Assembly (NCBI GenBank): GCA_965242695.1
Contig: CBDESU010000002.1
Coordinates: 576,001 to 640,000 of the forward strand
Direction of reading: 5' to 3'
DNA from: Cenarchaeum sp.
GTDB lineage: Archaea; Thermoproteota; Nitrososphaeria; Nitrososphaerales; Nitrosopumilaceae
DNA length: 64,000 bases
The notes beneath the pieces were generated by a model, which saw nothing but the letters and a program-made list of their open reading frames with translations, was not told where the DNA came from and did no database searches. Positions 1-64,000 of the stretch are shown here, piece after piece (position 1 is the first letter of the stretch; each line of letters begins with the position of its first letter). The position numbers were made by a program, and so were the translations under genes.

Positions 1-221
1 GGACATGCAGGGGCACCTCCTCGCCCGGCAGGGCCCAGGGCGGGCACGCGGCCGTGATCCCTCGAGCATTCACGGGAAGCCGATCGAGGGCTTCCGTATA
101 AACCGTCAGAGGCGGGACAGGGCGCATGGTTCGGGGGCTTACAGCGGCGCAGGCTCCTGCCGGCGGGCGGGCTGCCCGCGTGGCGCGGCGCCGGCACGGA
201 TATATCAGGAGATGCGGCACG

Positions 222-1352
222 ATGCCCATGGCCGGCAGGACAGGCGGGGCGCGGCGGGGCAAAGGCCGCGGAGGCGGCGGGCGGGACGCCCTTGGCGCGC
301 ACCGCGATGCGCTGTACGAAAGGAGGCAGGGCTATGGCGGGGTGGTGCGGACCGCAGAGGCCATGGCCCGCGAGGCGGGGGCCAGGATCAGCGCGATCGT
401 CCTAAAGTCGGACGACCTGCCGGGCGCGCTGAAGGTCTGGACTCCCAGGCGGTACGAGATGGAGATGAAAAGGCGGGGCGGCAAGACGGTGCTCGGCATC
501 GGGAGGAGCGGCGCGCGGCGGGGGCCCCGCGCCGGCCGCCTCCGGGTCGCCATTGCCGAGATGCCGGACAGGCCGGGCTACCATTGCGCCGTAAGCGACT
601 GCGGGCCGGCCGAGTTCGGGGGCGTGTTCGGGGCGTTCATATCCAGGTACACCCCCGAGATATCCAAGCTGTTCCTCACCAACGGGGACATGGCCGGCGT
701 GCTCGCAGGCATAGAGTCGCGGGGGTACGACGTAAGGGTCGAGTACGGCTCGGCGAGGGGGCGGGGGCGGGGCGCCCGCCGCGCCGCCGCGCCGCCCGGC
801 GCCTTCTTTGCGGGGCTCGACGGCGAGGCGAGGGCGGCCCTCACGGTGGGGTTCGCCGCCGTTCCAAGCGGCTCCGGCGAGGGCGGCCACCGAGCCGGGT
901 GGCGCGGCACCATCTCTCGCGACTGCCGCTTTTCGGCATCGTCGGACGCGGAGATCATGTTCAGGACGGCAGTGCCGAGGGCTCTCAGCCTGCCGCTCGG
1001 CCGCGACCGCCTCATGGAGGCGAGCGCCGAGAGCGCTGGAAGCGGCAGGTCCGAGCCGACGGTCCTTAGGTTCGGCAGGAGGGTCTTCGGGTGCGGGGAC
1101 AGGAACCGGCGCTGCGCGGAGATGATTGCAAAGATGGCGGACAGCTCCGTCAGCCTGTACAATGTGGACTCGCACATGCACCTGTCGCTTGTCGACTACA
1201 TGGACGGATCGTCGTACGACCTGTGGGCGGTGACCAGCGACAGGCTCGTGATAATACCGCAGATCAGGGCGAGCGGCGCGTCCATGAGGAGGCTCGTCAA
1301 CCACGTGTTTGAGGGCATGGGCGAGGGGAGCATCGAGAGGTACGAGCCCTGA
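222..1352 (+). CDS. conserved hypothetical protein
   Basis: Long ORF with a globular C-terminal half (HLSLVDYMDGSSYDLWAV...IIPQIRAS...RLVNHVFE); TATA-like GATATATC at ~199; start uncertain. Confidence 0.7.
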   Translation: MPMAGRTGGARRGKGRGGGGRDALGAHRDALYERRQGYGGVVRTAEAMAREAGARISAIVLKSDDLPGALKVWTPRRYEMEMKRRGGKTVLGIGRSGARRGPRAGRLRVAIAEMPDRPGYHCAVSDCGPAEFGGVFGAFISRYTPEISKLFLTNGDMAGVLAGIESRGYDVRVEYGSARGRGRGARRAAAPPGAFFAGLDGEARAALTVGFAAVPSGSGEGGHRAGWRGTISRDCRFSASSDAEIMFRTAVPRALSLPLGRDRLMEASAESAGSGRSEPTVLRFGRRVFGCGDRNRRCAEMIAKMADSSVSLYNVDSHMHLSLVDYMDGSSYDLWAVTSDRLVIIPQIRASGASMRRLVNHVFEGMGEGSIERYEP

Positions 1353-1380
1353 CCGGGGGCGGCGGACCGCGGCGCGCATG

Positions 1381-2081
1381 CTAGCCGCCGGCGACCATCT
1401 CGCTCCAGCGTTCCGGCACGATCAGGTCCTTCTTCAGGAGCGAGTCGGCCAGGCGGCGGCGGACCGCGGCGTCCTCGAAGGCTCCGCCCGCGCCGGAGCG
1501 ATCCGCCTCCTCCGGGTAGGTGTCGTAGATGAGAAACGCCACCTCGTCCGCGGTCATCTTGTCGTAGAGCATGCGTATCACGTCGACGGCGGTGAGCAGG
1601 CTGGCAAGCTTGCCGTCCGGCCCTGCCTCGGCCGCCCTTTCGTCGAACATCCTCCTGCCGCCTCGGTCAGGCGCAGCCTGCCGGCGGGGTCGAGCTCGTA
1701 CGCGCCTGCTCGGCCGGCCGGCTTGGACGATGCCTCCCGGAGGCGGTCAGAGTAGGGGCCGTCTCGGCTGCGCTCAAAGCGGATCAGGGGGCGGAACTTT
1801 GGGTTGACCTGGGCTAGCATGAACATCTCGGCCTGGAGGTGCGAGGGTGACGGCATCGGGTTCGCCGACGGCCCGAGCAGCAGTATGATCAGGTCCTCGA
1901 GAGACTTTGGGATGCGCTCCCGGTGCGCGGCCGGCGGGGACCCTGCCGCCCGTTCCCGTCCCGGCCGCCAGGGAATGCCCTGCCCCGCATCTTCGCCCAA
2001 CGCCTCCCGCCCCGCCGGCCGTATAATTTCGTTATGGGCGGCGGCAGGCTGCTCGGCCATCTGTAATATACGGGCGCGCAT
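1381..2081 (-). pseudogene. YwgA/SocA(Panacea)-like winged-helix protein, frameshifted
   Basis: ORF 1578-2081 (LIILLLG..HLQAEMFML..F....DGPYSDRL..LRLTEA) continues in ORF 1381-1650 (GRRMFDE..IYDTYPE) if one base is restored at ~1660; start uncertain. Confidence 0.65.
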
Positions 2082-2095
2082 GCCGCCGCAGGAGT

Positions 2096-2695
2096 ATGGC
2101 GCGGCGCGAGGACGGGGAGTGGGGGGTGCGAGACCTCGGGAACGGCGCCTTTGGCCTCCCGGACGGGTCCGTCGCGTACACTTGGAAGCGGGCCGTCGAA
2201 GAGTCCAAGAGGATCAGGGCGTCCGAGTACACGGCAACCGACGTGATCCTGCTCGTGCTGTCGTCGCCGCAGGACGGCCCGATCGTCGGCCGCGCGAGGC
2301 TCTTCAAGGAGCTGTTCCTCTTCGAGAGGGAGGCGCTCGCCGGCGAGAACGTCGAGGACTGCCATTTCGTGCCGTACTATCGCAGGCCGCACAGTTTTTA
2401 CCTGGCGCTCAAGATCCGCGAGATGGCAAGGGTGGGGATCGTCGAGATTTCGGGAAGCGGGGCGTCCGCGGCGTACTCGCTGACCCAAAAGGGCCTCAGG
2501 CAGGCAAGGAAGAGGCGCCGGACAGTGCCCGCCGGCGTGGACGCCAAGATAAGGCGGTTCAGGGAGGGCATCGACGGGCGCGGGGCGGCAAAGTCGCTGA
2601 GGGCCGCGTTCCGCAGGCCCGAGTACGCAGAGTACGCGCCAAGGACCAGGGTGGCGCACCGCTACAGGGCCATCACATGGGGGCGCGGGGTGTAG
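2096..2695 (+). CDS. YwgA/SocA-like winged-helix protein (putative antitoxin)
   Basis: ILLVL..PIVGRARLFKELFL..FVPYYRRPHS..YSLTQKG pattern. Confidence 0.65.
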   Translation: MARREDGEWGVRDLGNGAFGLPDGSVAYTWKRAVEESKRIRASEYTATDVILLVLSSPQDGPIVGRARLFKELFLFEREALAGENVEDCHFVPYYRRPHSFYLALKIREMARVGIVEISGSGASAAYSLTQKGLRQARKRRRTVPAGVDAKIRRFREGIDGRGAAKSLRAAFRRPEYAEYAPRTRVAHRYRAITWGRGV

Positions 2696-2820
2696 CCCCC
2701 GGGCGGGTCGGCGTTCTGGGCATGGGCCGGCGCCGGCAGGCATGTCATGTCGGGCAGCATGCCCCTACTACAGATACCACGCCGTCCAGAATATGGTCTC
2801 CCCCAGCGGCACCTTGGGGA

Positions 2821-3317
2821 TCACCTTTCGAGTCCTTCCCGCCCAAGCAAGGCGGCCAGGTCGATGCAGGGGATGTCGTAGTGCCGTGCGGCGAACGGGA
2901 TCTTTGTAGGCCTGTCGGGGCTGTTTGCCTCTTCCGTGACGACGACCGGCGCATGTTCGGACAGCCCGCGCCTTCGTAGCACCACGGCAAGCGCGATCGC
3001 GTGCGGATCGGCGTCGACCTGCTCTTGTTTTTGTTCAGTAGTGGAAATTTGCCGCTGATTTGGGCCACGAGGCCGAGCATTTCCCTGTCCGGCTCGAAAA
3101 AAATCTGCGGGCGGTCGTTGATCCACGACAAGAGATCGTCCTGCCTTGCCGATATCTCGTCGTAGACTATGCTGGGCGATGTCACCAGACCTCGGTCAAT
3201 GAGTCCATTCATCCCAGCCCAAGTTCCTTCGCTGTGTCTCCTAGGGTAGTTTCTGAACAGCGCTATCCACGAGCTGGTATCGACTACATACAGTTCGCCG
3301 CATGGCTCGTCATTCAC
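2821..3317 (-). pseudogene. DUF4411 family PIN-domain protein, frameshifted
   Basis: N-part YVVDTSSWI..VYDEI (2745-3317 frame) and C-part DADPHAIALA..VVTEE..KIP (2821-3126 frame); one base missing at ~3025-3035. Confidence 0.85.
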
Positions 3318-4524
3318 CCACCCCCACCTTTTTGCAGAGGCCGTCGAGGTGCTTGAGGTCTATGTCGAGGTAGTCGCCAAGATCAAGGGCCGTAATGGCC
3401 CCCCTTTCATGCGACGAGACGGCGAGCCTGATGAACTTTCGGCCCATTCGCGATATAAGAATGACCGGGTACTGCGGCCCGCCTTTTTCCTCTTCCTCTT
3501 CCTCTTCCTCTTCCTCGCCTTCGTCCTTGGGCTTTTGCCTGCGGCTGTGGTGCCCCGCCACGCCGTTGAGGACGCCGCCGTACGCGGTACGGTGCCTGCC
3601 GCCCGGCATGTCGGCGGCTCTGACCGCCGCAGCGTACCTGCTCACCTTGAACCTTCTAGCAAGATCCTTGACGATCTCGAACGGGTCGTCCGACTCCCCC
3701 TCAAGCCTCTTGCGCTCGGCGGCGAACTCGGCCCCCGGCATCAAGAAGGAGGCGGCAAAGCGGTTGCACCACATCTCCGCCCGCTTCCTGTCCGAGTCCA
3801 AGCGCGCCGTTCCGTGCTCGTCGCAGACGCCGCCCATGCCAAGCAGGATGTGGCCGTACTCGTGCAGCAGGGTAAAGGCCTTGGCCTGGTCAATGTCCTT
3901 TGAGTTGACCAGTATTGCGCGCGGGTCGGTGTCCGCCAGGGACAGCCCGCACACGCCTTCCGTGGCCAGCGGGTACTGGAACACGAATATGTTCAGCCCC
4001 TCGATCGCCCTGCGAAGCATCCCGTACATGTCACGAGACGATCCCCCGACAGGCCCGTCGAGGCTCCCCGCCACCGCAAGCCTGGCCCGCTCCGCGCGCG
4101 CCGTCTCCTCGGCGGAATCGTCCACGGTGACCCCCGCGGGGATGTCCGGCCCGGCGGCAATGCCGCGGGCGTCCATCATCTCCCCTGCGGCGGACTGCAT
4201 GTAGCGCACGCGCCTGACTGTGGGCAGGTCTCCGGCATCCAGCCTTTCCGGGGCGTTGCGCATCATCCTAAAGTCTGGCAGGTGCTCGCGTTCGGGCGGA
4301 ACCGTGCTGAGGAGCAGGTTCTCGGACATTTTTACGCACTTGGCCAAGGCCCTCACCATCGTGTACTCAATTTTGCCGGTGCTGGCCCAGTCGTCGACTC
4401 GCATCCTGTCGACCCCCAGCTTCCGCGCTATGGTGTCGTGATCCATGCCGCTGCTCTCGATGATCGACCTTACGACGAGCGGCTTGAGCTGCAGCCCAAT
4501 GCGGGGCGTGCGGGGAGCCATCAA
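3310..4524 (-). CDS. XRE-HTH + ImmA/IrrE Zn metallopeptidase (COG2856), copy 1
   Basis: N-terminal HTH, LPDFR, FTLLHEYGH, EMWCNRFAASFLMP; overlaps the DUF4411 gene. Confidence 0.9.
   Translation of the reverse strand: MMAPRTPRIGLQLKPLVVRSIIESSGMDHDTIARKLGVDRMRVDDWASTGKIEYTMVRALAKCVKMSENLLLSTVPPEREHLPDFRMMRNAPERLDAGDLPTVRRVRYMQSAAGEMMDARGIAAGPDIPAGVTVDDSAEETARAERARLAVAGSLDGPVGGSSRDMYGMLRRAIEGLNIFVFQYPLATEGVCGLSLADTDPRAILVNSKDIDQAKAFTLLHEYGHILLGMGGVCDEHGTARLDSDRKRAEMWCNRFAASFLMPGAEFAAERKRLEGESDDPFEIVKDLARRFKVSRYAAAVRAADMPGGRHRTAYGGVLNGVAGHHSRRQKPKDEGEEEEEEEEEEKGGPQYPVILISRMGRKFIRLAVSSHERGAITALDLGDYLDIDLKHLDGLCKKVGVGE
3488..3516. repeat. (TCTTCC)n microsatellite encoding poly-Glu
   Basis: tcctcttcctcttcc... 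visible within the ImmA C-terminus. Confidence 0.85.
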
Positions 4525-4798
4525 GGGCGTGCCGTTTCGCGCCTTTATGTCTCAAACGGATCACAGAATCGGGGGCGTCCCTGGCCTTTGGCGTCGACGG
4601 CGGGCCGATAGGGTGTGGGCGGCCCCCGTATGCGCTAGTGCGGCTCGGCTGGCAGGGCGCTTTTCAGGACAACGTGGCCGCCCCTGCCATTCTCGCGCAC
4701 ACCGCGCTCTCCCCCGCCCGCCCGCTGCGCGCGCCGGCGGGTCGCTCATTCCGGCGGCGTATGGATATTGCCCGCAGTCCGGCGCGCACTCAGGGCCG

Positions 4799-5602
4799 TC
4801 ATGAACCGCCACCCGGCACGGGAGGCATCCCGAGCGCGGCCCGCATCCTCCTCCTGTCGCGCGAGCCAAGGCTGCGCGCGGCCGGGTACCTCCCGATCGT
4901 CCTCCCGCCCACGAGCCGCCCGCCTGCCTTTGGCGTCCGCCCGCCCCACTGCTTGAAGAAGACGGGGACGCCGTCCCGCCTGCACTGGGCCATCAGGCCG
5001 TCGACCCACTCGCGGGCCATGGGCCGGTGCCGCGGGCCGCTCTCGCCGCCGATGATGGCCCAGTCGATCCCCCTCAGCGACCTCGGGCGGATGTTCTCGA
5101 GCAGCGGCTCGAAGCTTACGAACCGCATCCGGCAGCGCACCCCGAGCAGCTCGCCTATGCGGTGCGCCGCCGCGTTGTCCTCTACGCTCGTGCCCATCCA
5201 TATGTGCGGCGGCACGGGCAGGCCGTAGTGCGCCTCGAACATGCGCGAGAACTCGGCCATGCGGGCGGGGCGCTTTGTGAGGACCTGGTAGGTGTGCCAG
5301 TCTGCCCGCAGCATGGTGTGGAAGCACCTCCCGACGAACGCATAGTCCGCATTCTCGTGGAACAGGTCGGACATGCTGTTGACGAATATGCGGCGAGGCT
5401 TCTTCCAGCGCAGCGGGACGTCGACGTCGGCCTCGTGCTCGGCGTACTCGAAGTTCTTCGCGTACTTTTTCTGGCCCATGGCCCTTAGGCGGTTCGAGAG
5501 GCGCTCGGCGTAGCAGTTCTTGCAGCCGGCCGAGACCTTTGAGCAGCCGGTCGTCGGGTTCCATGTCGCCTCGGTCCACTCGATGGAGGATGTGGTGGCC
5601 AA
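4799..5602 (-). CDS. DUF5131 (phage Gp37/Gp68) radical SAM protein, copy 1
   Basis: IEWTEATWNPTTGCSKVSAGCKNCYA, IFVNSMSDLFH, LTKRP, RFVSFEPL, IIGGESG, FFKQWGG; TTG start inferred. Confidence 0.93.
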   Translation of the reverse strand: MATTSSIEWTEATWNPTTGCSKVSAGCKNCYAERLSNRLRAMGQKKYAKNFEYAEHEADVDVPLRWKKPRRIFVNSMSDLFHENADYAFVGRCFHTMLRADWHTYQVLTKRPARMAEFSRMFEAHYGLPVPPHIWMGTSVEDNAAAHRIGELLGVRCRMRFVSFEPLLENIRPRSLRGIDWAIIGGESGPRHRPMAREWVDGLMAQCRRDGVPVFFKQWGGRTPKAGGRLVGGRTIGRYPAARSLGSRDRRRMRAALGMPPVPGGGS

Positions 5603-5783
5603 GGCTAGCGCCGGCCTCCCTGCGGCGGGGCGCAGCCGGGCGGCGCCGGCCGGGGGCCCGCCCCGGAGCCGCGGCGCCCTGCCGGGTGCGCCGCCGCCGT
5701 CCTCGGCGCTGCCGCCTTGCTCTGCGCACGGCGCCCGGCCGGGCCCGCACATACCCGCGATGCCTGCTGCGGTTTACGCTCGA

Positions 5784-6635
5784 TCATTTCTTGTTGGCAC
5801 CCCCCCCTTCGCTAGCCGATGCGCCGCCCCGCCCTGCCCCGGGCGGCAGGACCGCCCTCTTTATCCCCTGCAGCATGGCGTCGATGCCGTCACGGTACAC
5901 CGTATCGACGCCCATCCTGCCCAGCAGTGCCAGGGTGTCGCGGACGTCCGGCACGACCGCGGCTGCAGCGGCGTCCTGCTCGTCCTGCGCCGTGCACATG
6001 GCAAAGGAGGGGCCAAGGCCGGACCACCGGCGGATTGCGTGTACCTCGAAGAGCCTCGCCATGACTATGCGAGGCAGGTCCGGCGCGTCCAGCGACGCGG
6101 CGAACAGCGCCGTATGCGGCTTGCCGCCCCCGAGGAACACGCGGGGAAACCGCACGGCGAGGCGGCCCCCCAGGCCGAACTCGTGATTCCTGCTGTGGCA
6201 TTCCCGCGGAAACCCCGCCCGCGTAATCCTCTCGTCGAGCAGCGCGTAGGTCCCGCCGTTCCACCCGTCCACCTCGGCGCCGAGCGGGGGCAGGCCCACC
6301 TCGGCCGAGTATATCCAGTCCAGGGCCTCCCTGTGCGCCGCAAAGTGCGACAGTATCCTCGGCGGCGTCACCACGATGCTGTCGCGGAACTGGCTCTCCA
6401 CCAGGTCCCGCAGGTAGCCGCGCTTGACCGTGAACGGGCCCTGCACGGTCGCCTCGTCCCTGCCGGGGTCGTACCTAAAGCCCGTCCTGCGGCGCACCTC
6501 TGGCCAGTTGTCGGTGATCTTCCTGAATGCCATGCCCCCGTCGGGATCGTACAGGATCACGCCTATGTTGAGGGTGTCGTGGTGCGTCGGGCTGTGCGGC
6601 ACGACCACGATCGTCGAGAATTCGAAGCTTGGCAT
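5784..6635 (-). CDS. DUF3037-domain protein, copy 1 (orphan)
   Basis: FEFSTIVVVP...LNIGVILYDP N-terminus; TATA CTTTATAC ~25 nt upstream; paralog of 16269-17081. Confidence 0.75.
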   Translation of the reverse strand: MPSFEFSTIVVVPHSPTHHDTLNIGVILYDPDGGMAFRKITDNWPEVRRRTGFRYDPGRDEATVQGPFTVKRGYLRDLVESQFRDSIVVTPPRILSHFAAHREALDWIYSAEVGLPPLGAEVDGWNGGTYALLDERITRAGFPRECHSRNHEFGLGGRLAVRFPRVFLGGGKPHTALFAASLDAPDLPRIVMARLFEVHAIRRWSGLGPSFAMCTAQDEQDAAAAAVVPDVRDTLALLGRMGVDTVYRDGIDAMLQGIKRAVLPPGAGRGGASASEGGGANKK

Positions 6636-6979
6636 TGCCGGCCGCGAACGGGGCGCCGTATAAAGGCCGGGGGCGGCGGCCGGGGCGGCAGAGGCGGAAG
6701 AGGCCGCGAAAAAGCCCCTGGCGGGGCGCATCTAGGCTCGGGCCGCGGCGGCCCCAAGCAGGCGAGGGGTTGATCTCAAGCGCGCGCCACACATTTATGG
6801 CCGCCCCCCGGCCCTCGCCGCATGCGCCAAAAGACATCTAGGGCCGCGGCGGCATGTCCTCGCGGGGCCGGCGGCGCGGGCGGGACGCGCGGGGGCTTGT
6901 GGATATGTGCGGGGCCGCGCGGGGGATCCCGGCGGGCCGCATCGGTGCGCCCGCGGCGCAGCGGAGGCGCGACGGCATA

Positions 6980-7498
6980 ATGGTGTCCGAGGCGGTTGCA
7001 CTGGGGATAGTCAGCATCGGCATTGCGGTCGGCCTGAGCGCCTACTGGAGGATCAAGGACAACGCGGACAGGAGGAGGCGCGACGCCCTCTTTGTGGACA
7101 GGATAGTCGAGAACGTCGGCAAGATGGCCCAGTACTTTTTGGACGTGGAGACGGAGACCGTGCGCAACGAGGAGCGCGAGGCGTCGGCAGAGAGGATGGT
7201 CAGGTCGCTCGGCTCGTTCTACCGCAGGAACGGGCGGGAGATGAGGGACATCCTCTACCAGACAAGGCTGTACCTGCCGTTCTGGTCGGACCTGCCGCCG
7301 GAGGGCAGGAAAGAGGCCGACTGCGTGCTCGACATGTTCTCGTGGCTGGTGTACGGCTACTACCAGCAGGCGCTGCCCGAGCAGCTGCGCCGGATCGTCG
7401 TGGTCAATTCCCGCGGGGCGCTCCTAGAGAAGAAGGCAGGCGTTGTGGAGGCCGCGGACAGCCTGCTCCGCCGGTACGGGGCGCAGCGGGCAGGATAA
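6980..7498 (+). CDS. hypothetical membrane-anchored protein
   Basis: N-terminal TM helix VALGIVSIGIAVGLSAYW followed by a helical domain. Confidence 0.7.
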   Translation: MVSEAVALGIVSIGIAVGLSAYWRIKDNADRRRRDALFVDRIVENVGKMAQYFLDVETETVRNEEREASAERMVRSLGSFYRRNGREMRDILYQTRLYLPFWSDLPPEGRKEADCVLDMFSWLVYGYYQQALPEQLRRIVVVNSRGALLEKKAGVVEAADSLLRRYGAQRAG

Positions 7499-7587
7499 GG
7501 GACGGCTCGGCAGGACTTGGCCTGGCGGAACCCGCCGCCGGCCGGGCTGCGGGGCCCGGCGGCCCGGGCCGCCAGAAGCCCGGCGGG

Positions 7588-7836
7588 TCACCATCCGTCC
7601 TCTACCCCGTGGTTCAGCCAGTGCATGGGCCGGAGGTTGGACATGTCGTCGCCGCCGCCCCTGCGCGGCGGGACTATGCGATCGACCTCCCAGCCGTACT
7701 CTTCCCGCCTGCCGTACTTGCTCCACTTGATGAGGGCGTGAAACGCGTCCAGGCGCCACTCGGACTTGTCCCAGTTGGGCGGCGGAGTATCCGCCTTTTC
7801 CCAGATCTGCCGAAGCTTCTCCTCCGCGTAGGGCAC
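7588..7836 (-). CDS. small HNH endonuclease-like protein (possibly inactive)
   Basis: IWEKA..R.DAF..I....YG....YGWEVDRIVP...GGGD..SNLRPMHWLN; Arg replaces the catalytic His of DH. Confidence 0.75.
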   Translation of the reverse strand: MPYAEEKLRQIWEKADTPPPNWDKSEWRLDAFHALIKWSKYGRREEYGWEVDRIVPPRRGGGDDMSNLRPMHWLNHGVEDGW

Positions 7837-8062
7837 GGGGGGCGGCAGGAGGGTGCGGCCATAATTGTTTGGGATGCCACGGGGGCGGCCGGCTTGAAAC
7901 GGGGGCGGGGAGGGAGTGCCGAGGCAGCGGCGCAGGCGTCGGAGGCGGGCTGCGGCAGGGGCCTCATATCCACAATCGCACGGCCTTTTTCACCGCATAT
8001 CCCGAAGGCGGGCAGCGGACGGCGCGGAACGCCCAAATACCGCCCCCGCCCCCGCCCCCCGC

Positions 8063-9580
8063 ATGTTTCCGCGCGAAGAGGTCCCCCGCCTGGTAAGGGA
8101 GGCCCTCTTGTCTGCCGGGAAGGCCCTGCCCGAGATCGCGGCGGGGAGGCGCGGCGGGAGGATGCCTGCCGGCGATCCCGCGCAAGAGAGGCACGCCGAA
8201 AGGAGCGTCTGGCACACCAAGGAGTCGATCGACGAATATGTCGCCACCCGCCTCAAGCTGCGCCGGTCCGCATGGGACGGCAGGCGCACGGGCAACGACC
8301 TGCAGGATGCGACGTCCCGCGAGCTGCGGCGCCTCCGCAAGACGGGCAAGCTCGTCGGCTGGGGGAGGCGCCTGAACATCTGCCGCCTTGCCGACGGCCA
8401 CGGCCTAGAGGCGCAGGAGCGGTCCATGTCCGCCGGCGAGCGGCCCCCCGAGCCGCCCGAGGCGCGCTGGCGGAGCAGCCGCTGCACCGACAAGGATCGC
8501 ATGGACATGTTCATGTGGATACTCGGGCACGGCTCAAAGGACAACACGTACAAGTTCGCCATGGCAAGGGCGCTGATCGAGCTGTGCGGCGAAAGGGATC
8601 CCGGCGAACGCGGGCCGCTCGTCATAGAGTACAGGGAGTTGGCCGGTAGGTTCCTGCGGTACTACTGGCGGCAGGTGTGCGTCTTCCGCATAAGGCAGCA
8701 CCACCACCCCAAAAGGGAGGCAAAGGTGGTCAGGGCCATTCTCGACGTGTGGGGGTCGGAGACGGATGGCGGGAGTGGGAACAAGCCAAAGGGCCTCGGG
8801 GCGGTCGATGACTTTGACCAGCTGGACAAGCGCGACGTGAAGTCGGTCACCGACACGATACTGCGCGAAGTCTTTGGGAGCGAGCGGTCCAAAAAGGGGA
8901 TCGTCGTGCCCAGGTTCCAAAAGGTCAAGATCGGGCGGTGGCACGAGGTGGTCAAAAAGTTCTACGACTACGACGACAAGCGGCGGGTGATCACCGTGAG
9001 GGAGGACGCCCGCAGGTTCTTTGAGAAAAACCGCGCCATACTGCTCGACGAGGTGACCTTTGTCTGGGCAAAGTACCTTGAGGCGGCCAACGGAGGGCTC
9101 CCCGGCCTGCTCGCAAAGGTCGAGGCGGCAAAGACCAGGCCGCGCCGGAACGCAGCCGCCATGAAGGCGGCCCGGGAAGAATTCCTGGCTAGCAAGGAGG
9201 AGTGCTTTTACTGCGGGTGCAAGCTGGACAAGGGGACGATAGAGGCGGACCACTTCATACCGTGGTCGTTCATATTCGACGACCAGATGTGGAACCTTGT
9301 GCCTTCGTGCGGCTGCTGCAACGGCCGCAAGGGCGGCATGCTGCCCGACGAGGATGCCTATGTCATGCTGCTGGAGCGCAACGGGCGGCACGCCGGCGGC
9401 ACGGGGCGCATCTCCGAGTCGCTCGGCCTGCTCGGCCGCGGGGGCGGCGGCTGGAAGAGGGAGATGCGCGCCCGCTACGACATGTGCAGGGACTATCGGT
9501 TCGGCACCGTGGCGATCGGCGAGTTGTGCGGGGGGCGGCGGGGGGATCCATGCCGCGGCAGGGGCAGCGCAGGGCCGTAG
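8063..9580 (+). CDS. HNH endonuclease with N-terminal HTH-like and NTYKFA domains (McrA-like)
   Basis: CFYCG..EADHFIPWS..DQMWNLVPSCGCCNGRKG; SKDNTYKFAMARALIEL. Confidence 0.88.
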   Translation: MFPREEVPRLVREALLSAGKALPEIAAGRRGGRMPAGDPAQERHAERSVWHTKESIDEYVATRLKLRRSAWDGRRTGNDLQDATSRELRRLRKTGKLVGWGRRLNICRLADGHGLEAQERSMSAGERPPEPPEARWRSSRCTDKDRMDMFMWILGHGSKDNTYKFAMARALIELCGERDPGERGPLVIEYRELAGRFLRYYWRQVCVFRIRQHHHPKREAKVVRAILDVWGSETDGGSGNKPKGLGAVDDFDQLDKRDVKSVTDTILREVFGSERSKKGIVVPRFQKVKIGRWHEVVKKFYDYDDKRRVITVREDARRFFEKNRAILLDEVTFVWAKYLEAANGGLPGLLAKVEAAKTRPRRNAAAMKAAREEFLASKEECFYCGCKLDKGTIEADHFIPWSFIFDDQMWNLVPSCGCCNGRKGGMLPDEDAYVMLLERNGRHAGGTGRISESLGLLGRGGGGWKREMRARYDMCRDYRFGTVAIGELCGGRRGDPCRGRGSAGP

Positions 9581-9756
9581 CCGTGCCGGCGGCGCCGCGG
9601 TTTCGGGGAACGTGGCTACACCGCAGGCCCCGTCAAGGCTTGGACGCTCCCGGCCCCCGCGTACCGTGGCCGTGTGCGGCGTGCCCGACAGAATTCGCTT
9701 CTCCCCAGTGACCTGTGCTGCCCGAGGCGGCAGGCGGCAGGCCTGCGCTGCCGCGC

Positions 9757-11395
9757 CTACGACGGGCGCCGCGCCTTGGCGTAGAACAGCTCTTGGTCGT
9801 GCCTGAGCGCCGCCCTCGGCGAGTCGCCGCCCCACCCGAAGCGGCCGAGCACCTCGAGGGTCTTCTCGAGTGCGATGCGGCCGTGCGACGTGATGCCGAG
9901 TATCGGGGCGATCTCCGCCGGCTCCAGCTCTATGCGGTCCTCGCGCGACATGCGCTCGTCGGAGAACCCGATCCGCCCGGGCGTCCGTATGTCGAGTACC
10001 CTGCCCCCCATTCCGGCAAGCGCCACCGAGACGGCGTACCTCTTGCCGGTTCTCGTCGTTAGGTTGGACGCAAACGCAAACACCTCGCTTACGGCGTAGA
10101 GCAGCCATATCGGCTCGAGGTACCTCGGACGCGGGAACGCGCCGGGCGGGTCGTCGACTATATCCTCCATGAGGGCCGCGTATTCCTTGAACTGCCCGTT
10201 GCGATCGAACCTCCATATGCTCATGTGGCCGAACGCATCGTGGCATGCCTCTGCGTATCCGTCCGTGGCGCGGGCCGAGCCGTACGGGCCGCCCCCCAGG
10301 TGGGGATAGTCGTACCCCCTGTAGGCCACGCTGCAGTCCGACACGGCCTCTGCCAGATCTTCCGGCGCGAAGTCGGAGCGGGGCGGACAGGGTTGTATGG
10401 TCACGACGCGGTGCCCGAGGCGCCTGATCTTTCCAAGGATGTCCCCGAGGCCGGCGGGCACATGATTGTGCTCGGGCAGGCGACGCGCAAACTGCATTGT
10501 AAAGACGTCATCGCCGCTCAAGGGACTCCACCCTCCCTGCCGTGCCTAGTGGTGCGGGGATCGCCGTTGGCATCGTGCGGGCGCGAAGGCGCCGCTCCGC
10601 CGCCTGCTGCATGCATCTCAGCGCACTGCTGATGCATGAGCGCATGCTGCTTGGTCGCGGCAGAGCCCACAAGCTCGCGCATGTCGGCGTGGTCGAATCG
10701 GTCTGTGCTCTCCACCTTGTGCCTTGGGCGGTGGTAGACGGAGCCACGCCGCAGGTGGCCCCTGCACGATTTCGGCCGTCTTTTTTGCAGATGATCGGGA
10801 CCTCGTCGAATTCTTCTACGTCTAGGACGACAAAGTGCCTACCGCGGCTGGTTATCCTGCGCGGCACAACATCCACCGATGGCTCGGCATACTCGTTCAC
10901 AAAACTTGCTACATCGTCGGGGCTGTAGCTGTCAAAGTTCCCCATGCTCATCCCCACAAGATCCGGCCTCTTGCCCGGCACCTCCTTGATTTCTATTATG
11001 ATCTTCCCGCCGCCATTGAGGTTGGCCATGGCCATGATTGTTCGGGTCAGCACGCACTTGAGTTCATTCCACGGCATGCTCTCCTTGAATTCCATGTCGC
11101 GGCGCTCCTTGTCTCCCGCCATGTCGGCAATTTTGTCAGTGCCGTCGACGCCGCTGCCGTGCTCGCCGATGTACAGCCTCGTCAGTCCGGCGAGGCCCTT
11201 CTCGATCAGGCTCTTGCCGCCGTCTAGGATGCGGCCCTCCGCTGTCCTTGCCTCCTCTTCTATGGAAGCGTCGTCAATGTCCAGCCTTTCGAGCGCCATC
11301 CGGGCGGCCTCTCTTATCGGCGCAGACGGGTCTACGTCGACGCGCCTCTCCCTTCCCTGCGCGACGAACGTGATCCTCATCTCTTCGGCCGCCAT
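9757..11395 (-). pseudogene. ubiquitin-like (DUF2604-type) + Schlafen/AlbA_2 fusion with C-terminal domain; two single-base deletions
   Basis: Ubl-like first ~85 aa; EFKES..MAMANLNGGGKIII..FVVLDVEEF..PIIC; frame restored at ~10775 gives LRRGSVYHR..VES..DMRELV; second shift at ~10521 joins ORF 9757-10521. Confidence 0.75.
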
Positions 11396-11518
11396 GCAGG
11401 GCGGGGCTCATGGGCCGCAATTTACGCCTTGCGATCACGCCTGCCGCGGGGCGCAGCAGGCGCTGCAGTGGGAGCCGCGCAGGCTGTTCCAAGGAGGCGC
11501 CGCCGGGCGGCGGGCAAG

Positions 11519-11625
11519 GTAGCGCTGCGCGCTGGGCGCGGCCCATGCAGGCGGTGTACCAGTCGGTGCAGGCACTCCCCGACGAATACGTAGCGCTGCG
11601 CGCTGGGCGCAGCCCATGCCGGCGG
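11519..11625. repeat. two 36-bp direct repeats (34/36 identical) separated by 35 bp
   Basis: GTAGCGCTGCGCGCTGGGCGC(G/A)GCCCATGC(A/C)GGCGG at 11519-11554 and 11590-11625. Confidence 0.85.
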
Positions 11626-11641
11626 GGAGGCAGGGGGCGGC

Positions 11642-12319
11642 TCAGCCCGGCGGCCGGCCCCAGAATGCTGCGCACGACTCGGGTGCGGCCCACTCGGACA
11701 GCTCCATTCCGGGGGTCAGGCCGCCGCCGGCGATGCGGCCCGGCACCGCGTACCCGCGGTCGGAGTACAGGGCCGGATCGTCCGGCCCGGACATTACGTG
11801 CGAGCCGTCGTCCGCATCGTGCACGAGGCCGAGGTTGTGACCGAACTCGTGGGCCACAAGGTCGCGCATCTGCTCCCGAGTGTACGGGACAAGCGTCCCG
11901 TTCTTGGCTTGCATGCCGGGCGCGACGCCGATCGTCGCCCCGTCCGGGACGGCGCAGTGCCATCCCCGCTGCAGGTTGTCCAGGGACGGGCACAGCGGCG
12001 AGATGCCCAGGCACGCGCACCCGCTGACTATTGCGCCGCCGGAGCAGGAGACGTCCATGCGGGCGACGCGGACGTCGGCCGATTCCCACGACTCGGACTC
12101 TGTGAGCGCGAGGTCCGCGTTGGCCCCGTCCCACGCGGCGAACGCGTCGCGCGCGCCGTCAGCCGCGGCCTGGCCGAGCGCCGGGTCGACGGCGTACGAA
12201 ATGCTCCCCGACGGGCGCGGCCCGATATCCCACACGCCGACGACCGAGCCGGCGTACGCGGCGGCCAGCGGTAGCGAGACAACAAGGGCGGTCCAGACCA
12301 TGCGGGTGCGGCGCTGCAC
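11642..12319 (-). CDS. secreted matrixin/metzincin metalloprotease
   Basis: Signal/TM segment, HEFGHNLGLVH zinc motif, Met-turn SHVM. Confidence 0.88.
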   Translation of the reverse strand: MQRRTRMVWTALVVSLPLAAAYAGSVVGVWDIGPRPSGSISYAVDPALGQAAADGARDAFAAWDGANADLALTESESWESADVRVARMDVSCSGGAIVSGCACLGISPLCPSLDNLQRGWHCAVPDGATIGVAPGMQAKNGTLVPYTREQMRDLVAHEFGHNLGLVHDADDGSHVMSGPDDPALYSDRGYAVPGRIAGGGLTPGMELSEWAAPESCAAFWGRPPG

Positions 12320-12377
12320 GGCCGGCGGCGGCGCGGGCGGCTTTTGAACCCTGCCGGCGCCGCGCCGCGACGCCTCG

Positions 12378-12935
12378 TCAGGCAGCCCCCCGCCTGATCC
12401 TCGGCTCGGAGGCGCGGCCGGGGCATCTTTGGCGGACGTACTGTAGGAGAATGGCGAGCGAGACCTTGTTGAACCTGCGCTTTATGAACTCGATCCTCTC
12501 CCGCTCGGAGCGCGTAGCCCCCTCGTACAGCGTCTTTGCCACCCTCTTGCCCTTGCGCGTAAGATAGTACGTGGTCTTTTGCCTCTCGATCCACGGCGCC
12601 GGTCCCTCCCCCTCCTTCTCGACAGCCATCTCTATGTCGTCGGCAAGCTCGTCAAGCGAGGAGGCGCGCATCCGCTCCGCGTTGACAAGCCCCATTCCCT
12701 TGAGGGCCTCGATGGCGTCGAACACGTCGGCCGACCACGGCCCAAAGTCCCTCGCCTCAAAGCGCAGGTCGCCGGCCAGCCTGCCAAAGCCGCCCTCGCT
12801 GACAAGCAGGTAGAGCAGCTTGACGAGCGTCGTCGTGTCCGAGACGTCCTCACACACGGCCCTGGCCGAGCCCGGGGCGTACAGGAGCGCGAGCATCAGG
12901 TCGGCGGCCGACTCTATCGAGGTTCGTGCAGCCAT
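12378..12935 (-). CDS. YwgA/SocA-like winged-helix protein
   Basis: LMLALLYA..TTLVKLLYLL..FEARDFGPWSADV..YYLTRKG..LLQYV; TATA GTTATAGA upstream. Confidence 0.7.
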   Translation of the reverse strand: MAARTSIESAADLMLALLYAPGSARAVCEDVSDTTTLVKLLYLLVSEGGFGRLAGDLRFEARDFGPWSADVFDAIEALKGMGLVNAERMRASSLDELADDIEMAVEKEGEGPAPWIERQKTTYYLTRKGKRVAKTLYEGATRSERERIEFIKRRFNKVSLAILLQYVRQRCPGRASEPRIRRGAA

Positions 12936-13087
12936 TGCGGGCGGCGCGGGCGCGGGCTCTATAACAGCTGCCCCGGGCGGCGCCGGCGGGCCGAGGCGAA
13001 GGAGATGCGCGTCGGGGCGGGCCGCGCCGGACCAACTGGGTCGCGGGTCAGGGCCGCGAAGGGACAGCGCGGCTGGCCGCAGCCCGG

Positions 13088-13813
13088 TCACCTGCGGCCG
13101 GCCGCGGAGTTCATCGGCCGTATCCGCGGGGGCGGGCCCACGCGGTTCACCTCGGGCAGTGATGCCACTTCGAGGAAGAGGGCGGCCGCGCATCGCATGC
13201 GGATCGCGCAGTAGTCGCGCGAACTGAACGTGTCGAGCACCCCGCCTCCTCCCCCGACCGCGGCGATCCTGCCGAGGGCGCCCGCAAGCCCCCCGAGCCG
13301 GGCGTCGGTCATGGGCCAGGCCTCGACGTCTAGGTACGCCTCCTCCCCGGCAGGGATTCCCAAGAGGCGGTGGCTGATCTTTTCCTCGGGGGGCACGGAG
13401 GCGATCCCGGCGATCGTGTCGATGAACGTGGGCCTGCGCCTGCCCGCCCGCGCCTCGGCCTTGGAGGAGAGGCGCTCCGCATAGTCCCCGGTCCCATCTA
13501 CCATCCAGCGGTCGGCAAGCGCCGACGAGACGGTCCTGATGCCGACTGCATCCAGGTCCCCCCTGAGCCTGTCATCGTCCACGCGCTGCGCCAGGTCCAT
13601 CCTGAACGTGTGGGACGGGACGTACCCGCAGCCGGCGTACCGATCGGCAATCCCCCTGTGGCGCCGGGCGAGGCCGGCGAAGCTCGCGGCGATCGCCGCG
13701 CCAAACTCCGCATGGTCCCTCTTGGCCTGCCTGTACGGGCGGCGCCACGTGCGCCCCCGCAGGGCGACGGTCCCGGCCAGCTGGAGCCCGAGGTGCGGGC
13801 GGTGCGCGCTCAG
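13088..13813 (-). pseudogene. N-terminal fragment of S8 subtilase (IetS-like); catalytic domain missing
   Basis: Overlaps the AAA stop codon; RPHL..YLDVEAWP..LPEVNRV.PPP resembles the pro-region of AAA-associated S8 proteases; no D/H/S triad region. Confidence 0.55.
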
Positions 13814-14721
13814 GGCGCGGCGCCCCCTTTTGCCCTCTTCCGCCGCCTCAGGGCGGACAGGGACTGCATCACGTCGGCCCTGCCCACCGCCGCCCTGTCC
13901 TCGACTATGCTCCTGCGAAGGGCGCCGACGCACGCCTGCATGATGTCGGCCGCCGAAAAGCCAGCCGTCGAGCGCGCCAGGGCCGCCGTGTCGATGCCGG
14001 CGTCCCGCCGCATGACCCTCAGGTGCTTTTCAAAGAGCGCCTTCCGGCGCGCGCGGTCGGGCATGTCGAAGTAGAGGACGTCGTCGAACCTGCGCCACAC
14101 GGCATCGTCGAGCATTCCGTGGTGGTTGGTGGCCGCCATGATCAGGGTGCCGCCGTCGTACTCGTCGAGCATCTGCATGAAGTTGTTGACTACCCGCTTT
14201 AGCTCGCCGTGCTCGTGCGGATCGTCGCGCCGCTTGCCGATGCTGTCGAACTCGTCGAACAGGACCACTAGGCTCTGCTCCTCCATGTAGTCGAAGACGC
14301 TCCTCATGTTCGATGCCGTCTCGCCGAGGTACGACGAGATGAGCGAGTCGAATGCGACGTATGCGAACGGGCGGCCGAGCGCGCTGGCAACGACCTGCGC
14401 CGTGAGCGTCTTGCCGGTGCCCGGCGGGCCGCAGAGCAGGATCCTGTCGCTCGGCCGGAGCCCGTAGGAGCGGATCTTGCCGGCGGCCCTGTTCTCCGAG
14501 ATGATCGACTCGACTGCCTCCATCACCTCGGCGCCGGCGATCAGGTCGTCCAGGGCGTAGTAGTGGCGCCTTATGCGGAGCAGCGGGAGCCCGCGCTCGG
14601 GGTCGCGCGGGACGGGGGCGGACAGGCCGGTGCCGCCCCCGGCGCCGGCTCCCCGCCGCCCCTGCTGCGGCCGCCGCGGGGCCGGGGGGAGCCTGCGCAT
14701 CTCGGCCGTCTTGTCCGCCAT
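13810..14721 (-). CDS. AAA+ ATPase (IetA-like)
   Basis: GPPGTGKT Walker A, SSYLGETASN, VLFDEFD Walker B, GELKRVVN, AATNH, AVWRRFD. Confidence 0.93.
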   Translation of the reverse strand: MADKTAEMRRLPPAPRRPQQGRRGAGAGGGTGLSAPVPRDPERGLPLLRIRRHYYALDDLIAGAEVMEAVESIISENRAAGKIRSYGLRPSDRILLCGPPGTGKTLTAQVVASALGRPFAYVAFDSLISSYLGETASNMRSVFDYMEEQSLVVLFDEFDSIGKRRDDPHEHGELKRVVNNFMQMLDEYDGGTLIMAATNHHGMLDDAVWRRFDDVLYFDMPDRARRKALFEKHLRVMRRDAGIDTAALARSTAGFSAADIMQACVGALRRSIVEDRAAVGRADVMQSLSALRRRKRAKGGAAP

Positions 14722-14832
14722 GCCGGCGGCGCGCCGCGGGCGCAAAAAAATGTGCCGGCCGATGGAGAGGTGCACGGGGCGTTCAGGGGAGTAGCCGCGG
14801 CGGCAGGGGGGGGGGGCTTGCGGGACGGCAGG

Positions 14833-15960
14833 TCATGCAGTGTAGGCGCCGCACGCATAGGCGCCGCAGCGGCCGCCCCGCACATGGCTGCCCGCGGACC
14901 GCGCGGCCCCGAGCCTGCCGGGGTCGACCCTGCCGGCAGACGCGGCTGCCTCGGCCGCCGATTCGGCGGCCTCGGCGGTGTTCGCGTACATTGCGCCCCT
15001 TGCCCCCGCGTACCGGCAGTTGATCGCCGACAGCGACTGCCCGAACCGGAGGGCCCGCTCCAGCGGCGCCCGGGACATCCCCGCGGGGCCCCGCAACCGG
15101 GCGGCGCCGGACGCGGGCAGCGCATGCAAAAACCCCGCCGTAAGCATGTCGCCGGCGCCGGCCGCATCGACGACGCCGCCTGCCGGCACGGCGGGCATCG
15201 ATCCCGCGACTGCTCGCCCGCCGGCATGCCGGGCCTCGTACTCTAGGCCCTCTTCCGACCTGGTCGCTATGCGCAGCTGCCCGGCGGCCGGCGCGTCGGC
15301 CCACGGGCCAAAGGAGGCGGCGCCGCCCGGGCCGGCACTCGTCTTGACCACGTCCGCGAGCCGCGCGCCGCGGCGAAAGGCCGCGCCCCCCGGCCGCCCG
15401 GGCGGCTCGAACACGACCAGCGCGCCTGCACGTCGGCAGCGGCCCGCCATGTCAAGCGCGCCCGGCGTGGCCCTGTCAAAGTAGAACACGTCGGGGGCCG
15501 GCACGGCGCCGAGCGCGGCAGACCTGGCCGCCGCGCCGGGCGGGCGCCACCGCGGCAGCCTCCTGCCGTGCCTGCACCTAAAGTAGAACTCGTGGCGCGG
15601 CTCGGGCCCCGAGAGCAGGCGCTCGATTATGCGCGGGGTGGCGGCCGCAGGGTCCCGGTGCACGTGCGAGGTATCGACGCCAAACCTCGACATGTCCTGC
15701 ACGATGTGCCCCCCGTCCGGATCGTCGCCCAGCCGCGCGACGGGGATCGACCGCCAGCCGAGCCACGCCAGCGCGGCCAGCACGTTGCAGCACGATCCGC
15801 CGGCGAGGCAGCGCGGGCTGGTGGAGGCGGCAGGGTAGATCACGTCGAGCACGACCAGGCCGGTTCCCAGGCACGTGCGGCCCGCCGCGGGCGGGGGGCC
15901 CGGACGGCGCTGCGCCGGCGAGTCGCCCCCGCGTGCCCGCACGGCGTGCCGCTCCCGCAA
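14833..15960 (-). CDS. PfkB/ribokinase family carbohydrate kinase
   Basis: GTGLVVLDVI, GGSCCNV, VVFEP, VDAAGAGDMLTAG; TTG start inferred from upstream TTAATA. Confidence 0.9.
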   Translation of the reverse strand: MRERHAVRARGGDSPAQRRPGPPPAAGRTCLGTGLVVLDVIYPAASTSPRCLAGGSCCNVLAALAWLGWRSIPVARLGDDPDGGHIVQDMSRFGVDTSHVHRDPAAATPRIIERLLSGPEPRHEFYFRCRHGRRLPRWRPPGAAARSAALGAVPAPDVFYFDRATPGALDMAGRCRRAGALVVFEPPGRPGGAAFRRGARLADVVKTSAGPGGAASFGPWADAPAAGQLRIATRSEEGLEYEARHAGGRAVAGSMPAVPAGGVVDAAGAGDMLTAGFLHALPASGAARLRGPAGMSRAPLERALRFGQSLSAINCRYAGARGAMYANTAEAAESAAEAAASAGRVDPGRLGAARSAGSHVRGGRCGAYACGAYTA

Positions 15961-16268
15961 CGCTGCGCCGGGCGGGCTGCGCGCTATTAACATTGGCCGG
16001 ATGCAAGCCGCGCCAGGGCGACCATGCCGACGCGCCCGGGCGGTCGAGATCGCGCACCGGCTAGGCGGGCGTGCCCGGAAGCCTGCACCCGGGGAGCAGG
16101 GACCGCGAGTCCCAGCCATCCTCCAGGTGCGACAGGTGGCCGTGGTGCTCGCGCCGGGCGCTGAATCACGGCCGCGCACGGTCGCCGCCGCCGCAACCCA
16201 GCGCAGCGCGCGCCCTCAAGCGGCAGGGGCAGGACGCACCGGCCTGGAGGCCAGCGCTGGGCCAAGTA

Positions 16269-17081
16269 TCACCGAATAAGGGCGGCCGAGGCTGGAGATA
16301 CACGATCCCTGATCTGCGCAAGCACATCGCCTATGCCGTCCTGGTAGACCACCTCGACCTCCCACTTCTCAAGCCTTTCGGCGATGCCGCGTGACACCGA
16401 CCCTGCCAGCCCGGCGCCGTCCCTTGCCTCGGCGGCCCACATCATAAAGGATACCTCCTTCGTGTGCCATCTTTCAATCGATGCTATGTCGCCGATCCTT
16501 TTCTTGATTGTGTCTGTGGCAGACGCCGACCTGGCAGAGACCGCAAACAGCGCCACGAGCGGCACCTCGTTCCCTAGGAACACGTGCGGGAACCTGACCG
16601 CGGGCGGGCGGACGCTGAACTCGTACCGGCGCTTGTACGAGCCGTGGGCGAAGCCCATGGCCTTGATCCGCTCCCCCAGCAGCGCATCCGCGCGCCGGCT
16701 ACGGGCGTCTCCGTCGTCCGGCCGGGCCGGCAGGCCCACGTGAATCCCAAAGGTCCATTCCAAGGCATCGTGAGGCGTGTCGAACGGCATGAGGTTGTTG
16801 GGCCTCGTCACGAGCAGCGTATCCGGAAACTGGCCCTCCGATAGGGCGGCCAGGTAGCCGTCGCCGACCTTGACGGGCCCCTCTTCGGCCATGGACCGGA
16901 TGTCGGGCAGTGACGGCAGGCCGGTTCTGCGCCGCACTTCGTCCCAGTTGTCGGTAAACCGTCTGTATGCCTCCCCCCTTTTGGGGTCGTAGAGAATCAC
17001 GCCGACGGCAACCGGCTCCCGGTGTGCGCTCTGGGGGACGACCTTGATGGTCGAAAACTGGTAGTCGGGCATCGCAACCAT
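16269..17081 (-). CDS. DUF3037-domain protein, copy 2
   Basis: YQFSTIKVVPQSAHREPVAVGVILYDP; TGATG coupling to the upstream kinase. Confidence 0.8.
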   Translation of the reverse strand: MVAMPDYQFSTIKVVPQSAHREPVAVGVILYDPKRGEAYRRFTDNWDEVRRRTGLPSLPDIRSMAEEGPVKVGDGYLAALSEGQFPDTLLVTRPNNLMPFDTPHDALEWTFGIHVGLPARPDDGDARSRRADALLGERIKAMGFAHGSYKRRYEFSVRPPAVRFPHVFLGNEVPLVALFAVSARSASATDTIKKRIGDIASIERWHTKEVSFMMWAAEARDGAGLAGSVSRGIAERLEKWEVEVVYQDGIGDVLAQIRDRVSPASAALIR

Positions 17082-17875
17082 CACCGCAAGGCGGGCGCCC
17101 CCAGTATGGCTTTCTCCAAGGAGCGTCTCCTGAGCGCAAGCAGGACGGACTTGAGCAGCTCTGCATCTGCCCGCGCACCGGGGCCCAGCCCCGGCGGCAG
17201 GACGGCGAGAAACTCGTCCAGCCACTCCTCGAGGTGCGACTCGAATGCCCGCAAAAAGCGTTCAAAGTCGTCGGGCGCGACTATTCGATCCGTAATCAGG
17301 CAGAACTCATCGATGGGGGCCAAGGCCTCGTACGTCTCTTTCAGCGTGTCTGCCGTCCACTCCGCATCGCCAAAGGCGTGCCCAAAATCAAAGACGCGGT
17401 ACAAATAGCCGCTCCCAAATGCGCTGGGCACGACGGCCACGTTCTCGTCATGTCGGTCATTGTTTTGGATCATTGTGTCGAACCCCAAGATGTCCGGCAC
17501 GATGTCAAGGTTGTCCACCATCTCGGCGGTCAGACGTATGCCAATGTCGGCAAGGGACTTGACGGTGAAGAATGGCTCTATGAATTTTACGCCAAAGTGC
17601 GCCCCCGGTTCGGCCAGGTCGAGCCCTGCCTCTATCCTTACCGAGTTGAGCTGCGCTATCGGGCCCGCATCAACCGTGACTAAGACCGGCTCAAGGGAGG
17701 GCAGTCCAAACCGCTCTGCTAGGTGACCGCACAGCATCTCGTTGAGGACTGTATGGTTGTCCGCGGTACGGAACTTGACGAGGTAGTGCCTGCCGTCGTC
17801 GCCCATGATCTTCCAAGCGTCCGATACGCCCGTGCCGATGGGCGAGACGAGATGGGCGCACTTTATGGTGTTCAC
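17081..17875 (-). CDS. HipA-like (HipA_2) kinase
   Basis: G.S.A....DDGRHYLVKF, NEMLC, FDTMIQNNDRHDEN, VFDFGHAF; TATA CTTATAC upstream. Confidence 0.88.
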   Translation of the reverse strand: MNTIKCAHLVSPIGTGVSDAWKIMGDDGRHYLVKFRTADNHTVLNEMLCGHLAERFGLPSLEPVLVTVDAGPIAQLNSVRIEAGLDLAEPGAHFGVKFIEPFFTVKSLADIGIRLTAEMVDNLDIVPDILGFDTMIQNNDRHDENVAVVPSAFGSGYLYRVFDFGHAFGDAEWTADTLKETYEALAPIDEFCLITDRIVAPDDFERFLRAFESHLEEWLDEFLAVLPPGLGPGARADAELLKSVLLALRRRSLEKAILGAPALR

Positions 17876-18205
17876 GCCAAAGCCCCTGTGCCGCAGTATA
17901 AGTGCGTTTGGTGCGCCGAGGCGCGTCCCAGTCCGGCTTTCCGGGCGGAGCTGACGGCCCGACCCGCAGGCCGCAGCAGCCGGCGGCAAGTGGCACCGGA
18001 TCGGGGCCAGCAAATTAGGATCTGGGAGAGGCGGCCGGCACAGCGCACCGCCTCTTGTCTGCGCACGGCTACGCGGACCGGAGTCCGACATGCCGCGCGG
18101 CCAGGCGGAGGGGAGCGACGGGAACGCACTTTCGGCCACGAGCCCCGGCCGCAGGCCGCGCAGGCCGCCCGCAACGATTATTATCCAAGCCTTTCGCGGC
18201 CCTCC

Positions 18206-19441
18206 GTGGCCACGGTAGAGCAGAGCAGCCGCGTGGCCGCAGGCGCCGACCACGTGTCGGTCAGCGACGACCAGGTGGCGATCAGCGGCTTTACGACCGA
18301 GGTCCGCGAGATCGTAGAGTACTTTGGCAGCCTTAGCGAGTCGTCGTCGCTGGACCGCAAGCTCGAGGACGTCCTCCGGATGGGAGTCATGGCCATTACG
18401 GCCACGGGCACGGCGCAGAACGTCGGCCGCGTCGAAAAGGAGTTCGAGCTGCTAAAGATGGGCTTTGACCAAAAGATCGACTCGATCTTCGGGGAAAAGG
18501 GGCAGGTCGCCGAGATCATAGCCAAGCACTTTGGCGAGGACGGGCAGGTCGCCGAGATCATAGCCAAGCACTTTGGCGAGGACGGGCAGGTCGCCGAGAT
18601 CATAGCCAAGCACTTTGGCGAGGACGGAAAGCTGCTCGAAGAGCTGCTCAACCCCAACAAGGAGGACAGCCCGCTCGGCCTGCTCAAGGGCGACCTGCAC
18701 AGGACGCTCGGCGAGATCAGGGACAAGCTCGGCGAGCAGGAGGCGGCCAGGCAGATCGCCGGCAGGGGGACGCAGAAGGGCCGCGACTTCGAGGATCGCT
18801 GCGCCGGCGGCCTCGTGCTGGCAGCAAAGGCGAGCGGCGATGCCCTCGAGAGGACGGGCGACGAGGCGGGCCTGGCGGGCGCTAGCAAAAAGGGCGACTT
18901 TGTCGCCACGCTGGGCGGCAGCGGCGCAAGGGTCGTCTTCGAGATGAAGGACAAGGACAGCATCGGCATGACCGAGATCAGGAAAGAGCTAAAGGCGGCC
19001 ATGGACAACAGGGACGCCACGTACGGGGTGCTCGTAGCAAAGAAGAGGTCGTCGCTGCCCGACGGAGTGGGGTGGTTCAACGAGGACGCGGACGGGGCAA
19101 CGCTCGCATGCGCCGTAGAGGACGACGAGGGCAACGCCGTAATGAACGGCGAGATGGTGGTGATGGCGTACCGGTGGGCAAGGGCAAGGGCAGGAGCCAT
19201 CGCGGCGGAGGCTGCGGGCTCGGCGCCGGCCGAGGGCGCCGTCGACGTCCAGGCCATAGCACAGAAGGCCAGGGACATTGGCGAGCGCGTAGCGGGGCTG
19301 TCTAGGGCCAGGCGCGAGTGCACTACGATCGAAAAGTCGACCGGAAAGATCAGGGACATGGTCAAGGAGGCCGAGGACGACGCCGCGGCCGGCGTGGCCG
19401 CGATCATCGAGTCGCTCAATGGTGAGCGCAGCCCGCAGTAG
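18206..19441 (+). CDS. coiled-coil protein with PD-(D/E)xK nuclease-like domain (RmuC/DUF2130-like)
   Basis: KGRDFE..KKGDFV..VVFEMKD motif flanked by coiled coils. Confidence 0.7.
   Translation: MATVEQSSRVAAGADHVSVSDDQVAISGFTTEVREIVEYFGSLSESSSLDRKLEDVLRMGVMAITATGTAQNVGRVEKEFELLKMGFDQKIDSIFGEKGQVAEIIAKHFGEDGQVAEIIAKHFGEDGQVAEIIAKHFGEDGKLLEELLNPNKEDSPLGLLKGDLHRTLGEIRDKLGEQEAARQIAGRGTQKGRDFEDRCAGGLVLAAKASGDALERTGDEAGLAGASKKGDFVATLGGSGARVVFEMKDKDSIGMTEIRKELKAAMDNRDATYGVLVAKKRSSLPDGVGWFNEDADGATLACAVEDDEGNAVMNGEMVVMAYRWARARAGAIAAEAAGSAPAEGAVDVQAIAQKARDIGERVAGLSRARRECTTIEKSTGKIRDMVKEAEDDAAAGVAAIIESLNGERSPQ
18500..18627 (+). repeat. 3 perfect 42-bp tandem repeats (GQVAEIIAKHFGED)
   Basis: gggcaggtcgccgagatcatagccaagcactttggcgaggac at 18500, 18542, 18584. 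Confidence 0.95.
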
Positions 19442-19487
19442 CAAGGCAGGCAGCCGGCCTTATATTGAGCAGAGCGAACGGGCTGGC

Positions 19488-19766
19488 ATGCTACAGCACG
19501 TTGCGGCGGGAGCGACCGCCGTCGTGATCGGGGCCGTCGTGTGGACGGCGTACTCGGTGATCGACGGGGTGTACGACAACTATACGTGCGAGGCCTTGAA
19601 CGGATACAATCCGTCTGGGACGACCACCGCCGAGAGGTACCCGCCCGACACGTGGGCCGGCCTGTGCGAAAAGAACGAGTCGGGCGCGGTCATGCTGTAC
19701 AGCGTCCTTGCCGGGATCGGCACGGTTGCGCTCAGCGGGGTGCTTGTGGCAATAGTGAGGGCATGA
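19488..19766 (+). CDS. small two-TM membrane protein
   Basis: Two hydrophobic helices around a Cys-containing loop; TATA CTTATATT at ~19459. Confidence 0.65.
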   Translation: MLQHVAAGATAVVIGAVVWTAYSVIDGVYDNYTCEALNGYNPSGTTTAERYPPDTWAGLCEKNESGAVMLYSVLAGIGTVALSGVLVAIVRA

Positions 19767-19862
19767 CGCGCCGGGGCGGCGCCGGCGCGGCTGCGCATCG
19801 CCCGCCTCTTCCCTGCCGGCCCGCGGCGCCCCTTCGGCGCGAGCCGGCCGCCCCGCCGCCCG

Positions 19863-21287
19863 TCACAACATCGGCCCCATCGCGTCGTGCAGCAGGTCAA
19901 AGTCCGAGTTGGAGAGGCCGACAATGTCGGCATGGATCCCAACGGCCAACGCGACGGTGCGGCGCCATTCGGGCACCTCCACCCGCACCGCCTGCGCGGC
20001 GCCGCGCCAGTCGAGGGCGGGATCGCCCTCCAGTCGGTATGCCATGTAGTCGGCAAGCGAGTCGGCCCGCGCGCCCTCCTCCAGGGCCGTTTCGGTGGCG
20101 GCCCGCGCGAGCATCTCGGGGGACAGCGCGCCCCCGTCCCGCGTGCACCTGTCCATGCAGGCCCTGAACATGGCGTCCGCACGGGGGCCGACGAGCACCG
20201 CGTGCGCAAACTCGTCGGCCTCCGGCCCCTCGTCGCCGGGGCCGCGCCCGTCAAAGACTATGCCGTCCCGTCCCGCGCCGGCGCAGTACATGCAGCGGGC
20301 CAGGTCCAGCATGAGCCCAGACTCCGAGGACCCGCGCCGCGCGAGCACGATCGACCCCAATCCCTCGCCTGCAAAGTGCGCCACGGGGAACGCCAGCGGG
20401 GGCAGGCACCCGACGGCAATCCCCGCGCCCCACGCGCATTCGACGAGCAGGGGAAGCGTGATCGCCCCGCTCCCTCCCTCCAGAGCGTCCTCGCGCAGCC
20501 TGCGAGGATCGAGCTGCACTGCGCCGGGGCGGCGGCGCAGCCCGCCGGCCGCCCGGTCCAGGATCCCTGCCACATATCTCGCGTACGCGGCGTGGGCGCG
20601 GACCTCGGCGGGATCGGCGCCGGCCGGAATCCCGGCCGCGGCCCGAACCGGCGCCGCGCGGAGGGGGGCGTTCCCGAGGACCAGATCGGGCGCCCACCCG
20701 TATATTTGGCGCAGGCGCGAGAGGAGCCTCAGCTCGTACGATGCGTCCCCAGCCGCCGACTCGCCCCTGCCGCAGAACCGCTCCGCGATGCATTCGTCGA
20801 CAAACCGGCCCCCCAGGCCCGCGGCCTTGATCCTGGACAGAGCGCGATCCAAAACAGGAGTGTCCCCGCGCGCGACTTCCCGCGCCGCCCCCGGCAGAAG
20901 CGCGCCGCGCACCGCCACTAGCTGCGCATAGCCGGCCGACTCGTAGTCCGTCCGCTCGTACTCTTGCACCCGGCGCTCGGGCATGCCCGCCCTTTCCGCA
21001 AGCTCGCGCTGCGTCATGCCTAGGGCGATCCTCGCCTTGATCAGCTGCTCGGGCAGGTGCACTGGGTCGTCGGCATCCACTGCGGGCATCCGGCCCGACC
21101 TGAGGGCCTTGTACTCGGCAATCTCGCGCCTCATCTTGTCTGCCTTGCTCCGCAGCCCGGCGCGCTCTGCCATCAGTATCCTGTCCCCCCCGCCGCCGGC
21201 CAGCTCTATGTCCATGCCGGCCACGGCCGCCTCGAACTTTTCCACCCACGACGCTGTCACGGCCAGCTGATGCTCGTTCTTGATCAT
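19863..21287 (-). CDS. XRE family HTH protein with degenerate ImmA-like C-terminal region
   Basis: MIKNEHQL..LIKARIALGMTQRELAER..YERTDYESA; C-terminal EADEFA but no HExxH. Confidence 0.8.
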   Translation of the reverse strand: MIKNEHQLAVTASWVEKFEAAVAGMDIELAGGGGDRILMAERAGLRSKADKMRREIAEYKALRSGRMPAVDADDPVHLPEQLIKARIALGMTQRELAERAGMPERRVQEYERTDYESAGYAQLVAVRGALLPGAAREVARGDTPVLDRALSRIKAAGLGGRFVDECIAERFCGRGESAAGDASYELRLLSRLRQIYGWAPDLVLGNAPLRAAPVRAAAGIPAGADPAEVRAHAAYARYVAGILDRAAGGLRRRPGAVQLDPRRLREDALEGGSGAITLPLLVECAWGAGIAVGCLPPLAFPVAHFAGEGLGSIVLARRGSSESGLMLDLARCMYCAGAGRDGIVFDGRGPGDEGPEADEFAHAVLVGPRADAMFRACMDRCTRDGGALSPEMLARAATETALEEGARADSLADYMAYRLEGDPALDWRGAAQAVRVEVPEWRRTVALAVGIHADIVGLSNSDFDLLHDAMGPML

Positions 21288-21630
21288 CGGAACCACCCTA
21301 GTTCGCCGCTGCGATGCCTCCTGCCCGGCGCGGGAAGAGGGACAAGGCTGGCAGGGCGATCGCCGGGCGCCGGGCGCCGCTTGGAGGCCGGGCGCCCAGG
21401 CAGGCGCGCGCCCGGCGGCAGGCGCCCCCCTCCGTCAAATCTTGGCAGCATACCTTCCGCCAGAGCCCCGCGTTGCTGATATGCCTTGCCCCAGTGGGAT
21501 GCGCGGCCGCGCGCTGCGCAGCGCCAGGGGCCGTCGGCGAGGCCCCGTCGTCGAGAGGCGGCCCGCCCATGGCCGTGCTGCGGCGCAGGCCGCGCCGGCG
21601 CCTTTTTCCTCTTATAAGATGGGGCAGAAC

Positions 21631-21682
21631 CGCGGATTTTTTGCTTATATACGATGGAGAATCTGCGGGCGCAAAATCCGCG
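21631..21682. promoter_or_regulatory. inverted repeat flanking a TATA box (putative operator)
   Basis: CGCGGATTTT (21631-21640) and AAAATCCGCG (21673-21682) flank CTTATATAC in a divergent intergenic region. Confidence 0.55.
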
Positions 21683-21728
21683 CCTGCAACCCCCAAATAT
21701 GCGCCTAGTGCGCCGGCCGTGACGACAG

Positions 21729-22235
21729 ATGGTTCAACCGGTGGTTCATCCGACAGGGGGCCTTGACCTAGAGATGATCAGGGCCATTCCGCCCGGCGAT
21801 CGCGCGCAGTACTACGAGGCGGGCATACTCGCGCTGCTGTCGGCCAACGGCGAGCGCGGGCTCACCACGTCCGAGATTTGGCGGGCCACGGGCTTTCCAA
21901 AGAACGCGATGCTAAAGGCGCTCGACGTCCTCTTCCACCAGAGGAAGCTGCACAGGGTCAGCCATGGGCAGTTCCGGCTGTACTATGCCCAGCGCGAGGC
22001 GCCTGCTCCCTTTCGAGACATACGCTGGGGCGGGTCGACGGAGCGGAGGTACAACGCAAGGCGGGTCTCGAACGAAGGGGGCGACTATATCCGCATCGAG
22101 GAGAGGGAGACGGACGAGAACGGATTCGGGCGCGACGTGGGCGGCGTCCTCGTGCCGCTCTGCAAGGTCGGCGAGGTCGTCGACGCGGTGAGGGCCGCAT
22201 CCTCGCAGGAATACCCGGGGGATGCGGGCAGGTAG
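21729..22235 (+). CDS. winged-HTH protein with PC4/Whirly-like C-terminal domain
   Basis: ILALLSANGERGLTTSEIWRATGF HTH; YIRIEERE..VGGVLVP. Confidence 0.6.
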   Translation: MVQPVVHPTGGLDLEMIRAIPPGDRAQYYEAGILALLSANGERGLTTSEIWRATGFPKNAMLKALDVLFHQRKLHRVSHGQFRLYYAQREAPAPFRDIRWGGSTERRYNARRVSNEGGDYIRIEERETDENGFGRDVGGVLVPLCKVGEVVDAVRAASSQEYPGDAGR

Positions 22236-23237
22236 CGGCGGTAGCCGCCGGGCGCATCCGGGACGGGCCAGGGGCGGAAGGCCGGACAGTCGCCCCAGCC
22301 GCAGGACGCCGGCGAAGAGGTGGCGCATGCCGGGTTCGCGGCGGCGCTGGCGGGCGGCGCCCCAATCCAATATATCCCGGAACGCGCCGCCCCCCGCCAT
22401 GGCAATGCCGCCCGAGGTCGACCTCCGCCTTCCCGTCCTAGACCTGCTCGGCGACGGCGCGACCCGCACGATAGTGTGGGTCACCGACCGCATGGCAGAC
22501 CGCTTCGGCCTCGACGACGGGGAGCGCGGCGAGGTGCACGCCGTGTCCGGCCGCCCCAAGTTCGGCATGCGGGTGCGGCAGGCCGTCTCGCACCTGCGCA
22601 TCGCCGACTACCTTGCCAACTCGGAGACGGGGTCGTTTGCCATCACGCAGTCCGGCCGCACCGCCCTGGCTGCAAGGCCCGGGCGCATGACCAACGAGTT
22701 CCTCATGTCCCACTCCACGGCGTACCGCCAGCACAGGGACGCGCAGGCTGCCAGGAAGAGAAAGCTCGGCGGTGGGCCCGGAATGCCGGCCGAGACGGAG
22801 GGCATGGTCGCCATCCTCGACGTGCTCGGCGTCAAGGGGCAGGGAGGCCCCGAGGACCACGCGCGGCTGCACGAGGGGTGGCGCGACCTGCTCTCCGCAT
22901 CGCGGTACCTGCTCGAGGACAGCAAGGAGCTGCGCGGGCGCTACACCCTGTCGGCGTTCTCGGATACGATGTTCGTCACGGCCTCGGCGTCGGGGGCCGA
23001 CGGAACGGCCGCCGGGGCCGAGGACCTGCTGCTTGCGTTCAGCGACATTGCGTGGCGCCTCGTGGTCAGGAGCATCGAGAGCGACGTGCCCGTGCGCGGC
23101 TGCGTCTCGTACGGCAGGTACTACGAGGGCGCGCAAAACCTGTTCACGGGGCGCGCCGTGGACGAGGCTGCCCGCTACCACGCCCTGCCGCAGTGGATCG
23201 GCGTGTCGGCCGCGCCTAGCGCCAACCGCGCCCTGAG

Positions 23238-24772
23238 CAGTCAACCCAACTCTGGGCCTTACGGGGGCGGTTTAGGCTCGCGAATTTCCAGCATTCTGAC
23301 GCTCATGGAGAGCACGGCCGCTAGCGATATCCGCGGAACGTAGTCCGACGGGTGCCGCCAGAACACGGCATTGATCATGACCCACACGTTGCTGGCGAAC
23401 AGGGAGTAGATGAAGCAGAGAAACCGAGCGTTCGGCAGGGTGCTCGACGTCTTGTTCCGCCTGATCGACACCATCTTGAACCGCGTCTCGATCCCCCACC
23501 TCTTCTTGTAGTGGCGGGGCTTTTCCGATCGGTGGCTGACGGCGAACCCGATGAACCTCTCGTGCGGCTCGAGCTTCCTGCCCTTCCTCGAGCCGGCTGC
23601 GCCGTCCTCATCCCCGTCGTCCTCCTCGCCCTTCTTGCGCGGCTCGATGCGCATCCAGTACTTGGTCTCCCTGCCGTCCTCGCCCGTGATGGTCATGCGC
23701 ACGACGCCCGTCTTTTTCCCGGTCTCGGCAAACTTGGCGAGCGCCTTCTTGACCGCCGGGGTGTTGCGGCAGGGGGTGATCCAGCGGAACCTAGTCCGTA
23801 TCAACTCCTCTACGCCGGCCTGGTTGAAGAACTCCCTGTCGAGGAGCAGCCTGGCGCGGCTTATCCCCAGCGCCTTGATCTTGTCGGCCAGTATGGGGAT
23901 GAACCGCGCAAGGTTGGACAGGTCGTCGACGAGCAGGCATGCCACCGCGATCTGCACCCCCTTGTCGACGCACTGCAGCACGATGTACGCCTCAAACTGG
24001 GTCGTTCCGCGACTAGATTTCGACTTGACAAGCCTCCTCTCCTTTCTAAGGCGCCTGCGCGCCTCCCTGTTGATCTTGACCTGCGCCTCGGACACGCCAC
24101 GCGTGACCAGGCGCCCGCCGTCCCAGCGCTCCTCAACGTGTATGTCGACGGCAAAGGTGGGGGTGTCCGACAGCCGGCCGTTGCGCCGCAGCTCCTCGAT
24201 CGCTTCGCGCGCCTCGTCCTCGAGCACGCGCGCGCTGCGCTCGTCGTTGGCCGAGTTGATCTTGAGGCGCTGCCACTCGCAGCCGCTGGACCTGCCCCCC
24301 TCCTCCTTTGCCTTTATCTTGGACAGCTCGGCGCAGGTGGTACTCGATGCGTTGAAGAGGGACCCGTTGAGCATGTTCTTGTGGAACTCGGCGGCGCCGT
24401 ACTTTGCCCGCGAGTCGCCGGAAAAGTCCACGAACTGCTCCCCCTGGGTCATTTTGTCGGTCATCTTCTTGATGGCGAAGCCGGCCTTCCTGATCTGTCC
24501 AAACTTTTGCGATATCTTCTTGGTCGACTTTTTCGTCATGAACTTCTGCTGAGACTTTGTAAGATCCTTCTTTTTCCCGCTGCCGCCCTTGCTTGGCCCT
24601 TTTTTCTGCCCCATTCCGGGGGGCCGCCCGCGTGAGTAGTTATACGTCTTTCGTTTTCAGGTTATATTTTTATGAAGTATCGTTGATCAAGACGGTTTGG
24701 CGCGGGCACATATCTGACCAAAAAAGATCGATGGTCCTAGCCCACCGTCAACGCCCAGAGTTGGGTTGACTG
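23238..24772 (-). mobile_element. IS element, ISH3/IS4-like, 1535 bp
   Basis: Perfect 20-bp TIRs CAGTCAACCCAACTCTGGGC (23238-23257 and 24753-24772); 5-bp TSD CTGAG (23233-23237, 24773-24777). Confidence 0.95.
23259..24614 (-). CDS. DDE transposase (ISH3/IS4 superfamily)
   Basis: FAVD, LLLDREFF, YKKRWGIETRFK (YREK) motifs. Confidence 0.93.
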   Translation of the reverse strand: MGQKKGPSKGGSGKKKDLTKSQQKFMTKKSTKKISQKFGQIRKAGFAIKKMTDKMTQGEQFVDFSGDSRAKYGAAEFHKNMLNGSLFNASSTTCAELSKIKAKEEGGRSSGCEWQRLKINSANDERSARVLEDEAREAIEELRRNGRLSDTPTFAVDIHVEERWDGGRLVTRGVSEAQVKINREARRRLRKERRLVKSKSSRGTTQFEAYIVLQCVDKGVQIAVACLLVDDLSNLARFIPILADKIKALGISRARLLLDREFFNQAGVEELIRTRFRWITPCRNTPAVKKALAKFAETGKKTGVVRMTITGEDGRETKYWMRIEPRKKGEEDDGDEDGAAGSRKGRKLEPHERFIGFAVSHRSEKPRHYKKRWGIETRFKMVSIRRNKTSSTLPNARFLCFIYSLFASNVWVMINAVFWRHPSDYVPRISLAAVLSMSVRMLEIREPKPPP

Positions 24773-25100
24773 CTGAGCAGGTCAATCCGGCGCAGGTCCG
24801 ACCCGCGAAACCGCTTCTACACCAGGTACGACATTCCGCTGGGGAATTCGGTCGAGCGGGACGCGTGGGTCGTCAACTGGCCGCGGCAGTACGACGACGA
24901 GGAGCCGGGCGAGGCCATGGAGAGCGTCCTGGCCCGGATCGACGGCAAGCTCGACGGAATCACCGACGTCGATGCGGCCCTCAAGTGGCGCAACACGCGC
25001 AAGTTCTGCACCGACATGCTCGCCGAGTAGGGGGCGGGGGGCGGTGCTGAATCGGGCCCGCGCGGTGAGGGCGACGGGGCAGGGCCCGTCGGTGGGCACC

Positions 25101-25520
25101 ATGTGCATCTACGAGCCGAGGCCCGGCAGGGGCGGCGGCAAACGGGTACTGGTGACGCGGTACTACCCGAGGGGAGTCCGCCGGTCGCACTTTGACGAAT
25201 GGGTCAGGGAGCTGGCGCCGAGCGCGGGGCTGCTCGGGAAGTACAAGGCCGGCGCAATGGAGTGGGGGGACTTTGCCGCGGCGTTCCTGGCCGAGCTGCG
25301 CGGCAGCGGCGAGGCGCGGTCTGCCCTGCGGGGCCTGCGGCGCGCGGCGAGGCGCGGTGGAATCACGCTCCTGTGCTTCGAGCCGGACGGCGCCCCCTGC
25401 CACCGCCACATACTGCGCCGGCTGATCGAGGACCCGCGTCGGGCCTGGGCCCGCGCCCTCGAGCCCGGCTGCGCCGACTGGCGCGGGGCCGTCCCGAGGC
25501 GGGCGCCCGCCTCCCGCTAG
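25101..25520 (+). CDS. DUF488 family protein (YeaO-like)
   Basis: RVLVTRYYPRGV..DEWVRELAPS..ITLLCFE..CHRHIL. Confidence 0.88.
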   Translation: MCIYEPRPGRGGGKRVLVTRYYPRGVRRSHFDEWVRELAPSAGLLGKYKAGAMEWGDFAAAFLAELRGSGEARSALRGLRRAARRGGITLLCFEPDGAPCHRHILRRLIEDPRRAWARALEPGCADWRGAVPRRAPASR

Positions 25521-25641
25521 GGGGCGCTCGGGGCCAAATCGGCGGCGTGGCGATCTGGGGCGGGAGTGCATGCGGCCGGGGCCGCGATCGCGCCACATGG
25601 CAGGGCTTATACGCAGCCGGCTGCGCGCCAGTCGCGTGGCA

Positions 25642-26085
25642 ATGGCGGACAGGGCGCAGGAAGGAGGCGGCGGCATGCGCTGCGCCGCAGGCCCAAAGGC
25701 GGAGCTGCCCGAGATGCCGCCAAAGCTGCGCGAGCACATAGCCGTCCTAGAAGGCAGGGGCTACAGGGTCGAGGCGGTCGACAACGGCGAGATTGGCATC
25801 GTCATAAAGGACTACAAGATTCCCGGCCACATCTGGAGCAGGGAGTCGGCGGATCTCAGGCTCGCGACGGACTCGACGTACCCCGAGTCCAAGATCGGGG
25901 CGTTCTGGCTGTGCCCTCCCGTGTCGCGCAGGAACGGGGACGCCATAAGGGGGGCCGGCAGCACAAGGTGGGAGGGCAGGACATGGCAGACGTTCTGCTG
26001 GTATGTGGTGCACTGGGATCCCAGGTACGACAACCTGCTGACGCACCTGGACGTGGTCGACGACAGGATGCGGAGGGACGAGTAG
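25642..26085 (+). CDS. prokaryotic E2/UBC family E protein
   Basis: IVIKDYKIP..TYPES.I..FWL.P.V..GRTWQTFCW..WDPRYDNLLTHLD; TATA CTTATAC at ~25606; start may be 25714. Confidence 0.75.
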   Translation: MADRAQEGGGGMRCAAGPKAELPEMPPKLREHIAVLEGRGYRVEAVDNGEIGIVIKDYKIPGHIWSRESADLRLATDSTYPESKIGAFWLCPPVSRRNGDAIRGAGSTRWEGRTWQTFCWYVVHWDPRYDNLLTHLDVVDDRMRRDE

Positions 26086-26253
26086 GGGGCGGCGACGGCA
26101 GCCGAGGCCGCATCGCCGGCCGGTGCGCTGTGCGCAGGACTCTGCCGACCGCCGCACGCCTGCGCGCGACGCGGCATCCTAGCGGGAACCATGCGGCGCG
26201 TGCGGGTGCAGGCAGGGGGCGGAGGGGCCGGCCTCTACCCGGCCAAACTAGGC

Positions 26254-26463
26254 CTAGCCGCCCCCGTGCGCCACGATTCCGCGGCACGGCCCGTCAAGCA
26301 CTCCGAGCACCACAAGGACGGACATCGACACCACTAGGATGGTGAGCGGGGTGTCGCCTATGTAGAATCCCCCGGCCCCAAACCCCTGCAGAAGCAGTAT
26401 GGTGCACATGATGCAAAGGGCCGCCACGGCCAGAACCGTCCCATAGTTGGCGGACCAGTTCAT
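26254..26463 (-). CDS. small membrane protein
   Basis: Two TM segments. Confidence 0.45.
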   Translation of the reverse strand: MNWSANYGTVLAVAALCIMCTILLLQGFGAGGFYIGDTPLTILVVSMSVLVVLGVLDGPCRGIVAHGGG

Positions 26464-26674
26464 GCCCCGTAACAACCCCGCGGCCGCCGCCCTTCCCGAT
26501 CCTTCGCGGCCGGTGCGGAAGAAGGCGCTGCAGACATGCTGGCTGGCCGCGCAGGCGGCGGCAAATAAGCGCATCGCTCCGGCGGCGGGCCCCGCAAGAG
26601 GGGCGGCAGGTGCGCGTCCCCGCCCGCGCCCCTTCATGGGGCGCCCCCGGTCGGCCTCTAGGTAGCGCGGGCTG

Positions 26675-27853
26675 TCACGCGGCCATCCCCATCCTCTTGC
26701 AGAGTTCGTCAAGGTGCCCGATCTTGATGCCAAGATAGTCTAGCAGATCGCGCGTGGTGATGGCCTTCTTTTCATGCGACGAGACGGCAAGGCCGACGAA
26801 CTTCCGCCCAAGCCGCGACACAAGGGCGTCGAGGTGCCGTGGTCCGCCCCTTTCCACGGCCGCGGCCCGGCCGAGGCTGCACCTGCCGGCCACCCCGTCG
26901 AGGACGCCGCCGTACGCGGCCCCGTACCGGCCGCCCACCAGATCGGCGGCCCTGGACGCCGCGGCGTACCTGCCCGCCTTGAACCTTTTAGCAAGGCCCC
27001 CTACGACCTCTGACGGATCGCCCAAGAGTCCCTCGAGCCTGCCGCGCTCGGCGGCGAACGCGGCCTCGGGCATCAGGAACGAGGCGGCAAAGCGGTCGCA
27101 CCACGCCTCGACCCGCCCCTTGTCCGAGTCTGCGCGTACAGTGCCGTGCTCGTCGCAGACGCCGCCACGGCCGAGCATGATGTGGCCGTACTCGTGCAGC
27201 AGCGTAGAGGCCCGGGCAGTGGAATTCTCCCGGGAATTGACCAGTATGGCACACGGGCCGGGGCCGGCCATGGACAGCCCGCGCACGCCGTCCGTGCGCA
27301 GGGGGAGCTGGAAGACGAATATGTTTCGCTCCTCTATGGCGCCGCGAAGCGCCCGGTAGATGCCGCTTGGCGATCCCGCGACGGGCCCGTCGGGGTGCCC
27401 CGCCGCGCCAAGCCGGGCCCGCTCCGCGCGCGCCGCCCCGTCGGCGGGGGTAGCCACAGCGACTCCCGCCGGGATGTCCGGCCCGCGGGCAATGCCGCAG
27501 ACGTCCATCATCTCTTTTGCGGCCGACAGCATGTATCGCACGCGCCTGACAGCTGGCAGGTCGCGCGGGTCAAGCACCTCGGGCGCGCCGCGCATCATCC
27601 TGTAGTCGGGAAGGTGCTCGCGCTCTAGGGGAACAGTGCGGAGGAACAGGGTCTCCGACCGCCGTACGCACCGGGCCAGGGCCCTTACCTTTGCGTACTC
27701 GATCACGCCCGTGCGGACCCAGCCGTCGACCCGCGGCTTGTCGACCCTCAGCCTTTGCGCTATGGCGGCGTGGTCCATGCCGCTGCTCTCGACGATCGAC
27801 CGCACTACGGCCGGCTCGAGGCGCAGCACTATATGCGGCGTGCGGTAGCCCAT
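26675..27853 (-). CDS. XRE-HTH + ImmA/IrrE metallopeptidase, copy 2 (no PIN partner)
   Basis: TLLHEYGH, EAWCDRFAASFLMP; close paralog of 3310-4524. Confidence 0.9.
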   Translation of the reverse strand: MGYRTPHIVLRLEPAVVRSIVESSGMDHAAIAQRLRVDKPRVDGWVRTGVIEYAKVRALARCVRRSETLFLRTVPLEREHLPDYRMMRGAPEVLDPRDLPAVRRVRYMLSAAKEMMDVCGIARGPDIPAGVAVATPADGAARAERARLGAAGHPDGPVAGSPSGIYRALRGAIEERNIFVFQLPLRTDGVRGLSMAGPGPCAILVNSRENSTARASTLLHEYGHIMLGRGGVCDEHGTVRADSDKGRVEAWCDRFAASFLMPEAAFAAERGRLEGLLGDPSEVVGGLAKRFKAGRYAAASRAADLVGGRYGAAYGGVLDGVAGRCSLGRAAAVERGGPRHLDALVSRLGRKFVGLAVSSHEKKAITTRDLLDYLGIKIGHLDELCKRMGMAA

Positions 27854-27911
27854 TGTACGCATGCCGCTGCGCCCCCCTATATCCGAAGCGGATCGCGGGC
27901 CCCGGCGGCCG

Positions 27912-28760
27912 TCACATCCTCGAGCCCATCCACGAGGCGACCTTGTCGAACACGGCGCCCCTGAAGCGCAGCGTGTCCGGATGCCCGCAGCCCTCGTCGT
28001 CGGGGTGGACGAACCCGTGGTCGGCCCCCCTGATCGTCACAAATTCCGAGTCGCGCGCCTCTTCGGTGCACCTGCGGGAGACGTCGTACGGCACCATCGA
28101 GTCGGCATCGCCGTGCACCGTAAGCAGCGGGACGCCAAGATCCCTCGCGCTGTCCTGCGGCCGGATGCAGAGGAGCTCGTTGAGCATGGCGGGGCCGATC
28201 CGAAACTCGCCGTGCTCCAGCCAGCCGCGCCCGGCGAGCCTGTCTAGGCCGTCGTCCGTCAGCCGCTCCCCGCCCCAGTAGGGCTTTTCAAAGAGCATCC
28301 TCCTAGCATAGTCGAACAGGGGGTTGAGCAGGACAAGGCCCGCCGGAGGGGCGCCGCGCGCCGGGTTCCCCGCCTCCGCCGCGGCGGCCCAGCATGCGGC
28401 CAGCCCGCCGCCAAAGCTCGCCGCCACGACAAATGTGGGCGCGCCGGCGGGAAGGCGGGATGCCAGCAGGCCGTGCGCGCAGCCGATGTCGTTGATCACG
28501 CCAGACAGCGTCACGCGCTCGTAGTCGCCCCCGCTCTTTCCGTGCCCCCGCAGGTCGAACCGGAGCGACGCGGCGCCGATTCGGCCGAGCCTTTCGGCAA
28601 GATCGGCGTAGAACCCGTCCTCGTCCCTGTCGACCGTAATGCCGTGGACGAGCAGCGCGCCGGCGCGCGGGCGCGGCGGGGGCGCTGCGCGCAGCGTGCC
28701 GCGCAGGGCCGTGCCGTCCGTGCTGCGAAACTCGACGTCCTCTTCGCCCGCCGCCCGCAT
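27912..28760 (-). CDS. alpha/beta hydrolase
   Basis: LLVHG, FDLRGHGKS, AASFGG nucleophile elbow, HGDAD..V, GADH. Confidence 0.9.
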   Translation of the reverse strand: MRAAGEEDVEFRSTDGTALRGTLRAAPPPRPRAGALLVHGITVDRDEDGFYADLAERLGRIGAASLRFDLRGHGKSGGDYERVTLSGVINDIGCAHGLLASRLPAGAPTFVVAASFGGGLAACWAAAAEAGNPARGAPPAGLVLLNPLFDYARRMLFEKPYWGGERLTDDGLDRLAGRGWLEHGEFRIGPAMLNELLCIRPQDSARDLGVPLLTVHGDADSMVPYDVSRRCTEEARDSEFVTIRGADHGFVHPDDEGCGHPDTLRFRGAVFDKVASWMGSRM

Positions 28761-28835
28761 CGCGCCGCGGTGCCCCGCAGGCCCATAATAACGCCCCCCG
28801 CGGCAGCTTATAGCACAACAGCGCCCCTCCCCGCC

Positions 28836-29942
28836 GTGAGGGTCGGCGTAGTGACGCGCTGGCTGGACAGGGTCGGCGGCACAGAGACCGCAACCCTGTC
28901 CATGCTGGGAATACTTGCCGGCGCGGGGCACGGCGTCACGCTGTACACGAACGCCCCGCCCGCATCCGTGCCGCGCGGCGTCTCGATCGCCGTGCCGAAA
29001 AATCCCGCCCCGCCGTTTCCGTCGAGGCCGCCCCTGCCGCGCGGCTTCCACCCGTACCGCGGCGGGCATGCGGGGCTCATGGGCATGTCCGACGACGACG
29101 TCCTCGTCGTGTCCGACTGGGAGGCGTTCGCCGAGCCGACCCGCGCCCGCAGGATACTCTGGTACTTCCACCTGCCCCCCGAAAGGGAGAGGGCCGTGCT
29201 ACGCGCCGGCCCGCCGCCGCTGTGGCCCGGAAAGTGGCCCCGCCGCGCGTACCAGCGACTCCTTGTCCGCCGGAGGCTGTCGGGGTTCGACCTGGGCAGG
29301 ACCGTGCTGGTCCCCAACTCGCTCTACACGGCGCGGATACTGCGCGACGTGTTCGGCCGCGCGCCCGGCCCCGTCCTGTACCCGCCCGTGCGCGTCGCCG
29401 AGATGGAGGCGCACAGGGGGCGGCCCAAGCGGCGGCGCGCCGCAACCGTGGCCGCGTACTGGGAGCACAAGCGGCACGGCATGGCCATGAGGGCCGCCGC
29501 GGCGGCCGGCGTCGAGTGGGTGTCGATCGGGGCGGCGGCGGGGCCCGGATGCGCCGGCAGGGTGGCCGCGCTGAGGAGGGCGGCGGGGCCCGGCGCCGAC
29601 ATACGGACGGACGTGGGCAGGGCCGAGCTCGTAGAGGCCGTATCCTCGTCAAGGGTGTACCTGCATGCCGCCGACGAGGCGTTCGGCATCGCCGTCGTAG
29701 AGGCTGTTGCGGCGGGGTGCGTGCCGATCGTGCACAACGGGGCGGCCAACGCCGAGACCGTGCCGTTTGGCGAGCTGAGGTTCGACACCGAGGCGGAGGC
29801 GGCCGCAAAGGTGCGGGCGGCCGCGGACGGCCGGTACGACGGGTACCTGCCGCGCCTGGCCGAGCATGCGCGCAGGTTCTCCGAGGAGGCGTTCGCGCGG
29901 AGGCTGCTGCGGATGATCGGGGACGGTGCGGGCGGGGGCTAG
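28836..29942 (+). CDS. GT4 family glycosyltransferase
   Basis: GGTE, PNSLYT, VLYPPV, EAFGIAVVEA; divergent promoter CTTATAG at ~28807. Confidence 0.9.
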   Translation: MRVGVVTRWLDRVGGTETATLSMLGILAGAGHGVTLYTNAPPASVPRGVSIAVPKNPAPPFPSRPPLPRGFHPYRGGHAGLMGMSDDDVLVVSDWEAFAEPTRARRILWYFHLPPERERAVLRAGPPPLWPGKWPRRAYQRLLVRRRLSGFDLGRTVLVPNSLYTARILRDVFGRAPGPVLYPPVRVAEMEAHRGRPKRRRAATVAAYWEHKRHGMAMRAAAAAGVEWVSIGAAAGPGCAGRVAALRRAAGPGADIRTDVGRAELVEAVSSSRVYLHAADEAFGIAVVEAVAAGCVPIVHNGAANAETVPFGELRFDTEAEAAAKVRAAADGRYDGYLPRLAEHARRFSEEAFARRLLRMIGDGAGGG

Positions 29943-30015
29943 GCGGGGAGGGGCTCTTCCCGCAGCTGCCGAGCCCTGGACTCGGGCCGGATCCGACGCG
30001 CTGCGTTTGCCCGCG

Positions 30016-31074
30016 CTACCCGGCGCCGCCGCCGGCCGCGGGCGGCCGGTCGGCGGGAACGCCGGCCGGCATGTTCGGACCCATGGGCATCGAATGGAGC
30101 CGCCGGCCGAACTCGGCCACACGCGGCCGGCCGGGATCGATCCCGCGCGCGGCAGCTACTGCGCCGACCATGAGCATCGCGGACGCGACGAGCGACACGG
30201 CGGCCGCCGCCGGCCCGTCAAGGCCGGTCTCGATCCGACAGACGGGGACGGTCCGCGGGATCAGCGAGAGCGTCCTGTCCGCCAGATCCCTCGACTGCGG
30301 CGAGACGAGCGCCACGATGCCGGCCCGCTCCGCCGCATCGGCCACAAGGCCATAGTGCCTCCCGTGCGCAAAGTTGCGGTAGTCGGCCACCTGGGCCGCG
30401 GCCAGGCCCGACTCGGACATCTTCGACTCGATGTCGGTTGCCGCGGCCCTGCCCCACACGTCGTGCAGCACGACCAGCCGGCCGGCCGCCTCGATCCCGC
30501 CCAGGTCCGGCGCCGCGGCGCCGAGCCGGCCGTACCCGGGCGGCAGGGACGCGGCGCCCAGGGTCTCGTACGCCCTGGCCAGCCACACGCACGATGCGAG
30601 CACCGAAATGGTCGCAAGAAAGCCGTCCCGGCCGGCCGGGGCGGCGGCGGCCTGGACGATGGCGGATCGCCGCTGCGCCGCAAGCCTGCCCACCCTGCCG
30701 CCGTCGCCTCCGCCGCCGCCGCCGGACGACACGATGCACACGTTGCGCCCCGGCTCGGCGCTTGCAGCCTCGAACGCGGCCGCAATGTCGCCGTTGTTGC
30801 CGCCGGACGTGGCGAGCAGGACGGATGCGGGGCCGCCAAGGCGGCCCCCGTACACGAGGTCCATCGGCGTCGTTGCGCACGCCGGCGAGCCGGCCTGCCT
30901 GTGCAGGACGGCGGCAAGGGCCGCCGTCGTCAGCGAGCCGCCCGACCCCACCGCATACAGCGGGCTGCCGGCGGCGCGCTCGACGAACCGCGCAAGGGCC
31001 GAGACGTCCGAGCCGGCGGCCCACTCGTAGGTGCCCGGCAGCAGGCCCATCTCCTCGGCGTACGGCCTTCCCAT
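30016..31074 (-). CDS. SIS (sugar isomerase) domain protein
   Basis: AVGSGGSLT, TSGGNNGDI, DGFLAT.S, DIESKMSESGL, DYRNFAHGRH. Confidence 0.82.
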   Translation of the reverse strand: MGRPYAEEMGLLPGTYEWAAGSDVSALARFVERAAGSPLYAVGSGGSLTTAALAAVLHRQAGSPACATTPMDLVYGGRLGGPASVLLATSGGNNGDIAAAFEAASAEPGRNVCIVSSGGGGGGDGGRVGRLAAQRRSAIVQAAAAPAGRDGFLATISVLASCVWLARAYETLGAASLPPGYGRLGAAAPDLGGIEAAGRLVVLHDVWGRAAATDIESKMSESGLAAAQVADYRNFAHGRHYGLVADAAERAGIVALVSPQSRDLADRTLSLIPRTVPVCRIETGLDGPAAAAVSLVASAMLMVGAVAAARGIDPGRPRVAEFGRRLHSMPMGPNMPAGVPADRPPAAGGGAG

Positions 31075-31191
31075 GCGGGAGCGGCGCCGCGCGGGCGATA
31101 AATTCCCTGCGGGCTGGCCGGCGGGGGCCCGGCGCCGCACCCTCCCCGCGCGGGCCACACTGCATAAATCCGGCGCGGGAGGCCGGCGCCC

Positions 31192-32190
31192 GTGGGCGGC
31201 AAAAAGGGGGAGGATGCGCCCGGCGGGGACGCCTTGATGTCTGCGACCGACAGGGCCTCCATGGAGATAGAAAAGGTCCTGCAGGAGGGCCAGGACCCGG
31301 CCGCCTTGCGGACCGGCCGGGCCGGCAAGGCCCTTGACGACCTCGACAAGGAGCTGGGGGCGGAAGAGCAGGACTCCGAAGTCCAAATCACGAGGGCCTA
31401 CATACGGCTCATCAAGGGCGAGTGGAGGGAGGGGCTTGCCATGTTCAACGGCCTTGCGCGGGCAGATCCCAGGATGGCCGATGCCCACGTGGGGAGGGGG
31501 GAGGCGCTGCTCGGGATGGGCAGGCACAAGAGGGCGCTTGCCGCGTTCAGCAGGGCGGTCCGGCTCGATCCCAGAATGGCAAAGGCCCACGCAGGGGTGG
31601 GCGAGGTGCTTCTCGAGGCCGGCCGCCCCAAGAGGGCGCTGCACGCGCTAGACAGGGCCGTGTCGCTTAACCCAAACGACCCGGGCATACACCGCAACCG
31701 CGGCATAGCGCTGCGCCGGATCGGACTCCCCAAGAGGGCGCTGCACGCGCTAGACAGGGCCGTGTCGCTGGATCCCGGCGTGTGGTCGTTCCACCTTGAG
31801 CGCGGCGAGGCCCTGCGGGATGCCGGGAGGCCCGCCGAGGCGCTCTCCGCGCTAGACAGGGCCGTGTCGCTGAACTCGCGCCAGGCCGAGGCGCACGCGG
31901 CGCGCGGCCGCATCCTCCTGGACCTGGGGCGCGACGCCGAGGCGCTCTCCGCGCTCGACACGGCGGGGCGGCTCGAGCCGAACATGGCCAGCGTCCACGT
32001 CTACCGCTGCGTCGTCCTGGCCAAGATGGGCCGCGTGGAAAAGGCCGCCGAGGCGCTTGACGAGGCCGGGCGGATCCAGCCGGACCACGAAGGGATCGCC
32101 GAGGCCCGGGACATGCTACGGGCGGCGGCCGGCGGGAAGCAGGAGGGAGCGCGGCGGGGGAAGAAGGGGCAGAACAGGCGGCGCGGCTAG
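31192..32190 (+). CDS. tetratricopeptide repeat protein
   Basis: 34-aa repeats (AL.ALDRAVSL.P..A....RG..L). Confidence 0.92.
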   Translation: MGGKKGEDAPGGDALMSATDRASMEIEKVLQEGQDPAALRTGRAGKALDDLDKELGAEEQDSEVQITRAYIRLIKGEWREGLAMFNGLARADPRMADAHVGRGEALLGMGRHKRALAAFSRAVRLDPRMAKAHAGVGEVLLEAGRPKRALHALDRAVSLNPNDPGIHRNRGIALRRIGLPKRALHALDRAVSLDPGVWSFHLERGEALRDAGRPAEALSALDRAVSLNSRQAEAHAARGRILLDLGRDAEALSALDTAGRLEPNMASVHVYRCVVLAKMGRVEKAAEALDEAGRIQPDHEGIAEARDMLRAAAGGKQEGARRGKKGQNRRRG

Positions 32191-32580
32191 CGGCGCATGC
32201 TGCAGGCCATCTGCCAGTGCGGCCAAGATGCCGCATCAAAGGGCGCATCGCCGGATTCAGGCGGCGGCTTCGAATGCTGGCCGCGGCGCAGGCCGTCCTG
32301 CACAATGCCGCGCATTCTGCGCCGCAATGCCAGAGGCTCGCGCGCCTGCATCCATGGCCCGGGCCGGCCGGCCACACGCGCATTGCTCGCTGTCCGCACA
32401 GGTTCGGCTGGCGCGGGCGATAAAGAGGGGCCCGGCGGTCCTAGTGGCAGGCGCCCTTCAGCCGGAATAATCCCGGCGGTCCCCAACTCCTACTCTGGGC
32501 GCCCCCGGCGCTAGGCGGCCGCGGCGGGCTACAGGCGGCGCGCGGCGCGCGGCACGGCGGCGGCGGGGCAGGCGGCATCT

Positions 32581-35016
32581 TCACTCCTCGTCCGCTGCGC
32601 GGACGATACGCGCCATGCCGGGCAGGGTGCGGTCGTACGACGCAGGCAGGCACGACTTGGCCACCACGGCCATGGCCATCCCAAACTTGTCGTCGTAGTT
32701 CTCGTCTCCGCGAAGGTCGCGATCGAGCAGCAGCGAGGCAACGTACACGCTAAAGCCGAACCGGTTCTTTGCCTCGGCGGGGTCGGCATCGGTGTGGCTT
32801 TTGACGAACTCCACTAGGTAGCGGCAGTCCTCGTTGATCAGGATCGCATCGGACTTGACCTTGCTCACGCTCTCCTCGCCCCACTCCTGCGATTCCCACT
32901 GGTCGCGCGCGACCCAGCGCAGCTCCGGCACGTTGACGCCCGCATCCTTGTCAGGATCGTCGCCGGGGCCGTCACCGCTGCCGCCGTCTGCCCCGGCCGT
33001 ATTGCCCTCTCTGGGGGCGCCATAGTACAGCTGCACAATGCACCGCAGCGGCATGGCGTTGGGCCGCGTCAGGGCAACGATCAGCTCGCCGGCATCTCCG
33101 AACTGCGCCCCCTTTGAGCGGATCTTGACGCGCACGACCCCGTCGTACGGCTCGTGGCAAGAGCCGTCGGATGCATCCGGAAACTGGGAAATCAGCTCGC
33201 CGGCATCTGCCTCGCGCGTCGTGTAGTCGTTGGGCGCATCCGTCTCCAAGTACACGTACGATGTGCCACCATCGTGGGGTATCTGCTTTCTAACAACGGC
33301 CGGCTCTTCGCCGCCAGGCGCCCCACGCACGCGCAGATACGTGGGCATGTAGCTTGGCATGAACTCGGGGGCGGGGCCGCCTCCGTCCCCGCCGCCTCCG
33401 TCCCCGCCGCCTCCGTCCCCGCCGCCTCCGTCCCCGCCGCCTCCGTCCCCGCCGCCTCCGTCCCCGCCGCCTTCTACTGCGGTGCCCCCCGCCTTGAGCA
33501 GCTCGGCTATGTAGGGGTTCCTGCGCACGGCGTTGACGATCGCCTGGTCCATGGACTCGTCGTGCACCGAGGCCGAGTCGTCTAGGCTTTTGTACTCGGC
33601 GTCCAAGGCACGCAGCTGGTCGTCGTGCTTGAGATCATGCATGATGGCCTCCTCGAGGGCCTTGTAGTCGGCGGACTTGCGGACGCGATCCCTCGATGCC
33701 ATGAATATCTTCGTCTTTGTCGTCGGTATGCTGGTCAAGTCCATGTGGACCATCATGTGCGGCGCGAGCGACTCTAGGCCCGTCTCAGACTTCAGCCTAG
33801 CCTCGCTGATCGTTGCGTGCGTCTGGCCGTTTTGCGTTAGCATAACAGCCTCCGATTTAGAGCGGAACCTGCCAATGGGCGCGCCCTTGCCCCGGCCGGG
33901 CCCTCCGCCGCCGGCATCGCCGTACGTCAGCGCGTGCCGGAACACGGTCACTTCTATCAGGTGCTTGCCAAACCCGCTCAGCTTGAACTGTATCTCCCGC
34001 CGCAGGCGGACATGGTCGCCGCCGTCCCGCACCACGCGGCCCCGGTTTCCGTGCATGACGGTTCCGGCGCGTCGCGTCCTGTCGCGGTTCCCAAAGCACG
34101 TGCGCGCATCGACCATCATGATGGGCATCATCGGCGCGTACAGCCTAGAGCTGATCTCGCGGTGCAACGATGACGTGATGGCCGACTTGCCTGGCAGATC
34201 GTACCCGAACATCTTGATGTAGCATCCGTCCTCTAGCTGCTCCCCGCCCGGCAACAGGGGCAGCGGGCCCGCGGGCGCGGTCGGCACCGTCCCGCCAGGC
34301 ACTGCCAGAAACTCGTACCATGTGGTCTTGTTTCCCTCGGGCACGTCCGGCTTTTCCCGGACAAGGGTAAAGCCCCACTCGCCCGAACCGCCCTCGCCCG
34401 CCGCGAGATCGGCGCATCGGCGCGAGACGATCAACTCATACCCCGACGCGCAGAACGGCAAGACGCCCGTCCCGCCCATGTTGTACTTGCCCTGGACGAA
34501 CCTGATCGCATTCTTGTTGCCCCGCTGCAGCGAAAGAAGCGTGCTCTCGAAGTCCTCCGGCTTCTGCCCCTCGCCCCTGTCGGCCACCACTATGTTTGGC
34601 CTCTCCTTGGGGCCGTCGGCGATGATCATGACATCGCGCGCCATCGCGTCGACACGCTCCGGGGGCATCGCGTCAAAGTCGCCCCCCTCTATGCCGAGGT
34701 ATTTCTCGACTGCCTTGCGCATCGTGCGCGGGGATCTAGGGCCTTCGGGATCGTCGCCGGCAAGCCGGCAGGCCTTGAGTAGCACGTGATCCATCGAGTT
34801 GACGGGCTTTTCGCACAGGGCGTTGACGGGGTCGGATTGCTGGCTGTGGACGATGCCGTAGTTGGCCTTGCTGCCGCCGAGGGGCCGCCACTCCATAGCC
34901 CTGAAGAATGGATCCCCGAGCATCTCGGTGACCTCCTTCTCGTCGTGCGCGCCAGCCAGTCGCATGAGCATCTCCCTGCTGGCGGAGGGATCCGGGCGGG
35001 GCGGGGCGGCGGTCAT
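32581..35016 (-). CDS. GHKL (MORC/Hsp90-like) ATPase
   Basis: ALCEKPVNSMD (N box), VADRGEGQ (G1), GKYNMGGTG (G2). Confidence 0.8.
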   Translation of the reverse strand: MTAAPPRPDPSASREMLMRLAGAHDEKEVTEMLGDPFFRAMEWRPLGGSKANYGIVHSQQSDPVNALCEKPVNSMDHVLLKACRLAGDDPEGPRSPRTMRKAVEKYLGIEGGDFDAMPPERVDAMARDVMIIADGPKERPNIVVADRGEGQKPEDFESTLLSLQRGNKNAIRFVQGKYNMGGTGVLPFCASGYELIVSRRCADLAAGEGGSGEWGFTLVREKPDVPEGNKTTWYEFLAVPGGTVPTAPAGPLPLLPGGEQLEDGCYIKMFGYDLPGKSAITSSLHREISSRLYAPMMPIMMVDARTCFGNRDRTRRAGTVMHGNRGRVVRDGGDHVRLRREIQFKLSGFGKHLIEVTVFRHALTYGDAGGGGPGRGKGAPIGRFRSKSEAVMLTQNGQTHATISEARLKSETGLESLAPHMMVHMDLTSIPTTKTKIFMASRDRVRKSADYKALEEAIMHDLKHDDQLRALDAEYKSLDDSASVHDESMDQAIVNAVRRNPYIAELLKAGGTAVEGGGDGGGGDGGGGDGGGGDGGGGDGGGGDGGGPAPEFMPSYMPTYLRVRGAPGGEEPAVVRKQIPHDGGTSYVYLETDAPNDYTTREADAGELISQFPDASDGSCHEPYDGVVRVKIRSKGAQFGDAGELIVALTRPNAMPLRCIVQLYYGAPREGNTAGADGGSGDGPGDDPDKDAGVNVPELRWVARDQWESQEWGEESVSKVKSDAILINEDCRYLVEFVKSHTDADPAEAKNRFGFSVYVASLLLDRDLRGDENYDDKFGMAMAVVAKSCLPASYDRTLPGMARIVRAADEE
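33378..33472. repeat. ~6 x 15-bp tandem repeat encoding GGGDG linker
   Basis: ccgccgcctccgtcc repeated. Confidence 0.92.
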
Positions 35017-35600
35017 GACAGCATCACGCTAGGCCGCCCCCGGAAGTCTTCGTATGGGCAGCAACCGCCCCGCGCGGCTGCCACGCCGCAGGCAACACGA
35101 CCGGGCGGGCGAGTGTGCAGGGAGGGCATGCCCCTGCTCGGCACCGCCGGCATCGCCCACATGTATGCAAACTTGGTGCGGGGAATGTCCCGGGCGCGGG
35201 AGCCGGGGGAGGGCCACGGCGCAACAAGTGAGCCGCGAACACCGGCGGCGGCGGGCGCGGCGACGGAAACACCCCGCCCGCGCACACCGCGCGCGGGCCC
35301 CCGTAGCGCCGCACAAGTCAGGCCCGCACTCGGGCCGTATAATTTGTTTGGAACGCGACGCGCGGCGGCGGGCGCGGGCCTAGTGCGCGGGGCGGCAGGT
35401 TGAATGGCAGATACTGCGCGGCGGGCGCACTCTTGGGCCGCATGCGCGCCAGACGAGGGGCGCCAATGCCAAGGCCTTGCCGCTCCTATCATACCTAAAT
35501 ACAGCCGCGCCTCTGTTCGCCCGTGAAGTGTCAGCGCAAAAAGCCGCAACGTCCCGTCCCCGCCCCACCGGCGCCCCGCACTAGGAGGGGAACCTAGACC

Positions 35601-36557
35601 TTGCCGCCGCGCCTCACCGCCAAGGAGCGGGCCAGAAGGGAGAAGGAGCGCGCCGCGGCCCGCAAGGCCGAGACAGAGAGGCGCCGCAAGGAGGCGGCCG
35701 AGCGCAGGGCCAACCTAAAGGCCGACAAGGGCGAGGTGCGCGGGCTGCTCGCGGGCGCGACGGCCGACCAGATGCGCCGCTTCCTCGAAAAGGAGATGGC
35801 CCGCGACGCTACCGTCCTGGACCGCTTCTCGCACGCAACGGGCATCACGCGCGCGCGCCGCACCGACTACCGGCCGCGCATAGCGGCCCTCTTCAGCAAG
35901 GCCGACTCGCAGGTCGAGGGCAGGGGCGGGGCCGACAAGGTCGACTTTGGCGGGATCACAAAGGCCGCAAAGGGGTTCGAAAAGGCCGGCGACAGGGACG
36001 AGGCGGCGAGGATATACATCCAGCTGTGCGATACCATATCCTCGCACATCAAGACGTCGTTCGACTCGGGCGGCCACTACGAGGCGTGGTACGCGCGGGC
36101 GGTGCGCATGCTAGGCGAGTGCGCCCGAAAGATGGACGACGAAAGGGCTCGGCGCGCCGTCCTCTCAAAAATGATCGACGTCTGCGTAAAGAACGACCCC
36201 GAAAACTACGATGAAGAGTACGACGATGCGCTGCTCGGCGCGCTGGCCAACACCGCCGATGCCGAGTACGTCGTCGGCGCCGTCGGCAAGATGCTCCCAA
36301 AGCGGGCGGCGGGAGGGAAAAGGAGGGGGTGGTCCGCGTCCGAGCACCGCGCGATGACGATCCTCAACCTGTACGGCAAGGCGCTCGCCGCCGCCGGCGA
36401 CGGCGAGGGGCTCGCAAAGTTTGCCACCAAGCACGGCAACCGGACGATAATGCTCCGCAACATAAACGAAAACCTCAAGGCGGCAAAGGACATGAAGCGG
36501 GCCATGGACAGGGCCGTGGCAAAGATGATGGCCGGTAGAAGGCGGCTGCCGCCGTAG
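35601..36557 (+). CDS. alpha-helical protein resembling the C-terminal region of SWIM-finger-associated proteins
   Basis: Charged N-terminus, helical repeats, FDSGG.Y; distant paralog of 37796-38944. Confidence 0.6.
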   Translation: MPPRLTAKERARREKERAAARKAETERRRKEAAERRANLKADKGEVRGLLAGATADQMRRFLEKEMARDATVLDRFSHATGITRARRTDYRPRIAALFSKADSQVEGRGGADKVDFGGITKAAKGFEKAGDRDEAARIYIQLCDTISSHIKTSFDSGGHYEAWYARAVRMLGECARKMDDERARRAVLSKMIDVCVKNDPENYDEEYDDALLGALANTADAEYVVGAVGKMLPKRAAGGKRRGWSASEHRAMTILNLYGKALAAAGDGEGLAKFATKHGNRTIMLRNINENLKAAKDMKRAMDRAVAKMMAGRRRLPP

Positions 36558-36569
36558 GGGGCGCGCACA

Positions 36570-37799
36570 ATGCGCCGATCCGGGCGGCGGGAGCGGACGG
36601 CCCGGCCCGACTCGTCCCGAGCCCCGCATCCGGAGGAGGGAGGCGAGGCTGGGAAGCCGGCAAGTCGGCAGCCGCTCATCGTCCTCGACGGCCACGCCGC
36701 GGTGCAGGCCGCCGTCGGGCGAAGATACTCGTACTCGGGGGACCGCCTCATGCCCGGCCGCTTCTACGCGTACGTGGACGCCAACGCGGGCAGGATTGCG
36801 CTTACCGCCGGCGCAAGAAGCGGGGCGGACAGCAGGATACGGAGCCTGGGAGGCCCGAGGACCAAAAAGCGCACCGTGCTCGCCGAGGAAATCGACGCAA
36901 TGGCATCGGCCGACGCGTCCGGCCACGAGGCGTGGCTCGGCAGCATAGAGGCGATGCAGCGCGGGGCGGCCGGCGATCCGCAGTCTAGGACCGCCAGGAG
37001 GTGGATGAGGCTCAGGGAGGACTCGCTGCCCAGGATCATCCTGGGCGAGGATCGGCCGTGGACAGAGTGCCACATAGCCAAGCTCATGCACCCCGAGGCG
37101 TACATGGTCAAGAACTTGGACGACAAGGGGAGGGCCTACATGCTCGGCTGGCTGTACGACCATGCGGCATCCGCGCGCCTTGTCGCCGCCGAGGCGGCAA
37201 GGGTCGCCGAGGGAAGCGGCGGGAGGGGGGCCATACTCGTCGCCATGAACCCCGACATACTCGCGTTCGCCGGCGAGCTGGAGGCGGCGACAGGCGGCAG
37301 GCTGCGCGTCCTAGATGCGGACCGCGTCAGCCTCGGTCCCACCAAGAAGCAGAGGGCCGAGAGGGCCGAGCGCCTGCGCAGGCTGGTTCCCCGCAGGGGA
37401 CAGCCCCTTACGACGGCCGAGCTGAAGAGGCGGCTCGGGACCAAGAGGCTGGGGCGGCTCACGGCGATCAAAGGAGAGAAAATTGTCGTCATAGTGCGGG
37501 AGCGTGACGACGGACTGACGTACGCGAGGAAGGGGTTCGTCATGTGCGTCGGCGAGGGCGGCGAAAACCAGCAGATGGACAGGAACAACAAGGCCATCCG
37601 CGACGCGGGGCCCGAGGGGCACGACATACTGCTCTTTGAGCGCACCGATGCGGACAGGCTGGCCTTCGTGTCCCGCCTCGGGTACGTCTCGCACAGGATC
37701 AGGCGGGTCGGCGAGGAGGGCAGCCCCTTCGGCGGCAGGATCATCGTGTTCAAGCTCAAGAGGGTCGGCGGGGCCGCGGAGGGCGGAGGTCGCGACTAG
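36570..37799 (+). CDS. protein with C-terminal SRA-like domain and possible degenerate PIN-like N-terminal domain
   Basis: VGEGGENQQMDRNNKAIRD..ILLFE..FV..L.Y..IVFKL resembles SRA-like domains of type IV HNH enzymes. Confidence 0.6.
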   Translation: MRRSGRRERTARPDSSRAPHPEEGGEAGKPASRQPLIVLDGHAAVQAAVGRRYSYSGDRLMPGRFYAYVDANAGRIALTAGARSGADSRIRSLGGPRTKKRTVLAEEIDAMASADASGHEAWLGSIEAMQRGAAGDPQSRTARRWMRLREDSLPRIILGEDRPWTECHIAKLMHPEAYMVKNLDDKGRAYMLGWLYDHAASARLVAAEAARVAEGSGGRGAILVAMNPDILAFAGELEAATGGRLRVLDADRVSLGPTKKQRAERAERLRRLVPRRGQPLTTAELKRRLGTKRLGRLTAIKGEKIVVIVRERDDGLTYARKGFVMCVGEGGENQQMDRNNKAIRDAGPEGHDILLFERTDADRLAFVSRLGYVSHRIRRVGEEGSPFGGRIIVFKLKRVGGAAEGGGRD

Positions 37800-38944
37800 C
37801 CGCGGCTGCGGCTGCGGGCGGCCGTCGTGCCCATCCCGCCTAGCCGTTCCATGAGGGCCCTGCGCCGGCCGTACCTGCGGCGCAGCCCGCTTGCGTACCT
37901 CTCAAGCCTTGGCTCTTGGCCGGGTATGCTGCGCATCCTGCGAAGGCATTCGCCCACGATGCGGTAGTCGCCGCCGCTTTTGCCCTCCTTTATTGCCCGC
38001 TCCGCTCTTTTCTTGTATGCGGCAAACAGGCGCTCCCCGTGCCTCGGCGTGGCTAGGGCGTCGTGGTACCGCCTAGGCAGGGCGCCGCGCCAGCGGGCGG
38101 AAAGCACTGTATCTGCCAGCTCGTCGACCATGCCCTCCCCGTGCAGCACCGCCGCAAGCAGATCCTCCCTGCCCTCCAAATCCCTGATCAGCTCGCACCT
38201 GTCGGCGGCCCAGAGCGGCGATCGCCTCTTCAGCTCGTCAAGGTGTTCCTGCGAGCCGGTCAGGACGAACATGCGGCGCAGAGAGGCGCGGTAGTCGGCG
38301 CCCGGCCTCGGGCAGAGCAAGAGCGCAAGCGACTGGACTTCTTTCGACTTGGGAAACCTCCGCGCCCCGTAGGCTGCGATCCGCCCGGCCTTGCCCGGGT
38401 CCCCGCCATCCTGCAGCCGCCGCAGGTATTCTGCGCAGATGCCGGCGCTCTGCGTGTACGTAGAGGCCAGCTGCAGGTCGCGGGCAGCAACGGCGCCTGC
38501 CTTTGCGCACCTCTTGGCCCCCGTGTTGCACTCGTCAAAGATCTCTTTGAACTCGCTTTCCCACTCATTAAAGGATGGCATGTTCTCATATAGAACCTCG
38601 GAGAGGTGCCGGTACAGCCGCTCTGCCTCGAGCAGGTTGCCCCTGCGCTCTAGCGTGCGCGCCTCGTCGAGCACGGGAGACAGGTCGAGGTCGGTTTCGG
38701 CGAACGACTCGACGTCGTAGCCCCCCATCATCTGCGAGACCTCAAGGGCCCTGTCAAACATGTCTCGGATGCGCCGGCGGTGGTCGGTCTCGACACGCCC
38801 CCTTGCCGCCTTGAACCTGTCAATGACGTCCGGATCGAGGGCCGCCTCGGCCCTTAGAAATTCGCGCACCTCGCCATCGGTGACGGCATACGAGGCGTCG
38901 TCCGCCGCCGCTTCCGTCGCCGTTGCGGCCCTGCGCCCTGCCAC
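37796..38944 (-). CDS. alpha-helical SWIM-associated-like protein
   Basis: EVREFL..RTDHRRRI..; C-terminal Y......L..M....LRRRY.RRRALMERL. Confidence 0.65.
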   Translation of the reverse strand: MAGRRAATATEAAADDASYAVTDGEVREFLRAEAALDPDVIDRFKAARGRVETDHRRRIRDMFDRALEVSQMMGGYDVESFAETDLDLSPVLDEARTLERRGNLLEAERLYRHLSEVLYENMPSFNEWESEFKEIFDECNTGAKRCAKAGAVAARDLQLASTYTQSAGICAEYLRRLQDGGDPGKAGRIAAYGARRFPKSKEVQSLALLLCPRPGADYRASLRRMFVLTGSQEHLDELKRRSPLWAADRCELIRDLEGREDLLAAVLHGEGMVDELADTVLSARWRGALPRRYHDALATPRHGERLFAAYKKRAERAIKEGKSGGDYRIVGECLRRMRSIPGQEPRLERYASGLRRRYGRRRALMERLGGMGTTAARSRSRG

Positions 38945-39030
38945 GCAGCCGGCCGCGCCAGCCCTTGCAAAAAGTGTTGGCGCCGGGCGGGCCGCGCTGC
39001 CGCGAATCCCGTCTTGGCACAGAACGGGCA

Positions 39031-39855
39031 CTAGGACGCAGCCACAAGGGACGCATCGGGCGCCGCGCGCCCCGGCGCCCCGATGTACGACTCCATGGCC
39101 CTCTTTTCTGCCGGCGGCGCCTCGGGCACGGCGGGGTACTCGCTGTATTCCGCGCCGTGCACCAGGCGGCCGCCCGAGTGCGGCCTCGGCCCGCCCCACT
39201 GCTTGAAGAACACGGCCGCGCCGTCCCGCCTGCACATGCCGATGAGCGAGTCGACCCACTCTGGGCTGACGGGCCGGCGGCGCGGGCCGCTCTCGCCGCC
39301 GATGATGGCCCAGTCTATGCCGCGCAGGTCCGTTGCGCGGGGAATCTCGCCGATCAGCGGCTCGAAGCTTACGAACCGGACGTGGCACCGTACGCGGCGC
39401 AGCTCGTCGATGCGGCCTGCCGCGCGCCCGTCCTCGACGCTCGTCCCCAGCCACACGTGCGGCGGCACCCGAAACCCGCAGAGCGCCTCGAACCTGGCCG
39501 CAAACTCGGCCATCCGCGCCGGCCGCTTCGTGAGCACCTGGTACGTGTGCCAGCGGGCGCGGATCATCGTGTCAAAGCACCTGCCGACAAAGGCGTCGTC
39601 GGCCCGCTCGTGGAACAGGTCGGACATGCTGTTGACGAATATGCGGCGTGGGCGGCGCCAGCGCAGCGGGCGGTCCGCCTCCGAGTCGTGCTGCGCGAAC
39701 TCAAAGCCGGCCGCGTACTTTGCGACCCCCATGGCCCGCAGCCGCGACGACAGCGCGTCGGCGTAGCAGTTGGCGCACCCGGCCGAGACCTTTGAGCAGC
39801 CCGTCGTCGGGTTCCACGTCGACTCGGTCCACTCGATGCCGGTCGCGTCGGCCAT
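39031..39855 (-). CDS. DUF5131 radical SAM protein, copy 2
   Basis: Same motifs as copy 1 (GCSKVSAGCANCYA); TATA CTTTATG upstream. Confidence 0.93.
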   Translation of the reverse strand: MADATGIEWTESTWNPTTGCSKVSAGCANCYADALSSRLRAMGVAKYAAGFEFAQHDSEADRPLRWRRPRRIFVNSMSDLFHERADDAFVGRCFDTMIRARWHTYQVLTKRPARMAEFAARFEALCGFRVPPHVWLGTSVEDGRAAGRIDELRRVRCHVRFVSFEPLIGEIPRATDLRGIDWAIIGGESGPRRRPVSPEWVDSLIGMCRRDGAAVFFKQWGGPRPHSGGRLVHGAEYSEYPAVPEAPPAEKRAMESYIGAPGRAAPDASLVAAS

Positions 39856-39935
39856 GCGGCGCCGCCGCGGCGCGGGCCATAAAGGTGGCGGCGGGCGCGG
39901 CCGGATACCGAAAGCCTCCGCATCCCGGCGCAGAT

Positions 39936-40682
39936 CTATCCGGTGTAGGCGCACATGCCCATCCGCGGCGAGTTTACCACCGGCAGGTAGACCGACGGGT
40001 CGGCCGGCTCGCCCTCGTGCTCGTGCCTTTTAGAGCACCTCTTGCACATCAGCGGGCTCTGATCGCCCCACACGCACTCTGTGCAGACCAGCGTGGCGGC
40101 CGCCTTGCCGCACGCGCCGCAGTCGAGCTTTAGCTTGCCGTTCCTTGCGACCACCTCCGCTGTCCGCACCATGCCGGCTGCCGAGCACATTCCGGCCGGC
40201 TTGACGACCAGCTCCGTCGTCGTGCCAAAGTCGTACTCGTAGCTGACGGTGCCGCTCTTGCCAATTACCGCCATTGCGTTCTCCTCCATCGTCTTTGTGT
40301 CCGGGCCGTCGCTTTCCTCCTTCATCACCATGTACGAGGTGCCCCGCACCTGGAACGCGCTATAGTGGCCGCAGCACTCCACCCACGTGTGCCTGATCAG
40401 GGCGTCGATGTCCCTGAGCGTGGCCGTCTTGTGGGCGCGGACGTACAGCCAGTACGTAGCGGGAATGTCGTTGGTGATCGCCAAGAGGAATGCGTCCTTG
40501 TCGGCGGCCTTTGCAGCCCTGGCGCCCCTGGCGGCCTTGGTACCCTTGGCGGCCTTGGTACCCTTGGCGGCCTTGGCCTTGGACGCCCCGCCGCCGGAAA
40601 AGTGCGCAAGAAGGTGGGTGCGCATCTTTTTGTCCGTGCTTTCTTCCCCCTTGCAGATGGCGCACTTGCCGGCCGTTGCCAC
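39936..40682 (-). CDS. pRiA4b ORF3-like (IS1096 passenger TnpR family) Zn-binding protein
   Basis: TLRDID..IR..WVECCGH.SAF, YEYDFG, VVNSPRMGMC.Y.G; 18-bp KAAKGT repeats. Confidence 0.8.
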   Translation of the reverse strand: MATAGKCAICKGEESTDKKMRTHLLAHFSGGGASKAKAAKGTKAAKGTKAARGARAAKAADKDAFLLAITNDIPATYWLYVRAHKTATLRDIDALIRHTWVECCGHYSAFQVRGTSYMVMKEESDGPDTKTMEENAMAVIGKSGTVSYEYDFGTTTELVVKPAGMCSAAGMVRTAEVVARNGKLKLDCGACGKAAATLVCTECVWGDQSPLMCKRCSKRHEHEGEPADPSVYLPVVNSPRMGMCAYTG

Positions 40683-40808
40683 GGGGAGCCGCCCGAGGGC
40701 CGTGATAAATAGATGCGGTCTCGGATCCGGCGCACGCGCGGCGGAGGCCAACAGGCTGAGGGGCCGCGCGCCCGCCGCGGCGGCGGCGCCCCGCGGCGCC
40801 CGCAGGGC

Positions 40809-42713
40809 CTACCGCGCGCCCGCCGCGGCGGCGCCCATGTCCCCGCCCGCGGCCCCCGCAAGGAACTCGTCCGGGAACCGCAGCGACTCGAAGAACATCG
40901 GGATCAGCGAGAACGACAGCGGCGAGGAGGGGCCGAGCGCCATGAACGGGTACTTGCGCTCGCCGAGGCTGCTCTCGGGGTCGCGGAACTGCTGGTACAG
41001 CCGCAGCGCGGACGGGTTGCCGCCGATCAGGTCGCCTAGCGCGTCTAGCTCGGATCCCCACGCAAGGCCGTACCCGAAAAAGTACATGCGCAGCTGGCTG
41101 ACGATCTCCCTGTCCAGGCTCGCCAGGGTCTGGCTTACGAACATCCAGCCGAGGCCGTACTTGCGGGTCGTGCGGACCGCGTCGCGCAGCGTGGCCCTGA
41201 GCGGCGCAAGCTCCGCATCGCCGTCGTCGCCGCCGCCCCCGGCAGGCCCCCTGCCTAGCGGGCCGCGCGGGGCGAACCGGTGCGCCTCGTCCAGCACGAC
41301 GAGCGTGTTGAGGCCGCCGCCCCTCTCGGCGTACCTGCGCCGCGCGGCGGCGACGATCTCGTCGAGCGTGTGGTTGACGACGATCGCCCTCACCTCGTCG
41401 TTCCAGAACAGCTCCTCGGGCGCGCTCGTCTCGTCCAGGTCGAGCACGACGGCCGCGCCGTCCCCGCGGCCCATCTCGCCGACGACCTCGGAGACGAACC
41501 TCGTGCCAGACATCTCGGGCCGGCCAAACAGGAACAGCACGCCCTGCCACGCCGCAAAGTTGTCGTCGCTGTCGGCCGCCTCGAGCGACAGCAGGAGCCG
41601 CTCGCGCGTCTGCTGGCTTGCGTATATGCGGGTGGCCGCCGGATGCACCGTCTCGCCCGAGGCCGACCGCCGGGCGTGCCCGAGCCGGTTGATCACGTAC
41701 GAAAAGGCCTCGCGCGCGTGGGCCGACGAAAGCGCGATCCCGTCCGGATACCTGCCGTGCCCCGCGTCGTACCGGCCCGACAGTATGGTCCACACCTCCT
41801 CGGCCGCGTACCCCTGGTTCTCCTCTGCCTGCACGCCGATCCTGCGCAGCAGCCCAGACCTGACGAGCAGCCGCATGAACAGGTCCCTGTCCGGCCGCAG
41901 CAGCAGGCCGTGGAGGCTGTGCACGCGCACGTCCCTGCCCATGCCCCGCAGGTGCGGCGCAAGGGCGGGATCCCGGACCGTCCGGGCAAACTCGCCCTGC
42001 GGGTCGAGCACGACGAACGACATGCCGCGGTGCCGCATGTACGACAGCAGGATCATCTTTGCCAGGACGGACTTGCCCGAGCCGGTCTTGCCGAATATTC
42101 CGACGTGCGAGGCCTCGCCCGTGCCCCCCTCCTCGGGCGGGCCAAAGTGGCGGAACCAGCTCGGCATTGCGACTGCGCCGCCGGCCCCCGGAACGCGCCC
42201 GATCGACACGGTCGCCCCCGCGCACGGCGCCGTCAGGGCGGCGAGCGCCCCGTCGGACGCGATCCTGACCGGCGTGCCGGTCGGGGGGACCGTCCCCATC
42301 GAGCCCTGCCGTATGCTCCCCTGCCCGTCCTCGACAAAGACGGCGCTGACGAGCATCTCGGCCGCGTGGACGTCGTGGCCGCCCGTTATGGGGTCGACCG
42401 TGCCGTGCTACCGTATGAGCCCCTTGAGGGTTGGGTCGCGCATGAAGGGGTTCTCGAGGACGACCTCGGTGACCTGGCCGAGCGCGTACGCAGTGCGACC
42501 GTCCTGCCCGAAGCGAAGAATAGCAAGGGCGCCGGCGAGCGAGCGGGCCGCCTTTGAGCCGAGCACGTCGACGGACAGGCGCGACGTGCTCGACGGCGAG
42601 CCGACGACGCCGATCTGCTCGCCCGCGTCGACGGCCTCTTGCGGCGCGGTGGCCGGGGCGGAGGGGCCGCTTCCGCCGTCTTCGACGCCGTTGCCGTCTG
42701 CCACAGGCCTCAC
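40809..42713 (-). pseudogene. herA: HerA helicase/translocase (HAS barrel + ATPase) with in-frame TAG
   Basis: IGVVGSPSS..ALGQVTEV..N; GKTGSGKS, LDPQGEF, VLDEAHRF, RKYGLG...SQ; TAG at 42408-42410 is in frame with both halves. Confidence 0.85.
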
Positions 42714-44017
42714 GTCCTGTACCCGCGCGCGGCTATGTAAAGCTCGGCTATGCCCATGCCGTCGCCGGCTGCCGGCTGCCCCGGCCCCCACGTGCGGGAC
42801 ATGGCCGAGACCGCGATCCCGCGCATGGCAGGCAGTGCCCGCGGCAGGCTCTTGGCCATGCGGTCTGCCATGTACACCGGATACGGCTCCATCAGGCCCG
42901 GCCCCGCCGACTGCAGGCGGACCGCCTCTAGGAGGGCGCCTGTGCGATCCCTGTCGTCGCCGGCGCCGGCATCGCCGGCGCCGATCCCTCCCAGCTCCAG
43001 GCGGATCGCCGGCGAGTAGCTGTGCGGCCTATAGTACAGCACGCGGACGGCGTTGACGGCATCTGCTATCGCCTCTGCCAACGATCTTGTCCGCGGCCCT
43101 CCCGGAATGCGGCCGGACAGCAGGCGGCCGCCGGACGCACTATACGCGGCCCGCCCCGGCGCCGGGCGCCCGGGGGCAAGGGGCCCCACGTACTCGCCCG
43201 GCTCCAGCACTAGCGAGAGCAGGCCCCTGTCGTCGAGGTTCGGCAGGCCGAGCCGCTCGCATATCTCGCTGCGCTGCGAGTACTTTGCGACCGCGGCGAT
43301 CGTCTGCCCCGGCGGCCCAGAGGGGGCGTCGTCCTTGCCGGTGCCCGGCGCGAGCATGCGAAGGTATCCCGACAGCGTCCGCTCGATCGGGCCGAACCGG
43401 ACCCGGCCGCCATCCTCGTCTTCGACGCCGCCGCCGGCCTCGCCCTCCTCCAGGTAGCGGGCCAGCGACGGCGGGCCTCCGCCGCGCTGCCTCAGCGCAA
43501 TGTCAAGGGAGATTGCCGGCGTGGCCAGCGAGCCGTCGACAAACACGACGTCGTGCGGGGCAAGGGATGCGAGCTGCACCTCCATGGCCGACATGACGGC
43601 CCTGGCCGAGACCGGGTTCGCATCGTCGTGGGCCAGGCTCTCGACGTGCACAAAGTGGCGCGGCCTCGGCCACAGGCGCGCCGGCGGGCCGCCGGCGGGC
43701 CGCCGGGCCCCCAGGCCCTCGACCGCCACGGCCCCCATCGCCACTATGTCGGTTGCAAGCATGCGCTCGGCGCAGTGCGAGCCGTCGACTCCGGCCGTAG
43801 AGGGAGGCGGCTCGGGCCTCGGCAGGTCCGAGTCGCGCCCGAGCAGAGGCGCGAGCGACTCGCGGACCGAGCTGCGCATCGACCTCATCGAGGAAATGTC
43901 GTCGGCCAGGCCGCCGGCAAGCCTGCGCGACGAGCCGAGCATCTCGCGGACCATCGCCTGCGGCAGGTCGGCGAACGGCTCGGCGGCGGGGGAGGGCCCC
44001 GCATCGTAAAGGCTCAC
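42710..44017 (-). CDS. nurA: NurA-domain nuclease
   Basis: AGVDGS, MEVQLA, VFVDGSL, AVAK, EPYP.YMADRMAK; GTGA overlap with herA. Confidence 0.85.
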   Translation of the reverse strand: MSLYDAGPSPAAEPFADLPQAMVREMLGSSRRLAGGLADDISSMRSMRSSVRESLAPLLGRDSDLPRPEPPPSTAGVDGSHCAERMLATDIVAMGAVAVEGLGARRPAGGPPARLWPRPRHFVHVESLAHDDANPVSARAVMSAMEVQLASLAPHDVVFVDGSLATPAISLDIALRQRGGGPPSLARYLEEGEAGGGVEDEDGGRVRFGPIERTLSGYLRMLAPGTGKDDAPSGPPGQTIAAVAKYSQRSEICERLGLPNLDDRGLLSLVLEPGEYVGPLAPGRPAPGRAAYSASGGRLLSGRIPGGPRTRSLAEAIADAVNAVRVLYYRPHSYSPAIRLELGGIGAGDAGAGDDRDRTGALLEAVRLQSAGPGLMEPYPVYMADRMAKSLPRALPAMRGIAVSAMSRTWGPGQPAAGDGMGIAELYIAARGYRT

Positions 44018-44153
44018 GGGGCACCATTCTGAGCGCGCAAGATATGCGTTGCGATCGGGGGGAGGGGAGGGCCCAGGCCGGCCCCGGGAAGCCCCGCATC
44101 GTCCCCGGCACACGGCCCCAACCGATAAAGCCGGCCGGGGGGCGCGGCGCGGC

Positions 44154-44966
44154 GTGTCCGGAAAGGGGCGGGGCAGGCAGGGCGCGGATCGGGGCGGCGG
44201 CGCAGAGGCGCCGGCCAGGCCCGTGGAAAAGATGCTAAAGAGGGCCGTGCGCCTGTCCAAGTCCGGGCGGCACGTCAAGGCCGGGCGGGTGTGCAACGAC
44301 ATTCTCGAGGCGGATCCCGGCAACGTAGGGGCCATGGTAGTCAAGGCCATCGAGGCCATGGCGTCGAACGACCCAAAAAATGCCGCGCGGTGGTACGACA
44401 GGGCGCTGGAGGCGGATCCCGGCGATGTCGTGTGCCTGGCGGGCAAGGCGATGGCGCTCAACATGCGGGGCAGGCACAGGTCTGCCATGAAGTGCTGCAA
44501 CGAGGCGCTGAGGACGGATCCAGACGACGTTGATGCCAACAACGAAAAGGGCCTCGCGCTCAAGAACATGGGCAGGTTCGACAGGGCCCTGCAGTGCTAC
44601 GATCGAGCGCTCGCGGCCAGCCCCGGCAATACGGTGGTCATGTCGAACAAGGGCGTGGCGCTGATGATGAAGGGGCTGCACGAAGAGGCCGTTGCCTGCT
44701 ACGACAGGGCCCTAGCAGGCAATCGCCGCGATGCCGCCGCCGTCTTCAACAAGGGCGTGGCGCTCGGCCACCTTGGCAGGCGCGAAGAGTCGCTCCGGCA
44801 CTTTGGCAGGGCCATGGCCATCAACCCCGCCCTCATAGGTAAAAATATAGGCGTCGTCCTGGACCATATGGGCGCATCCGAGGAGGAGTGGAAAATCGTG
44901 ATGGGCGGGGGCCGCGCCGGTGGCCGGAAGCACGGCGGCCGGAAGATGCTTGGAAGGAAGAGATAG
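44154..44966 (+). CDS. TPR protein (tandem copy A)
   Basis: YDRAL..DP..A..NKG.AL repeats. Confidence 0.92.
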   Translation: MSGKGRGRQGADRGGGAEAPARPVEKMLKRAVRLSKSGRHVKAGRVCNDILEADPGNVGAMVVKAIEAMASNDPKNAARWYDRALEADPGDVVCLAGKAMALNMRGRHRSAMKCCNEALRTDPDDVDANNEKGLALKNMGRFDRALQCYDRALAASPGNTVVMSNKGVALMMKGLHEEAVACYDRALAGNRRDAAAVFNKGVALGHLGRREESLRHFGRAMAINPALIGKNIGVVLDHMGASEEEWKIVMGGGRAGGRKHGGRKMLGRKR

Positions 44967-45209
44967 GCGGCGCCCGGCCGTGCCGCCGTGCGCGCAAGAC
45001 TCCTCGCTTTGCGGCGGGCAGGATCGCCTTCGCCGCGGGCGCCGCCGGCATCGCGTCGTTGCTGCCGCCTCCGCCGCCGCAGGCAGGCGCAAGCATGCGA
45101 AGGTGCCCCTGCAGCGTCCGCTAGATCGGGCCGAGCCGGGCGCGGCGCGGCATCCTAGGCAGGCCCTACAGCATCCCCTGCCCCCAATCCCAACCGATAA
45201 AGCCTATGG

Positions 45210-46061
45210 GTGGGGCGGCGCGGTGTGTTTTGGAGGGGCCGAGGCAGGCGGGAGGCGGCGCAGCGCAGCGCGGTGCCGGCCAAGTCTGTGGAAAAGATGC
45301 TAAAGAGGGCCGCGCACCTGTCCAAGTCCGGGCGGCACGCCGAGGCCGGCGCAATGTGCGACAGGATTCTCGAGGCAGACCCCGGCAGCGCAGTGGCCAT
45401 GGAGATCAAGGCGGGGACGGCGGTGTCCTTGGGCGACCCAAAAAACGCCGTGCGGTGGTACGACAGGGCGCTGAAGGCCGACCCCGGCAACGTCGACTAC
45501 ATGGCGGCCAAGGCGGCGATCCTCAACTTGCGGGGCAAGCACAAGTCGGCCATGAAGTGCTGCAACGAGGCGCTGAATATCGATCCCGACAACGAGTATG
45601 CCGCAGGCGAAAAGGGCCTTGCGTTCAAGAACATGGGCAAGTTTGACGATGCCCTGGAGTGGTACGATCGCGTTCTCGCCGCCAACCCGGACAACATTGT
45701 GGTCGTGGCGAACAAGGGCGTGGCGCTGATGATGAAGGGGATGCACGAAGAGGCCATCGAGCACTACGACAAGGCCCTAGCGGCCGATCCCCTCGATGCC
45801 GCCGCCGTCTTCAACAAGGGCGTCGCCCTCGGGCACCTTGGGAGGCGCGAAGAGTCGCTCCGGCACCTTGGCCGGGCCATGTCCATCGGCCCCGCCGGCA
45901 TACCAGACATGGTGCGCCGCGCCCTAGGCCAGATGGGCGCATCCAAGGAGGAGCGGGAAAGCGTAATGAGCGCGGGCCTCGAGGGGGTCGGGATAGTGGG
46001 CGGAAGGAAGATGCGCGGAAGGAAGATGCGCGGAAGGAAGATGCGCGGAAGGAAGAGATAG
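45210..46061 (+). CDS. TPR protein (tandem copy B)
   Basis: Paralog of copy A; C-terminal 15-bp GRKMR repeats at ~46000-46057. Confidence 0.92.
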   Translation: MGRRGVFWRGRGRREAAQRSAVPAKSVEKMLKRAAHLSKSGRHAEAGAMCDRILEADPGSAVAMEIKAGTAVSLGDPKNAVRWYDRALKADPGNVDYMAAKAAILNLRGKHKSAMKCCNEALNIDPDNEYAAGEKGLAFKNMGKFDDALEWYDRVLAANPDNIVVVANKGVALMMKGMHEEAIEHYDKALAADPLDAAAVFNKGVALGHLGRREESLRHLGRAMSIGPAGIPDMVRRALGQMGASKEERESVMSAGLEGVGIVGGRKMRGRKMRGRKMRGRKR

Positions 46062-46259
46062 GCGGCGCGCCGCGGGGGCGCAGCCGGCGCCCGGACGTGC
46101 CGCGCGAGGTAGCCGGCGGCGCCCGGACGTGCCGCTGTGCGTGCTGGGTGTCGCGTTTTGGTGTGGGCAAGATGCACGCTCCACGTTGCCTGCGTCACAA
46201 GACCAGTGTGATCAGTCTCAACCATACGGCCGCATATGAATAAATGTCACCCGTGTGCA

Positions 46260-47458
46260 GGCACGCCGTGTCGAATACCATGACCATGAAGATCAACCCG
46301 GCTGTCCTTAGATGGGTAATGGACAATGAGGGCTGGGAGGTCGACGAGCTTGCGGCGGAGACGGGCCTGGATCCCGAGCGCATGCGCAGATGGACCACCG
46401 CAGAGTCGTATGTCAGCCTGCGTGACCTGAAAAAGATGTCGTCTAGGTTCAGGCGTCCCATGTCGGTGCTTCTCATGGCAGAAGCACCGACTACCACGGT
46501 TCCCAAGTACAGACGGCAGGGCGGGGATGCTATGGGGACTAGGCTATCCCGGCCGGTTCTCGAGGTGATCCGGAAGGCGCGCTTCGTCCAAGACAACGCT
46601 GCCGAGCTGCTTGACGCAATGAACAAGGATGCCAAGCCGAACGTTCGCAGGGCCACACTAGACCAGAGCCCCGAGTCGGTAGCGGCAGAAAACGCCGCCG
46701 CCCTCGGAATAGAGCCCCCCCGGCGCACGGGCCAAGGAGAGGAGAGGGACAGGGCAAGGTACAGGATGATCAGGGGGAAAATCGAGTCGCGCAACGTGTT
46801 TACCATGCAAGAGAAGATCCCCGAGGACGGAATGGCAGGGTTTGCGCTCGTGGACACCAAACCTGCGATCATACTAGTCAATGGAGGCGATCCTTTACGG
46901 CGTCGAATATTTACAATTCTCCACGAATACGCTCATGTCCTTTTGGACGATGGCAGCGTCTGTCCTACAAGCGGTTCTCCGGCAGACAACGCAGGAGGCG
47001 AGATCAAAATTGAGCGTTGGTGTGATAGATTTGCAGGTGCCGTGCTCATGCCCATGGACAGGTTCAAAGCTGAGCTCAAGAATGCACATAAAAAAGCAGG
47101 CGGCGATCCCCTTCAGGCAGTAACTGATCTGTCGGATAGATTTTGCGTAAGTAGAACGGCGGCCATGGTACGCTCTGTGCACGCAATTGACGACGCTAGC
47201 CTTAGAACGAAGTATTCTCGCTGCTATGGGGCGCTAAGCCAAAAATCGGAGGAAAAAAGCAAAGCAGAGAATGACAAAAACAAGCCTGTTCCCGTGAAGC
47301 AAGCCGTTAGCTGCCTAGCTAAGAAAGGGCATTTATATGCCAACCTAGTCGCAGCTGCATCCAAATCGGGAGCCATCACGACGAGTACAGCCCTCGACTA
47401 TCTCGAGATCAGGCTCAAAAATCTTGATGATCTCAAAATGCGGTGCGGAGGCGACTAG
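46260..47458 (+). CDS. XRE-HTH + ImmA/IrrE metallopeptidase, copy 3
   Basis: INPAVLRW, FTILHEYAH, ERWCDRFAGAVLMP; lower GC. Confidence 0.92.
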
Positions 47459-47460
47459 CG

Positions 47461-47934
47461 TTGCAAGACTATGTCGCAGATACAAGCTCATTAATCAACC
47501 TACAACAATACTATCCCAGACCTGCATTTTCAGCACTTTGGGATAATGTTGGATCTCTAATAAGGGAGGAGAGGATGGTGGCTCCAATGCAAGTTTTAAA
47601 GGAATTGGAATCTAAAGACGACGATCTTCTAGGGTGGGCTAGGCAACACAAAACAATGTTTCAAAAAAATAAAAACGTTGATATAAAATTTGCAACTATG
47701 TTGGCAAATAAATATAGTACTATGAGAAATAAAAACGTAGCTGTGGAAAGGGCAGATCGCTATGTCATCGCACTAGCTCACCGTCTAACGCACGGAAGAT
47801 TGGGTGGTAAATGGGTAGTAGTGACAGAAGAGGGAGACGGGCTAAGCCAAATTCCCCAGATTTCAAAATCGTATGAAGTAGATTACTGCAAACTAGTAGA
47901 TGTCATAGTAGAGGAAGGGTGGTCATTTAGGTAG
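47461..47934 (+). CDS. DUF4411 PIN-domain protein (intact)
   Basis: YVADTSSLI, VLKEL, ADRYVIALA, VVTEE, QIP; AT-rich. Confidence 0.9.
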   Translation: MQDYVADTSSLINLQQYYPRPAFSALWDNVGSLIREERMVAPMQVLKELESKDDDLLGWARQHKTMFQKNKNVDIKFATMLANKYSTMRNKNVAVERADRYVIALAHRLTHGRLGGKWVVVTEEGDGLSQIPQISKSYEVDYCKLVDVIVEEGWSFR

Positions 47935-48063
47935 CAAGAATAGGAAGTCGCAGTGCGATCATGCGTTGTGCATCGGCCCGGATCTCGCCGGCGTAGCGCA
48001 AACGACTGTCCGAGGGCCCTAGGGCCATGACCTACGTGCATATGTTCGCATGCGCCGCCCCGC

Positions 48064-48789
48064 TCACCGCGATATCCTGTACTTCTTCCACCGCCGGCTG
48101 TCCAGGCTCATGTCCATGGTGAGCGGCGGGCCCGAGTACTCGTCGATCGTCATCGGCTGCACGTCCGGGGTCGTGATGCGGGCAAGGTCGAACACGGATA
48201 TCCTCTCGTCGCCCACTACGTGGACCGTCCCCGTCAGCCCGGCGTCTAGCACGTCCGATATGCCCTCGGCCACGCCGTCGGCGAACAGGTACGTGCCGAA
48301 CCTGTCGGTAAACGCCTTTGGGTACGGCCACCGCTCCTTTGCGACAAAGTTGGTCCGCACTATGAGCGGGTCGGCGAGGCGGCCCATCTCGTGCTCGCCG
48401 ACGAGCTTTGTCAGGGCGTAAAAGTTCTCGGGGTACGGCACCGAGTCCTCGTCGTACATGCCCGTGTGCCCGTCGAACACGCATGCCGTGCTCACGTAGC
48501 AGAACCGGGCCGGCTCCGGCATGCCGAGGACCGCGTCGACCAGGTTGCGCGTGCCGAGCACGTTCGTCCTCCAGGCCAGCGGCCTGTCCTCCTCGCACGG
48601 CCGTATCCCGGTCAGGGCCCCGCCGTGTATGACGGTCTTGATCCCGGGGTGCGCCCCAAAGTACGACAGGACGGCGGCGCGGTCCGAGACGTCGAGCTCG
48701 GCGTGCGTCGGGGCGAGCGCGCCGGGGAACCGCCGGCGCAGCTGCGTGCCGAGCGCGCCAGACCCGCCGGTGATGAACACGGAGGTCAC
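48064..48789 (-). CDS. dTDP-4-dehydrorhamnose reductase-like SDR (RmlD-like)
   Basis: ITGGSGALG, VSTACVFDG, YALTK; GTGA-coupled to the upstream gene. Confidence 0.88.
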   Translation of the reverse strand: MTSVFITGGSGALGTQLRRRFPGALAPTHAELDVSDRAAVLSYFGAHPGIKTVIHGGALTGIRPCEEDRPLAWRTNVLGTRNLVDAVLGMPEPARFCYVSTACVFDGHTGMYDEDSVPYPENFYALTKLVGEHEMGRLADPLIVRTNFVAKERWPYPKAFTDRFGTYLFADGVAEGISDVLDAGLTGTVHVVGDERISVFDLARITTPDVQPMTIDEYSGPPLTMDMSLDSRRWKKYRISR

Positions 48790-49775
48790 TTGAAGATCGG
48801 CCCCCTCGTGTAGATCTTCTTCTGGATGGACCGGGAGTTGAAGAACGACTTGTAGTTGCTGTACCTGTCGTGGCGGTAGTCTTTGACGTCGCCGGGTATC
48901 ATGCTGCGGAACTCTTTTGCCGCATGCGCTATGTCGCGGCGCGGCCTTATCCCGAACTTGCCGGCCTTTGCGCCGGACACGCGGTAGTCGCGCTTGTCGA
49001 CTATATCCTTGGACAGCGACACCTTTGCCGGCACGCTCCTTGCGACCTCCTTCGCGGCCTGCCGTATGGTCAGGTTCTTCCAGATTATGTTGTACGTGCC
49101 CTCCATGCCCTTGTCGACGGCGTACGCGAACGCGTCGGCCGCGTCGGCCACGTGCAGGAACGGCCTCCACTGCGCGCCCCCGAACACGGTGAGCTTCTCG
49201 CCGTTGAGCGCCTGCGCTAGGAACAGGTTGATGGCCAGGTCGAACCGCATGCGGTGGGACGCGCCGAACAGCGTCCCGAGCCGCAGTATGGTCGGATAGT
49301 CGTACGCCTGGAGTATGGCCCTTTCCGACTCGTACTTTGACTGCCCGTACGAGTCGAGGGGGTTGACCTCTGATCCCTCCGTTATGAGCCGGTCCGGCTG
49401 CGCGCCGTACACCGAGCACGTGCTCGCAAACACAAACTGCCGTATCTTGTACAGCTTGCACAGGTCGGCCAGGCTGCGGGTCGCCAGGTAGTTTATCTCG
49501 ATGGACGCCTTTGGGTCGAGCTCGGACGACTGCGTCCCGACGATCGACGCGAGGTGTATGACGACGTCGGCGCCCTTTAGCGACCTGCTGACTATGGCCA
49601 GGTCGCGCACGTCGCCGGATACCAGCTCTAGGCGGCTGTCGCCGGATACGGCCGAGACCGGCTCGCGGCCAAACAGAAAATTGTCCAGGACGCGCACGTC
49701 GTACCCCTTCTTGAGGAGGCGGCGCGTGAGGAGCGACCCGAGGTACCCCGAGCCCCCCGTGAGCAGCACCCTCAT
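48786..49775 (-). CDS. NAD-dependent epimerase/dehydratase
   Basis: LTGGSGYLG, STCSVYG, YGQSK. Confidence 0.93.
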   Translation of the reverse strand: MRVLLTGGSGYLGSLLTRRLLKKGYDVRVLDNFLFGREPVSAVSGDSRLELVSGDVRDLAIVSRSLKGADVVIHLASIVGTQSSELDPKASIEINYLATRSLADLCKLYKIRQFVFASTCSVYGAQPDRLITEGSEVNPLDSYGQSKYESERAILQAYDYPTILRLGTLFGASHRMRFDLAINLFLAQALNGEKLTVFGGAQWRPFLHVADAADAFAYAVDKGMEGTYNIIWKNLTIRQAAKEVARSVPAKVSLSKDIVDKRDYRVSGAKAGKFGIRPRRDIAHAAKEFRSMIPGDVKDYRHDRYSNYKSFFNSRSIQKKIYTRGPIFK

Positions 49776-50221
49776 CGATCCCTCACCTTCCAGACGTCGC
49801 CGTGCGCGTACGGGTCGAGCCGCTCGTCGTCGGGGTTGTCGGCATCGAACGGCTCGCTCGAGACGCCTAGCACTACCGTGCCGTCCTCTAGCGACATCCA
49901 GCCCGTGTACACGCCGGTCGGCACCTCTAGCACGGACGGGCTGCGCGAGGACAGGACGAACGTGTCGGTCGCGCCGCGGGTGGGGCTCGACTCGCGGTCG
50001 TCGACGGCGACGAACTTTGCAGAGCCGGAGGCCGCAAAGAAGGCCTTGCGCTCGCGCGAGTGCTTGTGGAAGCCCCTTACCGTCCCGCGCGCAAAGTTTC
50101 CCGTCGCGTATATGCGGCGTATGGGGAACGGGTCGGAAAAGCCCTCTGGGAGCACCTGCGAGAGGAACCCGCGGTCGTCGACGAACGACCTCACGGGAGT
50201 CAGCCTCACGCCATCGATCAC
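49772..50221 (-). CDS. dTDP-4-dehydrorhamnose 3,5-epimerase-like cupin (RmlC-like)
   Basis: DDRGFL, VRGFHKH, D.R..SPT; start approximate. Confidence 0.88.
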   Translation of the reverse strand: MIDGVRLTPVRSFVDDRGFLSQVLPEGFSDPFPIRRIYATGNFARGTVRGFHKHSRERKAFFAASGSAKFVAVDDRESSPTRGATDTFVLSSRSPSVLEVPTGVYTGWMSLEDGTVVLGVSSEPFDADNPDDERLDPYAHGDVWKVRDR

Positions 50222-50268
50222 GCCGCGCGCGGCCGGCGCCTCTCTAATAACGGTAACCGGCCGCAGGC

Positions 50269-51486
50269 CTAGATGCCGTCGGGGTAGGCAGGGTTCTTCC
50301 AGCGGCCGCGGTACCTGCTCGTCTCGCTGCCCGTGCCCGCCCGCGGGTGGTTCCACCACACCTTTGGCGAGCGCGCCTCGGCGTCGATCCTTTCCAGGGC
50401 GCGCACCATCCGCGCCGAGCAGTCGGGGCGGCCGTACGGGTTCTTCCAGCCGCGGCGGCTGCGGCCGAGCACGGTGCGGGCCGCCTCGACGATGTGCCTG
50501 CGCACCACCCCGGCGACGATGTTGGAGCCGGCCTCGACGGTCTCGGGCCTCTCGGTGCTGATCCGCGCCGTCACGCACGGCACCCTGAATATGCAGGTGT
50601 CCTCCTGGACTGTGCCAGAGTCGGTCACGCAGCACATTGCGTTCTTTTCGAGCTTTGAGAACTCTAGGAACCCAACGGGGTCCATCACGCGCACGCCGCG
50701 CGGCACCCTTGCGCCGAGCCGCCTGATCGACTCCTGCGTGCGCGGGTGCGCCGGGAACACGACGGGCGCGCCGTACGTGCGGGACAGCTCGCCGAGGGCG
50801 CCGAGTATGGACGACAGCGGCCGGCGCGAGCCGACGTTCTCGGGGCGGTGGGCCGTGGCCAGAAAGTACCCGCCCCTCTCGAGCCCGAGCTCGTCGAGGA
50901 CGGGGCTCTTGTCTATGCGGCCGGCAAAGTCGGTCAGTACCTCGTAGATGGGCTTGCCGATGCGGTGTATGCGGTGCCGTGCGATCCCCTCGCCGAGCAG
51001 GTTCGCCTCGGTGCCGCGGGTCGGCGTGAACAGATAGTCCGAGATGCTGTCGAGCAGGCGGCGGTTCTTTTCCTCTGGCATGCGCCAGTCGCCGCTGCGC
51101 ATGCCCGCCTCGAGGTGGACGACCTTGACGCCCATCTTTGATGCGACGATCCCGGCAAGGGCTGGGTTTGCGTCCGAGAACGAGAATACCAGGTCGGGCT
51201 TTTCGCGCGCCAGGACGGCCTCGAACTTCCGGGCAAGCTCGGCGAGCTGCTCGGCCTGCGTGCCCGACCCGATGCCGAGGTGGTAGTCCGGCTTTGGAAA
51301 GCCGAGCTGGTCGAAGAAGAGCCCGTTGAAAAAGTAGGAATAGTGCTGGCCCGTGTGCACGATCTTTAGGTCTGCCTTCCGGCGGCGCAGGCGGCGCACG
51401 AGCGGCTCGTAGTTTATGATGTCGGGGCGGATGCCGAGGACTATGACGTACTTTGCCCGCACGGGCGGCGCGGGGCGGCGTTTCAA
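50269..51486 (-). CDS. wecB: UDP-N-acetylglucosamine 2-epimerase (non-hydrolysing)
   Basis: GIRPD, HTGQH, HLEAGMRS..MPEE.NR, HRPEN, TDSGTVQE, TERPE. Confidence 0.92.
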   Translation of the reverse strand: MKRRPAPPVRAKYVIVLGIRPDIINYEPLVRRLRRRKADLKIVHTGQHYSYFFNGLFFDQLGFPKPDYHLGIGSGTQAEQLAELARKFEAVLAREKPDLVFSFSDANPALAGIVASKMGVKVVHLEAGMRSGDWRMPEEKNRRLLDSISDYLFTPTRGTEANLLGEGIARHRIHRIGKPIYEVLTDFAGRIDKSPVLDELGLERGGYFLATAHRPENVGSRRPLSSILGALGELSRTYGAPVVFPAHPRTQESIRRLGARVPRGVRVMDPVGFLEFSKLEKNAMCCVTDSGTVQEDTCIFRVPCVTARISTERPETVEAGSNIVAGVVRRHIVEAARTVLGRSRRGWKNPYGRPDCSARMVRALERIDAEARSPKVWWNHPRAGTGSETSRYRGRWKNPAYPDGI

Positions 51487-51529
51487 TATATCCCTCGCGC
51501 CGGCCGGGGAGGCGTGCGGGCCCCGCCGT

Positions 51530-54224
51530 GCGAGAGCTCAGGTCTTAGGGCGGGCCGTGGCGGTCGACTTGGCGGCGGCACTGGAGAAGAGCGGCAGGGG
51601 GCGGAGAACAGGCCATGTGCATGCCCGCCGCGCGGCGGCTGGGGCGGGACGCATCAGCCTGCCATCAACCCGCGGCGCCGGCAGGGAGGGGGGCAGGGGC
51701 CGCCGAGGACGCGGCCGGATCCTGCCCCCGGCCTGCCGGCTTCCTTCATCCGGCGCCGCTGCTCCTTGCCCCGCCGCCGCCCGGGGGCATCCATGCCGGC
51801 GGCTCCCCTGCCGGCGGCCCGTCGAGTATGTTCCAGCTGGGATCGGCAATGGCGTAGGTCACGGCCCTGCCCAGCGACATGCCCCGCCTTCCGGCATTGG
51901 CCGCGATCGTCATCTTTCCCGACCCGACGACCATGCCGCGGTGCCCCTTGAACTGCACGTGCGCATCCATGTACCGCTTTGCGACGTTGCGTATGACCCT
52001 CTCCACGTCGTTCGAGTGCGCCGGCATGCCGTCGACCTGCGTGTGGTAGAACAGGCACGGCATCGCATTCTCGTACCGCGTCCTGACAGGATGCTTGTCC
52101 CCGTACCCCTCGAGTATGGCGCACATCGCGCGCTGCAGGGCGAGGGCCACGATCGGGGGCGCCGTGTCGATGCGCGAGCTGACCCTGTAGAGGCACAGGA
52201 GGCCAAAGTACGTGGTCGAGTCCCTGCGGTACCCCGCGATCTCTTTGGCGGTCGGCCTGCGCCCCGACCGCGGCCGGGACGGCGGCGGCGGCGGCGGCGA
52301 TCCCGATGCCGCGTCGCGATCAATTATTCCCGCAAGCCCGCCGCGCCTCGGGCGCCGCACCCCTCCTGCCGCCTTCCCCCTCTTTTTGAGCGCAATGTCT
52401 CCAGCCCGCGGCGGCCGCGGAAGGGAGGCAGGCGGGAGGGGCGCGGCGGCATCCGGGTGGCCGGAGGCGGCGGGCAGGATCGAGCGGATGGCCTTGACAG
52501 TGTCTCGGCCGCATCCGCCGCCGTCGGCCGGCTCGACAGACGGCAGCTCGGCGCCGTCCACCAGCCGGACGCCCGGACTGGACCTGATCATGTCGACGAG
52601 CGGGGGGATTACGGCCCTCTCGACGGCCCTGAACTCGGCGCCGGGGTCTATGCCGGCCTCTTCGGCGTAGTCCCCAAACAGGGTGAGCCACACGTAGACG
52701 GGCTCTTCGGCGCTGCGCAGGTTGTGCACCGAGTCGGACTGCCTGTTCTTGTCGGGGTAGGCGCCGTGCTCGTCCGTGACCTTTGGGAGGCTCCAGATCG
52801 GGCCGAGCGCCTCTTCGAGCGATGCCGCAGATCTGCTCGGGGCGGCCGTGATCAGCACGGCATCGCCGCTGCACGCGGCCACGATGTACGCCCACCTGCC
52901 CATGCTGCGCGCCATGGTCTCGTCGATCACGGCGTAGCCATTGGCGCATATGCGCTCGACTATCCGCGGGATCAGGTGGGCCGCGGCGTCCATGCTCGCC
53001 GACACGGCGTTGGCGACCGCATTCTCGGACACGTCGATCCCGTAGTACCACCGGATGTAGTTGGCCGCATCCTGGTAGGACATGTGCTCGGTCAGGTCCA
53101 GCAGGCGCTCCCTGATGATCGCGCCGAGCGCCGTTCCGGGGATCGAGATCGGCGTGCTCGCCTTCCAAGGCAGCCCGCACGCCGAGCAGCAGCCGACCTC
53201 GAGCTTTAGCGCTACGGCGCAGCCTCGCCCGACGCCGCCGATCCGGACGGCCTCCCTGGCAAGGTCCTGCAGGCGCCTGCCCCTGCCGTTGGTCGCTTCA
53301 AACTCCAAGAGCCATCCTCCGATCAGGTCGTAGAGCCGCTTGACGGCGTACCCGATTACGACATAGTCGGCGCCGCAGCACCACGAGGGCCCGAGCGGGA
53401 CGGCCAGGGTGCACTCGGTCTTTGTGCTGTTCGACTTTCCCGGGCCGCGGCGGCGGCGTCTGGAGGGCGCCGCCGGTTCCGCCACCGCCGTCGCCGCCTG
53501 GGATTCGGCCCCCTTTTTCCTCCCCCTCCTCCCTGCCGCCGCGCCGCCGCTGTCGCCGCCCCTCCGCCGGCTCCCGCTTCCCTCCAGGCCCCGCTCCGGC
53601 GAGTCCGCGTTCATGTCCCTGCCGCCGCCGCCGCTGCCGCCGCCCCTCCGCCTGCCGTCGTCCCCCTCGTTGTACGATCCGATCTTTGCGCGCAGCCTGT
53701 CGCGCTCCCTGTGGCATATCGCCCGCGACGAGGTTGGGCTGTTGGGGTTTTCATGGCGCCGGAGCAGGGTGCGCATGCCCTCTACATCCTCCTCGAGCCT
53801 TCTGCATCTTTCCGACAGCTCGGCGCTCGTACCGGCCGAGGTGGCCAGTGCCGTCTTCTGCAGGCAGCAGGTGATCCTCAGGCCGTCCCGTTCCGCGGTG
53901 ACCTCCGACAGATTGGACACAAGCTGGCGGATGGTCTCGTTGAGGGTTTCCGTCTCGGCGTCATGCCTGCGGTGCACATTCGCAAGCTCCCTGCGGAGCA
54001 GGGTGACCTCGGACGGCGATCCCATGGCCGCGCGCCGAACCAATTTGATCGATAAAGGTTTGGATCCTTGGCGCCAGGTTCGGGTGCCCGGCGCCGCCGA
54101 ACTGCCGCAGCCGCGGCATGTCGTCGGCAGGCTGTGCCAGTGCACCTGCCACCACCTGCAAGCAGCCTCGCCCCCCCCCCCCTCCGTCAGGCGTCAGTGG
54201 CATGGGTGAGACCTGAGCTCTCGC
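51530..54224 (-). mobile_element. IS66-like element, 2695 bp
   Basis: 16-bp perfect TIR GCGAGAGCTCAGGTCT (51530-51545 and 54209-54224); 8-bp TSD CCCGCCGT on both sides (boundary could shift by 2 nt). Confidence 0.88.
51746..54025 (-). CDS. IS66-family DDE transposase
   Basis: Coiled coil, NPNSPTS, CSACG, IDET, VTD..GAY, SNDVERVIR. Confidence 0.85.
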   Translation of the reverse strand: MGSPSEVTLLRRELANVHRRHDAETETLNETIRQLVSNLSEVTAERDGLRITCCLQKTALATSAGTSAELSERCRRLEEDVEGMRTLLRRHENPNSPTSSRAICHRERDRLRAKIGSYNEGDDGRRRGGGSGGGGRDMNADSPERGLEGSGSRRRGGDSGGAAAGRRGRKKGAESQAATAVAEPAAPSRRRRRGPGKSNSTKTECTLAVPLGPSWCCGADYVVIGYAVKRLYDLIGGWLLEFEATNGRGRRLQDLAREAVRIGGVGRGCAVALKLEVGCCSACGLPWKASTPISIPGTALGAIIRERLLDLTEHMSYQDAANYIRWYYGIDVSENAVANAVSASMDAAAHLIPRIVERICANGYAVIDETMARSMGRWAYIVAACSGDAVLITAAPSRSAASLEEALGPIWSLPKVTDEHGAYPDKNRQSDSVHNLRSAEEPVYVWLTLFGDYAEEAGIDPGAEFRAVERAVIPPLVDMIRSSPGVRLVDGAELPSVEPADGGGCGRDTVKAIRSILPAASGHPDAAAPLPPASLPRPPRAGDIALKKRGKAAGGVRRPRRGGLAGIIDRDAASGSPPPPPPSRPRSGRRPTAKEIAGYRRDSTTYFGLLCLYRVSSRIDTAPPIVALALQRAMCAILEGYGDKHPVRTRYENAMPCLFYHTQVDGMPAHSNDVERVIRNVAKRYMDAHVQFKGHRGMVVGSGKMTIAANAGRRGMSLGRAVTYAIADPSWNILDGPPAGEPPAWMPPGGGGARSSGAG

Positions 54225-54273
54225 CCCGCCGTGCCGCCTGACTTTTTATATTTCGGCCCGGACGGCGCGCGCG

Positions 54274-54846
54274 ATGGAGGGCGGGCACCTGCAGGAGGGC
54301 GGCAGGGGGTACAGGGTGTTCCTGTACGTCTTCTACGCGTGCGCCGCCGCCATGGGCACGATCGCCGCGTATGGCGCGTACGCGATGCACGCCGAGTGGC
54401 AGCAGACCGGCACGTACGTGATGGGCGAGGTGCTCAACACGACGGTCGTTCCGTTCGAGAACTTTGCGCGGCTCTCGACGTGGCTGTTCTTTGCGGCCGT
54501 CATCAGCTGGTACTGCGTCTCCAGGATAGGCTGGACGAGGACGACGGAGGGCAAGATCCCCGGCGCGCGCATGGCGCTGCTGCAGCTCATGCTGCTCGGC
54601 TTTGCCATAATCTGCCTGTACGAGGTGCTCTGGAACTTTGCCGTCCTGAACGCAAAGATCGCCGCCGGCGTCGCGAACGGGGCCGTCCCCGACATCGACC
54701 GGCTCAGCGTGGCGTACCCCGACGAGGCGCGGCCGTGGAACCTGATATTTGCCACCAAGATATTCCTGGCCGGCTTCCTGATCAGCGCGCATGCGTTCTA
54801 CCTGAGCACGAGGCCGCGCAAGCGGCCCGGCCAGGGCCAGGGCTAG
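54274..54846 (+). CDS. conserved membrane protein
   Basis: ~4 TM helices; TATA TTTTTATA at ~54243. Confidence 0.8.
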   Translation: MEGGHLQEGGRGYRVFLYVFYACAAAMGTIAAYGAYAMHAEWQQTGTYVMGEVLNTTVVPFENFARLSTWLFFAAVISWYCVSRIGWTRTTEGKIPGARMALLQLMLLGFAIICLYEVLWNFAVLNAKIAAGVANGAVPDIDRLSVAYPDEARPWNLIFATKIFLAGFLISAHAFYLSTRPRKRPGQGQG

Positions 54847-54880
54847 GCCGGACAGGGGCGCCGGTGGGCGGAGGGCCGGC

Positions 54881-55114
54881 TCAGGGACCCCGGCGGTTGA
54901 CGGTGAGCGTCGAGCGTATGCGGTCCATCTTGTGGACGTTCCACGTCAGGAACTCCTTGAGCTTTTCGATGTTGGACACCTCGATCTTGGCGAGCAGGTC
55001 GTACGCGCCGTACGTGTGGTCGACCCAAACGACCTCCTCCATCTCCTTGAGCTTGTCGGCGACCTCCTCCTCGGCGCCGAGGTCGCACTTTATGAGGGCA
55101 TAGCACACCGTCAC
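54881..55114 (-). CDS. Lrp/AsnC ligand-binding-domain protein
   Basis: YALIKCDLG.EEEV..TYGAYDLLAKIE..IRSTLT. Confidence 0.85.
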   Translation of the reverse strand: MTVCYALIKCDLGAEEEVADKLKEMEEVVWVDHTYGAYDLLAKIEVSNIEKLKEFLTWNVHKMDRIRSTLTVNRRGP

Positions 55115-55199
55115 GGCCGGCCGCGGGCGGCGCACTATTTCAAAGTGTCGGGGGGCGGCCACCCACGGTTTATAGGCGCGCCGGCGGGGCCCTGCGCGC

Positions 55200-56258
55200 G
55201 TGGACATAGACTCTAGGCTGGCCCTCGTCATGCGGCCGCCTACCGAAGAGGTCGTCACCGAGGCCGAGATGAGGGCCCTGCTCGAGTCCGAGGCCGCCCC
55301 CCGCCACTACATAGGGCTGGAGGTGTCGGGGTTCCTGCACCTGGGCAGCCTCGTGAGCACGGGCTACAAGATCAACGACCTGATCGAGGCCGGCGCGAGG
55401 TGCACCGTCTTCCTGGCCGACTGGCACACGATGATCAACGACAAGCTCGGAGGCGACGAGGGGCGCATCAGAGAGGTCGCCGCGTACTACCGCAGCGCCT
55501 TTGCTGCCGTCTGCCCCGGCGCGGACATACGGTACGGCTCGGACCTGTACAAGGACAACCCCGAGTACTGGCGCGAGCTTGTGAGGTTTGCGGGGCACAT
55601 GTCGCTGGACCGCACGCGGCGGGCCCTGACGATCATGGGGCGGTCAGAGGCCGACTCCAGGACAGACCTGGCAAAGCTGCTGTACCCCGCCATGCAGGCA
55701 GTCGACATCAGGTTCCTCGGTGTGGACATCGCTCACGCGGGGATGGACCAGCGCAAGATACACATGCTCGTGCGCGACACGTTCCCAAAGATGGGCTGGA
55801 AGGTGCCCGTCGCGCTGCACCACCGCCTGCTCCCGGGCCTGTCCCGGCCGGCGGAAGGGGAACAGGAGGCCGGCGCCGCCGGAGCGCCCGGCGCGAAGAT
55901 GTCAAAGTCGAGCCCCGACTCGGGCATACTAGTGCACGACACGGCCGACCAAGTACGCTCAAAGATCAAGAAGGCTTGGTGCGAGGAGGGGCGCACGGAT
56001 GCAAACCCGCTGCTCGAGATGTGCAGGCAGATACTGTTCAGGTCGGGGCCGATGCGCATCGAGCGCCCCGACAGGTTCGGCGGCGACGTAGAGTTCGGCT
56101 CGTACGAGGAGCTAGAGGCCGCGTTTGGCGCAAAAAGGCTGCACCCGTCCGACCTGAAGGGGGCCGTCGCCGGCGCGCTCGCGCCGATCGTCGAGGGAAT
56201 CGCCGCCAAGGCGCCGATGAGCGAGCGGGTGCGGCGGATAATAGAGGGAAGGGACTAG
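55200..56258 (+). CDS. tyrS: tyrosine--tRNA ligase (archaeal type)
   Basis: YIGLE.SG.LHLGS, YPAMQAVD, AGMDQRK, KMSKS. Confidence 0.95.
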   Translation: MDIDSRLALVMRPPTEEVVTEAEMRALLESEAAPRHYIGLEVSGFLHLGSLVSTGYKINDLIEAGARCTVFLADWHTMINDKLGGDEGRIREVAAYYRSAFAAVCPGADIRYGSDLYKDNPEYWRELVRFAGHMSLDRTRRALTIMGRSEADSRTDLAKLLYPAMQAVDIRFLGVDIAHAGMDQRKIHMLVRDTFPKMGWKVPVALHHRLLPGLSRPAEGEQEAGAAGAPGAKMSKSSPDSGILVHDTADQVRSKIKKAWCEEGRTDANPLLEMCRQILFRSGPMRIERPDRFGGDVEFGSYEELEAAFGAKRLHPSDLKGAVAGALAPIVEGIAAKAPMSERVRRIIEGRD

Positions 56259-57052
56259 GCCTGCGCGGAAGACGGCGGCTCGCCTCGCAGGGCGTACTTT
56301 GACGTGTACCCGCGCGGGTTGATCATCATGTCCTTGTAGTTGTACGTCGACGAGTTGCCGACTATGACGGTGCTGATCATGCCGAGCTTGTCTGCGTGCT
56401 CCTCCATGCGGCCAAGGTCGGTGAGCACGACAGACTGCGAGCTGCGGAAAGCCCCCTTGATGATGGCCACCGGCGTCGATGCGGCGCGGTGCTCGAGCAG
56501 TATGCGGCGCGCATCGCGCAGCTGGTGTATGCGCCTCTTGCTCGACGGGTTGTATATGACGACGACAAAGTCGCCGCGGGCGGCCGCCTCGACCCTCTTT
56601 GCGATGATCTCCCACGGCACGAGCAGGTCGCTCATGCTCAGGACGGCAAAGTCGGTCATCAGCGGCGAGCCGATGATGGACGCGCACGAGTTGAGCGCCG
56701 ACACGCCGGGGACGACCTCTACGGGCAGGCTGCCCGACTGCGGGTCCCACCCCATCTCGGCGAGCGTCTCGTAGATGAGGCCGGCCATGCCGTATATGCC
56801 CGGGTCGCCGCTGGAGACGAGCGAGACCGTCCTGCCGGACATGGCAAGGTCGATGCACTGCCTTGCCCGCTCCACCTCCTGCGTCATGGCGTAGCGGTAC
56901 ACGTCCTTGCCGGCGATCAGGTCCTGCACGAGGTTGACGTACGTCTCGTACCCGACGATCGTGTCGCTCTCCCCGATGGCCTCCTTGGCGCGGAACGTCA
57001 TGTGGTCGTGGTGGCCCGGCCCGACGCCGACAATGTACAGCTTGCCGCCCAT
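56255..57052 (-). CDS. cobJ: precorrin-3B/cobalt-factor III C17-methyltransferase
   Basis: VGVGPG, SSGDPGIYGMAG, SDLLVPWE, YNP.S, NPRGY. Confidence 0.95.
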   Translation of the reverse strand: MGGKLYIVGVGPGHHDHMTFRAKEAIGESDTIVGYETYVNLVQDLIAGKDVYRYAMTQEVERARQCIDLAMSGRTVSLVSSGDPGIYGMAGLIYETLAEMGWDPQSGSLPVEVVPGVSALNSCASIIGSPLMTDFAVLSMSDLLVPWEIIAKRVEAAARGDFVVVIYNPSSKRRIHQLRDARRILLEHRAASTPVAIIKGAFRSSQSVVLTDLGRMEEHADKLGMISTVIVGNSSTYNYKDMMINPRGYTSKYALRGEPPSSAQA

Positions 57053-57112
57053 GTGTCGCCGCATTGCGGCGGCGGCTATTTTACCGTTGGGGGCTGCGGT
57101 GGTGCGGCGCGG

Positions 57113-58717
57113 CTAGGGTTTGTCGCCGTCATCGCCGGTGCCAGCATCGTCTGCATCGCCGGTGTCGGCATCGCCGGTGTCGGCATCGCCGGTGTCGGCA
57201 TCGCCGTCGCCGCCGCCTCTTTCCCCCGAGCCGCCCTGGAAGGGGTCGATGACGGGGCTGTTCACGACAAAGTCCCTGTTGAGCGGCAGGGCGAGCGTTA
57301 CGGCAATGTCCTCCGAGCCCTCGAGCGCCTCGACGTCGGCGACCGTCTGCAGGACGGACGCCTCCTGCTCGTCGGCCCACTTTGCCACGTACAGGTGCAT
57401 TATCGGCGTGTACGAGTCCTCGCCGGGCGCGGCCGTCGATATGCCCGGCTGGAAGCCGAGCTGGCCCTGCCCCCGCACGCCGTTGCCGAACTCGTACGCA
57501 TCGGCCGCGGCCCCCGTGCCGACGAGCTCGGCGAGCAGCGGGGCCGGTGCGGCGCCCATCGCGCCGGCCGGCCCGCCGGGCGAGGCGTCCGTCACGATCC
57601 GGTATATGGTCCGGCCGTCGGGCCCCCACGCGCGGTGCGCGATGAACGTGGCCACCTTGGACTGCTCGTCGAGGCGGGCAATCTGCGCGCCGTCGTACGT
57701 CTCGTTGCCGATCACCTCGTACCCGTCTGCGCGCACGGCCATCTGCCCGCCGTCCCACTTCACCTGCGGCATGTTGGCCACCACCCCGATGCGCTCGACC
57801 GTCACGCGGCTGTCGTTGCGCGCGCCGAGCACCTCTGCCTCGGACGACAGGACCGACGGGCGCTGCCCGATCTTCCACGAGACCTCGCTGACCTGGCGGA
57901 GGGCGCTGTACTCGCGCGGCTGCCCCGGCGTGCTAGAAAAGACGTCGTCCTGGTAGCCCCGTACGCCGCCGCCCTCGACGCCGTTGGTGAACACGTACAC
58001 GCCTGATACGGCGTCATCGGGCGCGCCGCCGAGGGCCGGCGCATGCTCGACCCGCCACCCCTGCCTCTGCGAGACCATCTCGGCGTACTCGGCCCCGCTC
58101 GCGTCCGTCATGGCGTACAGCAGCCCCGTTCCGTTGTAGAGGCCGGCGTGCAGCGGCAGGTAGGCGGGCACGGCCCCCCTTGCAAGCTCGAGCCGCGGGG
58201 GGCCGGCATCCACCGTGACGGTCCGCATGACGACCTCGGTGGGCGGGCCGCGCACCCACCCGTCCAAGGTCGCAGTGGCCGCAAACCTGCCCGCCGTCGA
58301 GTACAGGGCCACGGCGGCCCCCGTAAACTCGGCCGATCCCGACCTGCGCGGCCCCTCGTGCAGCGACAGGGCGTAGTGGGCCTCTCCGTCGACCGTCCAT
58401 GTCGGCTGCCCTGCCCTCTCCTGCCCGTCTGCCAGCTCGTGGAGGACCATCACGCCGACGGGCCTGCTCGCCGCGTACGTCATCGACCCGTCGAATATGC
58501 TGCCCCCGCTCGGCGAGACGAACATTGCGATCTGCGTGCCGTTGCGCCCCATGCCAGGGTCGGCCCAAGAGTCGAGCGTCTGCGTAAAGTGGAACTTTTT
58601 GGACGGCGGGCGGGCAGAGGCCGCGTCGGACTCGGCCGTGAGCGAGGCCGCGGCAGCGGCCGCAACGAGCAGGGCCGCGGCAGCGGCTACCGCGGGCACG
58701 ACGACGGCCTTTTTCAC
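57113..58717 (-). CDS. secreted/surface protein of thaumarchaeal type
   Basis: Signal peptide; internally repeated Y..TDAS..F.NG..G.G..G(Y/F)Q..YS/YTP; C-terminal 15-bp DADTG repeats. Confidence 0.75.
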   Translation of the reverse strand: MKKAVVVPAVAAAAALLVAAAAAASLTAESDAASARPPSKKFHFTQTLDSWADPGMGRNGTQIAMFVSPSGGSIFDGSMTYAASRPVGVMVLHELADGQERAGQPTWTVDGEAHYALSLHEGPRRSGSAEFTGAAVALYSTAGRFAATATLDGWVRGPPTEVVMRTVTVDAGPPRLELARGAVPAYLPLHAGLYNGTGLLYAMTDASGAEYAEMVSQRQGWRVEHAPALGGAPDDAVSGVYVFTNGVEGGGVRGYQDDVFSSTPGQPREYSALRQVSEVSWKIGQRPSVLSSEAEVLGARNDSRVTVERIGVVANMPQVKWDGGQMAVRADGYEVIGNETYDGAQIARLDEQSKVATFIAHRAWGPDGRTIYRIVTDASPGGPAGAMGAAPAPLLAELVGTGAAADAYEFGNGVRGQGQLGFQPGISTAAPGEDSYTPIMHLYVAKWADEQEASVLQTVADVEALEGSEDIAVTLALPLNRDFVVNSPVIDPFQGGSGERGGGDGDADTGDADTGDADTGDADDAGTGDDGDKP

Positions 58718-58782
58718 GGGGGCCGGCCCGGCCCAATGGTTAAATTTTTTTGTCCTGCGCCCGCCGCGCCGCGGCCGCCGCG

Positions 58783-60348
58783 CTAGCCCCCGCGCGCCCC
58801 GGCCAGCCCGAACTCGTCGTGCAGCACGCGCACGGCCGACTCGCAGTCGGCATCCCTGACGACGAACGCCAGGTTGAGCTCGGACGATCCCTGCGTGATC
58901 ATCACCACGTTGATCCCCTCGCGCGCGATCGAGCCGAACACCTGCGAGGCGACGCCGACCGCCCCGCGCATCCCCGAGCCGATCAGGGCCACGACGGCCA
59001 CGCCCGGCGTGACCTCGACCTTCTTGATCATGCCGCCGAGCATGTCCCTCTCAAGGGCGGCCACGGCTCCGTCCATGTCGCGCCTGCTCACCACCATGCT
59101 TATGCTCGACTCGGACGGGTTCTGCGATATCATCGTAACATTGGCGCCCGCGCCGGCAAGGGTCGAGAATATCCTGGCCGCCGTCCCCGGCTCGCCGGCA
59201 AGCTCGTCGCCGCGCACGTCAATGAGCGCGCTGCCGCGCAGAGTGCTGATGCACTTGACGGGCCCCCCATTGGCGGCGGCCGCCGCGGCCGCGGCCGGGT
59301 CGGCCACGACGAGCGTCCCGCCCGGTTGCGCCGCGCCCGGCGGCCGCGCCCGGCCGGCGCCCGGCCGGGCTGCGCCGCGCCCCCTGCCGCCTCTGGGGCC
59401 GCCCGTCGAGGAGCTGCGCACGCGCATGGGTATGCCGCTGCCGAGGAGCGGCTCGAACGTGCGCGGGTGTATCTGCTTTGCGCCAAACATCGCCATCTCC
59501 ATGGCCTCCATGTACGAGACGGTCGGCAGGACGCGCGCGCCGGGCACGATCGACGGGTCTGCCGTCAAGAGGCCGTCGACCTCGCTCATCAGCCATATCT
59601 CGCCGGCGCCGATGCACGCGCCGACCGTCGTGGCCGTATAGTCCGAGCCGCCGCGGCCGAGGGTCGTCACGCGCCCGTGCTGGTCGGCCCCGACAAACCC
59701 GCCGACGACGGGCATCGTGCCGCCGTCAAGGAGCGGGCCGAGCGCCTTGGAGACGCGCAGCCGCGTCGTGTCCATGAGGAGGCGCGCCGAGCCAAAGTTC
59801 GAGTCCGTTACGATGCCGGCCTCGTTGCCGGCAAGGTGGACTGCCGCGGCGCCGGCGTCCCGCACCGCGTGCGCCATCGTCCTGGCCGAGAGCCTCTCGC
59901 CGAACGAGAGCAGGTAGTCCATCGAGCGCGGCGTGACCTCGCCTAGCAGCGACATGCCGTCGACGAGCTCGTGCAGGTCGGAAAAGTCGCGCTGCAGGCC
60001 GTCTAGCAGGCGCCGGCGCTCGGCGGCCCCCTTCACCGACTCGCGGGCAAGGCGCCGGCTGCGCGCGACTATCCTGGACGCGGCCTTTGCGGCGCCGGCG
60101 CGGTCGCCCCTGCGTATGCGCGCCGAGACGGCGATCAGCTCGTCGGTAATGCCGCTTGCCGCCGAGCACACCGCGACCACCTCGCCGGCGGCGCCGGACG
60201 CATCGGACGCAAGGAACGAGGCGGCCTCGCGCATGCGCGCCGGCGTGTCTATGGATGCGCCGCCGTACTTTACGACGAGCCTGCCGAGCGGCTTGTTTCC
60301 GCCGTCCGGCGCCGCCCGCCCCCGAGCCCCGCTGCCGCGTTGGCGCAA
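58783..60348 (-). CDS. lysC: aspartate kinase
   Basis: VVKYGGAS, SFGERLS, TTLGRGGSDYTA, two ACT domains. Confidence 0.95.
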   Translation of the reverse strand: MRQRGSGARGRAAPDGGNKPLGRLVVKYGGASIDTPARMREAASFLASDASGAAGEVVAVCSAASGITDELIAVSARIRRGDRAGAAKAASRIVARSRRLARESVKGAAERRRLLDGLQRDFSDLHELVDGMSLLGEVTPRSMDYLLSFGERLSARTMAHAVRDAGAAAVHLAGNEAGIVTDSNFGSARLLMDTTRLRVSKALGPLLDGGTMPVVGGFVGADQHGRVTTLGRGGSDYTATTVGACIGAGEIWLMSEVDGLLTADPSIVPGARVLPTVSYMEAMEMAMFGAKQIHPRTFEPLLGSGIPMRVRSSSTGGPRGGRGRGAARPGAGRARPPGAAQPGGTLVVADPAAAAAAAANGGPVKCISTLRGSALIDVRGDELAGEPGTAARIFSTLAGAGANVTMISQNPSESSISMVVSRRDMDGAVAALERDMLGGMIKKVEVTPGVAVVALIGSGMRGAVGVASQVFGSIAREGINVVMITQGSSELNLAFVVRDADCESAVRVLHDEFGLAGARGG

Positions 60349-60362
60349 CGGCGGCAGCCCCG

Positions 60363-61109
60363 CTAGTTCTCGACCCTGGGCGCCAGGTAAAAGTGGATGC
60401 GGCCCATGTTGGCGACCTTGAACTCGACACGCATCGGCTTCGAGGTGGAAAACTCGCAGACGATCGCGCCGACCGTGTTGCCGACCGCCTTGACCACCGG
60501 CGAGAGGTACTCTAGGCTGTACGTCCCCTCGCTGTCGTTCTTGACCGATATCTCCGTCAGGTCGTCGCTGTCCTTGGCCACCTCGATCGAGACCTCGCCC
60601 GTGTCACCCTTGCCCGAGAACACGGCGCCCTCCTCGCGCACCGACATCGACAGGTACTCGGCGACGACGCCGACGTCGCCGAGCACGCGCTCGAACGACT
60701 GCGCGGGAACCTCGATCCGCGCCTCGTACGGTATGCGCGGCAGCGGCGTGTCCGTCGCCGAGCTCTCGATGAGCCTGATCTTGTACTCCTTGTTGGCGCC
60801 GATCGTGACGAGCAGCTTGTTGTCGTCGGTTATGCTGATCCTGATGCTGTCCTTCTTGTCGGCGCGCTTTATGAGCTTCGAGACCTCCTCGATCCGCACG
60901 CCGAACTTTACGTCGCTGTCGCACTCGAACTTTTCAAACGCCGTGTTCGGCCACAGTATGTCGATGAGCGCCACGTGGGACGGGTCCATCCCCCTGAACG
61001 TGATTCCCTCCGAGGATGCGACGAACGTGGCCTCTTCGACGATCGTAGAGATGGCCGAGATGATCGCCTTTAGATCGTCCGACCCGCTCGTGGTAGCCTC
61101 AAAGACCAT
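60363..61109 (-). CDS. pcn: DNA polymerase sliding clamp PCNA
   Basis: GMDPSHVALI, YSLEYL, FYLAPRVE. Confidence 0.97.
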   Translation of the reverse strand: MVFEATTSGSDDLKAIISAISTIVEEATFVASSEGITFRGMDPSHVALIDILWPNTAFEKFECDSDVKFGVRIEEVSKLIKRADKKDSIRISITDDNKLLVTIGANKEYKIRLIESSATDTPLPRIPYEARIEVPAQSFERVLGDVGVVAEYLSMSVREEGAVFSGKGDTGEVSIEVAKDSDDLTEISVKNDSEGTYSLEYLSPVVKAVGNTVGAIVCEFSTSKPMRVEFKVANMGRIHFYLAPRVEN

Positions 61110-61207
61110 GCGCGCGGCCCGCTAGGGACGCAATAAAAGCATACCCTAGGGGGCCTGCGCGGGCCCTAGGCGCCCCAGGCCACGGCCGGCGGGCGGCGGA
61201 GGAGTGG

Positions 61208-61261
61208 GCGCGGGCCGGCAGGGCGCATGCGCGGGCCGGCAGGGCGCATGCGCGGGCCGGC
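61208..61261. repeat. 2.5 x 21-bp intergenic tandem repeat
   Basis: gcgcgggccggcagggcgcat repeated upstream of pcn. Confidence 0.85.
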
Positions 61262-61347
61262 GGGCGGCCCGGGGCGGGCAGGACTGGCTGCGCCGTGCGC
61301 ATGGAGGGGCGGCAGGCGCGTGTGATGGCAGAGGCCCGAGCGTGCGC

Positions 61348-62385
61348 TCAGTCTCCGCCGCCGCCCTCGGCCTTGGGCTGCGGCTGCGGCTGCGGCTGCG
61401 GCTGCGGCTGCGGCTGCGGCGCGGGGCCGATGATCGTGACCGTCTCGCCCGCAAGCGTCCTTGCCGGTATGACCACGCTCTCGTTGTCGTCCTTTGCCAG
61501 CACGATGTGCATCAGGTCGGCCGAGGTGATCACGCCCTCGTGCCCGCCGATGCGCACCCTCTGCCCGGCCCTCAGCACCGAGCGCCGCTCGGACGCCGAG
61601 TGGATCGCCGCCGGCAGTATGTCCTTGAGGGCAAAGCCGAGCCCGACGGCTATCGCCGCGCCGATGCCGACGGCGATGCTCCACGAGAACGCCGCGATCA
61701 GTATGGGTATGATCTGCTCGCCGATGCCGAGCTGCGTGAGGGCAATGGCCACGATGATCGCGTAGATGACGGCCTTTGCGCCGATCTTTACGTACCTCGA
61801 GCCGCCCAGGTCGGACTTTAGCAGCTCTTGGTCCAGCCACCTGCCGATAAAGCTCGCCACGATCAGCCCGATGACCAGGATCAGGATGAACGCGAGCAGG
61901 TTCGGCACCCACAGCCACAGGTCGGTCAGGGCCGACGACAGCTGCTCGAACTCGAGCGCGTTTATGGCCGCAATGACGAAGAACAGGTAGACGAACCACC
62001 GTATGCTCGCTGCAACGAGGCGGGCCGACTCTTTCTCGCCGGTCGCCTTTGCAATGACGCTGTCCTCGTCGACGTGGGCCCTGTGGAGGAGGCGGCCGGC
62101 GATCTTCTCGACGATGCGGCCGGCCACCTTGCCGGCCACGAGCCCGATGGCGAGCAGCACGGACGCCGCAATGATCTTTGGGCCCGCCTTTGCGACGTCG
62201 GTCAGGAACGCCGAGAGGGCCGCGGCGCCGGGCTCGTAGAGCGCGCTTGCAAAGTCGTCAAGGGTCGGCTCGCCGTGCCCCGCGGCGGCCGCGGGCGCGG
62301 CGAGGAGGGGGGCGATCGCCAAGGCCGCGGCGGCCAGCGCGGCGGCCGCGCGAAGGCGAGTCCGAGGGTGCGATGCGGATGCCAA
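61348..62385 (-). CDS. MscS/CmpX-like TM-helix-repeat membrane protein
   Basis: Multiple TMs, AVGLGFALKD, GQRVRIGG.EG.I; (GGCTGC)n encodes a PQ tail. Confidence 0.85.
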   Translation of the reverse strand: MASASHPRTRLRAAAALAAAALAIAPLLAAPAAAAGHGEPTLDDFASALYEPGAAALSAFLTDVAKAGPKIIAASVLLAIGLVAGKVAGRIVEKIAGRLLHRAHVDEDSVIAKATGEKESARLVAASIRWFVYLFFVIAAINALEFEQLSSALTDLWLWVPNLLAFILILVIGLIVASFIGRWLDQELLKSDLGGSRYVKIGAKAVIYAIIVAIALTQLGIGEQIIPILIAAFSWSIAVGIGAAIAVGLGFALKDILPAAIHSASERRSVLRAGQRVRIGGHEGVITSADLMHIVLAKDDNESVVIPARTLAGETVTIIGPAPQPQPQPQPQPQPQPKAEGGGGD

Positions 62386-62446
62386 CCAAACCGGCGCAGG
62401 CGGGCCCCTATATCATCCTACGGCCGGCGCAGCCCGGCCGCCGGGC

Positions 62447-62779
62447 CTATGCGTAGTTCCGCCAGGTGTAGCCGCACTTTGTGCACCGGTAGAACTGCGT
62501 AGTCGGCTCGTCGGCGCTGCGCGTCTGCAGCATCCACCATATGGCCTCGCCGTGCCCGCACTTTTCGCACTCGATCTCGATCGTCGGCATGGCGTCGCGC
62601 CCCTCGGACTCGCTCAGGACGTTGAAGTCGCCGACGGCCCCGTCCTGGGGGGCCTGCGAGGGGGCGGCAGAGGCGGCGCTGCGGCCCCCCCGGCCCTGGA
62701 CGTGGCCGCACTTTGGGCACTCTACGCGGTCGGCCGCCACCTTGCGCAGCCTCGTATCGCACTTTGGACAGAATTTCAT
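62447..62779 (-). CDS. tfs: transcription factor S (TFS/RpoM)
   Basis: MKFCPKC, CEKC, QTRSADEP..FYRCTKC. Confidence 0.95.
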   Translation of the reverse strand: MKFCPKCDTRLRKVAADRVECPKCGHVQGRGGRSAASAAPSQAPQDGAVGDFNVLSESEGRDAMPTIEIECEKCGHGEAIWWMLQTRSADEPTTQFYRCTKCGYTWRNYA

Positions 62780-63064
62780 CTAGTTTACCTTTATCTTGGA
62801 CTCGAGCATCTTGCGCAGGTCGGCCGTCGCCCCGATCGCCGACTCCGCCGCCGCCGCTATCCTTGCCAGCGGGTCGCCCTTTGACGAGCTGACGCGCAGC
62901 CATATCTCGTTGGTAAGCGGGTGCTTTACGATGACGCCGGCAAAGTCGTCCTTCTCGGCGCCCTTGAGCATCTCGTGCTGCACGGCGTAGAGCGTCCCGA
63001 TGTCGGCGTCCTTGATCGACAGGCTCGCCTGCTCGTCGGACATGCTCAGGATGCTCGCTTCCAC
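62780..63064 (-). CDS. rpoL: RNA polymerase subunit L (Rpo11)
   Basis: FAG..VKHPL motif; adjacent to tfs. Confidence 0.85.
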   Translation of the reverse strand: MEASILSMSDEQASLSIKDADIGTLYAVQHEMLKGAEKDDFAGVIVKHPLTNEIWLRVSSSKGDPLARIAAAAESAIGATADLRKMLESKIKVN

Positions 63065-63107
63065 GCGCCGAAAAAGAACTTATGTGGTTATAAAGGCTTG
63101 CGGGCCG

Positions 63108-63692
63108 TTGGAGGCGTCAGGCGTGGGGCTGGGCGGCGCGGGCGGCGCAAGCGCGATCGCGGCAGCGCAGCTGGCCCTGGACGGGGGCGGCGCGGTGGAG
63201 ACCGACGCCGGGGCGGCCGTGGCCGTCAGGGTCAGGTTCTCGCTGGCCGGCGCCGTGCGCGAGGCGTTCACCGAGGAGAACTGGACGCGCGCCTACGAGA
63301 AGTACGACAACACGCTCAAGATAAAGTACGGGGTGCGCCTGCAGGCCGGCGGCGCCCTCAAGCGGCGCACGATCGGCAGGGAGATCGACTCGTACCGCAA
63401 GGCCTCGATATTCTGGACGCGCAACCCAAAGCTGGTCAACCCCATGAAGGACAAGCGCGTGTGGGTGCAGGTGGCCAAGAACTTTAGGCCCGTCATACGG
63501 CTCACGGAGGAGGAGGTCAGGCAGGAGCTGTTCGACTTTGACGAGCGCATCGTCTTCAAGGCCGCCGAGCTCGGCGGCAGGGGAGGCGCGCATACGGTCT
63601 CGGCCGAGGTGCGCGCATCCTGGCAGAAGCACGACTACATAGGGGCGGGCAGCGCAAAGGCGCGCACGCCCGAGCTGTCCGTCGAGGTCTAG
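63108..63692 (+). CDS. conserved hypothetical protein
   Basis: Globular ORF divergent from rpoL; TTATAAA promoter at ~63088. Confidence 0.75.
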   Translation: MEASGVGLGGAGGASAIAAAQLALDGGGAVETDAGAAVAVRVRFSLAGAVREAFTEENWTRAYEKYDNTLKIKYGVRLQAGGALKRRTIGREIDSYRKASIFWTRNPKLVNPMKDKRVWVQVAKNFRPVIRLTEEEVRQELFDFDERIVFKAAELGGRGGAHTVSAEVRASWQKHDYIGAGSAKARTPELSVEV

Positions 63693-63877
63693 CGGCCGCC
63701 GGCGCGGGCGCCCTGCTTGCCTGGGGAGGACGAGGCGAGCGCCCTCGTGAGCAGGTCGGTCACGGCCGCCGAGCGGCTCCTGGCGCCGCTCTTCTCGGCG
63801 TACCGCTCGATCTCGTCTATGACCTCGAAGGGGAGGGTGAACGACATCTTGCGCCTTGTGACGGGGCCTCTCGACAC
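63689..63877 (-). CDS. ribbon-helix-helix (CopG) protein
   Basis: MSFTLP..VIDEIE..SRSAAVTDLL. Confidence 0.75.
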   Translation of the reverse strand: MSRGPVTRRKMSFTLPFEVIDEIERYAEKSGARSRSAAVTDLLTRALASSSPGKQGARAGGR

Positions 63878-64000
63878 GGCCCGCGGGCGAAGGGGGCACA
63901 CTATAAGCGTGGCGGCGCGGGCCGTCCCGCGGATGCGCCGGCGCCGTCCCGCCGGCAAGTGCATCGGCGCCGGTTGCCAGGCGCCCCAAATTTGGCAGCC

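Follow-up and report, generated by a model that had tools for sequence, protein, structure and literature searches.

A stand-alone archaeal BubB-like protein with a non-conserved nucleophile position may be a non-catalytic, UEV-like E2 variant

Introduction

The Prok-E2_E family is the E2 component of the operons first called '6E/DUF6527', for which Ye, Gong, Chambers and Corbett introduced the name Bub (bioRxiv 10.1101/2024.11.21.623953). Bub was described there in 2024 as an oxyester pathway for ubiquitin-like proteins (Ubl) with a reportedly invariant E2 serine (bioRxiv 10.1101/2024.11.21.623953). The pathway is reported to use oxyesters, with an E1 that works through a tyrosine in its crossover loop and an E2 serine (Ser333 in Citrobacter) that occupies the position of the cysteine in other E2s (bioRxiv 10.1101/2024.11.21.623953). 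Ser333 is reported to be invariant in 107 BubAB and 400 BubBD proteins, and in type I systems His335 and Asp299, which flank the serine, are reported to be invariant as well; conjugation was abolished in an S333A/H335A mutant (bioRxiv 10.1101/2024.11.21.623953). In a word search of this preprint, its supplementary operon table aside, no BubB variants of orphan, pseudo or inactive status came up; among the matches listed, 'pseudo' belongs to organism names, and 'inactive' refers to the earlier prediction for the 6E E2 and to the E1 domain of Bil (bioRxiv 10.1101/2024.11.21.623953). A literature search on 'Prok-E2_E' returned no match, and among the matches listed BubAB or BubCD appeared only in two preprints of the Corbett laboratory. 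In eukaryotes, the UEV proteins (Mms2/Uev1a and the UEV domain of TSG101) have an E2 fold that is kept by selection without a required catalytic nucleophile.

Here, we analyse an E2-like gene in a stretch of 64,000 nucleotides, referred to as the window (C2:576001-640000), from a genome assembled into two contigs (3.89 Mb, 96% complete). The host is an archaeon, as indicated by its SSU rRNA, which scores 1450 bits on the archaeal model, and by its LSU rRNA, which also fits the archaeal model. We propose with moderate confidence that the E2-like protein is a stand-alone, non-catalytic, UEV-like variant of BubB.

Results

Reading frame and start codon

The E2-like gene (Table 1) encodes 147 aa followed by a stop codon, and its frame is open, with no internal stop. 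The G+C content of the window is 68%, so spurious open reading frames are plentiful; the frame ending at 26085 is real nonetheless. The source annotation starts the gene at 25570 (171 aa, P0302); the entries P0001 and P0302 both represent this gene, read from different start codons. In run X7, which represents a strain that is ~98% identical, 10 substitutions and 3 insertions are clustered at 25521-25583, and among the differences listed there is a single further one before 25766. The clustered differences include a 1-nt insertion at 25577, by which a frame starting at 25570 would be broken. The ATG at 25642 is a plausible true start of the gene. The putative TATA box in Table 1 is an AT-rich pentamer amid 68% G+C DNA, and its placement would fit an archaeal promoter followed by a short leader.

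Table 1. Features of the E2-like locus and related loci of the same contig. Positions refer to the window unless preceded by C2.
Feature	Position	Strand	Basis or remark
Orphan BubB-like (Prok-E2_E) gene	25642..26085	+	ORF and Pfam match; alternative starts 25570, 25597, 25675
Possible archaeal TATA box, TTATA	25607..25611	+	Read from the sequence; ~33 nt 5' of ATG 25642
E2 (diverged UBC/BubB) domain, residues 25-147	25714..26082	+	Pfam, pLDDT, Foldseek
Gly86 codon GGG, BubB Asp299 position	25897..25899	+	Alignment to Citrobacter BubB
Cys119 codon TGC, BubB nucleophile Ser333 position	25996..25998	+	Alignment to Citrobacter BubB
Tyr121 codon TAT, BubB His335 position	26002..26004	+	Alignment to Citrobacter BubB
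Mrr_N gene	22192-23340	+	Upstream
IS element (DDE transposase)	23237..24771	-	Pfam DDE_Tnp_1; between Mrr_N and DUF488/E2
DUF488 (N3a subclade) protein	24972..25520	+	Pfam PF22751, E 2e-26; ~120 nt upstream of E2
HTH-ImmA/IrrE (Peptidase_M78) fusion	26675..27862	-	Pfam PF06114, E 2.1e-11; convergent, 590 bp downstream
N-terminal 85 aa of Schlafen/AlbA_2 protein ('Ubl' of the earlier note)	11141..11395	-	Not part of the E2 feature
Canonical Bub operon A	C2:555.2-557.4 kb		45 kb upstream of the E2-like gene
Canonical Bub operon B	C2:101.5-103.7 kb		499 kb from the E2-like gene
Paralogue C	C2:545250-546284		55 kb upstream of the E2-like gene, 9 kb from operon A

Family and fold

The E2-like protein matches Pfam Prok-E2_E (PF14462) with an E value of 1.9e-15 and 57.1 bits against a cut-off of 25, well above any chance match, which bears out its description in the earlier note as a stand-alone Prok-E2_E protein. 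The match spans residues 35-144, corresponding to profile positions 8-121 of 123, and a genome-wide PF14462 search also recovers the gene at 25642-26085. The motifs quoted in that note exist in the protein, and the family consensus given there, WQxWSRH, is that of Citrobacter BubB, which reads YQRWSRH in the alignment to PDB sequences. When PDB sequences were searched with phmmer, Citrobacter BubB (9eav_D and 9eae_C, E 2.3e-5) provided the sole real matches.

The AlphaFold2 model of the protein, based on a 21-row alignment, has a mean pLDDT of 80.7, with values below 50 for residues 1-21, which are predicted to be disordered, and above 76 from residue 21 on. In a Foldseek search with this model, BubB (9eae_C) is the only match with E <= 0.001 (E 2.7e-7). 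The superposition on E2 structures, which the earlier note had proposed as a check, gives TM 0.71/0.81 and an rmsd of 1.5 A over 116 columns for 9eae_C, while the eukaryotic E2s (Cdc34 and UBE2N) trail weakly with TM 0.37-0.47. According to the model, the protein keeps the diverged UBC fold of BubB. A PADLOC scan of the protein returned 0 families.

Replacement of the active-site residues

All three residues of the type I BubB site are replaced in the E2-like protein, namely Asp299 by Gly86, Ser333 by Cys119 and His335 by Tyr121. The alignment of Cys119 with Ser333 agrees with the earlier note, which had placed a Cys at the predicted nucleophile position. Asp299, which lies in 'LDMF', aligns with Gly86 of IGAFW, and the 34-residue spacing to Ser333 confirms this assignment. 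Relative to the canonical paralogues, the codons are changed from AGC to TGC, from CAC to TAT and from GAC to GGG, and the Ser-to-Cys replacement at position 119 is a one-base change.

The Cys of FWLCPP (residue 91) does not occupy an active-site position, as Citrobacter has a Tyr there. Position 91 is Cys in 11, His in 7 and Tyr in 1 of 19 sequences of the close clade described below.

Canonical Bub operons and a paralogue in the same genome

PF14462 matches the genome in four places, all of them on contig C2. Operon A contains a Multi_ubiq-type Ubl gene, whose stop overlaps the GTG start of BubB (GTGA), and a 457-aa JAB-E1 (P0136) directly after BubB. The order in operon B is fused Ubl-E2, JAB-E1 and then a TIR-domain gene. 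In the canonical operons, the E1 carries a crossover-loop tyrosine, Tyr372, that is shared by 43 of 43 aligned relatives and corresponds to the Citrobacter Tyr in ERGYITG. The E2 domains of both operons are ~50% identical to the E2-like protein and have the C-terminal WDPxxDxLLT(Y/H)LxVVxDR helix in common with it; however, they keep a D...FSWH site, whereas the E2-like gene and paralogue C have G...FCWY. They also differ from the E2-like gene in having a JAB-E1 directly after the E2, and the Ubl, which is a separate gene in operon A and fused in operon B, is absent beside the E2-like gene.

The earlier note saw neither an E1 nor a JAB gene in the window; accordingly, of the genome's 5 ThiF, 3 Prok-JAB and 1 Multi_ubiq matches, not one lies in C2:576001-640000. 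A tblastn search with three BubCD proteins (E <= 10) found operons A and B only, with no E1 remnant beside the E2-like gene or paralogue C, and the genome-wide ThiF/JAB check places E1 genes at operons A and B, on the same contig as the E2-like gene. DUF6527 (BubE, PF20137) has 0 matches in the whole 96%-complete genome. Compared to a type I Bub operon, the E2-like gene has neither a Multi_ubiq-type Ubl fused or upstream nor an adjacent JAB-E1. The view of the gene as a 'dispersed' offshoot of a Ubl conjugation pathway fits the two Bub operons and the Ubl-fused paralogue at the distances given in Table 1.

Paralogue C is 81% identical to the E2-like protein. Its N-terminal region is 58% identical to that of P0004, a metagenome protein with a precomputed Multi_ubiq match, and the Ubl tail RFRTVNxAxFG, found in operon B and P0004, is degenerate in paralogue C. 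The DNA similarity between the E2-like gene and paralogue C is confined to 25697-26083 (89.9% over 387 nt). Because this similarity is limited to the E2 domain, the E2-like gene is a derivative of a Ubl-E2 (BubAB) gene that is truncated at its 5' end and retains only the E2.

Relatives in other genomes

The wide family has 117 representatives at E <= 0.001 in a library of 1.84 billion representatives, and the entire close clade falls in one 50% cluster (P0006) of this library. A word-indexed search yielded 17 proteins 74-97% identical to the E2-like protein among 49 candidates. Locus searches found one distant locus in genome contigs (L021, 33% identity), one in metagenome contigs (L020, 29%) and 0 relatives in viral contigs. 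Among the family-sampled genomes, 11 of 401 match at E <= 1e-10, with clade-level matches only in G000 and G248, and three other genomes of the same genus had none; any match was found in 3 of 201 order-sampled genomes.

The variant in G248, a genome of the same genus, is 74% identical to the E2-like protein and has Phe and Asp at positions 119 and 121, a type identical to that of P0300. It sits downstream of the same Mrr_N gene as the E2-like gene, and it is also an orphan, with no E1 within +-10 kb and with AAA ATPases and an IS66 transposase as neighbours. G248 has a canonical BubB as well, followed directly by BubCD (60% identical to P0136), ~670 kb from the variant. The variant and canonical BubB/BubCD therefore occur together in 2 of the 2 whole genomes that carry the variant (G000 and G248).

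An E1 (P0205) and a variant E2 (P0010) are both on contigs of 7626 nt, and P0251 and P0283 are both on contigs of 18896 nt. The crossover loop is broken and the catalytic Tyr is missing in P0205 and P0251. Further coincidences of contig size, at 6821 and 10147 nt, involve E1s with the loop intact. We take the four equal contig sizes (6821, 7626, 10147 and 18896 nt) only as a hint that variant E2s and E1s are co-located. If P0205 and P0251 are truly co-located with variant E2s, the whole module would have lost conjugation while the E2 domain was kept.

Variation of the site across the family and the clade

The family alignment was built with jackhmmer and has 133 rows, made up of the 117 representatives and homologues from the word search. 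At the three site columns, Asp is present in 108, Ser in 106 and His in 104 of these rows. Of the 109 rows from outside the clade with a residue at the nucleophile column, Ser accounts for 106 and Cys for the remaining 3. These three, P0090 (CWQ), P0103 (CWQ) and P0077 (CWS), resemble the E2-like protein in being stand-alone Prok-E2_E proteins (124-127 aa) that have Cys in place of Ser333 and lack the His two residues later, but they are only 25-29% identical to it and fall outside the clade.

The clade alignment contains 19 sequences and 122 columns, with identities of 66-97% to the E2-like protein. All 19 sequences have Gly86, 15 have Cys and 4 have Phe at position 119, and position 121, with 7 residue types, ranks first of the 122 columns by entropy. 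On the other hand, 58 of the 122 columns are invariant, including nearly the whole C-terminal helix, and the flanking motif TWQTF-W is common to the whole clade. Opening ten 90% clusters gave 66 clade entries, one of which (P0303) is a fragment lacking the site; in the other 65, Phe occupies the nucleophile position 32 times, Cys 30 times and His 3 times. These are counts of sequences, not of independent events, and P0001 and P0302, the same gene, are both in the set. The three His members belong to one 90%-identity cluster, whose representative P0006 has Cys. A maximum-likelihood tree calculated from 27 rows groups the clade with a support of 100/99 and implies no fewer than 4 changes of the S/C/F state, of which 3 fall within the clade; for example, P0007 (Cys) stands beside P0018 (Phe) with a support of 100/98. 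Exchange with Phe and His among near-identical, otherwise conserved proteins is not how a required nucleophile behaves.

Purifying selection on the E2-like gene

The dN/dS of the E2-like gene against paralogue C is 0.20-0.22 (Nei-Gojobori, 123-124 codons; dS 0.27), and against the Phe-type G248 copy it is 0.33 for the E2-like gene and 0.31 for paralogue C (Nei-Gojobori). The values of 0.20-0.33 indicate that the gene is kept by purifying selection, and the 'decayed' pathway suggested by the earlier note is not what these values describe. The protein thus combines an E2 fold under selection with a nucleophile position that is not conserved, as in a pseudo-E2.

These values also bear on the idea that the gene is a functionless relic, a 5'-truncated BubAB fragment drifting to loss in a variable, IS-rich island. 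The Ubl part is gone, with the similarity to paralogue C beginning at 25697, an IS element lies 870 bp upstream, other transposases border paralogue C and the G248 copy, the active-site residues have been lost and no partner gene is nearby; the E1s with a broken loop (P0205 and P0251), possibly co-located with variant E2s, would point the same way. Set against this are, in addition to the dN/dS, the 58 invariant columns among 19 sequences, the frame without an internal stop, and the recurrence of intact E2-only forms (123-164 aa) in dozens of assemblies and, in a second species, at the syntenic position. We therefore regard a relic as quite unlikely.

The variation of the nucleophile position has to be weighed together with selection when considering the suggestion of the earlier note that the Cys implies thioester chemistry. 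In an active thioester E2, Cys119 would take the Ubl from the Tyr-oxyester of BubCD and pass it to targets, and Asp and His would be dispensable after the Ser-to-Cys replacement. Such a function would fit the placement of Cys119 at the Ser333 position, which is the catalytic Cys position of classical E2s, the single base change that produces it, the retention of TWQTF-W throughout the clade, the two canonical E1 genes on the same contig, and the pairing of Cys with loss of His in the unrelated P0090, P0103 and P0077. However, Phe is as common as Cys among the 65 entries, with His in a further 3, at least 3 switches between Cys and Phe are needed on the tree, and the syntenic G248 copy has Phe and yet a dN/dS of 0.33. 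Moreover, no cognate Ubl or E1 lies beside the gene, and the canonical operons have a Ser-type E2 of their own. With Gly86 in all 19 clade sequences and position 121 the most variable, the suggestion is not supported, and we consider an active thioester E2 unlikely.

Genomic neighbourhood

The surroundings of the E2-like gene are a variable, defence-like island. Two copies of the upstream IS element on contig C1 are 99.7% and 98.8% identical over ~1535 nt, and the IS flanks abut in G248 (L033 3633-4528 and 4521-4792). The abutting flanks indicate that the IS at 23237-24771 is a recent insertion, with which the 99.7% identity of the C1 copy agrees. DUF488 is absent beside the E2 in G248, where a counterpart is found only for window 24773-25044. 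The ImmA/IrrE fusion has a paralogue at window 3318-4562 with 73% DNA identity. The X7 contig departs from the window sequence after 26094, right past the E2, and the adjacency of the E2 and the ImmA/IrrE fusion is thus not conserved. Among the loci compared (G248, run X7 and paralogue C), no conserved partner gene was found beside the E2.

Other features of the surroundings were also recorded. A possible small two-helix membrane ORF was seen downstream of the E2 by hand reading of the translation, and the convergent genes downstream also include a hydrolase. Genes further upstream encode HipA_2 together with DUF3037, an AAA ATPase, a metallopeptidase and a Schlafen/AlbA_2 protein.

The earlier note had named a Ubl at 11140-11395 as a partner for the E2. 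This segment is an internal domain of the AlbA_2 protein; it does not belong to the Multi_ubiq type found in Bub systems, and no result links it with the E2. Its match to DUF2604 is sub-threshold (E 0.095), and its single-sequence fold has a pLDDT of 54, with an order of strands and helices that would be compatible with a beta-grasp.

CapP is a peptidase of the ImmA/IrrE type. A pair of CapH and CapP is reported to accompany 31% of Bub operons (bioRxiv 10.1101/2024.11.21.623953). The E2 might accordingly belong to a local module, either working with DUF488 or being controlled by the ImmA/IrrE-HTH protein in the way that CapH and CapP control Bub operons, given that an HTH-Peptidase_M78 gene lies downstream, and that DUF488 is encoded on the same strand upstream, an arrangement of DUF488 and E2 that runs X4 and X7 share at 98-99% identity. 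Nevertheless, the ImmA gene is convergent with the E2 rather than placed upstream in divergent orientation, the X7 contig parts from the window sequence at 26094, and neither DUF488 nor ImmA is found beside the E2 in G248 or beside paralogue C, which makes a local module very unlikely.

Discussion

We favour, with the moderate confidence stated above, a BubB variant that would act by binding rather than by carrying a Ubl, in trans on the canonical Bub machinery of the same contig. The variant originated from a Ubl-E2 fusion gene (BubAB), the Ubl having been kept in paralogue C and P0004 and lost here. It could assist the active E2, BubB, as its cofactor or adaptor, or it could act as a decoy or brake by occupying the JAB-E1 (BubCD) or the Ubl (BubA). 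Cys119 would be a leftover of a likely path from Ser through Cys to Phe (AGC, TGC, TTC), not a working nucleophile.

Two points speak against a non-catalytic protein. A thiol needs no Asp or His helper, and Cys119 is present here; in addition, an active Cys lineage could have given rise to the Phe and His members as dead side branches. Along these lines, the Cys members could be 'revertants' of an oxyester E2 from Ser to Cys that take part in a mixed oxyester/thioester relay via a BubCD encoded elsewhere, with the Phe and His members as later losses and the three unrelated Cys lineages as signs of a recurrent switch; we judge this to be rather unlikely. Co-folding of the E1 domain of operon A (P0136 residues 165-457) with E2 residues 22-147, run without controls, gave a score of 0.00 and bears neither way.

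The clade breaks the rule of the invariant Ser, being E2-only and conserved, with its site dismantled, alongside canonical Bub operons in archaea. The genome also shows that archaea have type I-like Bub operons without BubE. Binding of the variant to BubCD, BubA or BubB would make it the first pseudo-E2 regulator in a prokaryotic Ubl pathway, in parallel to the eukaryotic UEVs, and such a pseudo-E2 would give a handle on the tuning of Bub activity. For annotation, the lesson is that a Cys at the 'right' position does not amount to thioester chemistry unless the relatives are checked.

Compared to known systems, the E2-like protein shares with Citrobacter BubB (9eae/9eav) the Pfam family and, in the model, the diverged UBC fold without the C-terminal helix pair, and like BubAB it derives from a Ubl-E2 fusion, which paralogue C and P0004 keep. 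It differs from Citrobacter BubB in its Gly/Cys/Tyr site, which is not conserved in the clade, in the absence of a fused Ubl and of an adjacent JAB-E1, in its archaeal host and in the absence of DUF6527 from the genome. A functional analogy may be drawn with the UEVs, as in both cases an E2 fold is selected without a required nucleophile, and non-covalent binding beside an active E2 is presumed. The variant differs from the UEVs, however, in having arisen independently, from an E2 of the oxyester (Ser) and not of the thioester (Cys) kind, and in the Cys that many members of its clade, this one included, carry at the old site.

Canonical Bub operons in the source genome

The source genome of the window (G000) carries two canonical operons of the type I-like Bub ubiquitin-like conjugation system, both in an archaeal host. 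Operon B is followed by a gene with a TIR_2 domain, and operon A is followed by two paralogous genes that have no Pfam match. A search of the whole G000 genome for DUF6527/BubE gave no match. All four Prok-E2_E matches of G000 and four of its five ThiF matches are located on contig C2, the contig of the window. Genomes of the genus come in two size classes, a smaller one of 1.8 and 2.0 Mb (G136 and G214) and a larger one of 3.2-3.9 Mb (G233, G248, and G000), and most genomes of the family are 1.4-1.8 Mb.

Features of the window and of the source genome
Feature	Location	Remarks
IS element with DDE transposase	window 23237-24771	copies on contig C1
Operon A (L010), canonical type I-like Bub operon	G000:C2:555232-557400	Ubl, Ser/His BubB, JAB-E1
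Operon B (L011), canonical type I-like Bub operon	G000:C2:101546-103700	Ubl, Ser/His BubB, JAB-E1
HTH-ImmA/IrrE (Peptidase_M78) paralogue pair	window 26682-27893 and 3318-4562	73% DNA identity between them
HipA_2 kinase-like gene and adjoining weak DUF3037 match	window 16272-18451	both on the minus strand

Surroundings of the E2 gene

The copies of the window IS element on contig C1 are 99.7% and 98.8% identical to it across ~1535 nt. The congeneric genome G248 lacks the element at the syntenic position, so the insertion is recent. Weaker copies of the HTH-ImmA/IrrE paralogues are also present on contig C1. Window 31400-32000 has matches of 65-80% identity in dozens of places on this contig, at 1.10-1.24 Mb and at 0.65 Mb; it resembles a coding module that recurs in a large family of repeat proteins. 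The HipA_2 and DUF3037 neighbours are possibly a toxin-antitoxin-like pair. In 'sponge metagenome' runs of two studies, a fraction of 0.41-0.82 of the words sampled from window 24900-26700 is present, and contigs from two of these runs cover the DUF488-E2 stretch at ~98-99% identity.

BubCD-like E1 proteins and Cys-type E2 proteins

Two BubCD-like E1 proteins, P0205 and P0251, share 55-57% identity with P0136, the JAB-E1 of operon A, and have either a deletion or Arg/Gly-rich sequence in place of the crossover loop with its catalytic Tyr, a loss that could be due to frameshift or decay. The contigs of their clusters are exactly as long as those of certain clusters of variant E2 proteins, the close relatives of the window E2 in which the Asp/Ser/His site is replaced. 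Outside this clade, the Prok-E2_E representatives P0090, P0103, and P0077 are stand-alone proteins of 124-127 aa that have Cys at the position of BubB Ser333 and Gln or Ser in place of the His. They may form an independent Cys-type lineage.
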